A stretch of DNA of 64,000 nucleotides. Source: Podarcis erhardii. Its lineage: Eukaryota. The notes under the pieces were generated by a model. That model did not search any database. It was not told the DNA's origin and saw nothing but the letters and a program-made list of their open reading frames with translations. Positions 1 to 64,000 of the stretch are shown piece by piece; position 1 is the stretch's first letter, and each line of letters begins with the position of its first letter. The position numbers were made by a program, and so were the translations under genes. The stretch is from NCBI GenBank assembly GCA_964252035.1, contig OZ176208.1; one strand, given 5' to 3'.

Positions 1-57
1 GAACCGCTGACCTTTTGATCGGCAAGCCCTAGGCTCAGTGGTTTAGACCACATGGCA
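1..57 (-). mobile_element. Sauria SINE, 5' fragment cut by window edge
   Basis: Reverse complement matches the 5' ends of the full copies at 37065, 42666 and 47168 (GTGGTCTAAACCACTGAGCCTAGGGCTTGCCGATC). Confidence 0.85.
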
Positions 58-1069
58 TTAAGAGTGTTCAAATCTCTACTTTACTTTCATTGGCTGCTAC
101 ATGCGAAGATGGAGCCCATACAACTAGCGATGGAGAAGCAGCTCTATTAAAAAATCTGGTTTAGTGGCAACTCATACCTGCTCTTCTCTATAGCTCCATT
201 TCAATGTAGCCATGCACAAAGTATTTTTTGGAAATGAATCAATACACATAATTTGTATTCTGAGTTGTTTCGCTGAAATACTGCATTTTAAGTGAAGTTT
301 TATAAGATCCAGAATGAAAAGAAAAGAAAAGGATTCCTTGAAGCTTGACCTATGCCAGATTGTAAAGAAAATACCCAAATAATCATTGACCCTTTATTAT
401 TCTCTAAATCACCTGTCCCTTGACTGAAATAATTTTCTTTCAGAGAAAAGAATTATCATTCAAGCCCTCCTACTTTCCATACTGTTTATTCTGAACAACC
501 AAAGAGTAGGTGGTCTACATAATACAGTTTCTTAGGCTTTCTGAATGAGATTGGAATTGGAATTGATGTACTTTATGCCTCATTTTATAAGACAGGAAGA
601 ATGCAGGACATTTTCTTTCTGACTCTAATAATGTCTAGCAAATCTTCCTCAGCATGATATGTGTGTGTATGTGCTCATGCATAAAATGTGCTGTGTCTCT
701 GCTTACTGGTGCTTTGAATATGCCTCACAAATAGGTGACTGACATGTTCTATGATTTCAGATTTTAAAGGAAGGCAACCCTTTATTACCACTACATATAG
801 GGTGGATTGAGTGATCGGTAGAGAAGCTGTGCTCTCAGAAATAACTCCACAGAAATGGTTGTTGCTTCAGAGTAGTGCACTGTACCCAATAGTTTGCCCA
901 GCACAGAATTCTTTGAATATATGAATTCTGTGCTGGGCAAACTATTGGGTACAGTGCGCTACTCTGATTCAGAAATGACCCACCAAACATGAGCTAATCT
1001 GACCCTAATACGTATGGTTGGGGCCCAATGTAGTTCATTTTAAGGCTGGGCCCTTCCTGAACTCTAGAA

Positions 1070-1520
1070 CAGGCTTCCTCAACCTCGGCCCTCCAGATGA
1101 TCCCTAGCTAGCAGGACCATGTCGTGAATTCCTTGCGGCACTTTTAGCAGAAACGCTCAGAGTCCCAGGGTTTTCCAGTGCAGTCTTTTTAATGTTATAT
1201 ACAGGTATTTACAAAAACAGTCCATACAGAGTACCTGCTCCTTAAGGCAAACAAATACTCTCCACCACAGCACCACCACACCACAGCACAACCACCACAC
1301 TTACTGTTAAACAGGCTTTCCTTTTAAAACAGGTGATAGCCAATCACATTAATCACATTCCTGTTGAGTCACTCTGACCCAGCACTTCACAGAGTATTGC
1401 ATCAGCCTGTTGAAGCCTGCAGACTTACTTATCATCCTGCGAATCCCAGCTGACCAGTGGTCAGGGATGATGGGAATTGTAGTCTCAAAACATCTGGAGG
1501 GCTGAGGTTGAGAAAGCCTG
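1070..1520. mobile_element. Palindromic hAT (Charlie-type) MITE with an internal insertion
   Basis: TIRs CAGGCTTCCTCAACCT / AGGTTGAGAAAGCCTG; 8-bp TSD CTCTAGAA / CTCTTGAA; the halves match the uninterrupted copies at 5647 and 39213. Confidence 0.8.
1120..1451. mobile_element. LTR-like insert nested in the MITE
   Basis: Starts TGTCG and is flanked by GACCA on both sides within the MITE. It lacks a clean CA end. Confidence 0.45.
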
Positions 1521-1569
1521 CTCTTGAACTTTCAGTTTTCCCAGTGATGTCACAGATAACTGTCAGTTT

Positions 1570-2210
1570 GCCTTTCTTAGTACAGAAAGTATTGATCTGA
1601 TCTTTCCTATTCTGATTAGTTCAAGCGGGTTCTAGAAGGTTTCTTTGTGAAAGGTTTTCTTTCCATGTGAAAGAAACAGAAGGAAGGTTTTTGTTTGGGT
1701 TATTTCTGCTGGGTACAGCTACTTTAAACTGATTTTGTTGTTCTTTCTGTCAAGATCATACTGACTATAATAGTAAGACCAGGAGGAACCTGGGTCTCAC
1801 TCACTTTCTCTTCTATCTCTCTTTGTTCTGGTGTTCTGTTCTGTGTGCTTAGTGTTAAGATTTAGTCTTATTATAAGTTTTGAAAGTTTTATTGTAAGTG
1901 CTGCAACTTGATTTTTATGGACTGTGCCAATCCTGAATGTTTTGGATATGTGACCATTCTGCTCATTTGCCTTCAGTGGCAAGTAAAAGCTCTGCTGGAT
2001 GAAGTACAATTGCCTCTGGTCTATTTTTTGGGAACTCTGCTATGTGTTTTTCCCTCCTCCAGCGATGGTGAGAATGCTCAAAGTCCTAATAAGGCATAAC
2101 ATTTGTAGGGTCAATATCTTGGCCAGTGGGATTTCTGGGAATTATTTGGTCCTGCTTTTTACTGAATGGTTGGTCCATTCTCATTGTCTGGTTGTGTTTG
2201 TGGTTTGGGA
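1570..2210 (+). repeat. LTR-like interspersed repeat, copy 1
   Basis: Long colinear similarity to 62050-62540 (CTTAGTACAGAAAGTA.TGATCTGAT ... GCCAATCCTGAATGT ... TGCTCATTTGCCTTCAGT). Confidence 0.6.
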
Positions 2211-4178
2211 CCCTTCCCAGTTAAGTTATGAGGCTGGGAGTTTTGCCCAAAATTGAATTGACTTGCGAAGCTAAAACAGCTGAAATTTAAATGCTTTGAT
2301 TTATCTAAGTTATGAAAGACAACTGATGTTATTTAAGTGTTCTTTCAAAGATTTTGATAACAGCACCTAATATAGCCTATATTACATTAGAAAAGATATG
2401 TGTGGATTTTAGTTCCAAACACCCTGCAAATACTTATAAATGAGGGGAGGGGGGAGAGACCATACATTTCCAATAATATAATTACTTGGCAATGATAGTA
2501 GGACTGAATCAGTCATAAAATAAATTGAAAGTTAATGTTTTAAGGACAGATTAATCAAAAGGATGACTGAAATAATGCCTATTAAAACATGTTAAATACT
2601 CAGATGCATCTTTAGTTGGTTTTTTTTATTTGCAAAAAACCCCCAAAAACTTGTATTTTAACCACTTTTGCTTAATAGCTCAGATAATGGACTCCATTTT
2701 ATAATCTATTGTAGCATGTGAAAATAAAACTATTAGGAAACCAATTGATATGATCAACAGGAAATTTTAAAATGGTTGTTACAGAGCAAGAAGCATTCTA
2801 TGTTTGAGAATGTGAATTTTATAATATGCGGTATCTTCATGTTTGAATACTCCCACAGTTTAATTATCCTATGTTCAGCTGTGAGCTAGCTCAGCTTGAG
2901 TATGGGATTGAAAAAGGGAATGGTGAAGCATCTTTGGTTGCGAGTGGGGGAAAGATTTATTTGTTTCAGCCAGAAAGAAATTCTAATACTATGATCCACA
3001 GTTCTGCGCATGTGCACATTCATACCATCGAAAAGAACCAATCCTTGCATGCAAAGGGATGTTCATGAAACGAACAGGAAAGCTAGGGACAGTATTTAAT
3101 GAATGGTGCAACTAGGGATTTTGCCAAGTTCACCCGAGCTCTGCTAAGGAACAAGCATAAGTGAAGTCACTATCAAAAGTGACCCTTTATAAAGCTCCCA
3201 AATTCTTTTCCCACTCAGATTTTGGCACAGCACCACCAAAGGGATCTATCTGCACACAAACAACCTTCTGATTTTGTCTCTTTGTCTTCCACCTACCATT
3301 TTGCCAAGATGGCTGTGGGTATTTTTTTCTGATCCTTCAGGCTGGAAAAATTACCAAAACATGAGCACTGCAGAAGAGATTCAGAGATCTAATCCATCTT
3401 TAGGGGAAGCGTAATGAGCAGGAGAGCACTGTATACACATTGAAGTTCCTGAATTTGGAATAGATAGACAGATTTTATTTCTTTGTGTTAGGAAAAGTTA
3501 TTTCACTTTAGCCAGCCCTGTGTATCTCTATGCTATCTCTATGCCTGAATTCTTTTCTGTAATAACATGCTTGACCTTAAATGACTGTGTGTGGTTTATT
3601 GTTGTTGCTGTTATCTTACAATTGCCAGGCAAATGTGGATTTATTTATTTTTAAAAAAAATTGTTTAGGCTGTGAGTCTTTCAGGTTAACCTTAACAAGC
3701 TAACCTGAGAAGTTGTCTCCCCTTCAGGGGTAACTGAGTGTCTGAGAAGTTAAGCCTTCTGTCCTGGAGATGGAAGAGGAAATAAAATGAATCTGAGGGT
3801 CAAATGAATGCACTCCACATTCTTCAACATAATCACTTATGACCTTGAATGACCATGCAGTGCTCAAATGACATTTGTGGTCTTGTGCATGCTCTATTTA
3901 AAACCTAGAAGCAGAGAAAATTATCATGGGCACTAACCACTTTTATCAACCTAGCATGCTCCTGGTTCACACTTTCTTAGAGTAAAGCAGACGTACTTTG
4001 TATTCATTATTTATATTTTATTGATGTCTTTTTTTAAAAAATCTTCCTATGCTTAAGTGCTTACTACTTCTTTCCTTCCCTCAAGCAATTGAAAGCAAAT
4101 TAAAAGAGGTAATGGAACTTAGACTGGACTGTGCTCTCTTGTACTAAATAATATATTTGGAGACAGGGTGATGTTTGC

Positions 4179-4183
<5 letters not shown>

Positions 4184-4217
<34 letters not shown>
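4184..4217. repeat. (CT)n microsatellite
   Basis: Directly visible. Confidence 0.95.
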
Positions 4218-4218
<1 letters not shown>

Positions 4219-4714
4219 GTGTGTGTGTTCCTAATATTTAGGTAGGATCTTTCACTTTCATTTATCTGGGATGTGGAGATTATAAACCTTTCTTCAGATA
4301 TACCAAAACTTTTTTTAAAAAATTATATTAAAAAGTACAAAATAACAAGTGTACAGAGTAAGACACAAACACACACAAAAGAAATAATATCCATGTAGAA
4401 AACAAAAAAGGAAAAAGATAATTAGTACAGTACAAAAAAAGGGGTGGGGACCTTGTTATTATAGTTAACCACACCTTAATTTCATATGGTATTTATACAA
4501 AAACTTAAAGTCAGGGGACCTTTTGGCCTTGCTTGCTTATGAGAAAGTGAGTTACTATTTTATGGCTTTTAGTTAATAGATAGATTGATTTTTAAAAGAA
4601 AAAAATATAAAAAATCACATTTGCAACTACCAATAGGTCTCCTGAATCAAGCAAGAAATATCCCTACTCCATTTGTGAAACAAACCAGGGGGATAAAGGC
4701 TAGTTACTTGTGGT

Positions 4715-4862
4715 CAGTGGTTTTTCTGGGGGTATGCGGGGGTAGATATACCCCTAAACATTTTGTGAATCTAAGTTTGGCCTCATGGAGGGGCAGTATT
4801 TCAATATAAGTAGGAAAATGAGAGTACCCCTAAACATTTTTTTTTAAAGAAAAAAAGCACTG
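4715..4862. mobile_element. hAT MITE (CAGTG ends)
   Basis: CAGTGGTTTTT...AAAAAGCACTG with a perfect 8-bp TSD CTTGTGGT. Confidence 0.85.
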
Positions 4863-4928
4863 CTTGTGGTACAAGATGTTTCAAAACCAAGCCAACTATA
4901 CTGTAGAGAAATATGTGCAGTATACTAG

Positions 4929-5177
4929 AGTCATACATTGGAAGTTGAACAGAATCCATTCCGGAAGTCCGTCCAACTTCCAAAACATTTGGAAACCAAA
5001 GTGTGGTTTCTGATGGGCTGCAGGAACCTCCTGCAGCCAACCGGAAGCCGCGGAAGTTCCGTTGGACGTTCAGCTTCCAAAAATAGTTTGCAGACCAAAA
5101 CAGTTACTTCTGGATTTGCGGCGTTAGGGAGCCAAAGTGTTCGAGAACTAAGCTGTTCGAAAACCAAGGTATGACTG
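4929..5177. mobile_element. Tigger/pogo-like MITE
   Basis: Ends ...AGGTATGACTG|TA; degenerate left end GAGTCATAC. Confidence 0.6.
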
Positions 5178-5646
5178 TAATTGTTTTTGAGAAGCATCCT
5201 AACACTAAGCACAGTAGGAAACCAATTAGCATTTCAACGGGGAATGTTGAAAAGTAACAGCCCAATACTAAGTGGAATGCCAAAATTGTCAACAATTTGA
5301 AGTGAAAACAATACAAGCCTATGCTATCCTGTGAACTAACATGTGACTGAACCATTTAGAAAGCCATTGGCCTGAACTAAAGTCAATGGCTACGAGCCAC
5401 AACAGCTATGTTCTTCGTCCAGTGTTGGACGCAGTATGCCTCCGAAGACAACTTGCTGGAAATCTTAGATGTAGAGAATGCTGCTGTACTCCAATTCTGC
5501 TTGCAGTTTCCCCATGGGCACCTTGTTGTTCACTGTGAAAACAGGAAGCTGGACTAGAAGGACTTCTGTGCTTTTCCATCAATTATATACCTGTTCCCAT
5601 GGCTGAATGTCTTGAGTAAGCAATGTCATTTTTCAATGATGTAGAA

Positions 5647-5782
5647 CAGGCATAGGCAAACTCTGGCCCTCCAGATGTTTAGGACTACAATTCCCATCAT
5701 CCCTGACCACTGGTCCTGTTAGCTGGGAATCATGGGAATTGAAATCCCAAACATCTGGAGGGCCGGAGTTTGCCTATGCCTG
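5647..5782. mobile_element. Palindromic hAT MITE
   Basis: TIR CAGGCATAGGCAAACTC; TSD ATGTAGAA / ATGTGGAA. Confidence 0.9.
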
Positions 5783-5916
5783 ATGTGGAAATATTGAATG
5801 ATCTCCAACACAGGCTGAAATAACCTAACTCCACTGATTTCCATGGAAGTTTTGCACATCACAGGGAAATTGAACGAAATACATTTGGAAGAAAGTTAAT
5901 GCAGGATAGATTTAGT

Positions 5917-6191
5917 CAGTGTTCTTTTTTCTTAAAAAAATGTTTAGGGGTACTCTCATTTTGACCCAAGAAAATCACTGGGAAAGGAAATGAAGCCGCT
6001 ATCGGAAGTGGTAACAACGAAGCTGACCAATCACCATGCTAGATTCCAACTCCTACTTCACACATTAAACATGCTAGATTCCAACTCCTACTTCACACAT
6101 TAAACACTCGCTTCTGACTCAGGAAACACTGTGAGAGGAAATGAGGCCTAATGATTCACCGTCCTCGAGAAGAATATATATATCTACGAAA

Positions 6192-6240
<49 letters not shown>

Positions 6241-6307
6241 TTCCGTTAGATTCACAAAATGTTTAGGGGTATGCATACCCCTGTGTCCCCCCAGAAAAAA
6301 AGCACTG
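5917..6307. mobile_element. hAT MITE with internal tandem duplication and (TA)n
   Basis: CAGTG...CACTG ends; perfect TSD GATTTAGT; termini related to 4715 and 60940. Confidence 0.85.
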
Positions 6308-6729
6308 GATTTAGTCTTTAATCAGAATGAGGGAATCTACCTTTTTTTCCTCTGTTTCATAACTGTTTCCAAGATTACCTTTTCCAAACTCTCAGCTCCC
6401 ATCTGTTGTAGACCTGGGGTGAATTTCTTTTAAGCTTCATGAAATATGTATCGGCATACATGTTCCTCCAATGTGTGCTTTCTCAGTTAGTCGTGCATGT
6501 TTCCTGTAAGATTTCCTGCTGCTTTCTTCAGAAGAATGACAGAGGGATTCTGCACTGAGGATTTTGTACACTTCTTTGTTTTATGCAGTTCCATAAAATA
6601 AATAACTCCATTTGCCATCCAAAGTAATATTTGTTGGAGAAGATTGTTCCATCACAATTTTCTCCATTTCTAATTATCAGAGCAACCTTGTATCAACTGT
6701 GGTGTCACCTTGGAGATTTGAATAGCCCT

Positions 6730-7420
6730 ATGATTCCCTTTTTTGCTTTTGTTTTTTATTAAGTTTTGTTTTGCATACATCCATATACATTTTCCATCCA
6801 TAATTAAGACTAAGCCTAAGAATAAACAGATACATAAGAGAAAACAAAATTACATAGCCACTAAATATCTTTCCCACCTCCCGTACCCCATAGTTGATGT
6901 GTTTCATTATCAGACCTTAAAAATTCTAATTTTTTGATTTGACTTCTGTCTACCACCTCAATTTGAATCATTTTTTCTTTCCTTAACTGCCTTCTTTAAA
7001 TGTTTTCCATTTCTTGGTATTGAATTGTTTGGTTATAACTGTTTTGTCTTTTGCAAAAATTAATCAAAGCATAATAAAGGTTTTATTTGAGAACAATGTT
7101 TTTCTAGGTAATTTTTATAACACTCCCATTCCTTAGTGAACTTTTGGCTTGTTCTATTCCTAATTGTTTCTGTCATTTTTAGCCAGCTCAATGTATTCAA
7201 ATAACTTTACTTGGCCTATGATTCCAGGTTTCCTTTACAATAAATGTTTTGAACTCCAACTTAAGGCCAGACCTCCTTCTTTTGTTAAGCAAAACCTAGT
7301 CAATTATCTTCCTTGGTCTATTAGGAAATTGCCATTCTGGGACCACCCTACTTTTTGTCAGTCTTCGTAATCTCCCACTCTCTCCTGAATTCCTTATGGG
7401 GCTATGCTACTAAATTTCAA
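6730..7420 (-). mobile_element. L1-type LINE 3' fragment
   Basis: Minus strand reads like a decayed ORF2 C-terminus (LFEYIELAK, similar to the copies at 23082 and 53472) followed by a 3' UTR. Confidence 0.6.
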
Positions 7421-10323
7421 CCCAGTTACTAATGCTGTGTACCTGTGTATTGTGGTAAACATGTGTGTTTCTGTGCTAGTTCAGCCATGAGAAAATGTTT
7501 CCACTAGCACTAAATTTCTGCAGTCATTCATATTTTGGAAAAGTTTTCCCCTGAATATGGAGAATTGGTCTGTAGACATGGTGACACACATCCTTATCAA
7601 GCATAGCAACTGGTGGATGAACATGCCAAAACGAGGAAGTATATATATGTGTGTGTGTGCACTGAATGCTTTTGACTTCTAGATAGAATTGTGCCTGCAG
7701 CCGGAGGTTGAAATCAGTTAATTTTTATAATGTACCCAAATCAGTGCATGGACCAGAACTCAATAGAAATGTATATTTGATTGGCAGATGCATCTCAAAA
7801 GCTAGAAGATTCCATTGTGAATTTCTTATCAAGACAAATTCCATATATAGTCTTTTCCTTTTTATTGCTACTTGTAAACGGAGCTGACCAAAAGTTATGT
7901 TAGAACCTAGATCGCTGTCCGAGGTAGACAGGATTTTCAATTAGTAATATGGAAACTGTGTATAAATTATATCCAACTAAATAAAATCCATATCAGTTTA
8001 ATGCAATGACAGTGAGTCCCTCCAGGCATCCTTTTAACATGCATTTTTGATGATTTGTGCTCATGATGCTATCACACATGGTCCTGCTTCCAATAACATT
8101 TGGGCTTGCAAAGGTTTTGAGATGGTAACACAGCCTCATTTCCAATCCATGCTTACCCTGTAACATTATGATGAACTCATATCATTCTTTAATGCCACAA
8201 ATGTTCTGGTTATTTTTGCCCCTTTTTTGTTGCACTATCGCCTCTTCAAACAGCAATAATGTGTGGAGAACATGTTGCAGTATACATCTATAATAAAACA
8301 CCAGCCTTGAGGGGCCAATTGACGGCCCTAATTCTGATGAAAGCATCGTAGTGAAGCATGATAGAGAATGTGTTTTTGTGGGGTTACATTCTTTTCATAA
8401 AAATAAGACAAAGAAAATGTTGGAACGATATAGTGAAACAAAATAGGAGGCTGAGCCTAAAATACAATATACAAATTGTGAACGGGCCATTTAATCAAGT
8501 AACTTTGACGTATGGTGTCACACCACAATTCATCAAGGCAAGAGAGTCTGAATAAATCAAAGAGAAAGTTCCAAACAGGGCATTTATTAATATCAAAGGA
8601 GATCATGGGGACAATAATAAATGGATCATAAATTGTTAATTAAAACATTTTGGTCAGAGATCAAAATAAGGTTTCTAACCATTCTAAGGTTGTCTCCCGA
8701 GAGCAGTCTTGACAGGAAAGAATTTCCATAACTTTTAACTAGATTTGGATGCATTTGGAAAGAGGGTTATGTGATGAATTTTAAACTGGAGCTTATGTTA
8801 GTTAGGATAATTGGAGGAATCTACCAAAAGCTAAGAACTTTTAAGGCTATAATCCAATACACAATTACCTGGAAGTAAGCCTCATTTAACTCAGAAGGAC
8901 TTGTTTCTGAGTAAATATGCATGGGGTTGCATTTAACAGACGTTTGGTGGAGCAGGCATTCATGTGCTTATCTTTCTCTCCAGAGGAAATGAGAGGGGTT
9001 TAGAACTTCTTGACTTTGGATATAATCAGGAAAATACTTGAAACTTTCTCTGAAAATTCTGATATTTTCACAATGGGAAAGAGGCTGTTGGAAACTGACT
9101 CTTCTTGAGAAAGGAAACATGGCTTAGTGGTAGAAAGTTAAAATGGAAAGGATTTCTGCCTCAGAACTCCAACAATAGAGTTGTACCTCAGAACTGCAGC
9201 AGTGCACCCAGGTGAAATAAAATCTGACATTCATCAGTAGAGATGAGTGAATTTGTCAGCTTCAGAATCTCTCAGTTTCTAATTCTTCCAAAGTGAAGTT
9301 ACCAGTACTTCCTCTTCATTTTCTAATGAAAATATATCAGCATTTTCAGTCAAAATTTCTTCTAAAAATATTTCATTATGGTATGTCGTTTTCAGCAGTG
9401 CATGCATCTTTATGTACATTTTACCCAAGTATCTCTGCATGTTGTTCGTATTGTTTGGAATAGTGCATTGCAAAATTTGGAGACGCGTGAATTGTGAAGG
9501 AATGCTGTGTTTCAATTCACGTATTGGTTTAAGTAGTGTGGATTTGGTAGTTACACTTTCAAATGAAAAAATAAATAACATCAAACTTCTACTCCCATTC
9601 CTACTCAATAGTTTTTTCGATGTAAATGTTAGGCCTTCAGAGTGCTTGCTACTTGGCTAACTACTGGTCTTGCCTGTATACTACCTAACTTTCCAGATCT
9701 ATCTTCCTCTCTTATTTATTTATTTGCTTTGATTTTAGTATACTTCATATACTACACACACACAACATATATATACCACCCATTAAATTAGACCTCTTAT
9801 CACCATCTCTCATACAGCCATTCTCCAGTCAAAAATATTTCAGGAAGAATTCCATTTGCAAAGAAATGAGGAGGAAGCCATTTTTGTCATAGTGTTTGAG
9901 ATGTAGTGCATCTGTGACATCCTTGCAATGTCCCGATGGAGGTAGATTAGCAGGCAAAGTGCAAGTGCAGTTGTCATTGGTATGTATGCCAGGTGCAATA
10001 AGTATATATGTTAGCATTCATCCCCATGACTTATTCAGAAACTCGTAATATATCACCATGTTCTATCCTGTCAGCATTGCTGCAGACATACACTCAGCAC
10101 ATATATGTATGCTCAGAGTAAAAGTAAATGATACATGGCAATTATTTTAGTTGATGCCACAGTCAGTGAATGAGTGCATTTTATGCAAGAAGCGGGTGGG
10201 ACCTTCTGCAAAATAAATCCAACAATGTGATGTAAACACAGACTTTCATTTGTTTAATGTTTTGTGATTGTCTCAGAGGAATAGATGAATCTTGTCTCCA
10301 TCTCTCTTTCTTACTAGTGCACA

Positions 10324-10663
10324 CAGTGCTGCATTTACGTATAAACTAAACAAGCTATAGCTTTAGGGTCCCACTCTCTTGCCCCTCCCCCAATATACTT
10401 CTTATTAATTGTATTTCACTATTAATATACTTCTTCTTAATTTTATTTCAGTTCAACAATTACTTTGATAAAATACATATTTTGTTATGTGCAAATGGCT
10501 TTAGTTACCTATCAAGTCCATAAATTACCATATAGCATATATTTTTTTTAAAAGGCAACAATTTGTTGTTGACAAAGGATAGCTGGACATATAAAGGGCC
10601 CCATATAAAGGGCCCCATTACCTTCAGCAGCTTAGGGCCTCATCAAACCTAAATCTGGCCCTG
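10324..10663 (-). mobile_element. hAT MITE (CAGGGCC/CAGTGC ends)
   Basis: Perfect TSD AGTGCACA; inverse copy of 54139-54568. Confidence 0.85.
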
Positions 10664-12487
10664 AGTGCACACATATATGTTCTGCATCTTCTCAACATGC
10701 CTGAGCATTTTTGCTCTCCTGCGACGTACCAATCTTAATCTATTTCTTTAGATCAGTAATCACTCCATTGTGGGGATTCACTCCATTGGCATGCCCAAGA
10801 GGCTCAGTGGTTTAGACCACAGAGCCACCCACCACCCTATTAGCTAACAGGCAACCACAACAGCCATAGTACAATATATGCAAGTTTATTGCATCAGTTC
10901 TGGTTGTGCCTCTAGGGGCTCCCTTCCTTCCTGGAGTATAGCTTAAAGTGCTCCAAACATATGCTAAGAGGGAAAGCAGAGCACAACAGGAAGAAGAAAG
11001 AAAGAAAAAGCTCATGAACGAGAAACCCTGATGGCTTCCTATGAGACCATCTCCAAGATGCTTTTGTCTACAAATAACGTCAAAGTAACTACAGTCAAAG
11101 CTTATAGAACCAATGTTTTGCATCTGATTGTGTTCACATCTTGTGAACCCTAAAACGTCTCCTAATTTTGTCCTCCATTGACTTTTACGATTGTCCTAAG
11201 GCTCACACATATGGAAAGCAGTGACATTTCATTTTGCAGAAAGAAAGCAAACTAGTATAAGTAGGTTTTCCCAAGTTTTCATGGGCCCCTCATCTCTTTA
11301 CAGCCAATTAGTACAGTAGGCCGAAACATAAACCATATGATTGCTTCTGTTGCACTAGATAATTACCATATACTTGAGAGAGCAGGCAGACTCTGGTGAA
11401 ATGTTGTACTAGAAGCAAGCAGATTCTAGAAAACTGCTAACCACAAACTTGCCTTAGAAAATCTCCAGTGCAGAATTTTCCTCAATAGCATCAATCAAGC
11501 TAGATAAGGCTTTAGGATAGATTGATTTGTGTAGTTTTTCAGAGGGGGGTGTTGGGGGGGAAAATGTGGGGAAACCCACATATTCAAATCGTTAGAAACA
11601 TATATATGTATATAACGTTCTGAGAGATTGTAAAGTCAGACGTAAACCGTTTTGTAAAAGTAATTTGAGTGATTGCTGATATTTTTGTTCATAGTCTGGA
11701 TAGTAAAAACACATCAAGAATGACAATGCTGTTACAGGCTGTGGAAAATTAAGATAATGGTGCACTTTAGAGCAGACCAAACGATCTGTTGTATAGAACA
11801 TCATTATATTTTCACATTCTGCCAGAGTAAGTATTGACTGACATTTCCAGCTGGGTAAAGTTAAATAGAAGCCCATCAACTGGCAGATAGCAAGTCAGTC
11901 TTGTTGATGCGGGAGGGGGGGAGTCATATTATCTATGTTGTGAGTCCCTTTGACTGGAAGTTGATTTATCTGGAATATAATGTGATTAGAGCATTTTTGA
12001 ATTCAAATAGATTTATTTATGATGAGTGTTTTGTACAAGGCATGGAAATGGATTTCCTGAAGATGATGCATTTTCATTTGTTTCCGCTCGTAGTGAATGG
12101 AAAATGTAAGGCGGCGTGTGATAAGGAATTATGTAAACTCCTCAAATCAAAATGAAACCAACATTTTAACATTCAGGAAGGTTTTTTTATTGTTTGGTTT
12201 AAGCAAAGGAGACAGAGAATTGTGGTCTGAAAAGAGTGGTATATTCTCCCCCTGAATAAGTGAATTCAGGGTTGAAAAATACATTTGTTTACAAGGGTTT
12301 TGAAATTGTGGCACTATATTGGCAATAGAAAAGGTCCAATAATAGAGACTGCCTAGATCACTGCAATATAGGCCTACACAATTTAGGAGCCACCAAAGTG
12401 AATACAAATAATTGCAGTATGTCTGGCTTGGTCTGTTTTGGCATCTAGTCTACACTGTCCTGTTCCTCCTGAGCAGCACAGCTTTTA

Positions 12488-13749
12488 TGAGGGTCGCTCA
12501 TGAAAGATTTCCCCTGACCCACTTCCAGTTATCGTAGGAGGATGAAATTGCACATGTATAATGATACATCTCTCCACAGGTAACATTGTAATTTGTAGCT
12601 GTGAACTGCTAACAGTTTCTCTGTTACGGGTGCTAACATGGAGTAACGTCTGATAATGGAACCAGTTGGATGCAGAGCAGTTATCAGGTTGCTGTACTTG
12701 AAAGGGTGCACACCACAGGAGACGTTCGATGAGATGAAAGGGACTTACAGGGAGGATGCCCCATCGTATGACGTAGTCAAGCACTGGCATCGTCAGTTCA
12801 AGTGTGGTTGGACTTTGGTGGAAATGGCTCCCATTTCTGGGCGACCACAGTCCACCATTGATTGAGGCCTCCATTTTGGAGGCTCAGCACATAACCATTC
12901 GCCAACTAGCTGCAGATGTCAGGATCAGTGTGGGTTCTGTAGGAAAAAAAACCAACCATGACTATTTGCACATGGATAAGGTGTCCGCATGGTGGGTTCC
13001 CTGGCTGATGACGCCTTTCCAGAAGCAGGAACGAGTCACATGCTCACGGGCTCTTTTGGCCATGTGTCACGAAAACCATGATGACTTCTTCACCAGACTA
13101 ATTACTCAGAATGAAACATGGGTCCATCATTATGACTCAGAGACTAAATCCCAGTCCAAACAATGGAAGCACTCTGCCTCACCACCTCCAAAGTAGGAAC
13201 GTGTCCAACTGTCAGTGGGCAAGGTAAAGCTCATGATCCTTGAGGACCAGCATGGAGTAGTGATGATGAATTTCCTGGCAAAGGGTACTGCAATTACTGG
13301 GACATACTACAGCTCACTGCTGCGAAAATTGTGGAAGGCCATCAAAATCGAGAGACGTGGTATGCTGACCAAAGGTGTCCGCCTCCTGCAGGATAACAAC
13401 CCGGTTCATAACTCGCATGTTGCTCCTGTGGCTATGAAATCCTTCCTCACCCCCCTTATTCTCCCGATCTTGCACCATCAGACTTCCACCTCTTTCCAAC
13501 CATGAAGCTATTTTTGAAGGGCAAGCTTTTTTCCAGATGATGAAATGCTGGTTTCTGAGGTCAAGTCGTAGCTTCTGATGCAACCTGCCAACTTCCACAG
13601 ATGAGGTCTCCACAGCTGCATAAAGTGATGGGAGAAGTGTTTGACTCTTGCTGGTAGCTATGTAGAGAAGGTCTAATAATTGTGTCCAGCTTCATTTGTT
13701 TTAGTCCACAGGAAGTATGTCAGTGGAAATCTTTAATGAATGCCACTCA
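12488..13749 (+). mobile_element. Full-length decayed mariner transposon (irritans/Himar1-Hsmar2-like)
   Basis: TA TSDs; imperfect TIRs TGAGGGTCGCTCATGAAAGATTTCC / GGAAATCTTTAATGAATGCCACTCA. Transposase pieces in shifting frames: HTH region ending SGRP, WVP, NETWVHHYD, LQDN and YSPDLAPSDFHLF. Confidence 0.95.
12656..13675 (+). pseudogene. Mariner transposase pseudogene (frameshifts and stops)
   Basis: ORF track fragments 12656-12865, 12804-13196 and 13215-13505 plus a downstream frame carry the successive mariner motifs. Confidence 0.9.
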
Positions 13750-15509
13750 TAGATGGTGCTCAGGTCAAACTGAGTCCTGTGTGTGTTGCAATTCTGATTT
13801 ACTCATTCTTCATAGACCACCGCATTTTCTTATCTTATTGCTGCTGCAATAATAATAATAATATCTGAGATACCTGTGAATAAAGGCCAGCTCTTTCTGT
13901 ACCCCAGTGCAGCTGTTCTGTTCAGCAATATACAAGCAGAATGCAGAGAAAAGGAAAGCATAGCTAGGCTGGCATACTGCCTGTCTCTGAGACATTTTAC
14001 TATAGAGTCAGCTAATTACATCGTCCTTCAGTTTTAATTACATAGTCCTTCAGGTGACCTGGTTTCTCCAAGGACAGCATGACTTATCTTCTGGGCTTAC
14101 AATTTGCATGTGCTTGCTAAAGTTTATAATAATGCAAGATATGGGCCTGTACACACACATACACACACACACCCCAAATCAAACTTTGGGGCAGTTTCTT
14201 GTGAGCAACCTATAGGGAAGTTCTAAGGATTTTGATGTGGCCCTCAGAATTTATCTGGGAGCTCTTGAACACTTCTAAGTTGTTACAAAGTTCCAATTAA
14301 AAGCTACATTCTGTCTGTGGAATTCCAAGGGAATGAGTTTCAGTAAGATTATCAAGCATCCTTCCTGGTCTGATGTACATAATATGCATTATCACTGCTG
14401 CCAATGTTGGAAGCAAAGTAATTACTCCTATTCAGAATGTAGTAGAGGTAACCAGAGGCCTAACTCATGAATTCACATGTGGGGTCTACCAATCCTATCA
14501 GTGCCATTTCCCCCCTATCTCTGGGTTCTTAGTGTCCTTGACTTGTAACGGCTCCTATTCCTCCTTCCTGCTGCAACAGGCTGTTAGCTCCTGCTGCCTT
14601 ATATAGGAAATGTCCTCATGAAGTTCTGGAAGTAAGGGAGTTCCAGGATACTCATTGGGACAGCTTGTGACTCAGAGTGGCACACTTTTTTCAGCCATTC
14701 AGACTGCAAAGGCTAGAGTTTCCTATACAAGAAATCTCCCACCTTCACCTCCAGGTTTCATCACCATATCTGGAAGGTCACAATACGTAGCTGGTGGGTT
14801 ATAAACATGATGTGTGCTGGGGAGCCTAGAATGGAAAAAAGCTGGGCTTATATACAGTGTTGTTGTTATTGGATAAAGAACTTGCAATGCAAAAAACAAA
14901 ATAAATATTCCGATCCCACACTAAAAACATCCACACTTCCTTCCAACAAGGGGCATGATGAGAAGGCTTCCCTTAACGTTAATAGCAACCAATAATGGAT
15001 TCTATGCTGGTCACCATTTAAGATGAGATGCCTCTGAACTGAAGACAGAATGTGTGCATGCACACGATATGATAAACTACACACAAAAGAAGAAAGTCTG
15101 ATCCAGTTGTTCCTTAATTGTGGCTAAGGCCCAGAAGACATTCCTGGAGGTCCCAGTGACAGTGAATTCATGAGTTAGGCCTCTGGTTTCCAGAGCTGAC
15201 AGTAGACCCCAGTTTCTAAAGGGCTTTTGATACTCTTGCATTAACTTTTCCCTGGGAGAAAGCCCTACTACTGCCACACCCTCCTATAAACTTTAGTAAG
15301 AAACAAGCTCTCAAGAGAAATCACACTTTTATATTTTTTGGCCTCTTTTGGTGGAGAACAACCTGTAAGGTTTGTATAGATGTATTTCCTCTGTTTAGGT
15401 TTTTATTGATTGTGTTTATTGGTTTTGGTATTTCTATTTTGTTTGTAAGTCACTTTGCCATTTTTATGAGTAAAGCAACTAATATATATATATTATATAT
15501 ATATATAAA

Positions 15510-16260
15510 TATCATCACCATCACCACCATTATAGACATTTATTGCGCTAGCCATAGGCCATGGCATCATTCAGAAGCATAACAAAAGGAAAAACAGCAA
15601 TAACCATAAAAATCATCAGGCACCACACATACAATATAAACCACGGTCACAACTACTAAGATTGTTTGTTGCATAAAATAGAATAGCAGAAGAGTCTCTA
15701 GTAAAATGTGCCAAAGTAAATATATGAATCCCCTTTACAGTTGACTGCTATTTTATCTTTTTTCCCCCTCCTGATCTTCTTAGCTGCCAACACATAGAGT
15801 GCTACTTTAAAAGTTACAAAGTCATCAGTATCTCTCAGCAGCCGTTTCACCCTTTCCACCCTATTCAAGTGAGTAAGGAAACAGGGGTTTTATGAATCGG
15901 TCTCTTGGGTCTATATATAACGGGCACTGCAATAAATAGTGGCACAGGTCCTCCACACAGGATTGCCCACACTCTTCATAATGTACTTTGCCGTAGCATC
16001 CATTCAACACCACCAAGGGCATCGATTGGAATTGTAATCCCATGAAAGCATTTCTAAGCATGGCAAGTGGGAGCTTTGACAGGTAATTGGCCCGGGTATG
16101 CTCTGTTTTAATGAGTGGGAACCATGGCAAACTCTTGGTAGAAGCCATCATGGTTAGATCCCTTTCTGCATCAGACCTAAAGAGACAATCTCTTAAGTGC
16201 CTCTTGTCCATCTTCATAGTCACCTGAAAATCTTGTAACTGGTATTGGGACAAGAAACTA
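15510..16260 (-). mobile_element. Non-LTR retrotransposon 3' end with zinc-knuckle remnant (RTE-X-like)
   Basis: Minus ORF 15861-16253 contains CGQSCVEDLCHYLLQCPLY..R, a C-terminal C/H motif typical of LINE ORF2; an AATAAA and a simple-repeat tail follow. Confidence 0.6.
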
Positions 16261-18687
16261 ATAAATATAACTCATCATCACCACCCAGTAGACCGTAGGT
16301 AGCTAATATAGTACCCTCCACATGTTATGGATTACAAGTCCCATCTTGACCACTGACCATACTGGCTGGGTCTGATCCAACATCTTTAGGGTGCCACATC
16401 AGCTGCCCCCTGCAACAGATCAACTTTTCCACTCTTCCTATTTTTTTTTGGGGGGGGGAATTCTCTTCCCACTTTATTTCCTAATCTTCATGTGCATGCT
16501 CAAAAAACAAAAATAAAAAAACACACATACACAGAAAAAAGATGAGTAGAAATACTAAATTATACACACCTTACCTATAAATAAATAAAAACATTTAGCA
16601 GCAATATGGCTAGCATGTGGGTAAGAAAGGGGCAAATCTAGACCATGATACGTCAGCTGTGGAGACATCAAGGAGAACTGCACAGAGGAAGGACGTTACC
16701 GTATGGCTATATGATTGAAATTTAAAAGAAATGTTTGTTCCTAAATAACTTTAAATAAAACCCCTCTTTGGAGAGAGAGAAAAAGTGGCGGCAGCAGCCA
16801 CACAGCTGTGCATATCCACCTGGCAGAAACCAGTTTCTAAAGCTTTCTGCTTTTGCTTTTATTTATTTTTTCCCAAATGGACTGCTTAACAGATGGAAAG
16901 CAAATTAGTAACTGGAGCTTGTTATAAAATGTAAAATATGTTTCTGACCAGGTAAAATCATGGTAGCGTGAGTACAGAACAGTGTTAAGGTTGAGGTGGT
17001 TCCGTAAAATGGAGAAGGCCTCGTTCTCACTGAGGTAAACCTATGCTTGGCGGCTGTGACAAGGTCCAGATTATTGGAATGATGGACCTGAGGCTAATAG
17101 AAGAGTATATGTGACATACTGCAGCAGTAAATAAATTTAAAAAATAATATTATTAGCTAAAATTAGTCAATTATCCAAATAAAGAATAAGATCTTCAGAC
17201 ACGAATTGATCATTCCACTCATTAAAAAATAAAAATTCCCTACCTTTGCCTGTGAAAGGTATATTCCTCAAAGGGATCAAGATGGAAGACATGCATGGAT
17301 TTCCACTCTAGACCATAATGTGTTTAGAATGGCAAGTATATTTGAATATTGAGAAACAGCTTGACATCCCCCACCCACCAAAGTTTATTTTTGGCCACAA
17401 ATAAAACTAAAGAAGAATCCCCTACCCCGTTCCTTTTTTTGACAGGAGCAGACAAAAAGTTTTTTGGGGGGGGCATATTGACGTCCTGGCGCTAGCAAAT
17501 TTGTTTCAAGCTGTAGTTTGCTCACAGGATAATCCCATACCCAGCAAATGTGTTGAGATCTTGCCCTGCAAAAGTGCATCTTTTGGGCTCTGTGATCTAG
17601 CATGGGTCACATGACTTGTGCTGGAACACAGGCGGGAAGATATACGCCCTGATTTTGGGACTCAAGATCTCTGAACATCCTTACAAAGACCAATTTATTA
17701 CTTTTTAGATGGTGGAATGATCTCTTAATGCTATCCTAATGACTGGATAAATTTATAACAAATGTTAAATTGCTGCAGTTTTGAAAGCCATCGCGATTTA
17801 GTAACTAAAATAGGGATCAGCACCTAACAGCCATTGGGTGAAACTTACCCCATCAGTTTAGATTGCTCGGCCCCTTTGAGCTCCTTGGAGGAAAGATGGA
17901 ATAAAAAAAAATCTTTAGATTTATTATTGCCATTGATGCCACATGCTTAAAGTATTTAATTACATACCTATCTCACCTGATCCTATGTGCTTTTAACATC
18001 AGAGCGGAAGATACAAATGTCTCTAGGAAAACAGGCGTTGATGAAATGCCCTTTGCCTTCTTCTGGATGCATAAACAGCAATTCCCTAAAACTGATGCTG
18101 TTCCAGTTTCAATTAGATTTCTTTCTATTTCTTTATTAAATTTATATACCACCCTTCAACTGAAGATCACAGCACAGTTTAGGGTATAAAAACACAAAAA
18201 TACATAACAAACAAAAGTATAAACCCCTTTTCTTTGCTATAAGCAGTAAATCCAAGACAATTTATTCTACTTGGCAAAGTGAATGATTTCATCCAGATAT
18301 AGTCGGAGGACAGCAGGTCACTATGGGCCTCTTCCCAACCCCTTTAGTTTCAAAAAGAGCCCTTGGCTTCAGAGGACTAGGTAGAACAGCTTACTGCACA
18401 GGCCAGATTCATCTATGGAATGCAGCAGACATCCTTCCTCCATTTGTCATATGGACAATTAGTTTTTCACTGCAGTTTATTGCTCCCATAGTGTACTGTC
18501 TTCCAGATGGTGTATTTTTACCCTGGAAAAAGAATTATTTGGCAAGCAGGCAAGGTTAACACAAAGAGAGACAGTGTTGTGTGCACTGTGTGATCTGTCT
18601 TACATCCTTAATATTTGCAGCTGGATTCCCCCTTCATTATTTGAAAGTAAGTCCTCATCAATTTAATGGAACTTACTTCTAATAAAG

Positions 18688-19136
18688 GTATGGTTTTCCC
18701 AGTAGTGATGTATGGAAGTGAGAGCTGGACCATAAAGAAGGCTGATCGCCGAAAAATTGATGCTTTTGAATTATGGTGCTGGAGGAGACTCTTGAGAGTC
18801 CCATGGATTGCAAGAAGATCAAACCTATCCATTCTTAAGGAAATCAGTTCTGAGTGCTCACTGGAAGGACAGATCGTGAAGCTGAGGCTCCAATACTTTG
18901 GCCACCTCATGAGAAGAGAAGACTCCCTGGAAAAGACCCTGATGCTGGGAAAGATGGAGGGCACAAGGAGAAGGGGACGACAGAGGATGAGATGGTTGGA
19001 CAGTGTTCTCCAAGCTACCAGCATGAGTTTGACCAAACTGCGGGAGGCAGTGGAAGACAGGAGTGCCTGGCGTGCTCTGGTCCATGGGGTCACCGAGAGT
19101 CAGACACGACTAAATGACTAAACAACAACACCAACA
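18688..19136 (+). mobile_element. Bov-B (RTE) LINE 3' end, 5'-truncated
   Basis: Encodes VFPVVMYGSESWTIKKADRRKIDAFELWCWRRLLRVPW...; (CAA)n tail; 13-bp TSD ACTTCTAATAAAG at 18675-18687 and 19137-19149. Confidence 0.97.
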
Positions 19137-20676
19137 ACTTCTAATAAAGTGTGCATAGCATTGCAGTGGCGGTCTGGGTGGGAGAGGAATAAAAATTGAT
19201 TTGAATTTTCTTGAGAAACCACTGAATTCATGCTTCTTGACCCAAAATGCAGCTATCATTTGAAATTTGCACTTCTCCAAGCCAAGGAGTTTATACAAAA
19301 ATGCATGCAAGGAGGGGAAAGTCTGTGATAAAATCCATAAATTAGTGGATATAACATGCAAGATGCATTTTGTTAGGGGAAATTGCTTGCAAAAAAAGAT
19401 AGCCAAAATGGAGAAAAATAGTACTGAAATGGTGCTGAATTTTCATGATTTTTTTTAAACAACAAAAAATGTAAATTGCTCCAAGAAGAGTCTTACAGAG
19501 TAGTATCCCATTATGCAACCGTAACTACTAGTTGTCACACTTATTCCTTAGCCCTGAATTTTATCCACTGCAGAACTCTGAGAATTTGTTACCAGAATGC
19601 ATTCTTTGAAGTCGACTATTCACACCAAGCTGGACTTCATCCTATCATTCCCATGCATATCCTTTTAAAGGAATTCTGCCTTAGAGCATAAATGAGTGGT
19701 TTGGTGAGTGGCAACAGCTTTAATTGTAGTATGTGTATTAATTCCGCTAGTGGTACATCAATAAAACTGCTAGCACATTTGCAAAAACTAAGCAGGGTCT
19801 GGTGTGGTTTCATATGGAATAGGGGACTGTGTGTTTGAGGGGGATGGGCTCCAGGACCCTCAAAGTCCCTTCTGACTCTGTAATGCTATGATGCTATGGA
19901 ATATCAGAGAAAGAAATTCAGATGCTATTTTTACCAGAGAAAGTGAGAGAGGCTAGCTAGTACTTAATACAGATCCTAAAGTAGCTGCTTCAAGCTTTGT
20001 AGGAGAGTAGTCTGGACTGTAGACTAGTCCTGGATTCCATCCATGGAAGAAGTTAAGAGTTTCTCGGAGCCAGATGAGAGAGTATCAGCCTTCTCACATA
20101 GACAATATTGGCTTTCTCACATAGAAAGTGATTTCAATACTTACCCATAGTTGAAGTCCTGGAGGTGACTTTAACAGGTCTAGATGAGGAGACAATCCTT
20201 TGCCTTTCAAACATTCCATGCACAACATATTAAGCTTACATGAATGCTGGCAATGAGGTTTATGGAATGGAGTATATCTCTGGGAAGAATAGCATTATTT
20301 TGGGCCTTGGATTTGTTAATAAACTTTAAAAATAAAATTATGCCAGCGATTTCCAGAGCAAATCAAAATTTTGCACTAAAAAAAGGAAAAGAAGTTTTGC
20401 TCACAACATAGGACTTCAATTTCCTCCCCCCCCCCCCAGATACCCCTAAAATCTGCTCCAGGAATTCCCAACATCTCTGAGCTGATTTGAAGGGTGCACA
20501 GAGGGCTGAAGGGCATGAGAAAGAAAGAAGAGGACATTTTGCTCTGCACACAAAAGTCTGTTTCACCTATGGAACTCAATGTTTGGTTGCATCTCAGGAA
20601 TATGGACCTTTAGCTTTTCTTGGTCAGTAGAACAGTGTCTTTTGTCTGGTGCACATCAGCCCTAACCACTGATCCC

Positions 20677-21178
20677 AAGATGGGGAAGATTCACTTCAGG
20701 CTTGTTTTCAGGTAGAACCACTAACTACCCCAGCTGGAATGTGACAGTAAGTATGAAAAGTAATTTTTTATTATTGTTTTTACTTTCTACATTACTTTCT
20801 CGTTTTCAGTCTTATATTCGGTTTCCCCATTTCTGCAGCAATTTGCAATTCTTATTATTTTTTAAAATCCTCATGGAAATGCATCATTTTAGTGCAAATT
20901 TCTCCTAATAATTTTTTTGAGTATGTAGTTTCAGCTAATGAGCATTTTTTTTGAAAGCACTTTCCCTTAATGTGATGCATTTTGAATCCTGTTTTCAATA
21001 ATATGTTCAATTTTTTTTGTAAACATTGGTTGGAATTGTGTCACAGAATTTGGAGAAGTGTGAATTTCGAGGGATGACTGTGTTTCAGTTTGTATTTTGA
21101 AAAGTATGTTTGAAAAAGTGTGAATTAGGTAGGTTCACATTAAATGTGAATGGAAGCAAATTCTCACCCCCATCTCTA
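20677..21178. mobile_element. Old non-autonomous DNA-transposon-like repeat (related fragments near 9280-9560, 19160-19480, 29690-29900)
   Basis: Shared AT-rich core and motif GAATTTGGAGAAGTG.GAATTT; ends ...CCCCCATCTCTA. Confidence 0.55.
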
Positions 21179-22249
21179 CTGGCACCTAGTGCCTTAAATA
21201 TAATGGAACCTCTCCCACAATACTTCTTCATGGCATTGTTAGATTAATCCCTGATTCTAAAGACTGCACGCATATGGAGAACTAGAGCATACATAATAAA
21301 TAGATACACCTTGCATGTTCTCTCCTAACTACTTGTTTCCTGCCACATAAGCAAAAAGCGCACCCAGGACTGATTTTAGTTTGAAAGCTTTGTGTTTAAA
21401 ATTGCCCATGAAGCCAAATTAGCAGAAACATCCAGAGATGTGAAGTCAGCTTTGGTCATGCGTATCAAATCTACTAACACTCATTGCAGGTAAACAAGCA
21501 AAAGAATATATTCACAGTTGTAATGCAAAGCTTTTGATTGTTTCCTTAGAAATAAAAATGTTTGCAATACCCCTTCCTTTCAAATTATTTTGAAAAAGTG
21601 ATCAGGCAAGCAGTAATGCGAAGGCAAATTAATTTGGACAGAGTTATGGGATATCTGATATACCCCAGTGTGCTGTGATCAATTATTGGAGTTCATGACT
21701 CCTCAACAGATACAGCCATTCAATAGGCTCAGAATGTTAAGAGGTCATCATTGACCAGAAACCAGAAGAAAATCATTTGACACAAAGGAACAAGGTTCGC
21801 TCTCAGCTTCAGTTTACCTATATGAAGTAAATGGACTGTTTTGTATTATAACACACTGCTTTGTGTTGTCAGATGAAGAATATGAAATTGGGGTATAGGC
21901 TTCTTTGGGGATTGTGGGGTTAACGTGTTATATCTGATCTGTCCAGGGCTCAAATGGGGAAAGGCAGGGAAACAACTGAAGGATTTGGAGCTGGGATTTA
22001 AAATCCAAAAAGCTCATTGAACCTTGTTGGTTGCAGGCCACTGAGTCGTGTAGCCCCTGGCTATCTCTGCTGGTATCACGCTTTTGTTATTCAGATCAAG
22101 GAGGGTCTTCACAGAATGGATGCATGCCAGGGAGAAATGCCATGGGGAAATGCTGTACTGACGTTATATGAAGAACTGCAGTCATTTGTAAGTCTGTAAC
22201 CAAAGGGTATGTGACTATGGAGGGAAAGCTGTATTTGTGTTTAACCCTT

Positions 22250-22830
22250 CTTTTATTTGTTCTTATTTGTTGCATTGGTGGTATTTGGTGGTTTTCTTTT
22301 TCTTTATTTCAATTTTTTAAATTAAATTTTCCACAATTATAATAAATATAGCATAGAAAAAAAGAAAAGAAAACACACAAAAGAAAACACAATACAGTAC
22401 TAAAAAGCAAAAGCAAAAAAAGAAATCTTAAACACATATCCCTTAAAAACCCAATTTATCTTACACTGTTAATTGACGTCCTCAGATCCTTCCCTTCTGA
22501 ATTTTATTGTATCTGCATGTAACAGCTCTCCAATATCATTCTTAAACTAAAATTATTTCCAGCAATTAACTATCTTATTCTCTTTTCTTACTGTTCTAAA
22601 TCCAACTTACTTACAATTAAATCGTAATTTAATCCTAGGCCTATTTGGTGCTTTCAAGTGATTTCTAATTATTTATATTACAATATTTATTCAAATAGTC
22701 CTTAAATTTCTTCCAATCTTCTTGATATTCCTCTTCTTTCTGGTCACGGATTCTTCCAGTCAGGTCGGCTAGCTCCAAAAAGTCCAAGTCTTCATCTGCC
22801 ATTCTTCCACCATTGGGAGATTTGGTGGTT
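22250..22830 (-). mobile_element. L1-type LINE 3' fragment
   Basis: Reverse complement encodes EEWQMKTWTFLELADLTGRIRDQKEEEYQEDWKKF-like ORF2 end, homologous to the copy at 23082. Confidence 0.8.
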
Positions 22831-23081
22831 TTCTGCAACTTTCTTCTTCTAAGAACTGATTATTTTATCTTTTTAGTGAATTTTTATCTTTGTTTCATTA
22901 AAACACTTACAACACCACTCACATCTAAAGCCAAGTTCTGCTCTACTTTGATAGACAAGGGAAGGTTCACTGAAGCACAGCCATGGTAAAATAACTCTTT
23001 CACCTGGGAGTGGCAAAAAAAAAAAAAAAAAGTCTAAAGGGAAGAATAGACAAGCAGGCCATTCTGATTTGGCCTGGAATG

Positions 23082-23547
23082 TCTACCCACACTGGAAGAG
23101 TGGCAGATGCAGCTGATAGACTATATGCAACTGGCGGAGATGACTGGCAGAATCCGAGACCTGGGAGAAGAAAGGATTGAAGAAGATTGGAAGAAATTTA
23201 AGACTTATTTACAAAAATATTGTAATTTGGTTGAACGTTAAGAAGGATGCTTGATCATAAATAATTGGCCACCACTAAATTAGACTGGAATTTGATGATA
23301 AGTCAGATTAAGGAAAACATAAACCTTTTGGAGAATTGTTAGATTATATTTAAATGATTGGATATAGGATTGCAAACAAGTTGATAATTTGCTTGAAAAA
23401 CTTTTCAACGATGTAAGTGGGAGCAGAAAACGTGAGGAAGTCCAAAGAAGTTATGAAATTATGTTACGATATAACCAATGCTGTTTATTATCTGTGCATT
23501 TCTTTTATAAAAAAAAACCTTAATAAATATTTATATATATAAAAAAA
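23082..23547 (+). mobile_element. L1-type LINE 3' end
   Basis: ORF2 C-terminus EEWQMQLIDYMQLAEMTGRIRD; A-rich tail; 17-bp TSD TGATTTGGCCTGGAATG. Confidence 0.9.
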
Positions 23548-24134
23548 TGATTTGGCCTGGAATGCCCTTCCCTAAATGTCAAAGGATCCCTGGTGTAGTT
23601 GGGGTGCCATCGCAACCTAATTCAAAATTGAAATGAATTGGGAAGCAAAACGTCTGGGGAATTTCAGAGGAAGTCAAAACATTTCAACAGGGTTCGTAAC
23701 ATTTGTCGGGTGAGTCACCTTGCCGTCACATCCACCTCAAGCAAGGCTTGAGAAACTGCTTTAAGCTGGGGAAAAGGCTGATTTTTAAAAATATAATATG
23801 AAGGAAAACTCGAGGATCTGCAGAGAAAACCAATTAACCTAACTTGATCCAATTAAGCCAAAGAAAGCATAGTCCGAGCAGGAAACTTCCCTACTTAGGG
23901 GGCAGGGATCACCTCCCTCTCAATTCCTGGGGCGACCTTTGGCCTTGCAGCAAGGACTGAAATAAATTCTGTCTCCTTACTACATAAACCCCGGGTCTGT
24001 GAACCAGACAAATGCACTGTGACTCCACCAGTTTGGCATGCACCCCAATATGCATGCCCAGCCCACAGGGCACCCTGTCACCCACTAAGCAGATACAGTG
24101 TTGGGCATCACCAGAGTGCCCCTATCTTGTAAGG

Positions 24135-24383
24135 CATGGGTAGGCAAACTAAGGCCCGGGGACCGGATCTGGCCCAATCGCCTTCTAAATCCAGCCCATG
24201 GGCGGTCCGGGAATCAGCGTGTTTTTACATGAGTAAAATGTGTCCTTTTATTTAAAATGTATCTCTGGGTTATTTGTGAGGCATAGGAATTCGTTCATCC
24301 CCCCCCAAAAAAATATAGTCTGGCCCCCCAAGGTCTGAGGGACAGTGGACTGGCCCCCTGCTGAAAAGGTTTGCTGATCCCTG
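24135..24383. mobile_element. hAT-Charlie MITE
   Basis: CATGGGTAGGCAAAC...GTTTGCTGATCCCTG; TSD TTGTAAGG / CTGTAAGG. Confidence 0.8.
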
Positions 24384-25042
24384 CTGTAAGGCCTCAGCAT
24401 TAAAGATCCTCAGATCTTAAATTGACTTTCCTACCTGGACTAAAGGCCAGATTAGCAATAAATTACTCCCAATTCCTATTCAGCCCCTTCATAGGGCAAT
24501 GGGGAAAGCCCACACTGCAAAAGGGAGGGAGGGGAGGCACCTCATCAAAAAAGAGATGAGGTTTTAGAAAGGAGCAGGAATACCTATCCCTGCTCCTTCC
24601 CTGTCTGGATTGGTCAGTTGTCCAGCTGGGAATGGCAGAATCCCCTAGGTTTTACTGGAGATTAGGGGAAAGGGATTCTGTTCATCTGTTTAATTGGATA
24701 TAGCAATCAAGCCTTATGTCACCTACCACAGCTTGCTCTTACAGGGGTTGAACAGAGCTCTGTACTCTGCGTATATATCCAAGTATAATTGTGAAGCTTT
24801 CTAGTGCAGAAGTGAATGGGAAATCATTTACTTGGAAACATCTATCTACCTGTCTCTGTTTCTCAGAGCTTTGGCTACGATATGAATTATTGTTTGGAAT
24901 CAAGTCTCACCAGTTACAATACAACATAATTTCCACTGGTATGCTGAGGATACTACTATATTAGCTGTTTCCTTATGTGACTTCCTGTTGGAAAGAAATG
25001 CAGCATGCTGAAAAGCAGATTTCTGGTAATGCTCTTGACAAG

Positions 25043-25317
25043 CAGGGTTGACATATTCCCCAAAGTGAAAATCCGGATGTTATTGTTGTTCTAGCGGTGA
25101 GAGGGAGGCAAAGCTGTTGAGCTTTCCTTGGAAATTCTCCCCCACAAAGCACATCTTTAGGCTTTGGGGGGATTTTTAAGGCATTGTTTGTTTAAAATTA
25201 GTGTACATCCTGGTTTTCCTGGACATTTTGCCAATTTGGCAAAAAACCACCCGGATGCCATTCAGAGAACCCAATTTCCAGACATGTCCAGGAAAACACG
25301 GACGTATGGCAACCCTA
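25043..25317. mobile_element. hAT MITE (AGGGTTG ends)
   Basis: CAGGGTTGACATA / TATGGCAACCCTA; TGACAAG on both flanks. Confidence 0.7.
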
Positions 25318-26699
25318 TGACAAGGATATGTCCAAAGTTATTGAGTAATCAGCATCTCCCCAGCTTCTATGCTATTGTTTCACATAGATATTTATTCAAG
25401 GAAGTCCCAGTCAGCAATATTCTTTCAACCATGATCAATATTTAAATATATGTATAGTATAGGCCTGTAAAATGTGTGAGTTACTAAAGCAAGTGTTGCC
25501 CATTAGCCACATATCATGGTCTTCCAACTGCTCAAGTGCTCTCTCCAATTTTTGCAGCCTATGGAGGATAGCAAAAAGAGGTTTATCTACCCCCCCCAGG
25601 TAGGCTACCATATATACCTGGTGGTCTGTGCTTAGTTTGCTGGATCATGAGCATGGGTGTACCTAGGAGTTGGTTAGGTTGGCCACTGCCCAGGGGGCAT
25701 AAATATCACTCCTTTCTGGCTCAAAGTTGCAAGGAGCTCAACTGCCCATTGACTTCCCCTGCCAAGGGTGCCTCTGATCATGAGTTATGTATGTTTAGTA
25801 TAGAAAGTTTAGAGATTTAATGTTCAAATTAGGAATGTTTTCAAACAATCAAGTTCCGTGTCAGTCAGCAGGGAAGGGCAATTGAATCGTACTTATGGTA
25901 CTATGCTTAATAGACAGATGGGAAAGTTTTCTGTGAAGTTTCTTTGAGCTTAGCCTCCTTAAAAGACAATTTTCAAGTTTCAAAACTGCTTCTCGGAGCT
26001 TAGGTTTCCTTAAAAGTTATTTTCTGTTTTGCCCAAAGGCTTAGTTCTGCTTGGACAAGTATTAGCAGAGGAACCATTTTCCAAGTTAGACACTTAAATA
26101 TGCCTGATGGGACCCATTTCAACAGGAACACAGAAGCAGGATTGTGGAAGGAGGGGAGGGAGGGAGTGTTCAGTCCATTGAAGATGAACTTCTTGTAACT
26201 TGTGGTTGTGCTGCAATTTTCAGTGTTTGGACAGAAATGTTGCTCTCTTAGCCGAAGCAAGCCTAAGTAAACTCTCAATCCAACATAGAATTAGACCAGA
26301 CCTGCACATTGTGCTTCTAATTTGGAAGACAACCAGCTCTTTCTTCAGGCTGGGGAATTTAGAAATTCTTAAAGCACTGGCATAAGAAATCTTTGGCACA
26401 GAATTATCTAACTCCCCAACAAAATTCTATTCATTTAAAACAACTTACATGCCACTCAACTACAATTGTCTGTGTTTTACAAGAAATACAATACAGAAAA
26501 GGTAAAAATTGGCTAAAACAGATATCAGTTAATATGCCTTCTAGAATTTTAAAAAGTGTTTTTAGTAGGTGGTGAAAGTTCAACAGAGAAGGGGCCTTGT
26601 CTAACTTTAATTGGAAGGCAGTTCCATAAAATTGGGCCTGCAATACTGAATACCTAGCTCCTGGTATACCTAGCTCCTGGTATACCTAGCAATGCATCT

Positions 26700-27060
26700 G
26701 AATCATGGAGGACCACCAACAGTGACTCACCTGAAGACCTCTGTGATTAGGCAGGGTTAAAAGGGATTAGGCAGTCCTTGAGTTATCCTAGACCCAAGTC
26801 GTTAAGCTTTTGAGCAGTACGGGTATGTCTGGTAATAGACTATGCCCTTCTACAGGCATGCTGCAGTGGTAGGCACCAGGTGGAGCCCCCAGGCCAGACC
26901 CAAGAGTAGCTCCACATAGAATGGATCCAGGAAATTCATATCCTCCAGGAACTCATGCAACTGCTTGGCAACCACCCTCTCCATCGCCTTACCCAAGAAA
27001 GGAGTATTTGCAACCAAGATCTTATAGGATGCTGGAATCAATGCTGGATGGTTTCTTGGT
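26700..27060 (-). mobile_element. L2/CR1-group LINE RT remnant
   Basis: Minus ORF 26850-27083 contains VANTPFLGKAMERVVAKQLHEFLEDMNFLDPF, an early RT motif. Confidence 0.7.
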
Positions 27061-30003
27061 TGTTTTGCTTTTAAATGTTTCACTGTTTATCTCTCAAGTT
27101 TGCTAATCTTCCCTAGCAGTTGGAAGTGAGGAAAAATGGAGAAGACCAGCAGCCTGAGTGTTAACAATGACTATATGGGGGAAAGCTTGGTCAGCAGCAA
27201 GAGCTCCTTAATCCCCAACCCCATCAATTAAAATTTGACCTCTTCAATTAAAATTGGCTGCCACCCATTAATCAAATAAAGTTTTGCTTCGTTAATTTAC
27301 TGATTGAAAATTCCAATGAACACTCTGAAAAGTTTTATACCATCCAGTATTTTATTTATTGAACAGTAGAAAAGGAAACAAGCTTAGTTTTGCAATTTTT
27401 CTGCATTGTAGTGTTGATGGAAACTTTAGTAGAAACTTTTCTTTGTATTTGATCCCATAACCTGCTGACATTTAGCAGCAACTCTCAAATATCATCAAAT
27501 CGCAGAACTGTTTTAGCTTCATTGCACTAAGGGTGAGGCATGAAAACTGTATACTCAAGAGTCTTTCCACTCACTTCAATGGCATTACTCCAGAGTAAGC
27601 AGCTTAAGAAATAGTCAGATACTGACACATTATTTGAGAAGCTGCATTTAGCAGGCTAAGCACTTCAGCTCACAAACTCCCGGAGCTTATTGATTTTTCC
27701 CTTTCCTTTTTTTTTTCCTGAGGAAAATAAACTTTCCAATTCTAGTTTATTTTTAGAGGTTAATCCATTGCAAGTTGCTTTCTCCTTCTTTCTTTCTCAT
27801 CCTCCACTCTAGTCTCTTAACACAAACTGGCTTGTATGCATATACTTAAAAGTGGCATAGCTGGTACATGAACAACCTCCATCCCACAGACAAGCAAAGT
27901 CCATATTTCCTTATATAGTCATGCAGAGCTCCTGCAAGATCTGGATTCCCCATTCACTTCAATGGACAGTGGTGAAAAGCCAGAGTGGTGTTAGGTTGGA
28001 ATCTGGATTTTATTTTATTTGTAAAAACTTGTTATGTGTGATTTGGTTCTAAATCCGTGCTTGCAATAAACTGGTTGAAAAACAGGACCTTGTACCCTAT
28101 TATTGATTTGGGTGCACTTAGACATTCTCCTTACCTATGATTCAACAGGTTTATCTCTTTTCTGGATTGGGACCATTGAACCCTGCTTATGCTCATTTAG
28201 CTTTGGCAATCATTCGGTACTGCTGTTCTCAATATTATTTATTCTCCACCGTATGAAAAGGGAATGCTCTTTTCAAAGTATGCTGCATTGCCCGTTCTTT
28301 GTTGATTTCTCCCCACCTCCAGCTCATTTATACAGAACTGGAAACACAATCAAAACAAGAGCTGTGTTTCTTACTGCTGAGATTGTGCGAAGTGACCCAG
28401 AGGAAACAGCAGAAATGCTGAAAACAAGTGGGGGGAAATGATTTTACTCTCACTAATGAGCAGATGCTGCACCAAAATGAGCAAAACAAATGAGCAAACA
28501 ATGGAATCAATGAGCAAGCAAAGTGTGTGTTTGAGGGGGGAAGCTGGAAATCTACAAAAAGACTTGCAAAACACAGATGCAATCTGAACAGGCCCCCTCC
28601 ATGGTGCTGAAAGGCCTGAGCAAATGAAACGTCCTTTCAAGGAGCATCTTTAAAATGCTGCTCCTGACAACATTTGGATCCTGTTACGCAATCCAGATGC
28701 TGTTTGTTTACAGCTGATCTGCCATGGTGCAGGGGGGATGTGTCAGATGTTAGCTGCATTGAGATATCAAAACCTAGAAAGGCATGATATGCTAAGCAGC
28801 AGGCAAAAGGAAAGCTCACACCAAAAGCCATCGGCATAATTATGAGAACAAAAGAGATTTCTTCTGTCAACGCTTAAAAGAGGCTTCAGTCCTTCTGTCG
28901 GAAGCTGCTCTGACCCCGGCTGTCAAATACAATTGGAAACACACTGAAACATCTGATTAGTGCATCTGGAGCTCACAAGGCTCAGACTGGACTGTGAACC
29001 ATTTTGGATACAGCAACTAGAGTAGCTACAGATCTGTGCTTCTTGTCCCTTATGCACTGAAAGGGGAGAGATGCGAAAACTCCCCTTCTGATGTGATGGT
29101 GGAAACCACACTTCCATTTGCCCTGCCACTTTCCCCTGAAAAATGCAGTTTAGTGCTGAATCAGAACAAACAGCAATTGGGTTTTGCAGAGGAAAGCAAT
29201 GGGGCAAAGGCATAACCACTTGGACCCATGTTTTCTAGGCATGGAGCAAGTGGAAGTGTGGACAAGCCAAAAGGCCAGCTCAGTTGTGCTGACTTTGACT
29301 TGTCTGCAAAGCACCAAATGGTGACTTCCAAAATTCACCTCCCTCAGCATCATGGCCAAAGGTGCCTGCTAGATCTGCTGGAGGTGGCAAACATAAGAAC
29401 AGTGACTCATCAAGTCCAGCATCTTCTCACAATGGCTAACCATATGCCAGCAAAATGTCCAGCAAAGAAGTTGGTGAGGATCAGGACAAACCTCAGCTCA
29501 GGGACTAGCAAGGTTACTACTAGGTGTAGCAGCTGACCCTCAGTTGCTGTGACAACACAGCAGAAGACCGTGAGGCCGGAGGAAATCTGCCAAAAAGAAG
29601 AGGGGAGAAACTCCTCCCCTACCACTGGCAGAGCAAGGCAGTGTGAGACCACAGATGGAGGAGAACTTCAGTTCTGTTTCATGATTCTTGAACCAATACA
29701 CAAACCAAAGCCTATCTAACTTTCAAAATCCACACTTTGTTGCAATGTGGCCATCCAACCAATGTGTACAAAAATGCACATACAGTATTAGGGGACCATA
29801 TGCATAAAAATGCACAGATTAATGAACATAACATTAAAATGCATAATAGTGTAAATAATTTGCAAAAAATGGCTTGTTAATTGTGTTAAGCCAGGATATT
29901 TGTCCAGCGTACAGAAAATATTTGTTTCTCTACTAAATCTGTCACAAAACACCATTTACACGATAAGAAACAAGATCCTGATCAGACTAAGGTGACTATA
30001 TCT

Positions 30004-30324
30004 CAGGGCCGCCCCACCCATTTGGCAAAGATTGCCTCAGAGGGAGCAGATCTGGACTCCAAAGAATGCACTGTCTGATGGTGCTGCCGCAATGGCAGCG
30101 ATGGGTATTGTATGCTCCTTGGAGGCCAAATTTGCCACCACCTTGGCAGCTGCCCACCCTGCTGCCTCTACAGAGGCTTCTTGGTGAATGGACGGTGTTG
30201 CTGGTCTCTTCCCACCCTTGTCCCTGCTGTAGAGCTTCATTCACCCCTTACTGCCTGACAGGGGTGCGGGGAACACCATTTTGTGGTTCTCCTCAGGTGC
30301 CCAAAATGTCTTGGGCTGGCCCTG
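30004..30324. mobile_element. MITE-like element (CAGGGCC TIRs)
   Basis: Ends CAGGGCCGCCCC / GGGCTGGCCCTG; no TSD found. Confidence 0.55.
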
Positions 30325-32089
30325 AGTTCAACCACCAATGACTGCCATCTGCAGATGCAAATAACCATTCTATGGGAAGGATTCAAGGAGAGGGAGGAAG
30401 GTGGGCAAATAAAACTTGCACCTCCTAAGCTTTCCCTTCTCCCCTCATCTTCTACCAACTCCCCAAAGAGAGGGACGGAGGCAGGTGAAGGAGACATTGG
30501 GCAAGCCAGACTACGGCTGAATGAAAGCATTATTCACCTATGAATATTTTGCCCAGAAAGCCTTTGAGCTTACTTGAGAGTCATTCCTCGGATCCACTTT
30601 ACCCAAAAGCCTGATCTCTATAAGTATTTTTGTAAGTTTTTTTCCTCTTGAGAGTATTTCCCCAGTCACCCCCCCCCCCACACACTTCAACCTCAGCTTA
30701 GTGCGATCTATTTATGGCACACTGTTATGTGTCTTAAAGATCTATTTGACTTTTGTATGGCTTCAGATAGGAAACAAACATATCAGCATAAACTGTCAGT
30801 CGCTCCAGGATTAACCAGTTTACCCTCACGCTACTGGATGTCTGGAGGGCAACTGTCACAGAGAATACTGCACACATTTATAGCAGCGTGAGGTAAGGGC
30901 TGCCTTCGGTTTCTAAGCTGGTGCTGTGTACTGTCTGAGCTCATCTACGAGCAGTGTATTGTGAGACAGACAGATAGATAGATATAACCAAATGTCAGCA
31001 TTTCAGGGGAACAAAACTGACAGAACAATTCACATGTTCCTTTGTAGGCAACAGGGTGTGGGAACATATGGTCTCCATAAAGGCGGTCCTCATTTTCATC
31101 TCTGGGAAGCATTATTACTTAAGCATCTCAGACAGCAGAGCTAGAAGAGATCTTTCCCTGAGGCCCTGAAGAGTCAGACTGGACATTGCTGGACTAGATG
31201 GATTAATAGTCTGACACTATTGGCAGCTTCATATTGAAGCCCTAGGCCTCCACAGCTGACAGTGTTCTAATGGGCAAGGGTCTGGCTGAAAGAAGTACAT
31301 TGTATAGCATGGGCAAGGAACTCCTTTTAGCCCAATATCTTCATTCCCTCGTGCACAATGGATGCATCTGGTGTTGGGTTCGAACAGAGGGAAAAAGTGA
31401 AGATAACGATGTGATTCCTACTTTTGCACAGTAGTCCATACCCTCCAACATTTCTCTGATGAAAATAGGGATGTCTGAAAGGGTTGCCCCAGTCATTCTG
31501 GGTGACTTTCAACACGTAGAAAAACATAATAAAACATTAAACACTAAAACACTTCCCTATACCAGGCTGTCTGTAGATGTCTTCTAAAGATTGTATAGTT
31601 ACTTATCTCCTTGGCTCAGGAGTCACACAACTCCATACACTCCAACATTTCTCTGATGAAAATAGGGACATCCTAAGGAAAAGTGGGACATTCCAGGATC
31701 AGATCAGAAACCCAGGTAGCTTCCATAAATCCTGTCTACATTCCAGCCATAAAGACGGAAGACTTCAAGAATGTATCCCAGCCAGGCAAAAGCATTGAGA
31801 TCACAGAGCCAGGATTGTGTGGAACAGGGCCTGAGGAGAGTGTATGGTTTGGGGAGAGTATTGGGCCTTAGGATACCTACCCACAGTCTAGAAAACACAC
31901 TTTAGGCAGACAAAAAGTATTCATTGCTGGATGGACATTTGTTAGACAAATGCTCATGACGTTAGATGCGGGTGACATTAGCAGAGGCTTGAGTAAGAAG
32001 CCAAAAAAACAAAACAAGTCCATGGGGAGGTGGAATGGGATATTACTAATATAATAGAATTGTCTCAAGACATTGTTTGATATCCATTT

Positions 32090-33306
32090 TGTCTCAGTAT
32101 TACTGAGCTTTTATATGAAGTGGTTGCAAGTGGTCATTAGGGGATTTGAAGCAAGGTGTCATCATCATACTGATGGCACTCGGCTCTATTTTGCTGTAAC
32201 AGCTGAATCAGGAGAGGCTATGCAAGCCCTGGATCTGTGCCTGGACTCAGTGGTGGCCTGGCTATGGACCAAAAAGCTGAGCTTGAATCCTGGCAAGACT
32301 GAAGCAGAGTAAGTGAGTAGTTCCCAGGTCTGGTAGACTGGTCAATTATCTGTTCTGGATGGAATTGCATTCCCTATAAGTACAACTTCATAGACTGCAG
32401 GGGATCCTAGATCCAACATATGTGTATTCAGGGGCAAGAGGTGCCTTTCAGCAGCTTGGGTTAGTGAGACAGTTTACAGGCCATTTCAACACCAGGAGAG
32501 CTTCATCTTGATAGACTTGATTACTGCAATGTACTGCATGTGGAGCTATCCTTGGATCTGGTCCAGAAGCTTCAGGTGGTGCAGAATGCAGTGGCTCAAT
32601 TACCTCCAAGCAATCCGTAACAACCCTGCTTTGAGAACCACACTAGCTGCCTATATGCTATGGACCATTTGTTACTAGTGTACAATGCCCCCAGAGAACT
32701 TGGGAGCAGATACCTTAGAGTGTCTCACTCCTTATAGACTAGCTAGATCTCTGAGAACAACAGGGGCTGTGCTTTTGGAGGCTGTGCTCCATAAATCAGA
32801 TTTCTCTATGCTCAGAGCATTCAGCACAGCAGTCACAGTATTATGGAACATCTCACCCCCCCCACCCCCCAGTGCAGGCGAGGCAGATGCTGGCACTGTA
32901 TGAGCTACAACATGCCATGAAGACATTCTAAAGCCAGCAAGCATTTTAGGAATGTCAATTTTCATCTGGCCACTCTTAATGCTGTTTCGTTTATCTATGA
33001 TGTACAGTGGTACCTTGGGTTAAGAACTTAATTTGTTCCAGAGGTCCGTTCTTAACCTGAAACCGTTCTTAACCTGAAGACCACTTTAGCTAATGGGGCC
33101 TCCCACTGCCGCTGCACCGCCGGAGCACGATTTCTGTTCTCATCCTGAAGCAAAGTTCTTAACCCGAGGTACTATTTCTGGGTTTGCGGAGTCTGTAACC
33201 TGAAGCGTCTGTAACCCGAGGTACCACTGTATATTATTTTGTATTCTAGTCTGTTGTAAATTGCTTAGAGATCTGATTACACATGATACACAAATATTTT
33301 AATAAA
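32090..33306 (+). mobile_element. Decayed L2-type LINE 3' portion, interrupted by a Tigger-like MITE
   Basis: YMK..VVIRGFEARCHHHTDGTRLYF...LSLNPGKTE, the decayed YADD region; degenerate C-terminus and AATAAAT tail. Confidence 0.75.
33005..33229. mobile_element. Tigger/pogo-like MITE
   Basis: TA|CAGTGGTACC...GGTACCACTG|TA; five near-identical copies in the window. Confidence 0.95.
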
Positions 33307-33495
33307 TCATAGTAGATAAGATCTAAATATAATTTTAGTTCCTGGATATGTTGCTGTCAGGGCTGGAGTCAGACTGCAGGTCAGCAAGCAAGGAGCAGAG
33401 TTTGTAAGAGAAGTTAAATCTTTATTCAAAGGAATGACATGCAACTCAGCCACGCTTCCCAGTAAGTCTTGCCCCTATAGAACAGTGGCCAGGAC

Positions 33496-34716
33496 CAGTG
33501 GCGTAGCGTGGGGGGTGCAGGGGGTGCCAGCCGCACCGGGCGCAACATTTTGGGGGGCGCACTCGCAGCTCTCTGCCCCTACCTGGCTCACTCCCGCTTG
33601 CAGCGGCGGCAGCAGCAGCCTGGCGAATAGGGCGCGCGCGCGCGCAGGGCGCACGGAGTGGCAAAGGCGAAGGAGACGAGGCAGAGGCTGCGGGCTGGCG
33701 GAGGAAACAGGAGAGATTCAGATTGCAAGCAAGCCGGGACGCTTTGTCGGCTTGGGGAAAGCCCTGCGGGAGCCAAGGGCACGCGCCTCGCTTTGCTGGG
33801 CGCAGAGGTGGGGAGGGAAGAATCTCCACCCCTCTCTCTCTCCAAAGGGGATTTACGCCGGCTGAGCTGGGTTTCGCCTCCTCCGCCACCGCCTGGGGAC
33901 AGCTCCTCGGAGGAGAAGGACGTTGGGGAGCGCAGAGAGGAATCGGGGGGCCGCAGCTCCAGCCATCGCCCATCGCCAGCAGTGTCCGTGCCTCCTTCGG
34001 GGGGCTCCTCGGGGGGCTCCTTGAGGAATCCGGGCAGCAGGATCTTGGAGACGCTTTGCCTGCGAGGCAGCTGCCCACAACTCCCGGGGCCAGCCCGGGC
34101 AGCCAAGTGAGACCCCTGCTTCTTCGGAAATTTCTCCAAAGGCTTCATCCCGCCGATGGCAGGGATGAAGCTGGGCCCCAGGACGAGGGGTGATCCAATG
34201 TGCCCTTTTCAGCTTAGGCCAAAATTGGGGATCAGGGGCGGTGCACTCTGCGTGCTTGCGGCGGGGGTGGAGAGACCTGCGATCAGACAGTCATGGCTAT
34301 GCCAGATGTTGGAGGCGGGCGAAGATCTGGCCAAGAAGGTGGCAGGGAGCTGCCTCTTTGGAGAAGGGAAACGTGTCCGGCGTTGGGGAGGGGGGGTGGA
34401 GCGGGGGCGCTGCTCAGGCCAACCTTACCGAGCGTGGAAAGGCTTTAGGGGGCGGGGTGCGCGGGGTCCTGCTTGACTCTCCCTGCAGGGGGAGTGACCA
34501 GAGGCGCCTCCAATGGCTTCGCGTCCTGACGCCCTCCTGAAGTGGTAGGCGGCGAGAGGCAGACAGGTGGATTGCCATCTACTCTTTGGCCGCGCCAGAA
34601 ACGTGGCGAGCGGGCGCAACATCTGGGGGTTAGGGTTAGGGGGCGCAAATCCACGGGTTAGGGGGTGCAAATTACTTGCCTTGCCCCGGGTGCTGACAAC
34701 CCATGCTACGCCACTG
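33496..34716. mobile_element. Non-autonomous hAT element carrying GC/CpG-rich cargo
   Basis: 12-bp TIRs CAGTGGCGTAGC / GCTACGCCACTG; perfect 8-bp TSD GCCAGGAC at 33488-33495 and 34717-34724. Confidence 0.9.
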
Positions 34717-35706
34717 GCCAGGACTGATGATTCCCACCATCAACACACTCTCAGGTTCTTCCTCTCCTGGATGTTTCCCAAGCAGTTTCAAACTATGCCT
34801 GGACATCTTTAGTTTCTGTTCTGCTCAACGCATCACTCTGCAGGAGGGGAGCTTATCACAGTAGAAGAGGCAAGCGGCCTTCTCTTCTGCAGCCTTTTGC
34901 CCCTCCTCCTCTGCTTCAGCATCTAAGTTGGAACTGCTTCCAGTCACAGACTCTCCCTGTTCAGCAAATCCTAGCATCATAGCATTACGTGGATAACCTC
35001 AGTAATGCAAAATAGTACAGCGAGTAGCCTGTGACTTTGTACGCTGACTTTTCCAAAGAATAGTGTAAAAAGAACAGCTAGCAGAGGGACAGATCTAAGT
35101 AAGAATATTCTAACACAATTAGCTCCAGTTGTGTTGATTTGAGACATTTAGGTTCTTTAGCTGCCTGTCTGTGTCATGGTCTACCTGATTCATCAGCGAG
35201 GCCTTGCTTTGAACTGATTGGAAAAGGTCCAAATCTCACTTTCAACTGAAGACTTGAGGACTGCTCATCCTTCTTTACTGAGGAGAATCAAGTTAGGTTA
35301 CAGCAAGTCTAATTTATGTAATTTTAACCCTAGTTATGTATGGCTGGAACCTTGTGGGCAAATGAAAGAATGAAAGGACAACTCTGATAGGTCAGTCCAA
35401 AGGCCCTTCTAGTCCAGAATCCTGTTCTCACAGTGGCAAACCAGATGCCTATGAGATGCCCACATGTACTCTCCCCATTTGTGATCACCAGCAACTGGCA
35501 TTTAGAAGCATAATACATCCAACAATTGAGGGAGAACATAGTTAATGTGACTGTTAGGCACCGACCGCCCTATCATTATTGGATAAGGACGGTGGTGGTC
35601 ATTACATCTTGTAAGAATGAAATCTGTAAGTTAACAATATGTGGTGTGAAGAAATACTTTCTTTTGTCTGTATATACTTGCATTGCATGTTAATAAATGC
35701 ATTGTA

Positions 35707-35947
35707 CAGTGGTACCTCGGGTTAAGTACTTAATTCGTTCTGGAGGTGTGTTCTTAACCTGAAACTGTTCTTAACCTGAAGCACCACTTTAGTTAATGGG
35801 GCCTCCCGCTGCTGCCGCGCCGCCGCAGTATAATTTCTGTTCTTTTCTGAAGCAAAGTTCTTAACCTGAGGTACTATTTCTGGGTTAGCGGAGTCTGTAA
35901 CCTGAAGCGTGTGTAACCTGAAGCGTATGTAATCTGAGGTACCACTG
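35707..35947. mobile_element. Tigger/pogo-like MITE
   Basis: Same TIRs and TA TSD as 33005. Confidence 0.95.
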
Positions 35948-37064
35948 TATCTACAGTCAGTAAAACATTTGTGGCCTGGTTCCTGGTTCCATATTGTTGA
36001 GCCCTGACACTGACATGGGCAAATGCTTGCAAAATGTCCATTGCAACTTCTCTGTGACTTTCTACAGCGTACTTGGATGAAGTGCTGCTCTGGGAAATGA
36101 GCGTCTCCAGCCTCCAAGCATGGCTTTGAAATCAACGTTGCAAGTCCTGTTCTCTGGTTACCCTCATAATTCCACTTTTGGACAGATAAATGCGATTTGC
36201 AAAACAGGCATAGCGTCAAGATGTCGCAGCTGCAGGTTTTCCCCTCAAGACTTTCGTTTGTTGTTCTTGGTGTCCAACTGTTTTTAATTAGCAGAAGTCT
36301 TGAATGAGAGCCTCTTCTTTGCGGTGGCTTGAGTTGCAAAGATCAGAAGAATGGGAAAGAAATGGCAGTGCTTTTGTGTGCCATTTCCATGTTTGGTTCA
36401 GAGGTAAACTTTGGAACCTGTTTGTGATTCAATTATGAGAAGTTAAACCTGCAACAGATTCCTGCCTGTTCAGGGCTCTATTCAGCCCTCCATCCAAGAT
36501 ACTCCATTCTACCAAAATCTAGTTTTCTCTTATTCCCCCCATCTCATGCACAGTCAATCAATGTTCCAGTCTACTGAACTGCCCACCTTTTTAAATCTTA
36601 AGATTTAGCATAACTTTGTACATTTGTATGTGGATGGCTGCTGTTTTGGCTACATAAGAATCCAGGGTTGGAGAATGAGTTTATTTTTAGTAACTCCAAT
36701 GTAAGGGAACTGCAGTGTGGGGCAGATGGGGGTGAGCTACATTCCTGGGGATTGTCTGTGCACGCCTAGTAGCCATTCATATTTGACATGAATTTGTCCA
36801 ATCTGTTCATTAAATTTTGGGTTGATGGGGAAAGAGCATCTGCAATATAAAGTAGCAGTGAAATCCATAAATTAATTACATATTATATATGTATCCTGCC
36901 AGGAAGGAGGCACACCATTTTTGATGGGTTGTTGTTAGGAGATACATGAAGCAGGTTGCTTATGTTTTCCTTATTCCCCTATTCTCATTTATTTATCCAG
37001 ATTCTCACTGCTATCTGTACGTCCCACTTCCAAATATGTTATTCCCTCTCTACTCTTCCTAAAA

Positions 37065-37413
37065 GGGATGCGGGTGGCGCTGTGATCTAAACCACAGAGC
37101 CTAGGGCATGCTGATCAGAAGGTCAACAGTTTGAATCCCCTCAATGGGGTGAGCTCCCGTTGCTCGGTCCCAGCTCCTGCCCACCTAGCAGTTCGAAAGC
37201 ACGTCAAGTGCAAGTAGATAAATAGGTACCGCTCTGGCAGGAAGGTAAATGATGTTTCCATGCTGCTCTGGTTCGCCAGAAGCGGTTTAGTTATGCTGGC
37301 CACATGACCTGGAAGCTGTATGCTGGCTCCCTCAGGCAGTAAAGCAAGATGAGCGCTGCAACCCCAGAGTCGTCCGCGAATGGACCTAACAGTCAGGGGT
37401 CCCTTTACCTTAC
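37065..37413 (+). mobile_element. Sauria SINE, full length
   Basis: GGGATGCGGGTGGCGCTGTG...CCCTTTACCTTAC; TTCCTAAA on both flanks. Confidence 0.95.
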
Positions 37414-38211
37414 TTTTCCTAAAGCCTTCTTTGTGGTCCCAATAGTCACACTGGGACTAGAGGCTAGCCTTTCTCTCTTCAAATATGCTGACTTTCTCCA
37501 CTTTGCGTAGTCTTACTCAAGCTCCCTTAGCCAAGCCTAGGACCTTTGCTTCATATCAGACGACAAGTAATGTATCTGTCTTCCTAGTTCCCACAGTTAC
37601 ATGGTAGATGTGGAAGCTATTGCTGGTTGGGCATATGCTGAAACACTTGAACAAATGCCAAGCTTTTTTAGGTTTCACATGCCCGGCAATCCCAACATGC
37701 AAAGCTATTATCATGCAAATGGACCATGGTAACTGGTTTGCAAATAAATGTATCAGAATTTAGGTTTGTAGCATGCCATGCAAACAACGTAATGCAAACT
37801 TTTTGATATGCACAGACAACATCTGGACCTCCTTTTCATTCACAAACTGCTGAAAAAGGAAGGCTAGACAACCAGCAGCACAAAGCACATAAAAACCACA
37901 ATAAATTATGAGCATTCAGTTATTACTGGGAGTGCTCTATTGTTATTGGCATTCTGTCACTCTGCTCATGTAATAAGGATTGTAGGATGGGAAGAGAGTG
38001 GCATAAAGTCTATGGGCTTCCCTTGACAAACATTGCCTCAATTAGCAATATGGCAAATGACACCTACAGCATTGAGGAAACAAAGGCTAACCACATCAAC
38101 CTGCTGATATTTGATGACAACAAGGAAAGAAAGAGAGGGAAAGAATGTATGTTGGCATAGAGCTGTGGGTGAGAAAGAGATCCAATTGACTTGATTTTGA
38201 ACTCCCTAAAT

Positions 38212-38726
38212 TGTACTGGATCAGTATGCAGGATATCAGTATACTGGACTGAGGAGGAATGGTGCTCCCCCCCTTTCTCCTGAACCTTCCTGAGAACAGG
38301 AGGACAGTATAGATTTAGATCAGTGGTTTGCAGAAGGGCATAGTTCAGAGGCTGCAGAGGGGAGAAGCTGGGAAATATTGGAAGAGGAACAGCAGGAAGA
38401 AGTAACACCAGGGGAGAGACAACTAACAGACTCAGTGTCTTTGGAGAGCATTCCTGCCCCCTCTCCCAGGACCAGGCGAGCATTGAGGGTAGCCAAACAG
38501 AAGGCACAGAGGCAGAAAGCTCAGATTAGCTGATGCAAGTGTGCCGTAGAATAGGAGAGATGTAGGGGGTGGACTTGACTTGGATCAATGCCATTATTTA
38601 GAGAGACTGCATTCCTTTGTCTCTCGCTGTGATTATTGAATAAACTAATTGGTAAGAACTCTTCTTGTTTTCTCTTTGCTTCTTTACTGCCATCGTGGAA
38701 GGGATAGGATTCCCCGAAGCCTGACA
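38212..38726 (+). mobile_element. Solo LTR (Gypsy-like), probable
   Basis: TGT...ACA ends, purine-rich U3-like body and AATAAA at about 38639; no TSD visible. Confidence 0.55.
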
Positions 38727-38863
38727 GTCAAGCTCAGTTGGTGGAGCATAAGACTCTTAATCCCAGGGTCTTGGGTTCAAGCCCCACATTGGTCAAAAGA
38801 TTCCTGCATTGCAGCTGGTTGGACAAAATGACCCTCATGGTCCGTTCCAACTCTACAATTCTA
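38724..38863 (+). mobile_element. tRNA-Lys-derived SINE with CR1-like tail
   Basis: AGCTCAGTTGGTGGAGCATAAGACTCTTAATCCCAGGGTCTTGGGTTCAAGCCCCACATTGG resembles tRNA-Lys(CTT) with A and B boxes. It continues into TTCCAACTCTACAATTCTA, so it is not a functional tRNA. Confidence 0.85.
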
Positions 38864-39212
38864 GGAAATACGTGACTGCAAGACAGAGAGCCCATAAGTA
38901 CTTAGATGTAAGCAACATGTGCCTTTGGCCCCCTGCAGACTGGGTTTTTGGTGGGTGTATTCGACAACATGCCGTTGATGCAATGATAGTGCCTAGTGGA
39001 GGATTTATACTGGTTCATCCACACACCAGTCCACTTTTAGTTGTGCTGTGATGCTTCCCCAGTGTTTCGGCATTATTGCCACCTGGCAATACATCAAAAG
39101 TAAGACAGCAGCCTCTCCACCCCCTCACATTTGAACTCTGGAGCTGGTGAAGTGCCTAGCCACAGGATCTGGTCTCTTCCCATTGCCTGGATAACTTGCC
39201 CATTATCTAAGC

Positions 39213-39343
39213 CAGGCATAGGCAAACTTGGACCTCCAGATGTTTTGGGACTACAATTCCCATCATTCCTGACCACTGGTCCTGTTAGGATCATGGGAGT
39301 TGTAGTCCCAAAACACATGGAGGGCCGAGTTTGCCTATGCCTG
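39213..39343. mobile_element. Palindromic hAT MITE
   Basis: TIR CAGGCATAGGCAAAC; TSD ATCTAAGC / CTCTAAGC. Confidence 0.9.
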
Positions 39344-39603
39344 CTCTAAGCTGTCATGGAAAGATAGTGTGAATTGCAGCTTGCGATCATGCTGTGTCCC
39401 CCCCCCCCCCGAGGTAGGGGTCCTGGAAAAGCATTTTCTCTTCTCAGATCACTATGACTACCTTAAATCGTGTTCTCTTTCCTGCCCCAAAATAGGTAGG
39501 ATAAAAAGAAATGGTCGCACTACCCAAAGAGTGTCTAACATTCTGTCCTGCCCTTTCTGTGACAGGTTCCGATAATAATCCATGGGTGTTTCATCTAGCC
39601 GTG

Positions 39604-39968
39604 ATCATAGAATCATAGAGTTGGAAGAGACCACAAGGGCCATCGAGTCCAACCCCCTGCCAAGCAGGAAACACCATCAGAGCACTCCTGACATATGGTT
39701 GTCAAGCCTCTGCTTAAAGACCTCCAAAGAAGGAGACTCCACCACACTCCTTGGCAGCAAATTCCACTGTCAAACAGCTCTTACTGTCAGGAACTTCTTC
39801 CTAATGTTTAGGTGGAATCTTCTTTCCTGTAGTTTGGATCCATTGCTCCATGTCCGCTTCTCTGGAGCAGCAGAAAGCAACCTTTCTCCCTCCTCTATGT
39901 GACATCCTTTTATATATTTGAACATGGCTATCATATCACCCCTTAACCTCCTCTTCTCCAGGCTAAAC
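39604..39968 (-). mobile_element. CR1 LINE 3' end
   Basis: FSLEKRRLRGDMIAMFKYIKG...LQERRFHLNIRKKFLTVRAV; (ATTCTATG)n tail. Confidence 0.95.
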
Positions 39969-40886
39969 CAACTACATTTCAAAACATGCTTGAAGCGGAA
40001 TTTTGTGGCAAACTAAAGATGTGTGAAATCCCCTGAAACTTTTAGCTTGTCTTTTAAATGTTCTTTTCCATCTTCCTTTTAAAACTGCTTAAGTGTTGTC
40101 TCATTAATAAGCAGAAGCATCTGAGCCTCTCAGAAATTTCATTTACTTTGAATGTGAATGCGGTGGCAAATTTATAAATGAGACAACCTCACAAACAGGA
40201 CACTTTATAAAAGCTATGTTGAATGGCTATCTATTCTATTATTATTATTATTATTACTAGTTTAGCGTATGTGTGTGTATCCTACTAGCCAGATCAACAA
40301 TTTTGCTAAGGTTGTGTAGCAACCAAGGGAGGGGGTAGGGTATAGCAGAGAGAAAGAAATAGCAGAGAGAAAGAAATGATATTCTCAAAAAGTTAAAAAA
40401 AAAAACCTAAACACTTCTACCAAGTGTACAGAAAGCCATCCTATTTTTTGCTTGAGGAAACTCAACACACTGCAACATAATGCAATCTTTAAAAGCATAA
40501 TGACACAGAAGCATCTGTGAATATAGTGCATAAATGCTGACATTGACAAATTGCATAATAGTCTACGGAATATAAATAGGCTTGGCGGGCCTTCCTTCCA
40601 TTTCCAAATATGCTTAAATTCTTGGGGGGGGGGGGGGGTTGCAGAGAAAAGAAGTTCAAGCACCTTCAATAATTTAACGATGTAATTCCAGGAGGGGAAA
40701 TGTTCGCTGGGGATTCTTCACCCAGTGCTGCATTATAATAAGAACAAAATGACAAGCCACAATAAATCTAGCACCAAATGACAGATCCAAGACATCTACC
40801 TACCCCCGAGTAAGTTTTCTGAATGATGCAAAGAATATTTAGCTGCAGATGTGAAATTAGTGGTTGGTGAGTTATTTTTGAAGTGG

Positions 40887-41465
40887 TGGCTATCAGACCC
40901 TCCAAGTCTCCCTATTTTCCAGGGACAGTCCCAGATTTACAGAAGCCGTCCTGGTTCCCACTTTCCCTTAGGAAATCCATTTTCATCAGAGAAATGTTGG
41001 AGGGTATGGAACCCCGAGCAAAGGAGATAAGTAACTATACAACCTTTAGAAGACATCTGGAGGCAGCCTGTGTAGGGAAGGTTTTTTTTTTTTTTTTTTA
41101 AAAAAAAAGAAGTTTATTTTTTATAAATGTTGGAAGTTGTGCAGTGACTGGGGCAACCCAGTCAGATGGGCAGGGTATAAATAATAAAGTTGTAGTACAG
41201 TGGTACCTCGGGTTACATGTGCTTTAGGTTACAGACTCTGCTAACCCAGAAATAGTACCTCGGGTTAAGAACTTTGCTTCAGGATGAGAACAGAAATCTT
41301 GCAGCAGCAGCGCAGCAGCAGCAGGAGGACCCATTAGCTAAAGTGGTGCTTCAGGTTAAGAACAGTTTCAGGTTAAAAACGGACCTCCAGAACAAATTAA
41401 ATACTTAACCCGAGGTACCACTGTAGGACATCCCTATTTTCTTTGGAGAAATGCTGGAGGGTATG
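40887..41465. mobile_element. Composite of MITE fragments (ACCCTCCAA...TTGGAGGGTATG family) with a nested Tigger-like MITE
   Basis: Matches 60058-60680 and 31435-31480. Confidence 0.65.
41198..41423. mobile_element. Tigger/pogo-like MITE
   Basis: Same TIRs, TA TSD, opposite orientation to 33005. Confidence 0.95.
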
Positions 41466-42665
41466 GAGTATTTGCTATAATGGGTAGTCTAAGAGCAGCA
41501 GTGTTATCAAGCAGATATTGAGGTCAGGCAAAGTAACAGGGATAATGGTAGCTGATGAGTCCATGCAGATGTCAGCAACCAACAGCCACAAATTCTTCCA
41601 CCAAGGTCAAATTTGCATAATATCTGATCCACCGTGACAAACCCAGCTCACCAGCTATGTGCTAAAGCCTGCCAAGCATTTCTCAACACATGCATGCACG
41701 CAGAGATTTTTCCAGTCTATGGCTAGCAGCAAAAACTGAAGTTTTACTAAGCCACTGGAGGGCTGCCGTACATGATTCATTGGTTCCATTCAGCTTGTCA
41801 AGGTGCACTTCAACCCTGAGAGTCTTGTGGCTGTTACCCCACCAGCACTGAAAAAGGAAGAAAAAGATAGGAAGATTGCATATGGAAGCAAGCCCTGTCT
41901 CATAAAAGGTGCTGCTGTCCATAACATGCAAATAAGCACAGATAGCTTTCATTGGCCTTTATCAAGTGTTAATGCAACTTAGACTCTATGCAGACAAGTT
42001 TGTCTTCCTCCTGCCGATTCACAGGAAGCATTCCATGTTAGGGTAATGAGTTCTATCATTTTTGTGGGCTTTTATTCTCTTTTCTTCCTTTGCTTCCTCA
42101 CTTAGCAATGGCGCCACATAGCTGCTGATCATTCCCCTGCCTTCTCTGACTGCTTCTACCCTGGAACAATGCCCCTGTGCCTATTCATGTTTCTTCCATA
42201 TCTTTCAAGTGGGATGGAATCCATTGGTGCCGTCAAATGCAACATTCCTTATTTCCCTAGAGTGGGCACAGGCAGGGGGACATCCAGTCAGTGCAAATTC
42301 CTGTTCCACTGGTCTGGAGCATCCTTCCCCTGCATGTAATCTGGGCGATGGGCATGGCCCTGGCTGACTCCATCAAAGAGGTGAGTCATGCAGCCATTTT
42401 CTCAGTCTAGTATCGAGTTGTCTTATTGTCTTGTTCCAGTGTTGTCTTGTTCTCTCTCTTGCTGCCATGCTGCTCTCCTGCAGCCATTTTTCATCTTAAT
42501 GTAATTTTGCTTCTGCTGGCACTGATGAACTCACAGTTTATTGTGTAACTACTAAGTAAAGCCTGTCTTTCAGGGATCAAACCGTGAACTGAAATGTGAG
42601 TAAACTTTTTGTTACTTTACTCAGAAAGACTTTTGTGTCTTTATTCTTTTTAAAGGGGGATTAAA

Positions 42666-43035
42666 GGGGACAGTGTGGGTGGCACTGTGGTCTAAACCGC
42701 TGAGTCTAGGACTTGCCGAATGGAAGGTTGGCTGTTCGAATCCCCGCATTGGGGTGAGCTCCTGTTGCTCGGTCCCAGCTCCTGCCAACCTAGCAGTTAG
42801 AAAGCACGTCAAAGTGCAAATAGATAAATAGGTACTTCTCTGGTGGGAAGGTAAACAGTGTTTCCGTGTGCCGCTCTGGTCTTGCCAGAAGTGGCTTAGT
42901 CATGTTGGCCACATGACCCAAAAAAACTGTCTGCAGACAAACATCAGCTGCCTCGGCTAGTAAAGCGAGATGAGTGCCGCAACCCCAGAGTCATTTGCTA
43001 CTGGACTTAACTGTCAGGGGTCCTTTGCCTTTACC
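42666..43035 (+). mobile_element. Sauria SINE
   Basis: Colinear with 37065-37413. Confidence 0.95.
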
Positions 43036-46000
43036 TTAAAGAGTACACCAGGAAAATAATCTTAACTAAGAGATTCAAACGAATCTGCAAACTAGCTTCC
43101 AGCTATATTGAGGGGAATCTGCTCTGCTACATCACTCACTAGTGTGAATGAAAGGAAGGATAATACTTATTCAATATATCATTTCCTACTATCCTTAACA
43201 TTCCCACACTTTATGCTTGTGCACTTCCAGGTTTAAACATGTCACATTGCAGTTGAACAAGAAAAGTCAGGATTCTGAGTAAGGCAAGGCACCTAGGCTC
43301 CATGGCAACTACAGAAGCACAAGATAACCCTACAAATATATTGTTAGCTACAGCACAGGGCCCAGTATTTATCCGTGTTACTAATTTAAAATGCATGTCA
43401 AAATCCCATTGGCCAATCAGTCCCAATTGCAATGAGTCAAGTAAAGGTGACCTGGCATATCAAACTTAAAGGTTTCTTGCACAGAATTGTTTTAGTGTGG
43501 ACCTTCACCCTATTGTAATGGTTTTATTTAAATTACCCACAAAGGGTAATGGGGGGAAAAACCCAGTGCATAGTAAATGCTATTGTCTACAGAGCAATGT
43601 GCAAAGGACATTGGGTTATTAATATTAATATGATGAGCTCTGAAACATTTTTCATTTGGGTTGAATAAAGTGTCAAGCTTTTCAAAGTCTCAGAAGTGCC
43701 ATCTGATTATGATGAATCCATTGCTCAAACTACTTAGATATTGGCATCCATGTATAAAAGGACACAGTTTCCAGTTATTGACACATTTTTCATAACTGTA
43801 ATAGAAGCTTGAGAGCAGAAAGTATCCCCTGGTGTCTGTGACAAAAAAGGCAATCAGTTCTGTATGAGACACTTTATCATTGCCAAAGATCATTTGCAAT
43901 TGCAAACATGTGGAAATGTACCTCCTCTATCTTTTACCAATTTTTTTTTTCCAAAATAAAAACTTTAGAAATATATAGGTCGGGAGGAAAAGAAAAAAAA
44001 ACAACTACTAGATATCTGTTGCACCAGACAGTACCTTAAAACTAAAGCAAAATACAGCTTTGAGCCTGAACAAAATACTGGTTCAGATTCCCCAGAAGAA
44101 TGCTCTAAAATAAAATAAAATAAAATTCAAACTTTATATATAAAAATGTAATCTTATCACAAAATTGTCTGCTGTTTCATCTAAACAGCAACATCACAGT
44201 GTGTTTCAAAAATTGAGTTTAAGCAACACACTGTGACTTTGGACAGAAATTATTTCCCCTCTCAGAATCATCACACCATTCCTCTCAAAATCATTTGCCA
44301 TCCTCAACATTCTTCAGATAGTTAGCAGCAAACTCACCATTAAATCTGTATGTGAAATTTAGGTACACCTCTTATTCCAAACCATTTGAGAAAATGATGC
44401 GTAGACGGGAATTCTCCTGAAAGAGAGGTAGGCAGCACCAAGGACAGAAGCAAGGGGCAAGGTGGTTTTGCCATTCCAGTCCAAAGGTATTGGTGTGTCT
44501 GTGGCTCAGGAAGAAGGGAGGAGGGGTGTGATCTACAATGTGTACGTCCGCAGCACTGGATTTAAGGCACTGAGCTGAGGGGTTGCAAAACTGAGAAGAG
44601 CCGTAACTGAGAAGATCCATTCGGAGGCACCAAATTTTTGGCCTCAAGCAGCGCTTTTTTTTCTTGGGTACGCAGTACCAGCACCTCTTTTTCTCTGAAA
44701 GAAAAGCACTGGTTAAAAGTGTGCCACTTACTATAACAATCTCATGGTGAGTATGGCACCTTTTTGTATGGAAGAATGCACTGTGCATTACAAAAGATTA
44801 CCAAAGTCTACCATTGGTGTCTGTATGCAGTAGGATCTCCTCGGAGCAGCGGAGCAGATGAGGATACATTAACTTGCACTGGCCGCCCCCTGCTCTGGAT
44901 TCAGTATGGGCTTAGTTACTTAGAAAAAAGTCTTTTTGTTTGTTTGTTGGATTGATGTTTGTTCCAAGTCAACGGTAAACAACATGTTTTCCTGGATGAA
45001 GTAGTCAGACAAATGTTCTGGGTCCTGTACGTTGAAAGCAAGTGACAACTGGAAGACCTCTTAGACCCATACTTTCTAGATACAGAACAATTGGAAGTAT
45101 GGATGAGCAATTGGTTCAGTTCAAAAGGTAGCAGTCTTAATCCCAGGCTTTTTAGTCTCCATGTATGTGTTTTTTGGTTCATAATGCACAAGAGCACATT
45201 AACCATTTACTGCCTCCAGTTCTGCCATATTAGCATATATCTGCCCCAATGGAACTTTCAGATAGCTCTTCTGTTTAGCTTCTCTGGCACCAGAGAAGGA
45301 TTCATATATTGCCTTACACAAAACAAAATAAAATGGTTAATTCTTCTCATTTGTTGGTGGGTGCTGTTTTGTTTTTTATATAATGCCTTTATTTTGGTGC
45401 CAGCAACAGATGAGGATGTTAGGATTTGTGAGACAGCTCGCACATTTTTGAATCGGAATTTAGAATGCTTAGTAATTTTGTAATTAGCATTCATTTCAAG
45501 TCGTTTGAATATGGAGATTGTCATATCCAATCAATCCAATGCTCCATCTAGCTGAGTATCCAGATATTTCACATGAAGTGTAAGAAACCTCATGGTGGGC
45601 AATTAAGCAGCAACCTGCCCAGGGGATAGCTGTATTCTTAACTTCCATCTGGTTTCTGCTCAGAAGCTAGGGATTTTATCCATGAACTGAATCAATAGTG
45701 GTTTTAATGTGATGCTTAAGATAATTGTGGACCTTTACATTCTCCATAGAAAATGTTTGCTTGCCATTTTTTTGCTTGTAGGGCAGGGGGCTGCAGTAGC
45801 TAGCCTAGAGGTTTATTATATTTAGCCAACAATTCTCTCAAGGCTTCCATTCTGACCCAAGGTAATAATAAAAAGAAATCATTGTCTAAGGGCTCAAAGC
45901 ATTTCATATTTATTGTCTCAGTAATACTGTAAAGCAGTGGTAGGCAGAAAACAAACTGTGATTCATAGGTAGACTGGTCAATTTTTAGTGGACCATCAAA

Positions 46001-46273
46001 GCTATGATTCTGTGATTTATTTTAAGGTCTTAGTCTCATCTAGTGTGAAGGAGTTCCATTGTTTAGGTGTGTATTAATGCACATTCCTGTTTTTGCTTGT
46101 TCCTCTTTACTTTTGGCCTCCCCGCACTCCAGAAGAAATGTTGGTACCCTCTCTTCTCGTTCACTATGCATATTTTGCTGACTTGCTCTTGACTTCACCT
46201 CAGCTATGAACTGATGGGATGGGCTTTGGCAAGCCACAGTTCACTCAGACTCAGCCCTGATTTGAAATGTGGG

Positions 46274-46599
46274 TGAAATATACTCAGAGTCGAGAGTGGA
46301 TTTCATTCTCTTTATTCAGCTCATAGTGGTGAGGAGGAATGGAAGTTCCCCCACAATATCTGCTTTATATACATTATTTACACAATGGGCTGCACGTGAT
46401 CGGCTAATTCTGGGTTTCTCCTGTAGGCCAATCAGGTTGTGGATTCACTTCCACCTGGAGCTGGATTGGGTGGCTCCTGCAGACCAGTCATACTGCAGCA
46501 TTGTTCTAGGACCAATCAGACTGCTGCATTTTGGATCCTATTGTTCTAGGACCAATCAGACTGCTGCATTTTGGATCCTATTCCACTCAGTACATAACA
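46274..46599 (-). mobile_element. Solo LTR
   Basis: TG...CA termini; 5-bp TSD GTGGG (46269-46273 / 46600-46604); minus-strand TATATAAA followed by AATAAA. Confidence 0.9.
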
Positions 46600-47167
46600 G
46601 TGGGGATAATAATATTGGCCTCAATCGTACAGAGCCGGTCGCTTGAGGAAACCAGCCCACGGAGTACAACTGAAGTCACATTATGAATTGTGAAAATCAA
46701 ATAACTGAGCATATAACATTTACATAGAGATGGAGATGGCAGAGGATTTGAATTAGTCCTGTACCAAAAAAATGATACTGCATTCCCTCCGCCCCAAACA
46801 TTTTCTATTAATTTATGAGAAAAGAAACAGCATTCAAAAATTATAAAATAATTTCTCATGGGTCGGGATGCTGTGAATACCAACTCCCCTCCCTCTCTCA
46901 AAACAATATATAGCAGAACTTTTATCTCTCATACACACACTGTATCAAAGTCAGGACCAAGAGTCAGTATTGCTAAGCATCTCCTAAGGTCCACATGCCA
47001 AGAGCGCCCCCACTGCCTCCTCTTCTTGTTGCCACTGATATTCACCTGTCCTCTGTAAATATGCAAGCCAGCAGACTGCACTGATATTTCCTTCTCTCTT
47101 CTGCCCCAATCTGCACTAGTGAAGAGGTACTACTGACAGTGGAAAAGAGGAGAACTAATGCTAGCCT

Positions 47168-47555
47168 GGGACGTGGGTGGGCTGTGGTCGAAACCACTGA
47201 GCCTCTTGGGCTTGCCGATCAGAAGGTTGGTGGTTCGAATCCCTGCGATGGGATGAGTTCCCATTGCTCGGTCCCAGCTCCTGCCAACCTAGCAGTTCAA
47301 AAGCACGCCAAAAAGTGCAAGTAGATATAGTAAATAGGTACTGCTCCGGAGGGAAGGTAAACAGCTTTTCCGTGTGCTGCTCTGGTTTCGGTGCTCTGTT
47401 GCGCCAGAAGCGGCTTAGTCATGCTGGCCACATGACCCAGAAAAACTGTCTGCAGACAAAGGCCAGCTCCCTTGGCCTGTAAAGCGAGATGAGCGCCGCA
47501 ACCCCAGAGTCACCTGTGACTGGACTTAACTGTCAGGGGTGCTTTACCTTTACCT
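47168..47555 (+). mobile_element. Sauria SINE
   Basis: Colinear with the other copies; TTTACC tail. Confidence 0.95.
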
Positions 47556-50500
47556 TTTTTTAAGGCTTTCCCAACGGTGGCAACTCGTATTGGCTAAGCA
47601 ATTTGCAGAATCCTCTGATGATGAGGTCAATTTGGGCACATTCTTCACACCTTTATGTGAACATGCCCTATTGGTAGTGATGATGTATATTCACCATTCA
47701 ACTCCCATTAACTTAATACACCATATGAAGAAGTTCTAACAAAAATACAGCCTCGCACAAGTATGCATTGTAGAATTATTTCTATATCGCTGTTGTCCAG
47801 TTTATAGGATTCAGAAAGAAAAGAAGTTCCAAACCGGAACTTATTGACAATGAAAAGTTAACTAATATTTATTATTTATTGCACACAATAGTCTGACTGT
47901 CATTTATTGCACTCTGTTTGGTAGGACAAAGTTGCTTTCTTCTTCTGGAAAGCTGGGAGTTCTGGTTTGTTTCCCACACAGTGGAATTTAGTTAAATACT
48001 TTATCAGAAACTAAACGTTCCATAATGGAATGAATGTGTTGCAGAGAGAGAGAGAGAGAGAGAGATTCAATATCTCATAATTTTGGAATAACATTAGTTT
48101 GCTCCTAAGCAATGCATAAATGTTAATAAAGAATAAGTCGTTATGACTGGATTCATTTCTGGAGTTGAGGAGAATGAGAACTCATTATGTGAACCAGCTG
48201 AAGCATTCTCTGAAGCAGCGGTTGAGTTGAATTCCTGTCACCTTTCTCATGACAGCAATAACAAATAAAGAAACCGAGGATGGATTCCTAGAGATAATTA
48301 AGCAGTGTTGATCTTAGGACATTGTCTTTTCAATGAAACACTGATTGCATTGTTCATAACAAAACTACCTCTGCATGACAGAACTAATTAGTGACCATCT
48401 GAACTTACTTAGCCAAACGAGAGGAGGGGGAAAGCAATTAAAAATGCCGTCATCACTGGATCTATCATTGAACAGCTGGTTGTATTGATAAGCAATACTG
48501 CATGTTAAAGCTACTTTAGAAGACAATAGAACTTAATCTGCTTGCTAAGTAGTAATTAGAAAGCAGTGAGAGACTATGAAATTACTGTTATTATGATGCA
48601 AACAACTTTCAAAAGTGGTGGGATTTTTTGTTTTTGTTTTAAATCACATTCTTCCTGAACTGGGTTATTTAAACATGGATGGTAGTGTGGGTGGAAGAAG
48701 AGATTTTTAAATATTGACAATAGGACAAAACTTAACTCCAGCATCTGTAAAGTTGGTTAGAAAACAGCTCCTAAAAAGCTAATTTGTGATGCAATGATTT
48801 TGCTGTCTGGTTTGCTGAGCTCAAAGCAAGTTCATAATCCATTGCGGTAGAGCATTTTATTTCTTATCAATGTTATCCCAGTCTGTGTGTACAGGATTTG
48901 AAATTGCTTTTGCGTATGTTTTAACTCTTGATACTTCTGTTCTGAAATTGCTTCAGGATGTTACATGAGAAGCAAGTCACACACTATATATTCCATGATA
49001 TGAAATAAATATAAAATAATTAAAATTCAAATCATTCTGTGCAGGTGGTTGCCTCCACCTCTCACTGACGCTAAGCTGGTCCCACATTTGAACTGGAGTT
49101 CACCAGCTATTATATATTAAAGTACGGATTTGTGTAACTTTGAGATCCGTGGGTAGATTCAAACATCACAGTCCTCCTAAGTATGATTAGCTAATATCTT
49201 TGGCCATGTGGAGAAGCAAAGCCATTGGGTGTACATGTCAGAGGCATGCAGGCTACCAACGGTTTATTATGACTTCTTGGCATCCATCTGTCTAGAGAGA
49301 CAATGAAGTGCACGTCTGGTGGAAAAGTCAAATCACTGCTTTAGCAGCACTGAAGTTACCTCCCTAGGGCACAAGAGTCATGGCAATGAAGAACTGTATT
49401 CAATTCCAGTCCTACTCAGTTTATTACTTTCAATGGGTCTACCCTGGGTAGGACCAGCTTTGGTCACAACCCAGTGAATGACATTACTGTTATGAAATCA
49501 CTTTATTAAATACAAAGATTCCTTCTTGGGGAAGCACATGCACTCAATGCCTGATCATGCCATTTATTTCTGAGGCACATAATTTTGAATCATGTATTCT
49601 CCTTCTCAATTTAGACGCCTTAGAGTTGCCATGCATGGACTGGATAGACTATTATTTGCACATTTCACTTCTCAGTAGGTGCTATAATAGCAAAATAAAA
49701 AGAAAGATAGATAACCCATGTTATTAATGAATTTTTGTGCACTTAGCTCCTCCCCCCTGCCCCAGACAGAGTCACATTTATTTTGGTGAATGAATTCCCC
49801 CCACAATGATACACACAGGGTCCTGTGGACATAAACCCACTACTGAATTAAGCCCACCTCTCCACCACTGACAACCATCCAATACCTAGGTAACGTATAA
49901 AATAACTAAATCATAGGATTTCATAGCACATTGCTGAAATTTCCCAGCATTTTAGAGCGTGAGTAAACTGAATGCTAAACTGCCAAACAGAAACATTTTT
50001 GTTAATTCCATAAAAATATTCTAAATGATTCATTTCTTTTGTCCAACTCTACTGAAAGCTTCAAGGTTTTTCAAACATTATCCTGAAAATCTACTTTTTG
50101 TTTAAGTCATTTACTCCTTTCGCTTAATGTTAGCCAAGGAGAAGTGTATCCTTCAAGTTTTTACAACAGAGTTCCACTTATTTGAATGGTTAAGCTGTAA
50201 ATTGATCTGATCGTTCAAACTGAGGAAAAATCAAACATTTTAGCACTTTCAGCGTAATACATGCATGAAGCAAGGCTAAAAGGATTGAGGAAGACAAAAA
50301 GAATGTTCATTGCACACATTTCTTTTTTTAAAAAAATGCAAATTTGCAATCCATCTACATAAAAAATAAGCCTTGCATCGGGATTCAGGATGCACCTTTT
50401 CTCAGTGGAACAATTGTGCTTGAAAAAGACACATCGATACTGAGCAATTAGGTTTGCAACCAAGACAAAATTTAATTCCTGTTTTAGCTGAACAAAAGAA

Positions 50501-51262
50501 ATAGGAAAGTACTTCTTTCTAAGTAGCTGGGAATCAAATATCCTTAATGCAATATCTTATAGTGGAGTTTCTTCATTAAATTATCCAGAAAATTAAAGTA
50601 GAGCAATGCTTACTGGAGTCCAATCAAAAAAGATTGACCAGTTTCTCCCCCTCCAAAAAAACCCCCGCACACATGGCCCTTTCAGCCTTCCCCTTTTATT
50701 GCAAGCTATGACTGCCTTTTAAGCTTGCTACCTTCAAATAAACTATCCACAATGACATTCCAGTGGGAAACTCCTTTACATCTGCCATTGAGCCCATATG
50801 TGCTGAAGAGAATTCTATGTTGTGTTCTGGATCACGGGTACACTCTGGGCTTTGGGAAATTAATTTGGGTGGCTTCTTGTTTTGTTTTTTTGCTAGAATT
50901 GTGAGAGCTACCAGGTGAAGCCAGGTGCAAAAGATACGTGCTTAGAATTAAAAAAGAAATACTGGGCCTTGGAATTTGTTGTGGGTACCAAAACTGAACT
51001 GAGTTCATTGTCCTTCCATTAATTTGTTTTCAGCAGAGTACTGGCCAAAATATTTGGCTCCATTATTCTCTTGGACCCTGTGTGAGCACCCTAGCTACAC
51101 AATATTTTCTTTTAGCTGTGCATCACACACACAAAAGGCTGCCGAGATGGGCAGGATATCTTTCTAGAACTATAGCCATCATCTTTATAACAAGGTCACC
51201 AACACAGCATCTGCAGGTGACACCAGTGCCTTCAATGGCAGCCACAAAAGGTGTCAGTAAAT

Positions 51263-51396
51263 TAAGGTTACTAGATTTTTTTCCAATGAATCCAGAGACA
51301 CTTTTCGACTTCAGTAGGAATGACAGGATTTTGTCAGGGAACTAATTTGTAAATTTGGGGACCGTCCCTGGAAAACGGGGATGTCTGGTAACCTTA
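51263..51396. mobile_element. hAT MITE
   Basis: TAAGGTTACTAGA / TCTGGTAACCTTA; perfect TSD CAGTAAAT. Confidence 0.85.
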
Positions 51397-53012
51397 CAGT
51401 AAATTCCCTTCAGAAATAAATACATACCCTTCTCTATGGGTGAACATAGTGGTGTTTGATGAAGATGAATTTCCCCCGTTTTGGTGGGAGAGCTGATGGG
51501 GGCATGCTGGTATCATTTGTTGGTCCTGTATTTTCTCTTTGCATTATGCCTTGTATTCACAGCATCCATTTTGTGATGCAACATATACCCAAGCAGCCAT
51601 TTTGTGCCTGGCCCCCATGCCATTTTCTCAAAACCCCAAATGGGCCACTCAGATTAAAAGGTTGGCAATACCTGAATTACAGTCATTTTTGATTACCCTC
51701 AAAAGTGAATGGAGAAGGGGGGAAAGCCGGTGCCAACTCCTTGACCTTCCATCTTCTCTGCTTGCCTAAACCAGACCAATCCTCAAATCAAAACACTTTG
51801 CAGCTCTTTGCAAAACTCCACGTCAGGAACCTATTCAGTTTGGCCCAATCTAGTGCCAACAAAGACACAAGGATGATAGCCAGTCTCTCCTACTTTTCTG
51901 CCCAAAATAAAATGTAAAGACTCCTGGGACAAAAATAAAACTGGACCTATCTGTCTGCATTTTCATGTATTTCTTGCATAGGACATTTTCTTGTATCTGC
52001 TATTTTAAGACCAATTGCCCTCAAAGGATTAAGTGAGGTGAAATGATTCCTGTTTTACTCACTCAAAACCTACAGGCATTCTTTGAGGGAAAGCTGCTAC
52101 AGCTATTGTTCTGAAATTTGGCAGGCTTTGTCCCATTGGAAGGTTAACCTTGCCTGCAAAACTCATCATATTTTGCCAATAAAATAAAGATAATATATAG
52201 ACACTTCTTCTTTTGGATATGCAAAAAACTCCAAACAACACCGCTTATTTTAAAATCTGCCCAGACTAAAGACTTCGGATTTATTTGCCGTTAGCTTGGC
52301 AGGTTTCTTTTTCTTTAGAGAAGCTACAGACTGTAAAAGATCTCACCAAGCTTGTGGTCAGCATTGTTAACACTGATTACTAGAGTTACCACTAAAGTTC
52401 ATCAGAAGTTAATTCACAAGATGAATTTGTAAGTTGCTCCTTGACCAAAGCATCAACACAATTTGCACTGGAATTATTCTTTTGCTTCTTGAATGGGTTT
52501 TTTGTGGGAAGTTTTAAACAGAAAAGCAACAGAGCTTATGTGTGTATATGAGAAATATAAATCACTACGTGTGTACGTTTTAAATATGTTTTTTGAAGCA
52601 CAACATAAAATATTATTAAAATATATTAAACTTTTAATAAAGTACAATAATAACATACTTTGAAAAAGAGATAATACATTTGCATTATTAAAATTTGTTG
52701 ATCCACAATAATGCTTCAGGCTTTTCAGCTATGTTTTGGCATTCATCATACTTAATATAGGATCAGCAGGGTTGTTTGAACTGTGCTTTATGCAAGAGAA
52801 GTTGTTTATGAAAATTTCTGTGACAATATCAGGATGGTTGTTTGACCCTCTAAGTGCTTAATCAGTGCAAACTTTGTTAAAGTGAATGGGGCATACTCTG
52901 GCAAGGTATTTGGGGGATAATATTTATTGCATTTGACCATTGCTTTTAAAAAACAAAACAAATAAAAATCCCAGATACTCTCCATACAGCTTGTGTACAA
53001 GGAATTCAAATA

Positions 53013-53238
53013 CAGTGATACCTCGGGTTACATATGCTTCAGGTTACAGACTCCGCTAACCCAGAAATATTACCTCAGGTTACGAACTTTGCTTCAGGAT
53101 AAGAACAGAAATCATGCTCTGGCGGCATGGCGGCAGCAGGAGGCCCCATTAGCTAAAGTGGTGCTTCAGGTTAAGAACAGTTTCAGGTTAAGAACAGACC
53201 TCTGGAATGAATTAAGTACTTAACCCGAGGTACCACTG
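53013..53238. mobile_element. Tigger/pogo-like MITE
   Basis: Same family as 33005. Confidence 0.95.
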
Positions 53239-53471
53239 TAAAGGCAAAGAAATTTGTAAAAAGATCTGCTGTGGACTTCTTCTTCCTTATCCTTTTCTCA
53301 TTATTACATCAGCTATGAACATGGTGCTTCACAGAGTAACATAAGCAACTTCTTCTCAAGTGTCTGTTCAAGGATCTTATTATCTAAATTACCACAGAGG
53401 GATGGAAGGAAAGACAGAGGCAAAGGAAGAGGGAAAGCACCCTACCTTGGCAACAACCTTGTTGGCTTATG

Positions 53472-54113
53472 ACCAGAGGCCTTTCTCCTGGGCATGGTCG
53501 GCCAATTGGTGCCAAAGAAGGATAGAACTTTTTTATGTATGCAACAACAGCAGCAAGAATACTCATCGCAAAGCACTGGAAGACACAAGATTTACCCACC
53601 CGGGAAGAATGGCAGATGAAGTTGATGGATTACATGGAACTGGCGGAAATGACTGGCAGAATCCGAGACCAAGGTGAAGAGTCGGTGGAAGAACATTGGA
53701 AGAAATGTAAAGTTTATTTACAGAAACATTGTAAAATTAAGGAATGTTAGAAGGATGTTGGAATGAAGTTATGTGGTTTTAGCAGAAATGATATAAAGGA
53801 TTAGATAAAAATTGATTTTTTAATTGGAGAAAGACCAGAATGTAAAATTACAGTATATTAAGATAAATTATTAGGATAAAAACAAAGCTGGAAAGGATTT
53901 GCTGAAATATCTAATTGAACTAGAATACAAAAAAGGGAGGTGTGAGGAGGTCAAGGAAACAAGCAAAGGAAAGAAAGTTATGTAAAAGTTTGAGCTGTTT
54001 TTTTCTTCTTTTTTTCTTTTTTCGAATTGTTTGTATTTTTGTATTGTATTTTCTGTATTTTTTTTCCTTTTGTAATCTTTAAAATTTGAATAAATATTAT
54101 TTTTTAAAAAACA
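53472..54113 (+). mobile_element. L1-type LINE 3' end
   Basis: YATTAARILIAKHWKTQDLPTREEWQMKLMDYMELAEMTGRIRD; 20-bp TSD AACAACCTTGTTGGCTTATG. Confidence 0.92.
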
Positions 54114-54138
54114 AACAACCTTGTTGGCTTATGGTATC

Positions 54139-54568
54139 CAGGGCCGGATTTAGGTTTGATAAAGTGGTCCTTTGTCAACCACAAATCGTTGCTGTTTTTT
54201 GTGTTGAATATATGCTATATGGTAATTTATGGACCTGATAGATATCTAAAGCTATTTGCACATAACAAAATATGTATTTTATCAAAGTAATTGTTGAACT
54301 GAAATACAATTAAGAAGAAGTATATTAATAGTGAAATAATTATTAAGCTCTAACTTAAAATGATTGGGGCCCCAATACTTACATCATAGGAGCCTACACG
54401 AAGCAAAACACTGTTGCTGTATGTAGACTTTATTTTATTTGTTTTTTATCTTATATTTTGGAAATGTACATCTAGTTTCCCCCCCCCCCGTTTAATTTTT
54501 TGGGGGGACCCCAAGAGAGTGGGGCCCTAAGCTATAGCTTGTTTAGCGTATACATAAATCTGGCACTG
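54139..54568 (+). mobile_element. hAT MITE
   Basis: CAGGGCCGGATTTAGG...TCTGGCACTG; TSD 6/8 match; homologous to 10324. Confidence 0.8.
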
Positions 54569-55283
54569 GTTGTATCCCAAAGCCATCATACAGTCTCCCC
54601 TTCCCAGGTTTGATTTGTTGATACCTGTTGGATTGTGAAGGAATTGACCTAGTCATAGCACTTTATTACACACCAACTTTCTAGTGTCAAACTCGGGATG
54701 CACATCAGACATGAGCTTTAGTATAGACCCCCAACTGGAGCTCTGGAAACAGTCCCCACTGATCTGAAGTGACTCCTGGGTGCCCCCTTTGACTCTGGGT
54801 CCATCTGATCCAGCTTTGTTTCCTCGTTGGCATTCACAACTGAATTTTTTTAAAAGTTCTATTTTCCCTCTTTCTGGCATCTCCTGCAACTAAGCTGGTG
54901 CAAAACACATTGCTGTGCTTTCCTTTGGACCACATCAGCAAGGCCGAGAGTTAACTTCAGTGCTGCTAACACAGCAGTTTGGCTTTGCACCTGGAGGCAC
55001 ACTACATTGTCTTTCAAGAGAGATGGATGCCAATAATACCATGTTCTCAGGGCATTTTTGCACCCAGAACTTGCTAGAACTCAGTTTCAGCATCTCTCAG
55101 ACGGGCGCCATTGCCATTATGAGAGAACAAGGGAAGTGTTCATGTTGAGTTCCAGCACCTCTTTTTCTAGAAAAATAGCACTGAATGTCCTTAAAGTGTT
55201 ACTTGCGTCTGGAAAAATAAGACTTTTTTATTTTAAAAAATCAACTTTTATTTTTGGACTCCATGTAAAAAGATGTGAGAAGA

Positions 55284-55326
<43 letters not shown>

Positions 55327-55417
55327 CCTGAAGGTCTCAGGGTGGTTCACAGAACAAAATCAAAATATAAAACCACAAAATGTAGACTCAAAATAAAAAC
55401 AACAACCCTATAGATTT

Positions 55418-55426
55418 AATAATAAT

Positions 55427-55475
<49 letters not shown>

Positions 55476-56993
55476 TCTTTATTGTCATTGCCCCCTCTCA
55501 GGGACAACAAAATTACCTGGCTGCTCCATCCACCCAGGTAGGGCACTCCACTCAAAATCAGAACAACAATAAAAACACTAATTAAAACAATACAGTATAA
55601 TACAGCAAGGAAAATTAGATGACTTTCAAAGTCCAGGTTTCCCATTCAGGGCCGAGATCGCTCTGGAGAAGAAGCTGTTCTTGAGACAGCTCGTTCTTGT
55701 CTTCATTGTCCTGTATCTCCGTCCCGACAGCAGGAGCTCGAAGAGACAGTGACCAGGATGCGATGGATCTTTTACTATGTCCAGTGCCTTCCTATGACAC
55801 CTTGTGGCATGAATCTGCTCTAAGGTGGAAAGTGGGCAGCCAACAATGCTCTCTGCTGCCTTAACAACTCTGCACAATCCCATCCTGTCCTGGGTAGTAC
55901 AGCTTCCGTACCACACACATAAGCCATAAGTGAGCACGCTCTCAATGGCACGGTGATAGAAGGCAAGCAGCAGTTTCTGCGGAAGATGGTTTTTCCTTAG
56001 GATTCTCAAAAAGTACAGTCTCTGCTGCGCCTTCTTCACAAGCCCCCTTGTGTTGACCCTCCAGGACAGATCCTCTTGTAATTCAATACCCAAAAATCTG
56101 AACGTTGTTACCCTCTCCACACAGACCCCATCAATCAAAAGTGGCTGGACATTGCTCTTCTGTCTCCTGAAGTCCACCACAAGCTCCTTTGTCTTCCTTG
56201 TATTTATGAGCAAGTTGTTAGCTCTGCACCACTCTGTCAGCTGTTCCACCTCATCTCTATAGTCCGTTTCACCCTCCCTTTCAGAGATGAGCCCAATCAC
56301 GGTTGTGTCATCTGCAAATTTGACAACCCTATTACTAGGGTGAGCAGCGACACAATCGTACGTGTAGAGAATATAAAGGAGCGGACTAAGTACGCATCCC
56401 TGTGGTGTTCCTGTGTTAGTCTTAAGCGTATTAGAGGTATAAGGGCCCAACTGAACCCTCTGGGGGCGGTCTGACAGAAAGTCCAATATCCACCCACAAA
56501 GTGATAACAGAAGCCCCGGATCTTCCAGTTTAGACACCAGACGTTGTGGTAGAATGGTATTAAATGCCGAGCTGAAATCTAAAAAAAGCAGTCTGGCATA
56601 ACCCCCCCGCTGCTCCAAATGTGCAAGAACGGCATGGAGGGCAATCGCCACAGCGTCCTCTGTCGATCTTTCCGTTTTATAAGCAAATTGGAATGTGTCC
56701 AGTCCCTCTGGTAGGCAGGCAATGACATAATTTCGTACCAGCTTTTCAAAGCACTTCATGATTATAGGTGTGAGTGCTACTGGACGAAAGTCATTCAGAT
56801 CTTCCGGGTTAGATTTTTTTGCTATTGGAACGATAGTAGAGGACTTTAGGCAGGATGGAACAATAGCCTGGGCTAGGGATCGATTTAAAATCCCAGTGAA
56901 AACTCCTGCTAGTTGATCTGCACAGTCTCTCAGTACCCTTCCAGCTACCCCATCTGGCCCTGTGGCCTTCCTTGGGTTGATTCCCTTCAGCAC
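55418..56993 (-). mobile_element. Rex1/Babar-type non-LTR retrotransposon, 5'-truncated
   Basis: RT frame followed by a 3' UTR ending CAATGACAATAAAGAT(ATT)n. Confidence 0.88.
55626..56993 (-). CDS. Reverse transcriptase ORF (partial ORF2) of the Rex1/Babar-type LINE
   Basis: 455 uninterrupted codons with [44 protein letters not shown] and C-terminal [12 protein letters not shown]. The start codon is not ATG and the endonuclease is missing, consistent with truncation. Confidence 0.85.
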
Positions 56994-58029
56994 ACTACTT
57001 TAGAATAAATTCCATTGAATTTAATGAAACTTGCTTCTTTTTAGACATGCATAGATTTTCCCTGTAAGCTCTAAATATATTATTATAGTTTTTTTCCACA
57101 ATGTGAAATTGAAAACTTTTGATGGAGGAGTAAGTGTGCCTGGATGAAGCTGATTAAGGAAATCAAGAGAGGATTAGCACAGCACCTATAACGTAGATTA
57201 AAGTGTTCTGAAGAAAGTTCCAACATTAAAAAAGATGAATGAGCATTGGACAGATTGTATTTCTGATTATTGACCTTTTAGTCAATGTACATGGTGAGCA
57301 CACTGATCTGTGATGAGGAATAATTGGTGACTCATAAGCTCTGTTATTCATGAAACCATAGATGAGTCAAACAGCATGTTGATAAACAGATCTCTTCAAG
57401 AAAGATGCTTTAGACACAGCAAAATCTTAGCATAGGCAATGACCCATGCTAATTATTTGGTCATTCATACAAATGAATAAGCAACACACCAGTAGATTCT
57501 TCTGCATGAGCCCCCATGAAACAAATTCCCATACTGATCTTAGGATAAATGTGCACACCATGTCAACGTAATAATAATGTCAATTTTCATAAAGCCATTC
57601 TTTCAATCCTCTGGCATTCCAATTTAAGTAAGAGCTGTCCGCTTATATTTGTTCTGTCAGAATTTGTGTGCATTTTCATTTACCTTATTTGGGAAAGATA
57701 GATCATTTTCCTGGAAGGGGTCTTGCTTTGACTATCCTGCTTGTTAACCATGCTGGCATCTTCTTTGACTTATTTCAATTTTTCCTATTCTTGGAACCCA
57801 TATCAAAACCATATTAAATTGAGCCTCTGTTTAACTCAATTTAAATCACTCTTAAGGAGCCTGTGGAGATCTGACTCTCCCTTTCAACTTTATATTAGCT
57901 AATCCCTCCATTTTCATAACTTTCTACTTTTGAAATTAAATGTGACACTTTCCATATATACCTGTATTGTATTTACCTTCTTTATCCTTGCCCATGTTTT
58001 TAACCCCAATTCTGTGAAACATCTATATT

Positions 58030-58120
58030 GTTGGGAGCAGTCATTAGGAGGTTTGGGGCACGGTGTCATCAGTCTGCTTGTGATACGCAGTTCTATTTCT
58101 CTGTAACACTGGGGTTTGCT
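58030..58120 (+). mobile_element. L2 RT fragment
   Basis: LGAVIRRFGARCHQSACDTQFYFS, a decayed HQYADDTQLY motif. Confidence 0.65.
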
Positions 58121-58774
58121 GTACAAATCCTGAACCACTCAGGCACAGGATATTTGACTGATTCATGCCATTCTGATATTAAGAATGGGCATTTTTTTTC
58201 CTGTTTATCATTTCATTTCTGGCAATCTCATTTGCTTCATTTTCCATTCATTGCTTGCTCTGTCCTTTCATCTCTTCTGTTAGTAGCTATCTTCATGCAT
58301 GACATTCTTTATTTAAAAAACAAAAAAACAAAACTTGGTGGGGGGAGTTCAGATAAGTGTGCTAGGACCATTCCACCTCATGAAACATGAAGGTCTGAAA
58401 TAAGGAATCTCCTGTAATCCTGAAAACTCTCTCTGTCAATGTCTATGAGTTGGAAATCGATTGGAACAGAGATGGGTCAGGCAGATATCACACTCATTTC
58501 TGCCCCACATGTGTTTTTTCAACTAAGAACATATCACCTGAAGGCAGCTATTGTTTCATTCAGAGTTTGTTTCCTATTTATTTTATTTTTGCACTATAGT
58601 GTAGACACAGACTGTTTTCTGATGCCTCTATATTTGGACCTTTCCACACATAAGACACAAAACTTCAGAACTTTCTCCAATGCAAATTGCAGTGAATTTT
58701 CTGGTATTTCTACGATGGATTTCAATTGCTCTAATTTTTTTGTATGTTGTTTTTAAACAGTCAATTTGCACCAC

Positions 58775-59180
58775 ATATGAAGTATGAATATTGTTGTTGT
58801 TGGCATCTGTCTGACTCAAGAGACAATGGAGTGCGTTTCCAAGGGTGAAGCCCAAACTGCTGGAGAGTCGCAGCACCTGTTGTGGCTGCAGAGAGTGGTA
58901 ACTCCAAACTATTGCCTCCCATGTTGTTTTTTGCTGTGTTAGCAGCACTGTAGTGACCTCTCTGGGTGGTGGTTCTGGGCTGCCCAGATGACAATACCCC
59001 ACTCTTGGCATCGTCAACATCGTCCAAGAGAAAGTAGACCAATATATTTGGTACAAGCTTGGCTTCAGAAGTTCCCAGAAGGAGGCACACAAGATGCCAA
59101 CCAGCCATCTTAGGGACTCAAGTCTGGATTTGTGTAGGGTTTACTCCTTAGCCTCTTCTTTTCCGGAATATGTCCCATGA
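58775..59180 (-). mobile_element. RTE-type LINE fragment, probable
   Basis: (CAA)n-like tail on the minus strand followed by GGCATCTGTCTGACTCAAGAGACAATGGAGTGCG; recalled as a squamate repeat. Confidence 0.45.
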
Positions 59181-60151
59181 GGAAGAGGGTAATTCTGAAT
59201 ATCAGCTGGCATAAAAATACTTTAGTTAAATAAAGAAATCATATCACTGTAGGCATCAGATCTGCTGAATTTCAGAGAGACTAGAGAAAGGGTCCTCATT
59301 TTATGCACAACATTTTAAAATGGTGAAATCCTATAAGCTTCACATTGCTTTATGCTTCATGTTTGTCTACCTTTTCTTTTCGCTTCGAGAGTGCTCCAAG
59401 ATACTCCCCCCCCCGAATGTTCCCTTTATGAAACAACACGTATCATTTTTTTGTAAACAATGCTGTGCAGACTTCTGTCATTTTCAGGAATTCTTGCTAC
59501 AAGAAACAAGCAGGAGAAATGAAATGAAGGGGGATTTCATTTGTTTCTCTCCCTCATTTGTGTGTTTTCATCTCATAGAAATGAATTAGAAACAAATGGA
59601 GTACATTTCATTTTCCATTCATTTTAGAAGCAAATGCACACCCCTATCTGATACATGCACTATATCAATGTTCTATCTTACAACCAAAGCACTCTAGTTT
59701 CCATATTTTGCTTTTGAGGGATCTGTCATCAGCATATAAATAACGAAGGAGGCTGCAATACTTGGTAGATTAGTACTCACCAACAGAGAAAAATTTTCCT
59801 CATTGTAGGAAATTGCTATTAAAAAGAAAGAGATTTCTCTTGCCAGTTTCAAGTGAGGATTCGGGTGGGGGGGGGGAATAATTAACTTGGAGTTTTCTGT
59901 GTTTCCAACTCTTAATTTTGGATATCTATAGAAACTTCATAGGGTATCACACATATTAGAAGGTTGAATCAGCTCTGTGTGTAGCCTTATTTTAAGGCAA
60001 ATAGGGGTGATTTGGATGAGGTTTCAAATGCCAATGTCAGATTGCACTGTGAACAAACCCTCCAAGTATCTCTATTTTCCAGGGACAGTCCCAGATTTAC
60101 AGAAGCCATTCTGATTTCTGATTTGATCTAGGAATGTCCTGCTTTCCCTTA

Positions 60152-60519
60152 AAGGTAAAGGTAAAGGACCCCTGACCGTTAAGTCCAGTCATGAAAAACT
60201 CTGGGGTTGCGGCGCTCATCTCGCTTTACTGGCCGAGGGAGCCAACGTTTGTTCGCAGACAACTTCCGGGTCATGTGGCCAGCATGACTAAGCCGCTTCT
60301 GGCGAAATCAGAGCAGCACACGGAAACGCCGTTTACCTTCCCACTAGAGCGGTACCTATTTATTTACTTGCACTTTGACATGATTTTGAACTGCTAGGTT
60401 GGCAGGAGCTGGGACAGAGCAGCGGGAGCTCACCCCATCACGGGGATTCAAACCACCGACCTTCTGATTGGCAAGCCCTAGGCTCAGTGGTTTAGACCAC
60501 AGCGCCACTCACGCCCCTT
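60152..60519 (-). mobile_element. Sauria SINE nested in a MITE
   Basis: 10-bp TSD CTTTCCCTTA (60142-60151 / 60520-60529); the host MITE continues on both sides. Confidence 0.95.
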
Positions 60520-60939
60520 CTTTCCCTTAGGACATCCCTATTTTCATCGGAGGAATGTTGGAGGGTATGGAATTGTGTGACCACTAAGCCAAGGAGATAA
60601 GTAACTATACAACATTTAGAAGAAATCTGAAGGCAGCCCTGTATAGGGAAGTTTTTAAATGCTTAATGTTTTAGTATGCTTTATATATGCTGGATGCTGC
60701 TCAGAGTGGTTGGTGCATCACCGTCAGATGAATTGTTGTTGTTGTTGTTGAATAGGATGCCCCTATTTTCATTGGATAAATGTTGGAGTGTATGTGAGTT
60801 GGATCAGGGTAATTGTTTGTCCCCTCCTATCACTGTATTCTCTCCCCCCCCCTTAAAATAAAACAACCATTGCATTTATTTAATCATTTTAAAAGGTGAG
60901 ACCATGTTGGTTAGGGAAACCAGCTTGATTAAGGAGGGG

Positions 60940-61123
60940 CAGTGTTTTTTTTTCCTTAAAAAAATGTTTAGGGATGCTCTCATTTTGACTCAAGAAAATC
61001 ACCATTTTATACTTCAAATCAGGAAAATTAAAATAAAGCAAATGGACAAAAGTACAAAGATTCACAAAATGTTTAGGGGTATGCGTACCCCTGCGCCCCC
61101 CCCCCCACCGAAGAAAAGCACTG
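60940..61123. mobile_element. hAT MITE
   Basis: CAGTG...CACTG; perfect TSD AGGAGGGG. Confidence 0.88.
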
Positions 61124-61752
61124 AGGAGGGGTGACAAGCAATGCAGGGAGGTGAGAGATGTCTTGTTTTGATCGTTTACTTAGAAGTGCATGCAGATGAT
61201 TACAGTCCGACTTACTCCCTTGTAGGTATGCTCAGGCGTGCAGGCTTAATGCAAGCTGGGAGAGAATTCTGCTAATCCTTCTTATGGGCATTTGATGAAG
61301 TAAGTGTGTGAATCCTGTCTGAGGTCCATAAATGTATTTCTCACAGGCCTGTCATAAAGGAATGTCCGGGAGCTGCAATGACTCAGTCATTTTTGTGCAG
61401 ACTGTCATTTAAACCCATATTTGTTTGGCACCTCTGCCTTCGCAGCCTAGCCAACTTGCGAGAAGGCAGGGTGCCATCCTGACAGATGGCCGAGGCCGTA
61501 AAAAGCCAAGAGACCATGAATGAGCATCAAATGTGTTTGCTGAGGCTGGGAGTCCCAGTCAAGACCGCCCAAGCAGCTGTCTGTCCTAAGGTTATGCACC
61601 TATGGTTGAAGAGATGTGTCACCACTAATTCATCTCATCACTACTGCAACTTGTGAAAAGGAGAGGAGGGGGACACTTTTGACTGCAGTTTGCACACACT
61701 AACACAGGAGTAACAGATACTAAAGAATCGAATACAGCTCCCTCCCTCCCTC

Positions 61753-61753
61753 C

Positions 61754-61794
<41 letters not shown>

Positions 61795-61836
61795 ATCTAT
61801 CATCTATCTATCTATCTATCTATCATCTATCTATCT
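61753..61836. repeat. (ATCT)n microsatellite
   Basis: Directly visible. Confidence 0.95.
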
Positions 61837-62049
61837 AAACTCTCCACCTTACTGCGGTTGTCAATATAATTCGCCTACAGCAAAGCTGTTTAAATTTTTA
61901 AAATTAACCTGAGCTTGGTGAATTTCAGTGCATTTCATGGTGAAATAATTCCTGGTTTGTTTTCCCTTCAGTCTGCAACCTGAAATCTATGGGCTTTCGT
62001 TGTGAGTTGACATGTGTGGGATTGTGTTGTTAAAAAAATCTCTTGTTGG

Positions 62050-62540
62050 TTTGCATTTCTTAGTACAGAAAGTACTGATCTGATGTGTAGGGATTTTTCC
62101 TATTCTACTTAATTCAAGAGGGCTCTGGAAGTTTCTTTGTGTGAAAGAAACAAGCAGAAAGTGCATGATGTCTGGGTTATTCCTTCAGAGAAGCTGAGTA
62201 CAGCTGGCTTAAACTGGTTCCCTTATCTCTTCTGTCAAGATCATGCCAGAAGGATGGGTTTCACTTTCTCTTCCTGTCTCTCCTTTCCTTCTGTGTGGTG
62301 TTCTGCACATAGTATGGTTAGTGTTAAGGTTTAGACTTATTATAAGTTATTGTAAGTTTAAGTTAAGTGTGCTGCAACTGGATTTCTTATGGACAGTGCC
62401 AATCCTGAATGTATTGGATTTGTGCCCATTATGCTCATTTGCCTTCAGTAGCAGTAAAACTCTGCTGGATGACATATAATTGTCTTTGGTCTATTTTGGG
62501 GGGAATATTGCAACATGTTTAAGTTTTCACTCTGCTAACT
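62050..62540 (+). repeat. LTR-like interspersed repeat, copy 2
   Basis: Colinear with 1570-2210. Confidence 0.6.
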
Positions 62541-62591
62541 ATACAATGGAATCTGTTCTGGATCAATATTGAGTAGAATTTCAATGACAGT

Positions 62592-62875
62592 TGTTTTCTG
62601 CTGCTCCAGAGAAGCGGACACGGAGCAATGGTTCCAAACTACAAGAAAGAAGATTCCACCTAAACATTAGGAAGAACTTCCTGACAGTAAGAGCTGTTCG
62701 ACAGTGGAATTTGCTGCCAAGGAGTGTGGTGGAGTCTCCTTCTTTGGAGGTCTTTAAGCAGAGGCTTGACAACCATATGTCAGGAGTGCTCTGATGGTGT
62801 TTCCTGCTTGGCAGGGGGTTGGACTCGATGGCCCTTGTGGTCTCTTCCAACTCTATGATTCTATGATTCTATGAT
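62592..62875 (+). mobile_element. CR1 LINE 3' end
   Basis: Near-identical to the reverse complement of 39604-39870; (ATTCTATG)n tail. Confidence 0.95.
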
Positions 62876-62890
62876 CCTTCTTCTGGTATA

Positions 62891-63132
62891 CAGTGGTACC
62901 TCGGGTTAAGTACTTAATTCATTCCAGAGGTCCGTTCTTAACCTGAAATTGTTCTTAACCTGAAGCACCACTTTAGCCTATGGAGCCTCCTGCTGCCGCC
63001 GCGCCACCGGAGCACGATTTCTGTTCTCATCCTGAAGCAAAGTTCTTAACTTAAAGCACTATTTCTGGGTTAGCGGAGTCTGTAACCTGAAGCGTCTGTA
63101 ACCTGAAGCGTATGTAACCCGAGGTACCACTG
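62891..63132. mobile_element. Tigger/pogo-like MITE
   Basis: Same family as 33005. Confidence 0.95.
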
Positions 63133-64000
63133 TAGTCATACCATGTACTGCAACTGCTACTATTTTCCAGGGACAATTCCCCATGTTCTTGAGACCCATC
63201 TCTGGAAAATTGCTGCCCTTCTTTTGTTCCAATTTCAACTGTGACTTTAGGGGAGATCTGAGAAGTCTTTTAAGACATTTTGCTAGTGTGCATTAGAGTA
63301 ATCCAGGTAGCATATGCCTGATTCTTGGCATGAGAATGGGGTGCCGTAAATGCACAAAAGTATTCCTATTTTCATTCTGAAATGCTTGAGGGTAACTCAT
63401 GTTGATCCAAGCAAAATTTAGCATGCTACTTTTTGGACCCATTTTTAAATCTGATGTGGAGAGGGCTGCTGATTTATTTCAATGTGTGCTGGCATTATTT
63501 ATGAAAAAGGCTTCCTATATATTTATGAATGCATCCCAGTCACTCACAAATCTTCAACATCCACAGAGGAATTAAAGGCAGTAAAAGTAGAGTAGAAAGA
63601 GATGAGGGCAGCATAAGAATATATATATTTTTTTCTAGATTTCTGTCAGCCAGTGCATAATCACGTGTGGACTTTTTGAGGTTTCTTTTTCCAAGTTGGG
63701 AGCATGACTGTGTATGTTTTCCCCCGCCCAAAGCAGCCAGAAGTATGTTCCTGTAGCATAGTTCAAACTTCAGTGTTTGGTGTCATTAATTCCCCCGCAA
63801 ATCTGAAATCCAATGTTAAGTCTAGAGCAGCAATATCCAAAGATCTCTGTCAGCACTTTGTGAACTTCTGTGTCAGGAAGATAGATGACATCAGAGCATA
63901 TTTTCCCCGAGGCACATTTACTTACTTATTTCCCTCCCTCCTTTCTTTTTCTTCTTCTTCTTCTTCTCCCTCTCTCTTCCTTCTCCCACCTCTCTCTCTC

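Follow-up and report, generated by a model that had tools for sequence, protein, structure and literature searches.

The sole CpG island of the 64-kb window (the whole stretch of 64,000 nucleotides that was analysed) is a transposon. It occupies positions 33496-34716 (1,221 bp), and in the reading that we consider very probable it is a non-autonomous hAT-type Pack-TIR, in which 1,020 bp of copied sequence from the host gene RAPGEFL1 lie between two arms of a miniature hAT element. It agrees with the definition of a Pack-TIR (Tan et al. 2021) in that both transposon ends can be identified, the interior is not of transposon origin, and the parental copy of the interior, the RAPGEFL1 5′ region as seen in contigs of other organisms, is unlinked to a transposon. 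The parts of the element are listed in Table 1.

Table 1. Parts of the element and of its target site, in window coordinates.
Feature	Position	Strand	Evidence
Left copy of the target site duplication (TSD), GCCAGGAC	33488..33495	.	Letters read and repeat scan; one copy in the empty site of organism F
Left terminal inverted repeat (TIR), CAGTGGCGTAGC, beginning with the hAT-type CAGTG	33496..33507	+	Letters read, repeat and 12-mer scans
Left arm, from a high-copy hAT MITE	33496..33591	+	Depth in the millions (unique flanks: about 90); joints
Cargo piece A: RAPGEFL1 distal upstream region, about -731 to -465 from the ATG, with (GC)n run; host orientation relative to the gene	33592..33858	+	X12 record 11, X15 record 20, X17 record 27; L001, L003
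Chimeric 186-codon ORF created by the rearrangement: 96 RAPGEFL1 codons, then 90 from antisense piece A and the left arm	33588..34148	-	Predicted ORF
Cargo piece B, coding part: RAPGEFL1 exon 1 codons 1-96 (MKPLEKFPKKQ...ETQLS)	33860..34148	-	Protein and profile matches, alignment
Cargo piece B, upstream part: RAPGEFL1 proximal promoter and 5′-UTR region, about -464 to -1, with GC boxes; inverted relative to A	34149..34612	-	Host contigs
Right arm of the MITE, with TTAGGG-like units and a repeat of a left-arm motif (CGGGCGCAACAT..GGGG) in its inner 34 nt (34613-34646)	34613..34716	+	Repeats D6 and D7; joints 33523>34612 and 33582>34647
Right TIR, exact reverse complement of CAGTGGCGTAGC	34705..34716	-	Letters read, repeat and 12-mer scans
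Right copy of the TSD, GCCAGGAC	34717..34724	.	Letters read and repeat scan

The element has a GC content of 65.5% and 88 CpGs, with a CpG observed/expected ratio of 0.69, compared to 40.9% and 0.26 for the 64-kb window, and all of the 500-bp windows that rank highest by CpG count lie inside it. The criteria of Gardiner-Garden and Frommer define a CpG island by a length of at least 200 bp, a GC content of at least 50% and an observed/expected ratio of at least 0.6, and with the above values over its 1,221 bp the element is formally such an island. Reading of the letters showed that 33634-33645 is a (GC)n run and that GC boxes lie at 34235-34241 and 34448-34457. A first-pass annotation of the sequence had described this block as the only strongly CpG-rich kilobase of an AT-rich window, with (GC)n runs and GC boxes inside and with 12-bp TIRs and an 8-bp TSD as its exact bounds, and each of these observations was borne out by the letters and by our scans.

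The TIRs are perfect over their 12 bp and are flanked on both sides by a perfect 8-bp TSD, and an inverted-repeat scan showed that the TIR complementarity extends to 18 nt at 94%. Without mismatch, the TIR 12-mer occurs at the two element ends and nowhere else in the window, and when perfect TIRs of at least 10 bp combined with a perfect 8-bp TSD were sought, this element was the sole match in 64 kb, compared to none in 20 shuffles. The TIRs of hAT transposons are short and start with 5′-YARNG. The element shows the features expected of a member of this superfamily, namely the 8-bp TSD, a TIR that starts with CAGTG, the lack of a transposase of its own and an empty site in a relative (see below). 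On the TSD length and the TIR motif we class it as a non-autonomous, hAT-type DNA transposon, the superfamily call resting on these two features because no autonomous hAT with these ends was found within the 64-kb window. Self-BLAST of the window gave no second copy of the element or other member of its family, inverted-repeat scans gave no comparable TIR structure at the other GC-richer spots (46.6-47.9 kb and 59.6-61.0 kb), and no Rfam family matched within 32500-35700. In the literature, the TIR 12-mer was found in no paper, and a search for hAT MITEs of lacertids returned nothing relevant.

The surroundings of the element contain further repeats. About 260 bp to its left, positions 33003-33231 form an extremely high-copy repeat, which is probably a SINE: its summed depth is 4-30 million in the X1 run, compared to about 90 for unique sequence, its ends are sharp at 33003 and 33231/33232 in all four of the runs described below, and positions 33046-33078 within it consist of 1.9 repeats of a 17-bp unit. 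It has no match in Rfam. Another short repeat of high copy number lies at 35389-35495, with a depth of about 1.3 million in X1, and here the contigs diverge at about 35450-35453, again in four of four runs. Further away, on the minus strand at 55626-56993, a 455-codon ORF encodes a reverse transcriptase domain (RVT_1, E 1e-27) and, after it, an ALKBH8_N-type motif; this ORF is a LINE fragment.

We compared the public contigs of four sequencing runs with positions 32500-35700 of the window. The X15 and X17 runs, although labelled 'RNA?', were treated as DNA, since their contigs reach 46 kb and promoter DNA is covered, and no reading of expression was drawn from them. In organism F (run X12), a 528-nt contig of single-copy depth (record 10) runs from 33211 to 33485 and then directly through 34715-34970, with no extra letters; at the point of insertion it reads ...GAACAG TGGCCAGGAC TGATG..., with one GCCAGGAC. 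Organism F therefore lacks this insertion, and the element was inserted here by cut-and-paste transposition with duplication of an 8-bp target. The search for an empty site in relatives, which the first-pass annotation had put forward as a check on the insertion, was thus answered by a precise one. In organism A (run X1), a mismatch-free contig of depth 91, the single-copy level, extends from the left flank to 23 nt inside the element, so that this organism appears to share the insertion.

The empty site also bears on the idea that the block is the resident CpG island of a gene at this place, flanked by repeats through chance, or, in a variant, that RAPGEFL1 exon 1 is itself derived from a transposon. 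That the block formally qualifies as a CpG island is what one would expect of a resident island; a precise empty site in a related organism and a combination of TIRs and TSD that is unexpected by chance are not. The variant has to contend with an exon that heads RAPGEFL1 in turtles, birds and mammals, and that stands at a squamate locus without TIRs, and also with cargo contigs that reach multi-copy depth only in organism A, those of organism F being single-copy. Both forms of the idea were rejected on the basis of X12 record 10 and of the RAPGEFL1 profile and BLASTP matches given below, and we attach practically no weight to them.

The same runs contain the cargo at a host locus that has no transposon ends. 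In organism F, a 1,817-nt contig (X12 record 11) has a depth of 34, compared to 27-38 for unique flanks, and is thus single-copy; it carries the equivalent of 33606-33855, followed directly by the reverse complement of 33860-34612, with hundreds of unrelated bases on each side. The same pieces in the same relative orientation were found in organisms H and I (X15 record 20, of 4,663 nt; X17 records 27 and 28), where their identity to the window is about 96-97%; in X15 they also adjoin each other directly. Among contigs of more distant squamates, L001 and L003 carry piece A in the same orientation as the exon and upstream of it, L004 matches piece B only, and none of the fetched host contigs (L001, L003, L004 and L002) contains the TIR 12-mer. 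Hence, pieces A and B are contiguous at the host locus, but in the element B (the proximal 753 bp) is inverted relative to A (the distal 267 bp). In host coordinates h1-h1020, the order in the element is the left arm, h1..h267, the complement of h1020..h268 and the right arm. The overlaps at the junctions are short, with 1 nt at the border between A and B, inside a GCCGGC palindrome, and 2 nt (CG) at the border between B and the right arm. One of the contigs, L004 (Logan SRR12196012), has a GC content of 53-55% with a CpG observed/expected ratio of only 0.10, compared to 0.54-0.91 for the same region at the other host loci; SRR12196012 may be bisulfite-treated or otherwise depleted of CpG, and its nucleotide differences are therefore to be used with care.

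The cargo comprises about 730 bp upstream of the RAPGEFL1 ATG (the distal 267 bp and the proximal 464 bp) together with codons 1-96 of exon 1. In piece B, the GC content by codon position singles out one minus-strand frame, which begins with an ATG at 34148 and stays open for 96 codons as far as 33860. When these 96 residues were used as the query of a word-based protein search, six proteins with 59-92% identity were obtained, namely three ORFs of Logan contigs (88-92%), one further Logan ORF (69%) and the proteins of the geckos Gekko kuhli (72%) and Sphaerodactylus townsendi (59%); all were host orthologues, and no ORF from another copy of the element was among them. In the alignment, every one of the six extends by about 44 conserved residues beyond the end of the cargo, to ...PTAPHGHGCGA, followed by G in five and by E in one. 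The full exon 1 thus has about 140 codons, and the captured exon is truncated 44 codons short of the splice donor, which was not captured; in L001, the exon ends at a canonical donor (GCAG/GTAGGG, the slash marking the exon end).

A profile of the exon, searched against 1.84 billion representatives, matched a turtle protein of 633 aa, rap guanine nucleotide exchange factor-like 1 (XP_077662140.1), over its residues 1-140 (E 3.4e-47); this protein has a RasGEF domain at 398-574. The profile also matched bird RAPGEFL1, which likewise carries a RasGEF domain, and a cluster that includes mammalian RAPGEFL1. BLASTP of the 96 residues of the window against turtle RAPGEFL1 gave 71% identity, starting from Met1. 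Between the cargo exon and L001, 31 of the 42 nucleotide differences fall at codon position 3, and the codon changes are synonymous in 29 cases and non-synonymous in 8, a pattern which indicates that the exon is under purifying selection in the hosts. As judged from these matches, the donor of the cargo is the 5′ region of RAPGEFL1, an annotated and conserved gene start. The Gekko kuhli record (L002:10001-15087, CM122952.1) has RAPGEFL1 exon 1 annotated as the start of a 245-aa 'hypothetical protein', the rest of which is unlike RAPGEFL1; this gene model is likely a mis-annotation of RAPGEFL1.

Most non-autonomous hAT elements are internally deleted autonomous ones, and the GC-rich interior might, in keeping with this usual origin, be the remnant of a transposase gene rather than host DNA. 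However, a Pfam search of the eight interior ORFs found no transposase domain, with only two chance-level matches (E about 0.1), and none was found in any frame. Moreover, related lizards have a single-copy locus, without TIRs, to which the interior is 96-97% identical, and the interior encodes the RAPGEFL1 N-terminus, which is conserved in geckos, turtles, birds and mammals. An interior left by the deletion of an autonomous hAT, which the first-pass annotation had itself listed as the counter-case to host capture, is refuted by the TIR-less host contigs and the RAPGEFL1 protein matches, and has a negligible probability in our view; what was found instead is RAPGEFL1 DNA. The annotation had held that the interior lacks a transposase and that a host CpG island or first-exon region had been captured, ideally traceable to a unique locus without TIRs at the 5′ end of an annotated gene. 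The first of these claims is upheld, and the unique locus exists as the single-copy RAPGEFL1 contigs of related lizards; the capture itself stands with RAPGEFL1 as its source, but needs amending in that one of the two pieces is inverted relative to the host.

The arms of the element belong to a family of their own. The summed depth of the bins at both ends is in the millions in X1 and X12, and contig joints at 33582>34647, 33587>34650 and 33592>34654 correspond to family members of about 160 bp without cargo; the joints skip 1,061-1,088 bp. Such cargo-less members of about 160 bp are also present in organisms without the cargo-bearing form. Depths and joints together indicate that the arms, of about 100 bp each, are taken from a very abundant miniature hAT family with members of about 160 bp. 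As the inner 34 nt of the right arm repeat a left-arm motif, two family members may each have contributed a part, or a longer variant may have taken part. The right subterminal region (34620-34672) contains telomere-like TTAGGG units (GGGTTAGGGTTAGGG) and a 22-bp direct repeat (GGGTTAGGGGG[C/T]GCAAAT), which are possibly subterminal repeats of the family that bind the transposase. A scan of metagenomes with the right-end 22-mer returned two contigs that have only 27-35 nt of the end in common and are uninformative on the structure of the family. In L006:130-164 (Ga0056123_1115184), a GC-rich stretch ends with 35 nt (91%) that match the right end including the TIR, and in L005:441-467 (CEPZ01205243.1), an AT-rich stretch ends with 27 nt (96%) that do so; related hAT ends may thus occur in other eukaryotes sampled in metagenomes.

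The repeated motif in the right arm is also the point in favour of a macrotransposon, in which two miniature elements flanking the RAPGEFL1 promoter would have moved together by their outer ends, followed by an internal deletion and an inversion: the 34 extra nt (repeat D6; joint 33523>34612) look as if derived from two elements. The element, however, has no internal copies of the TIR, and the host contigs of three related organisms do not have the listed arm pieces beside the cargo. Two more events would also be needed, a trimming of the inner ends and an inversion with a breakpoint exactly at the border of cargo and arm, and we consider this origin improbable. The reading that we prefer remains that of two arms of the miniature family around a copied host segment.

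We then asked what the contigs say about the number of cargo-bearing copies. The cargo contigs of X1 have depths of 1,296 and 1,515, compared to 77-117 for unique flanks, a ratio of about 14-16 in which depth does not equal copy number, and in X12 the cargo is single-copy. The contig with a depth of 1,296 is collinear with the element across the junction of A and B and extends 24 nt beyond it, which is below the 31-nt rule for bridging, and no second site of insertion with a TSD of its own came to light. The contig with a depth of 1,515, representing the majority variant, has a 48-bp deletion (34284-34331) that is absent from the host orthologues and from the window copy, and the window letter at 34277 is present in X1 at a depth of about 92, which is the unique level. 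By contig depth, these data are suggestive of amplification after capture in organism A, with one copy of the window type and about 15 copies derived from a deleted master.

The X1 contigs and the host orthologues also served to define the changes that are private to the window copy, that is, positions at which the window differs from a letter common to X1 and two or more of the three host orthologues (all three at 9 of the 11 positions). These changes amount to a private divergence of about 1%. Six of the eleven destroy a CpG, five of these six being C>T or G>A transitions, and only about one base in ten of the cargo belongs to a CpG. The first-pass annotation had left the retained CpGs to either a recent insertion or an escape from methylation. 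Since so many of the private changes (6/11) destroy a CpG, the remaining CpGs are better explained by the youth of the copy than by protection from methylation, so that the recent insertion is retained and the escape is not. Hence, to judge from these substitutions, the window copy is probably a methylated copy in decay and not a protected island.

The simplest account of a cargo whose two pieces adjoin at the host locus while one of them is inverted in the element would be template switching during break repair. Read from the structure alone, the capture would have taken place during the repair of a break in, or of the excision of, a miniature element. One strand of the RAPGEFL1 promoter would have served as template for both broken 3′ ends, with priming at h1 by the left end and at h268 by the right; the extension of the left end would have halted on meeting the right primer (host positions 267 and 268), while that of the right end would have run to h1020. 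A tail-to-tail joining of the two new ends would then have given the left arm, A, the inverted B and the right arm, and the chimeric element could subsequently have been mobilised by a transposase supplied in trans. The microhomology at the junctions does not exceed 1-2 nt. The product of this two-ended repair would also arise if an inversion came after an ordinary capture, but a later random inversion would have to hit by chance the border between cargo and right arm, the other border being the former point of contiguity with A. If the captured promoter is active, transcripts would start from 34149-34612 on the minus strand and run out through the left arm, and they would carry the predicted 186-codon chimeric ORF, without a splice donor.

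Gene capture of this kind is known, but it is seldom multicopy in vertebrates, and the RAPGEFL1 case adds a named donor, with borders of the capture placed within a few bases, an empty site in a relative and a depth that suggests amplification after the capture. The pieces that are contiguous in the host and inverted in the element constrain the route of capture. For practical purposes, copies of gene starts carried by transposons will turn up among the CpG islands and promoters predicted for these lizard genomes, and reads from RAPGEFL1 exon 1 will map to several places. A wider conjecture, which we offer tentatively and regard as more doubtful than not, is that one or a few abundant miniature hAT families of these lizards repeatedly capture the CpG-island starts of genes by two-ended template switching at open promoters, and that the resulting chimeras reach tens of copies or more. 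Were it true, these lizards would be the vertebrate counterpart of the Pack-MULE system of rice, with working promoters or antisense-producing gene fragments scattered through introns, and the contiguous-but-inverted cargo would be a direct footprint of the capture reaction.

In plants, the capture of genes by cut-and-paste transposons is well documented. The Pack-MULEs of rice and other plants resemble the lizard element in being TIR elements that carry a gene fragment, often a GC-rich 5′ end, and rarely encode whole proteins; the fragments of Pack-MULEs are amplified with distinct TSDs, and for the lizard element contig depth suggests amplification (see also PMC8277862). They differ in that they are plant elements of the Mutator superfamily, which has long TIRs and TSDs of 9-10 bp, and in that there are thousands of them, whereas the lizard element is a hAT. 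In Drosophila melanogaster, Ssk-FB4 is likewise a multicopy TIR element in which the 5′ region and coding sequence of a host gene were captured by template switching and then transposed; it differs from the lizard element in being a Foldback element with a nearly complete gene and evidence of protein expression (PMC8277862).

Among animals, a survey of 100 genomes gave 370 Pack-TIRs, 208 of them hAT. Only four of the 370 were multicopy, and of these Xenopus tropicalis has three and alligator one; the model favoured for animal Pack-TIRs is capture by template switching with short microhomology, and the multicopy elements prefer GC-rich sources (PMC8277862). The system most directly compared here is Pack-hAT-N8_XT of Xenopus tropicalis, a multicopy element that carries 291 bp of the CAPSL 5′-UTR (Tan et al. 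2021, PMC8277862). Like the lizard element, it is a non-autonomous hAT with intact ends and TSDs around a GC-rich cargo from the 5′ part of a host gene, its parent locus lies elsewhere without transposon ends, it is present in more than one copy (as contig depth suggests for the lizard element), and its proposed origin is template switching during repair or replication (PMC8277862). The lizard element differs from it in its donor, RAPGEFL1, in the larger size of its cargo (1,020 bp, with promoter, 5′-UTR and 96 codons), in an apparent copy number of about 15, as judged by contig depth, compared to three to five in the frog, and in the internal inversion of its cargo at a point that is contiguous in the host.
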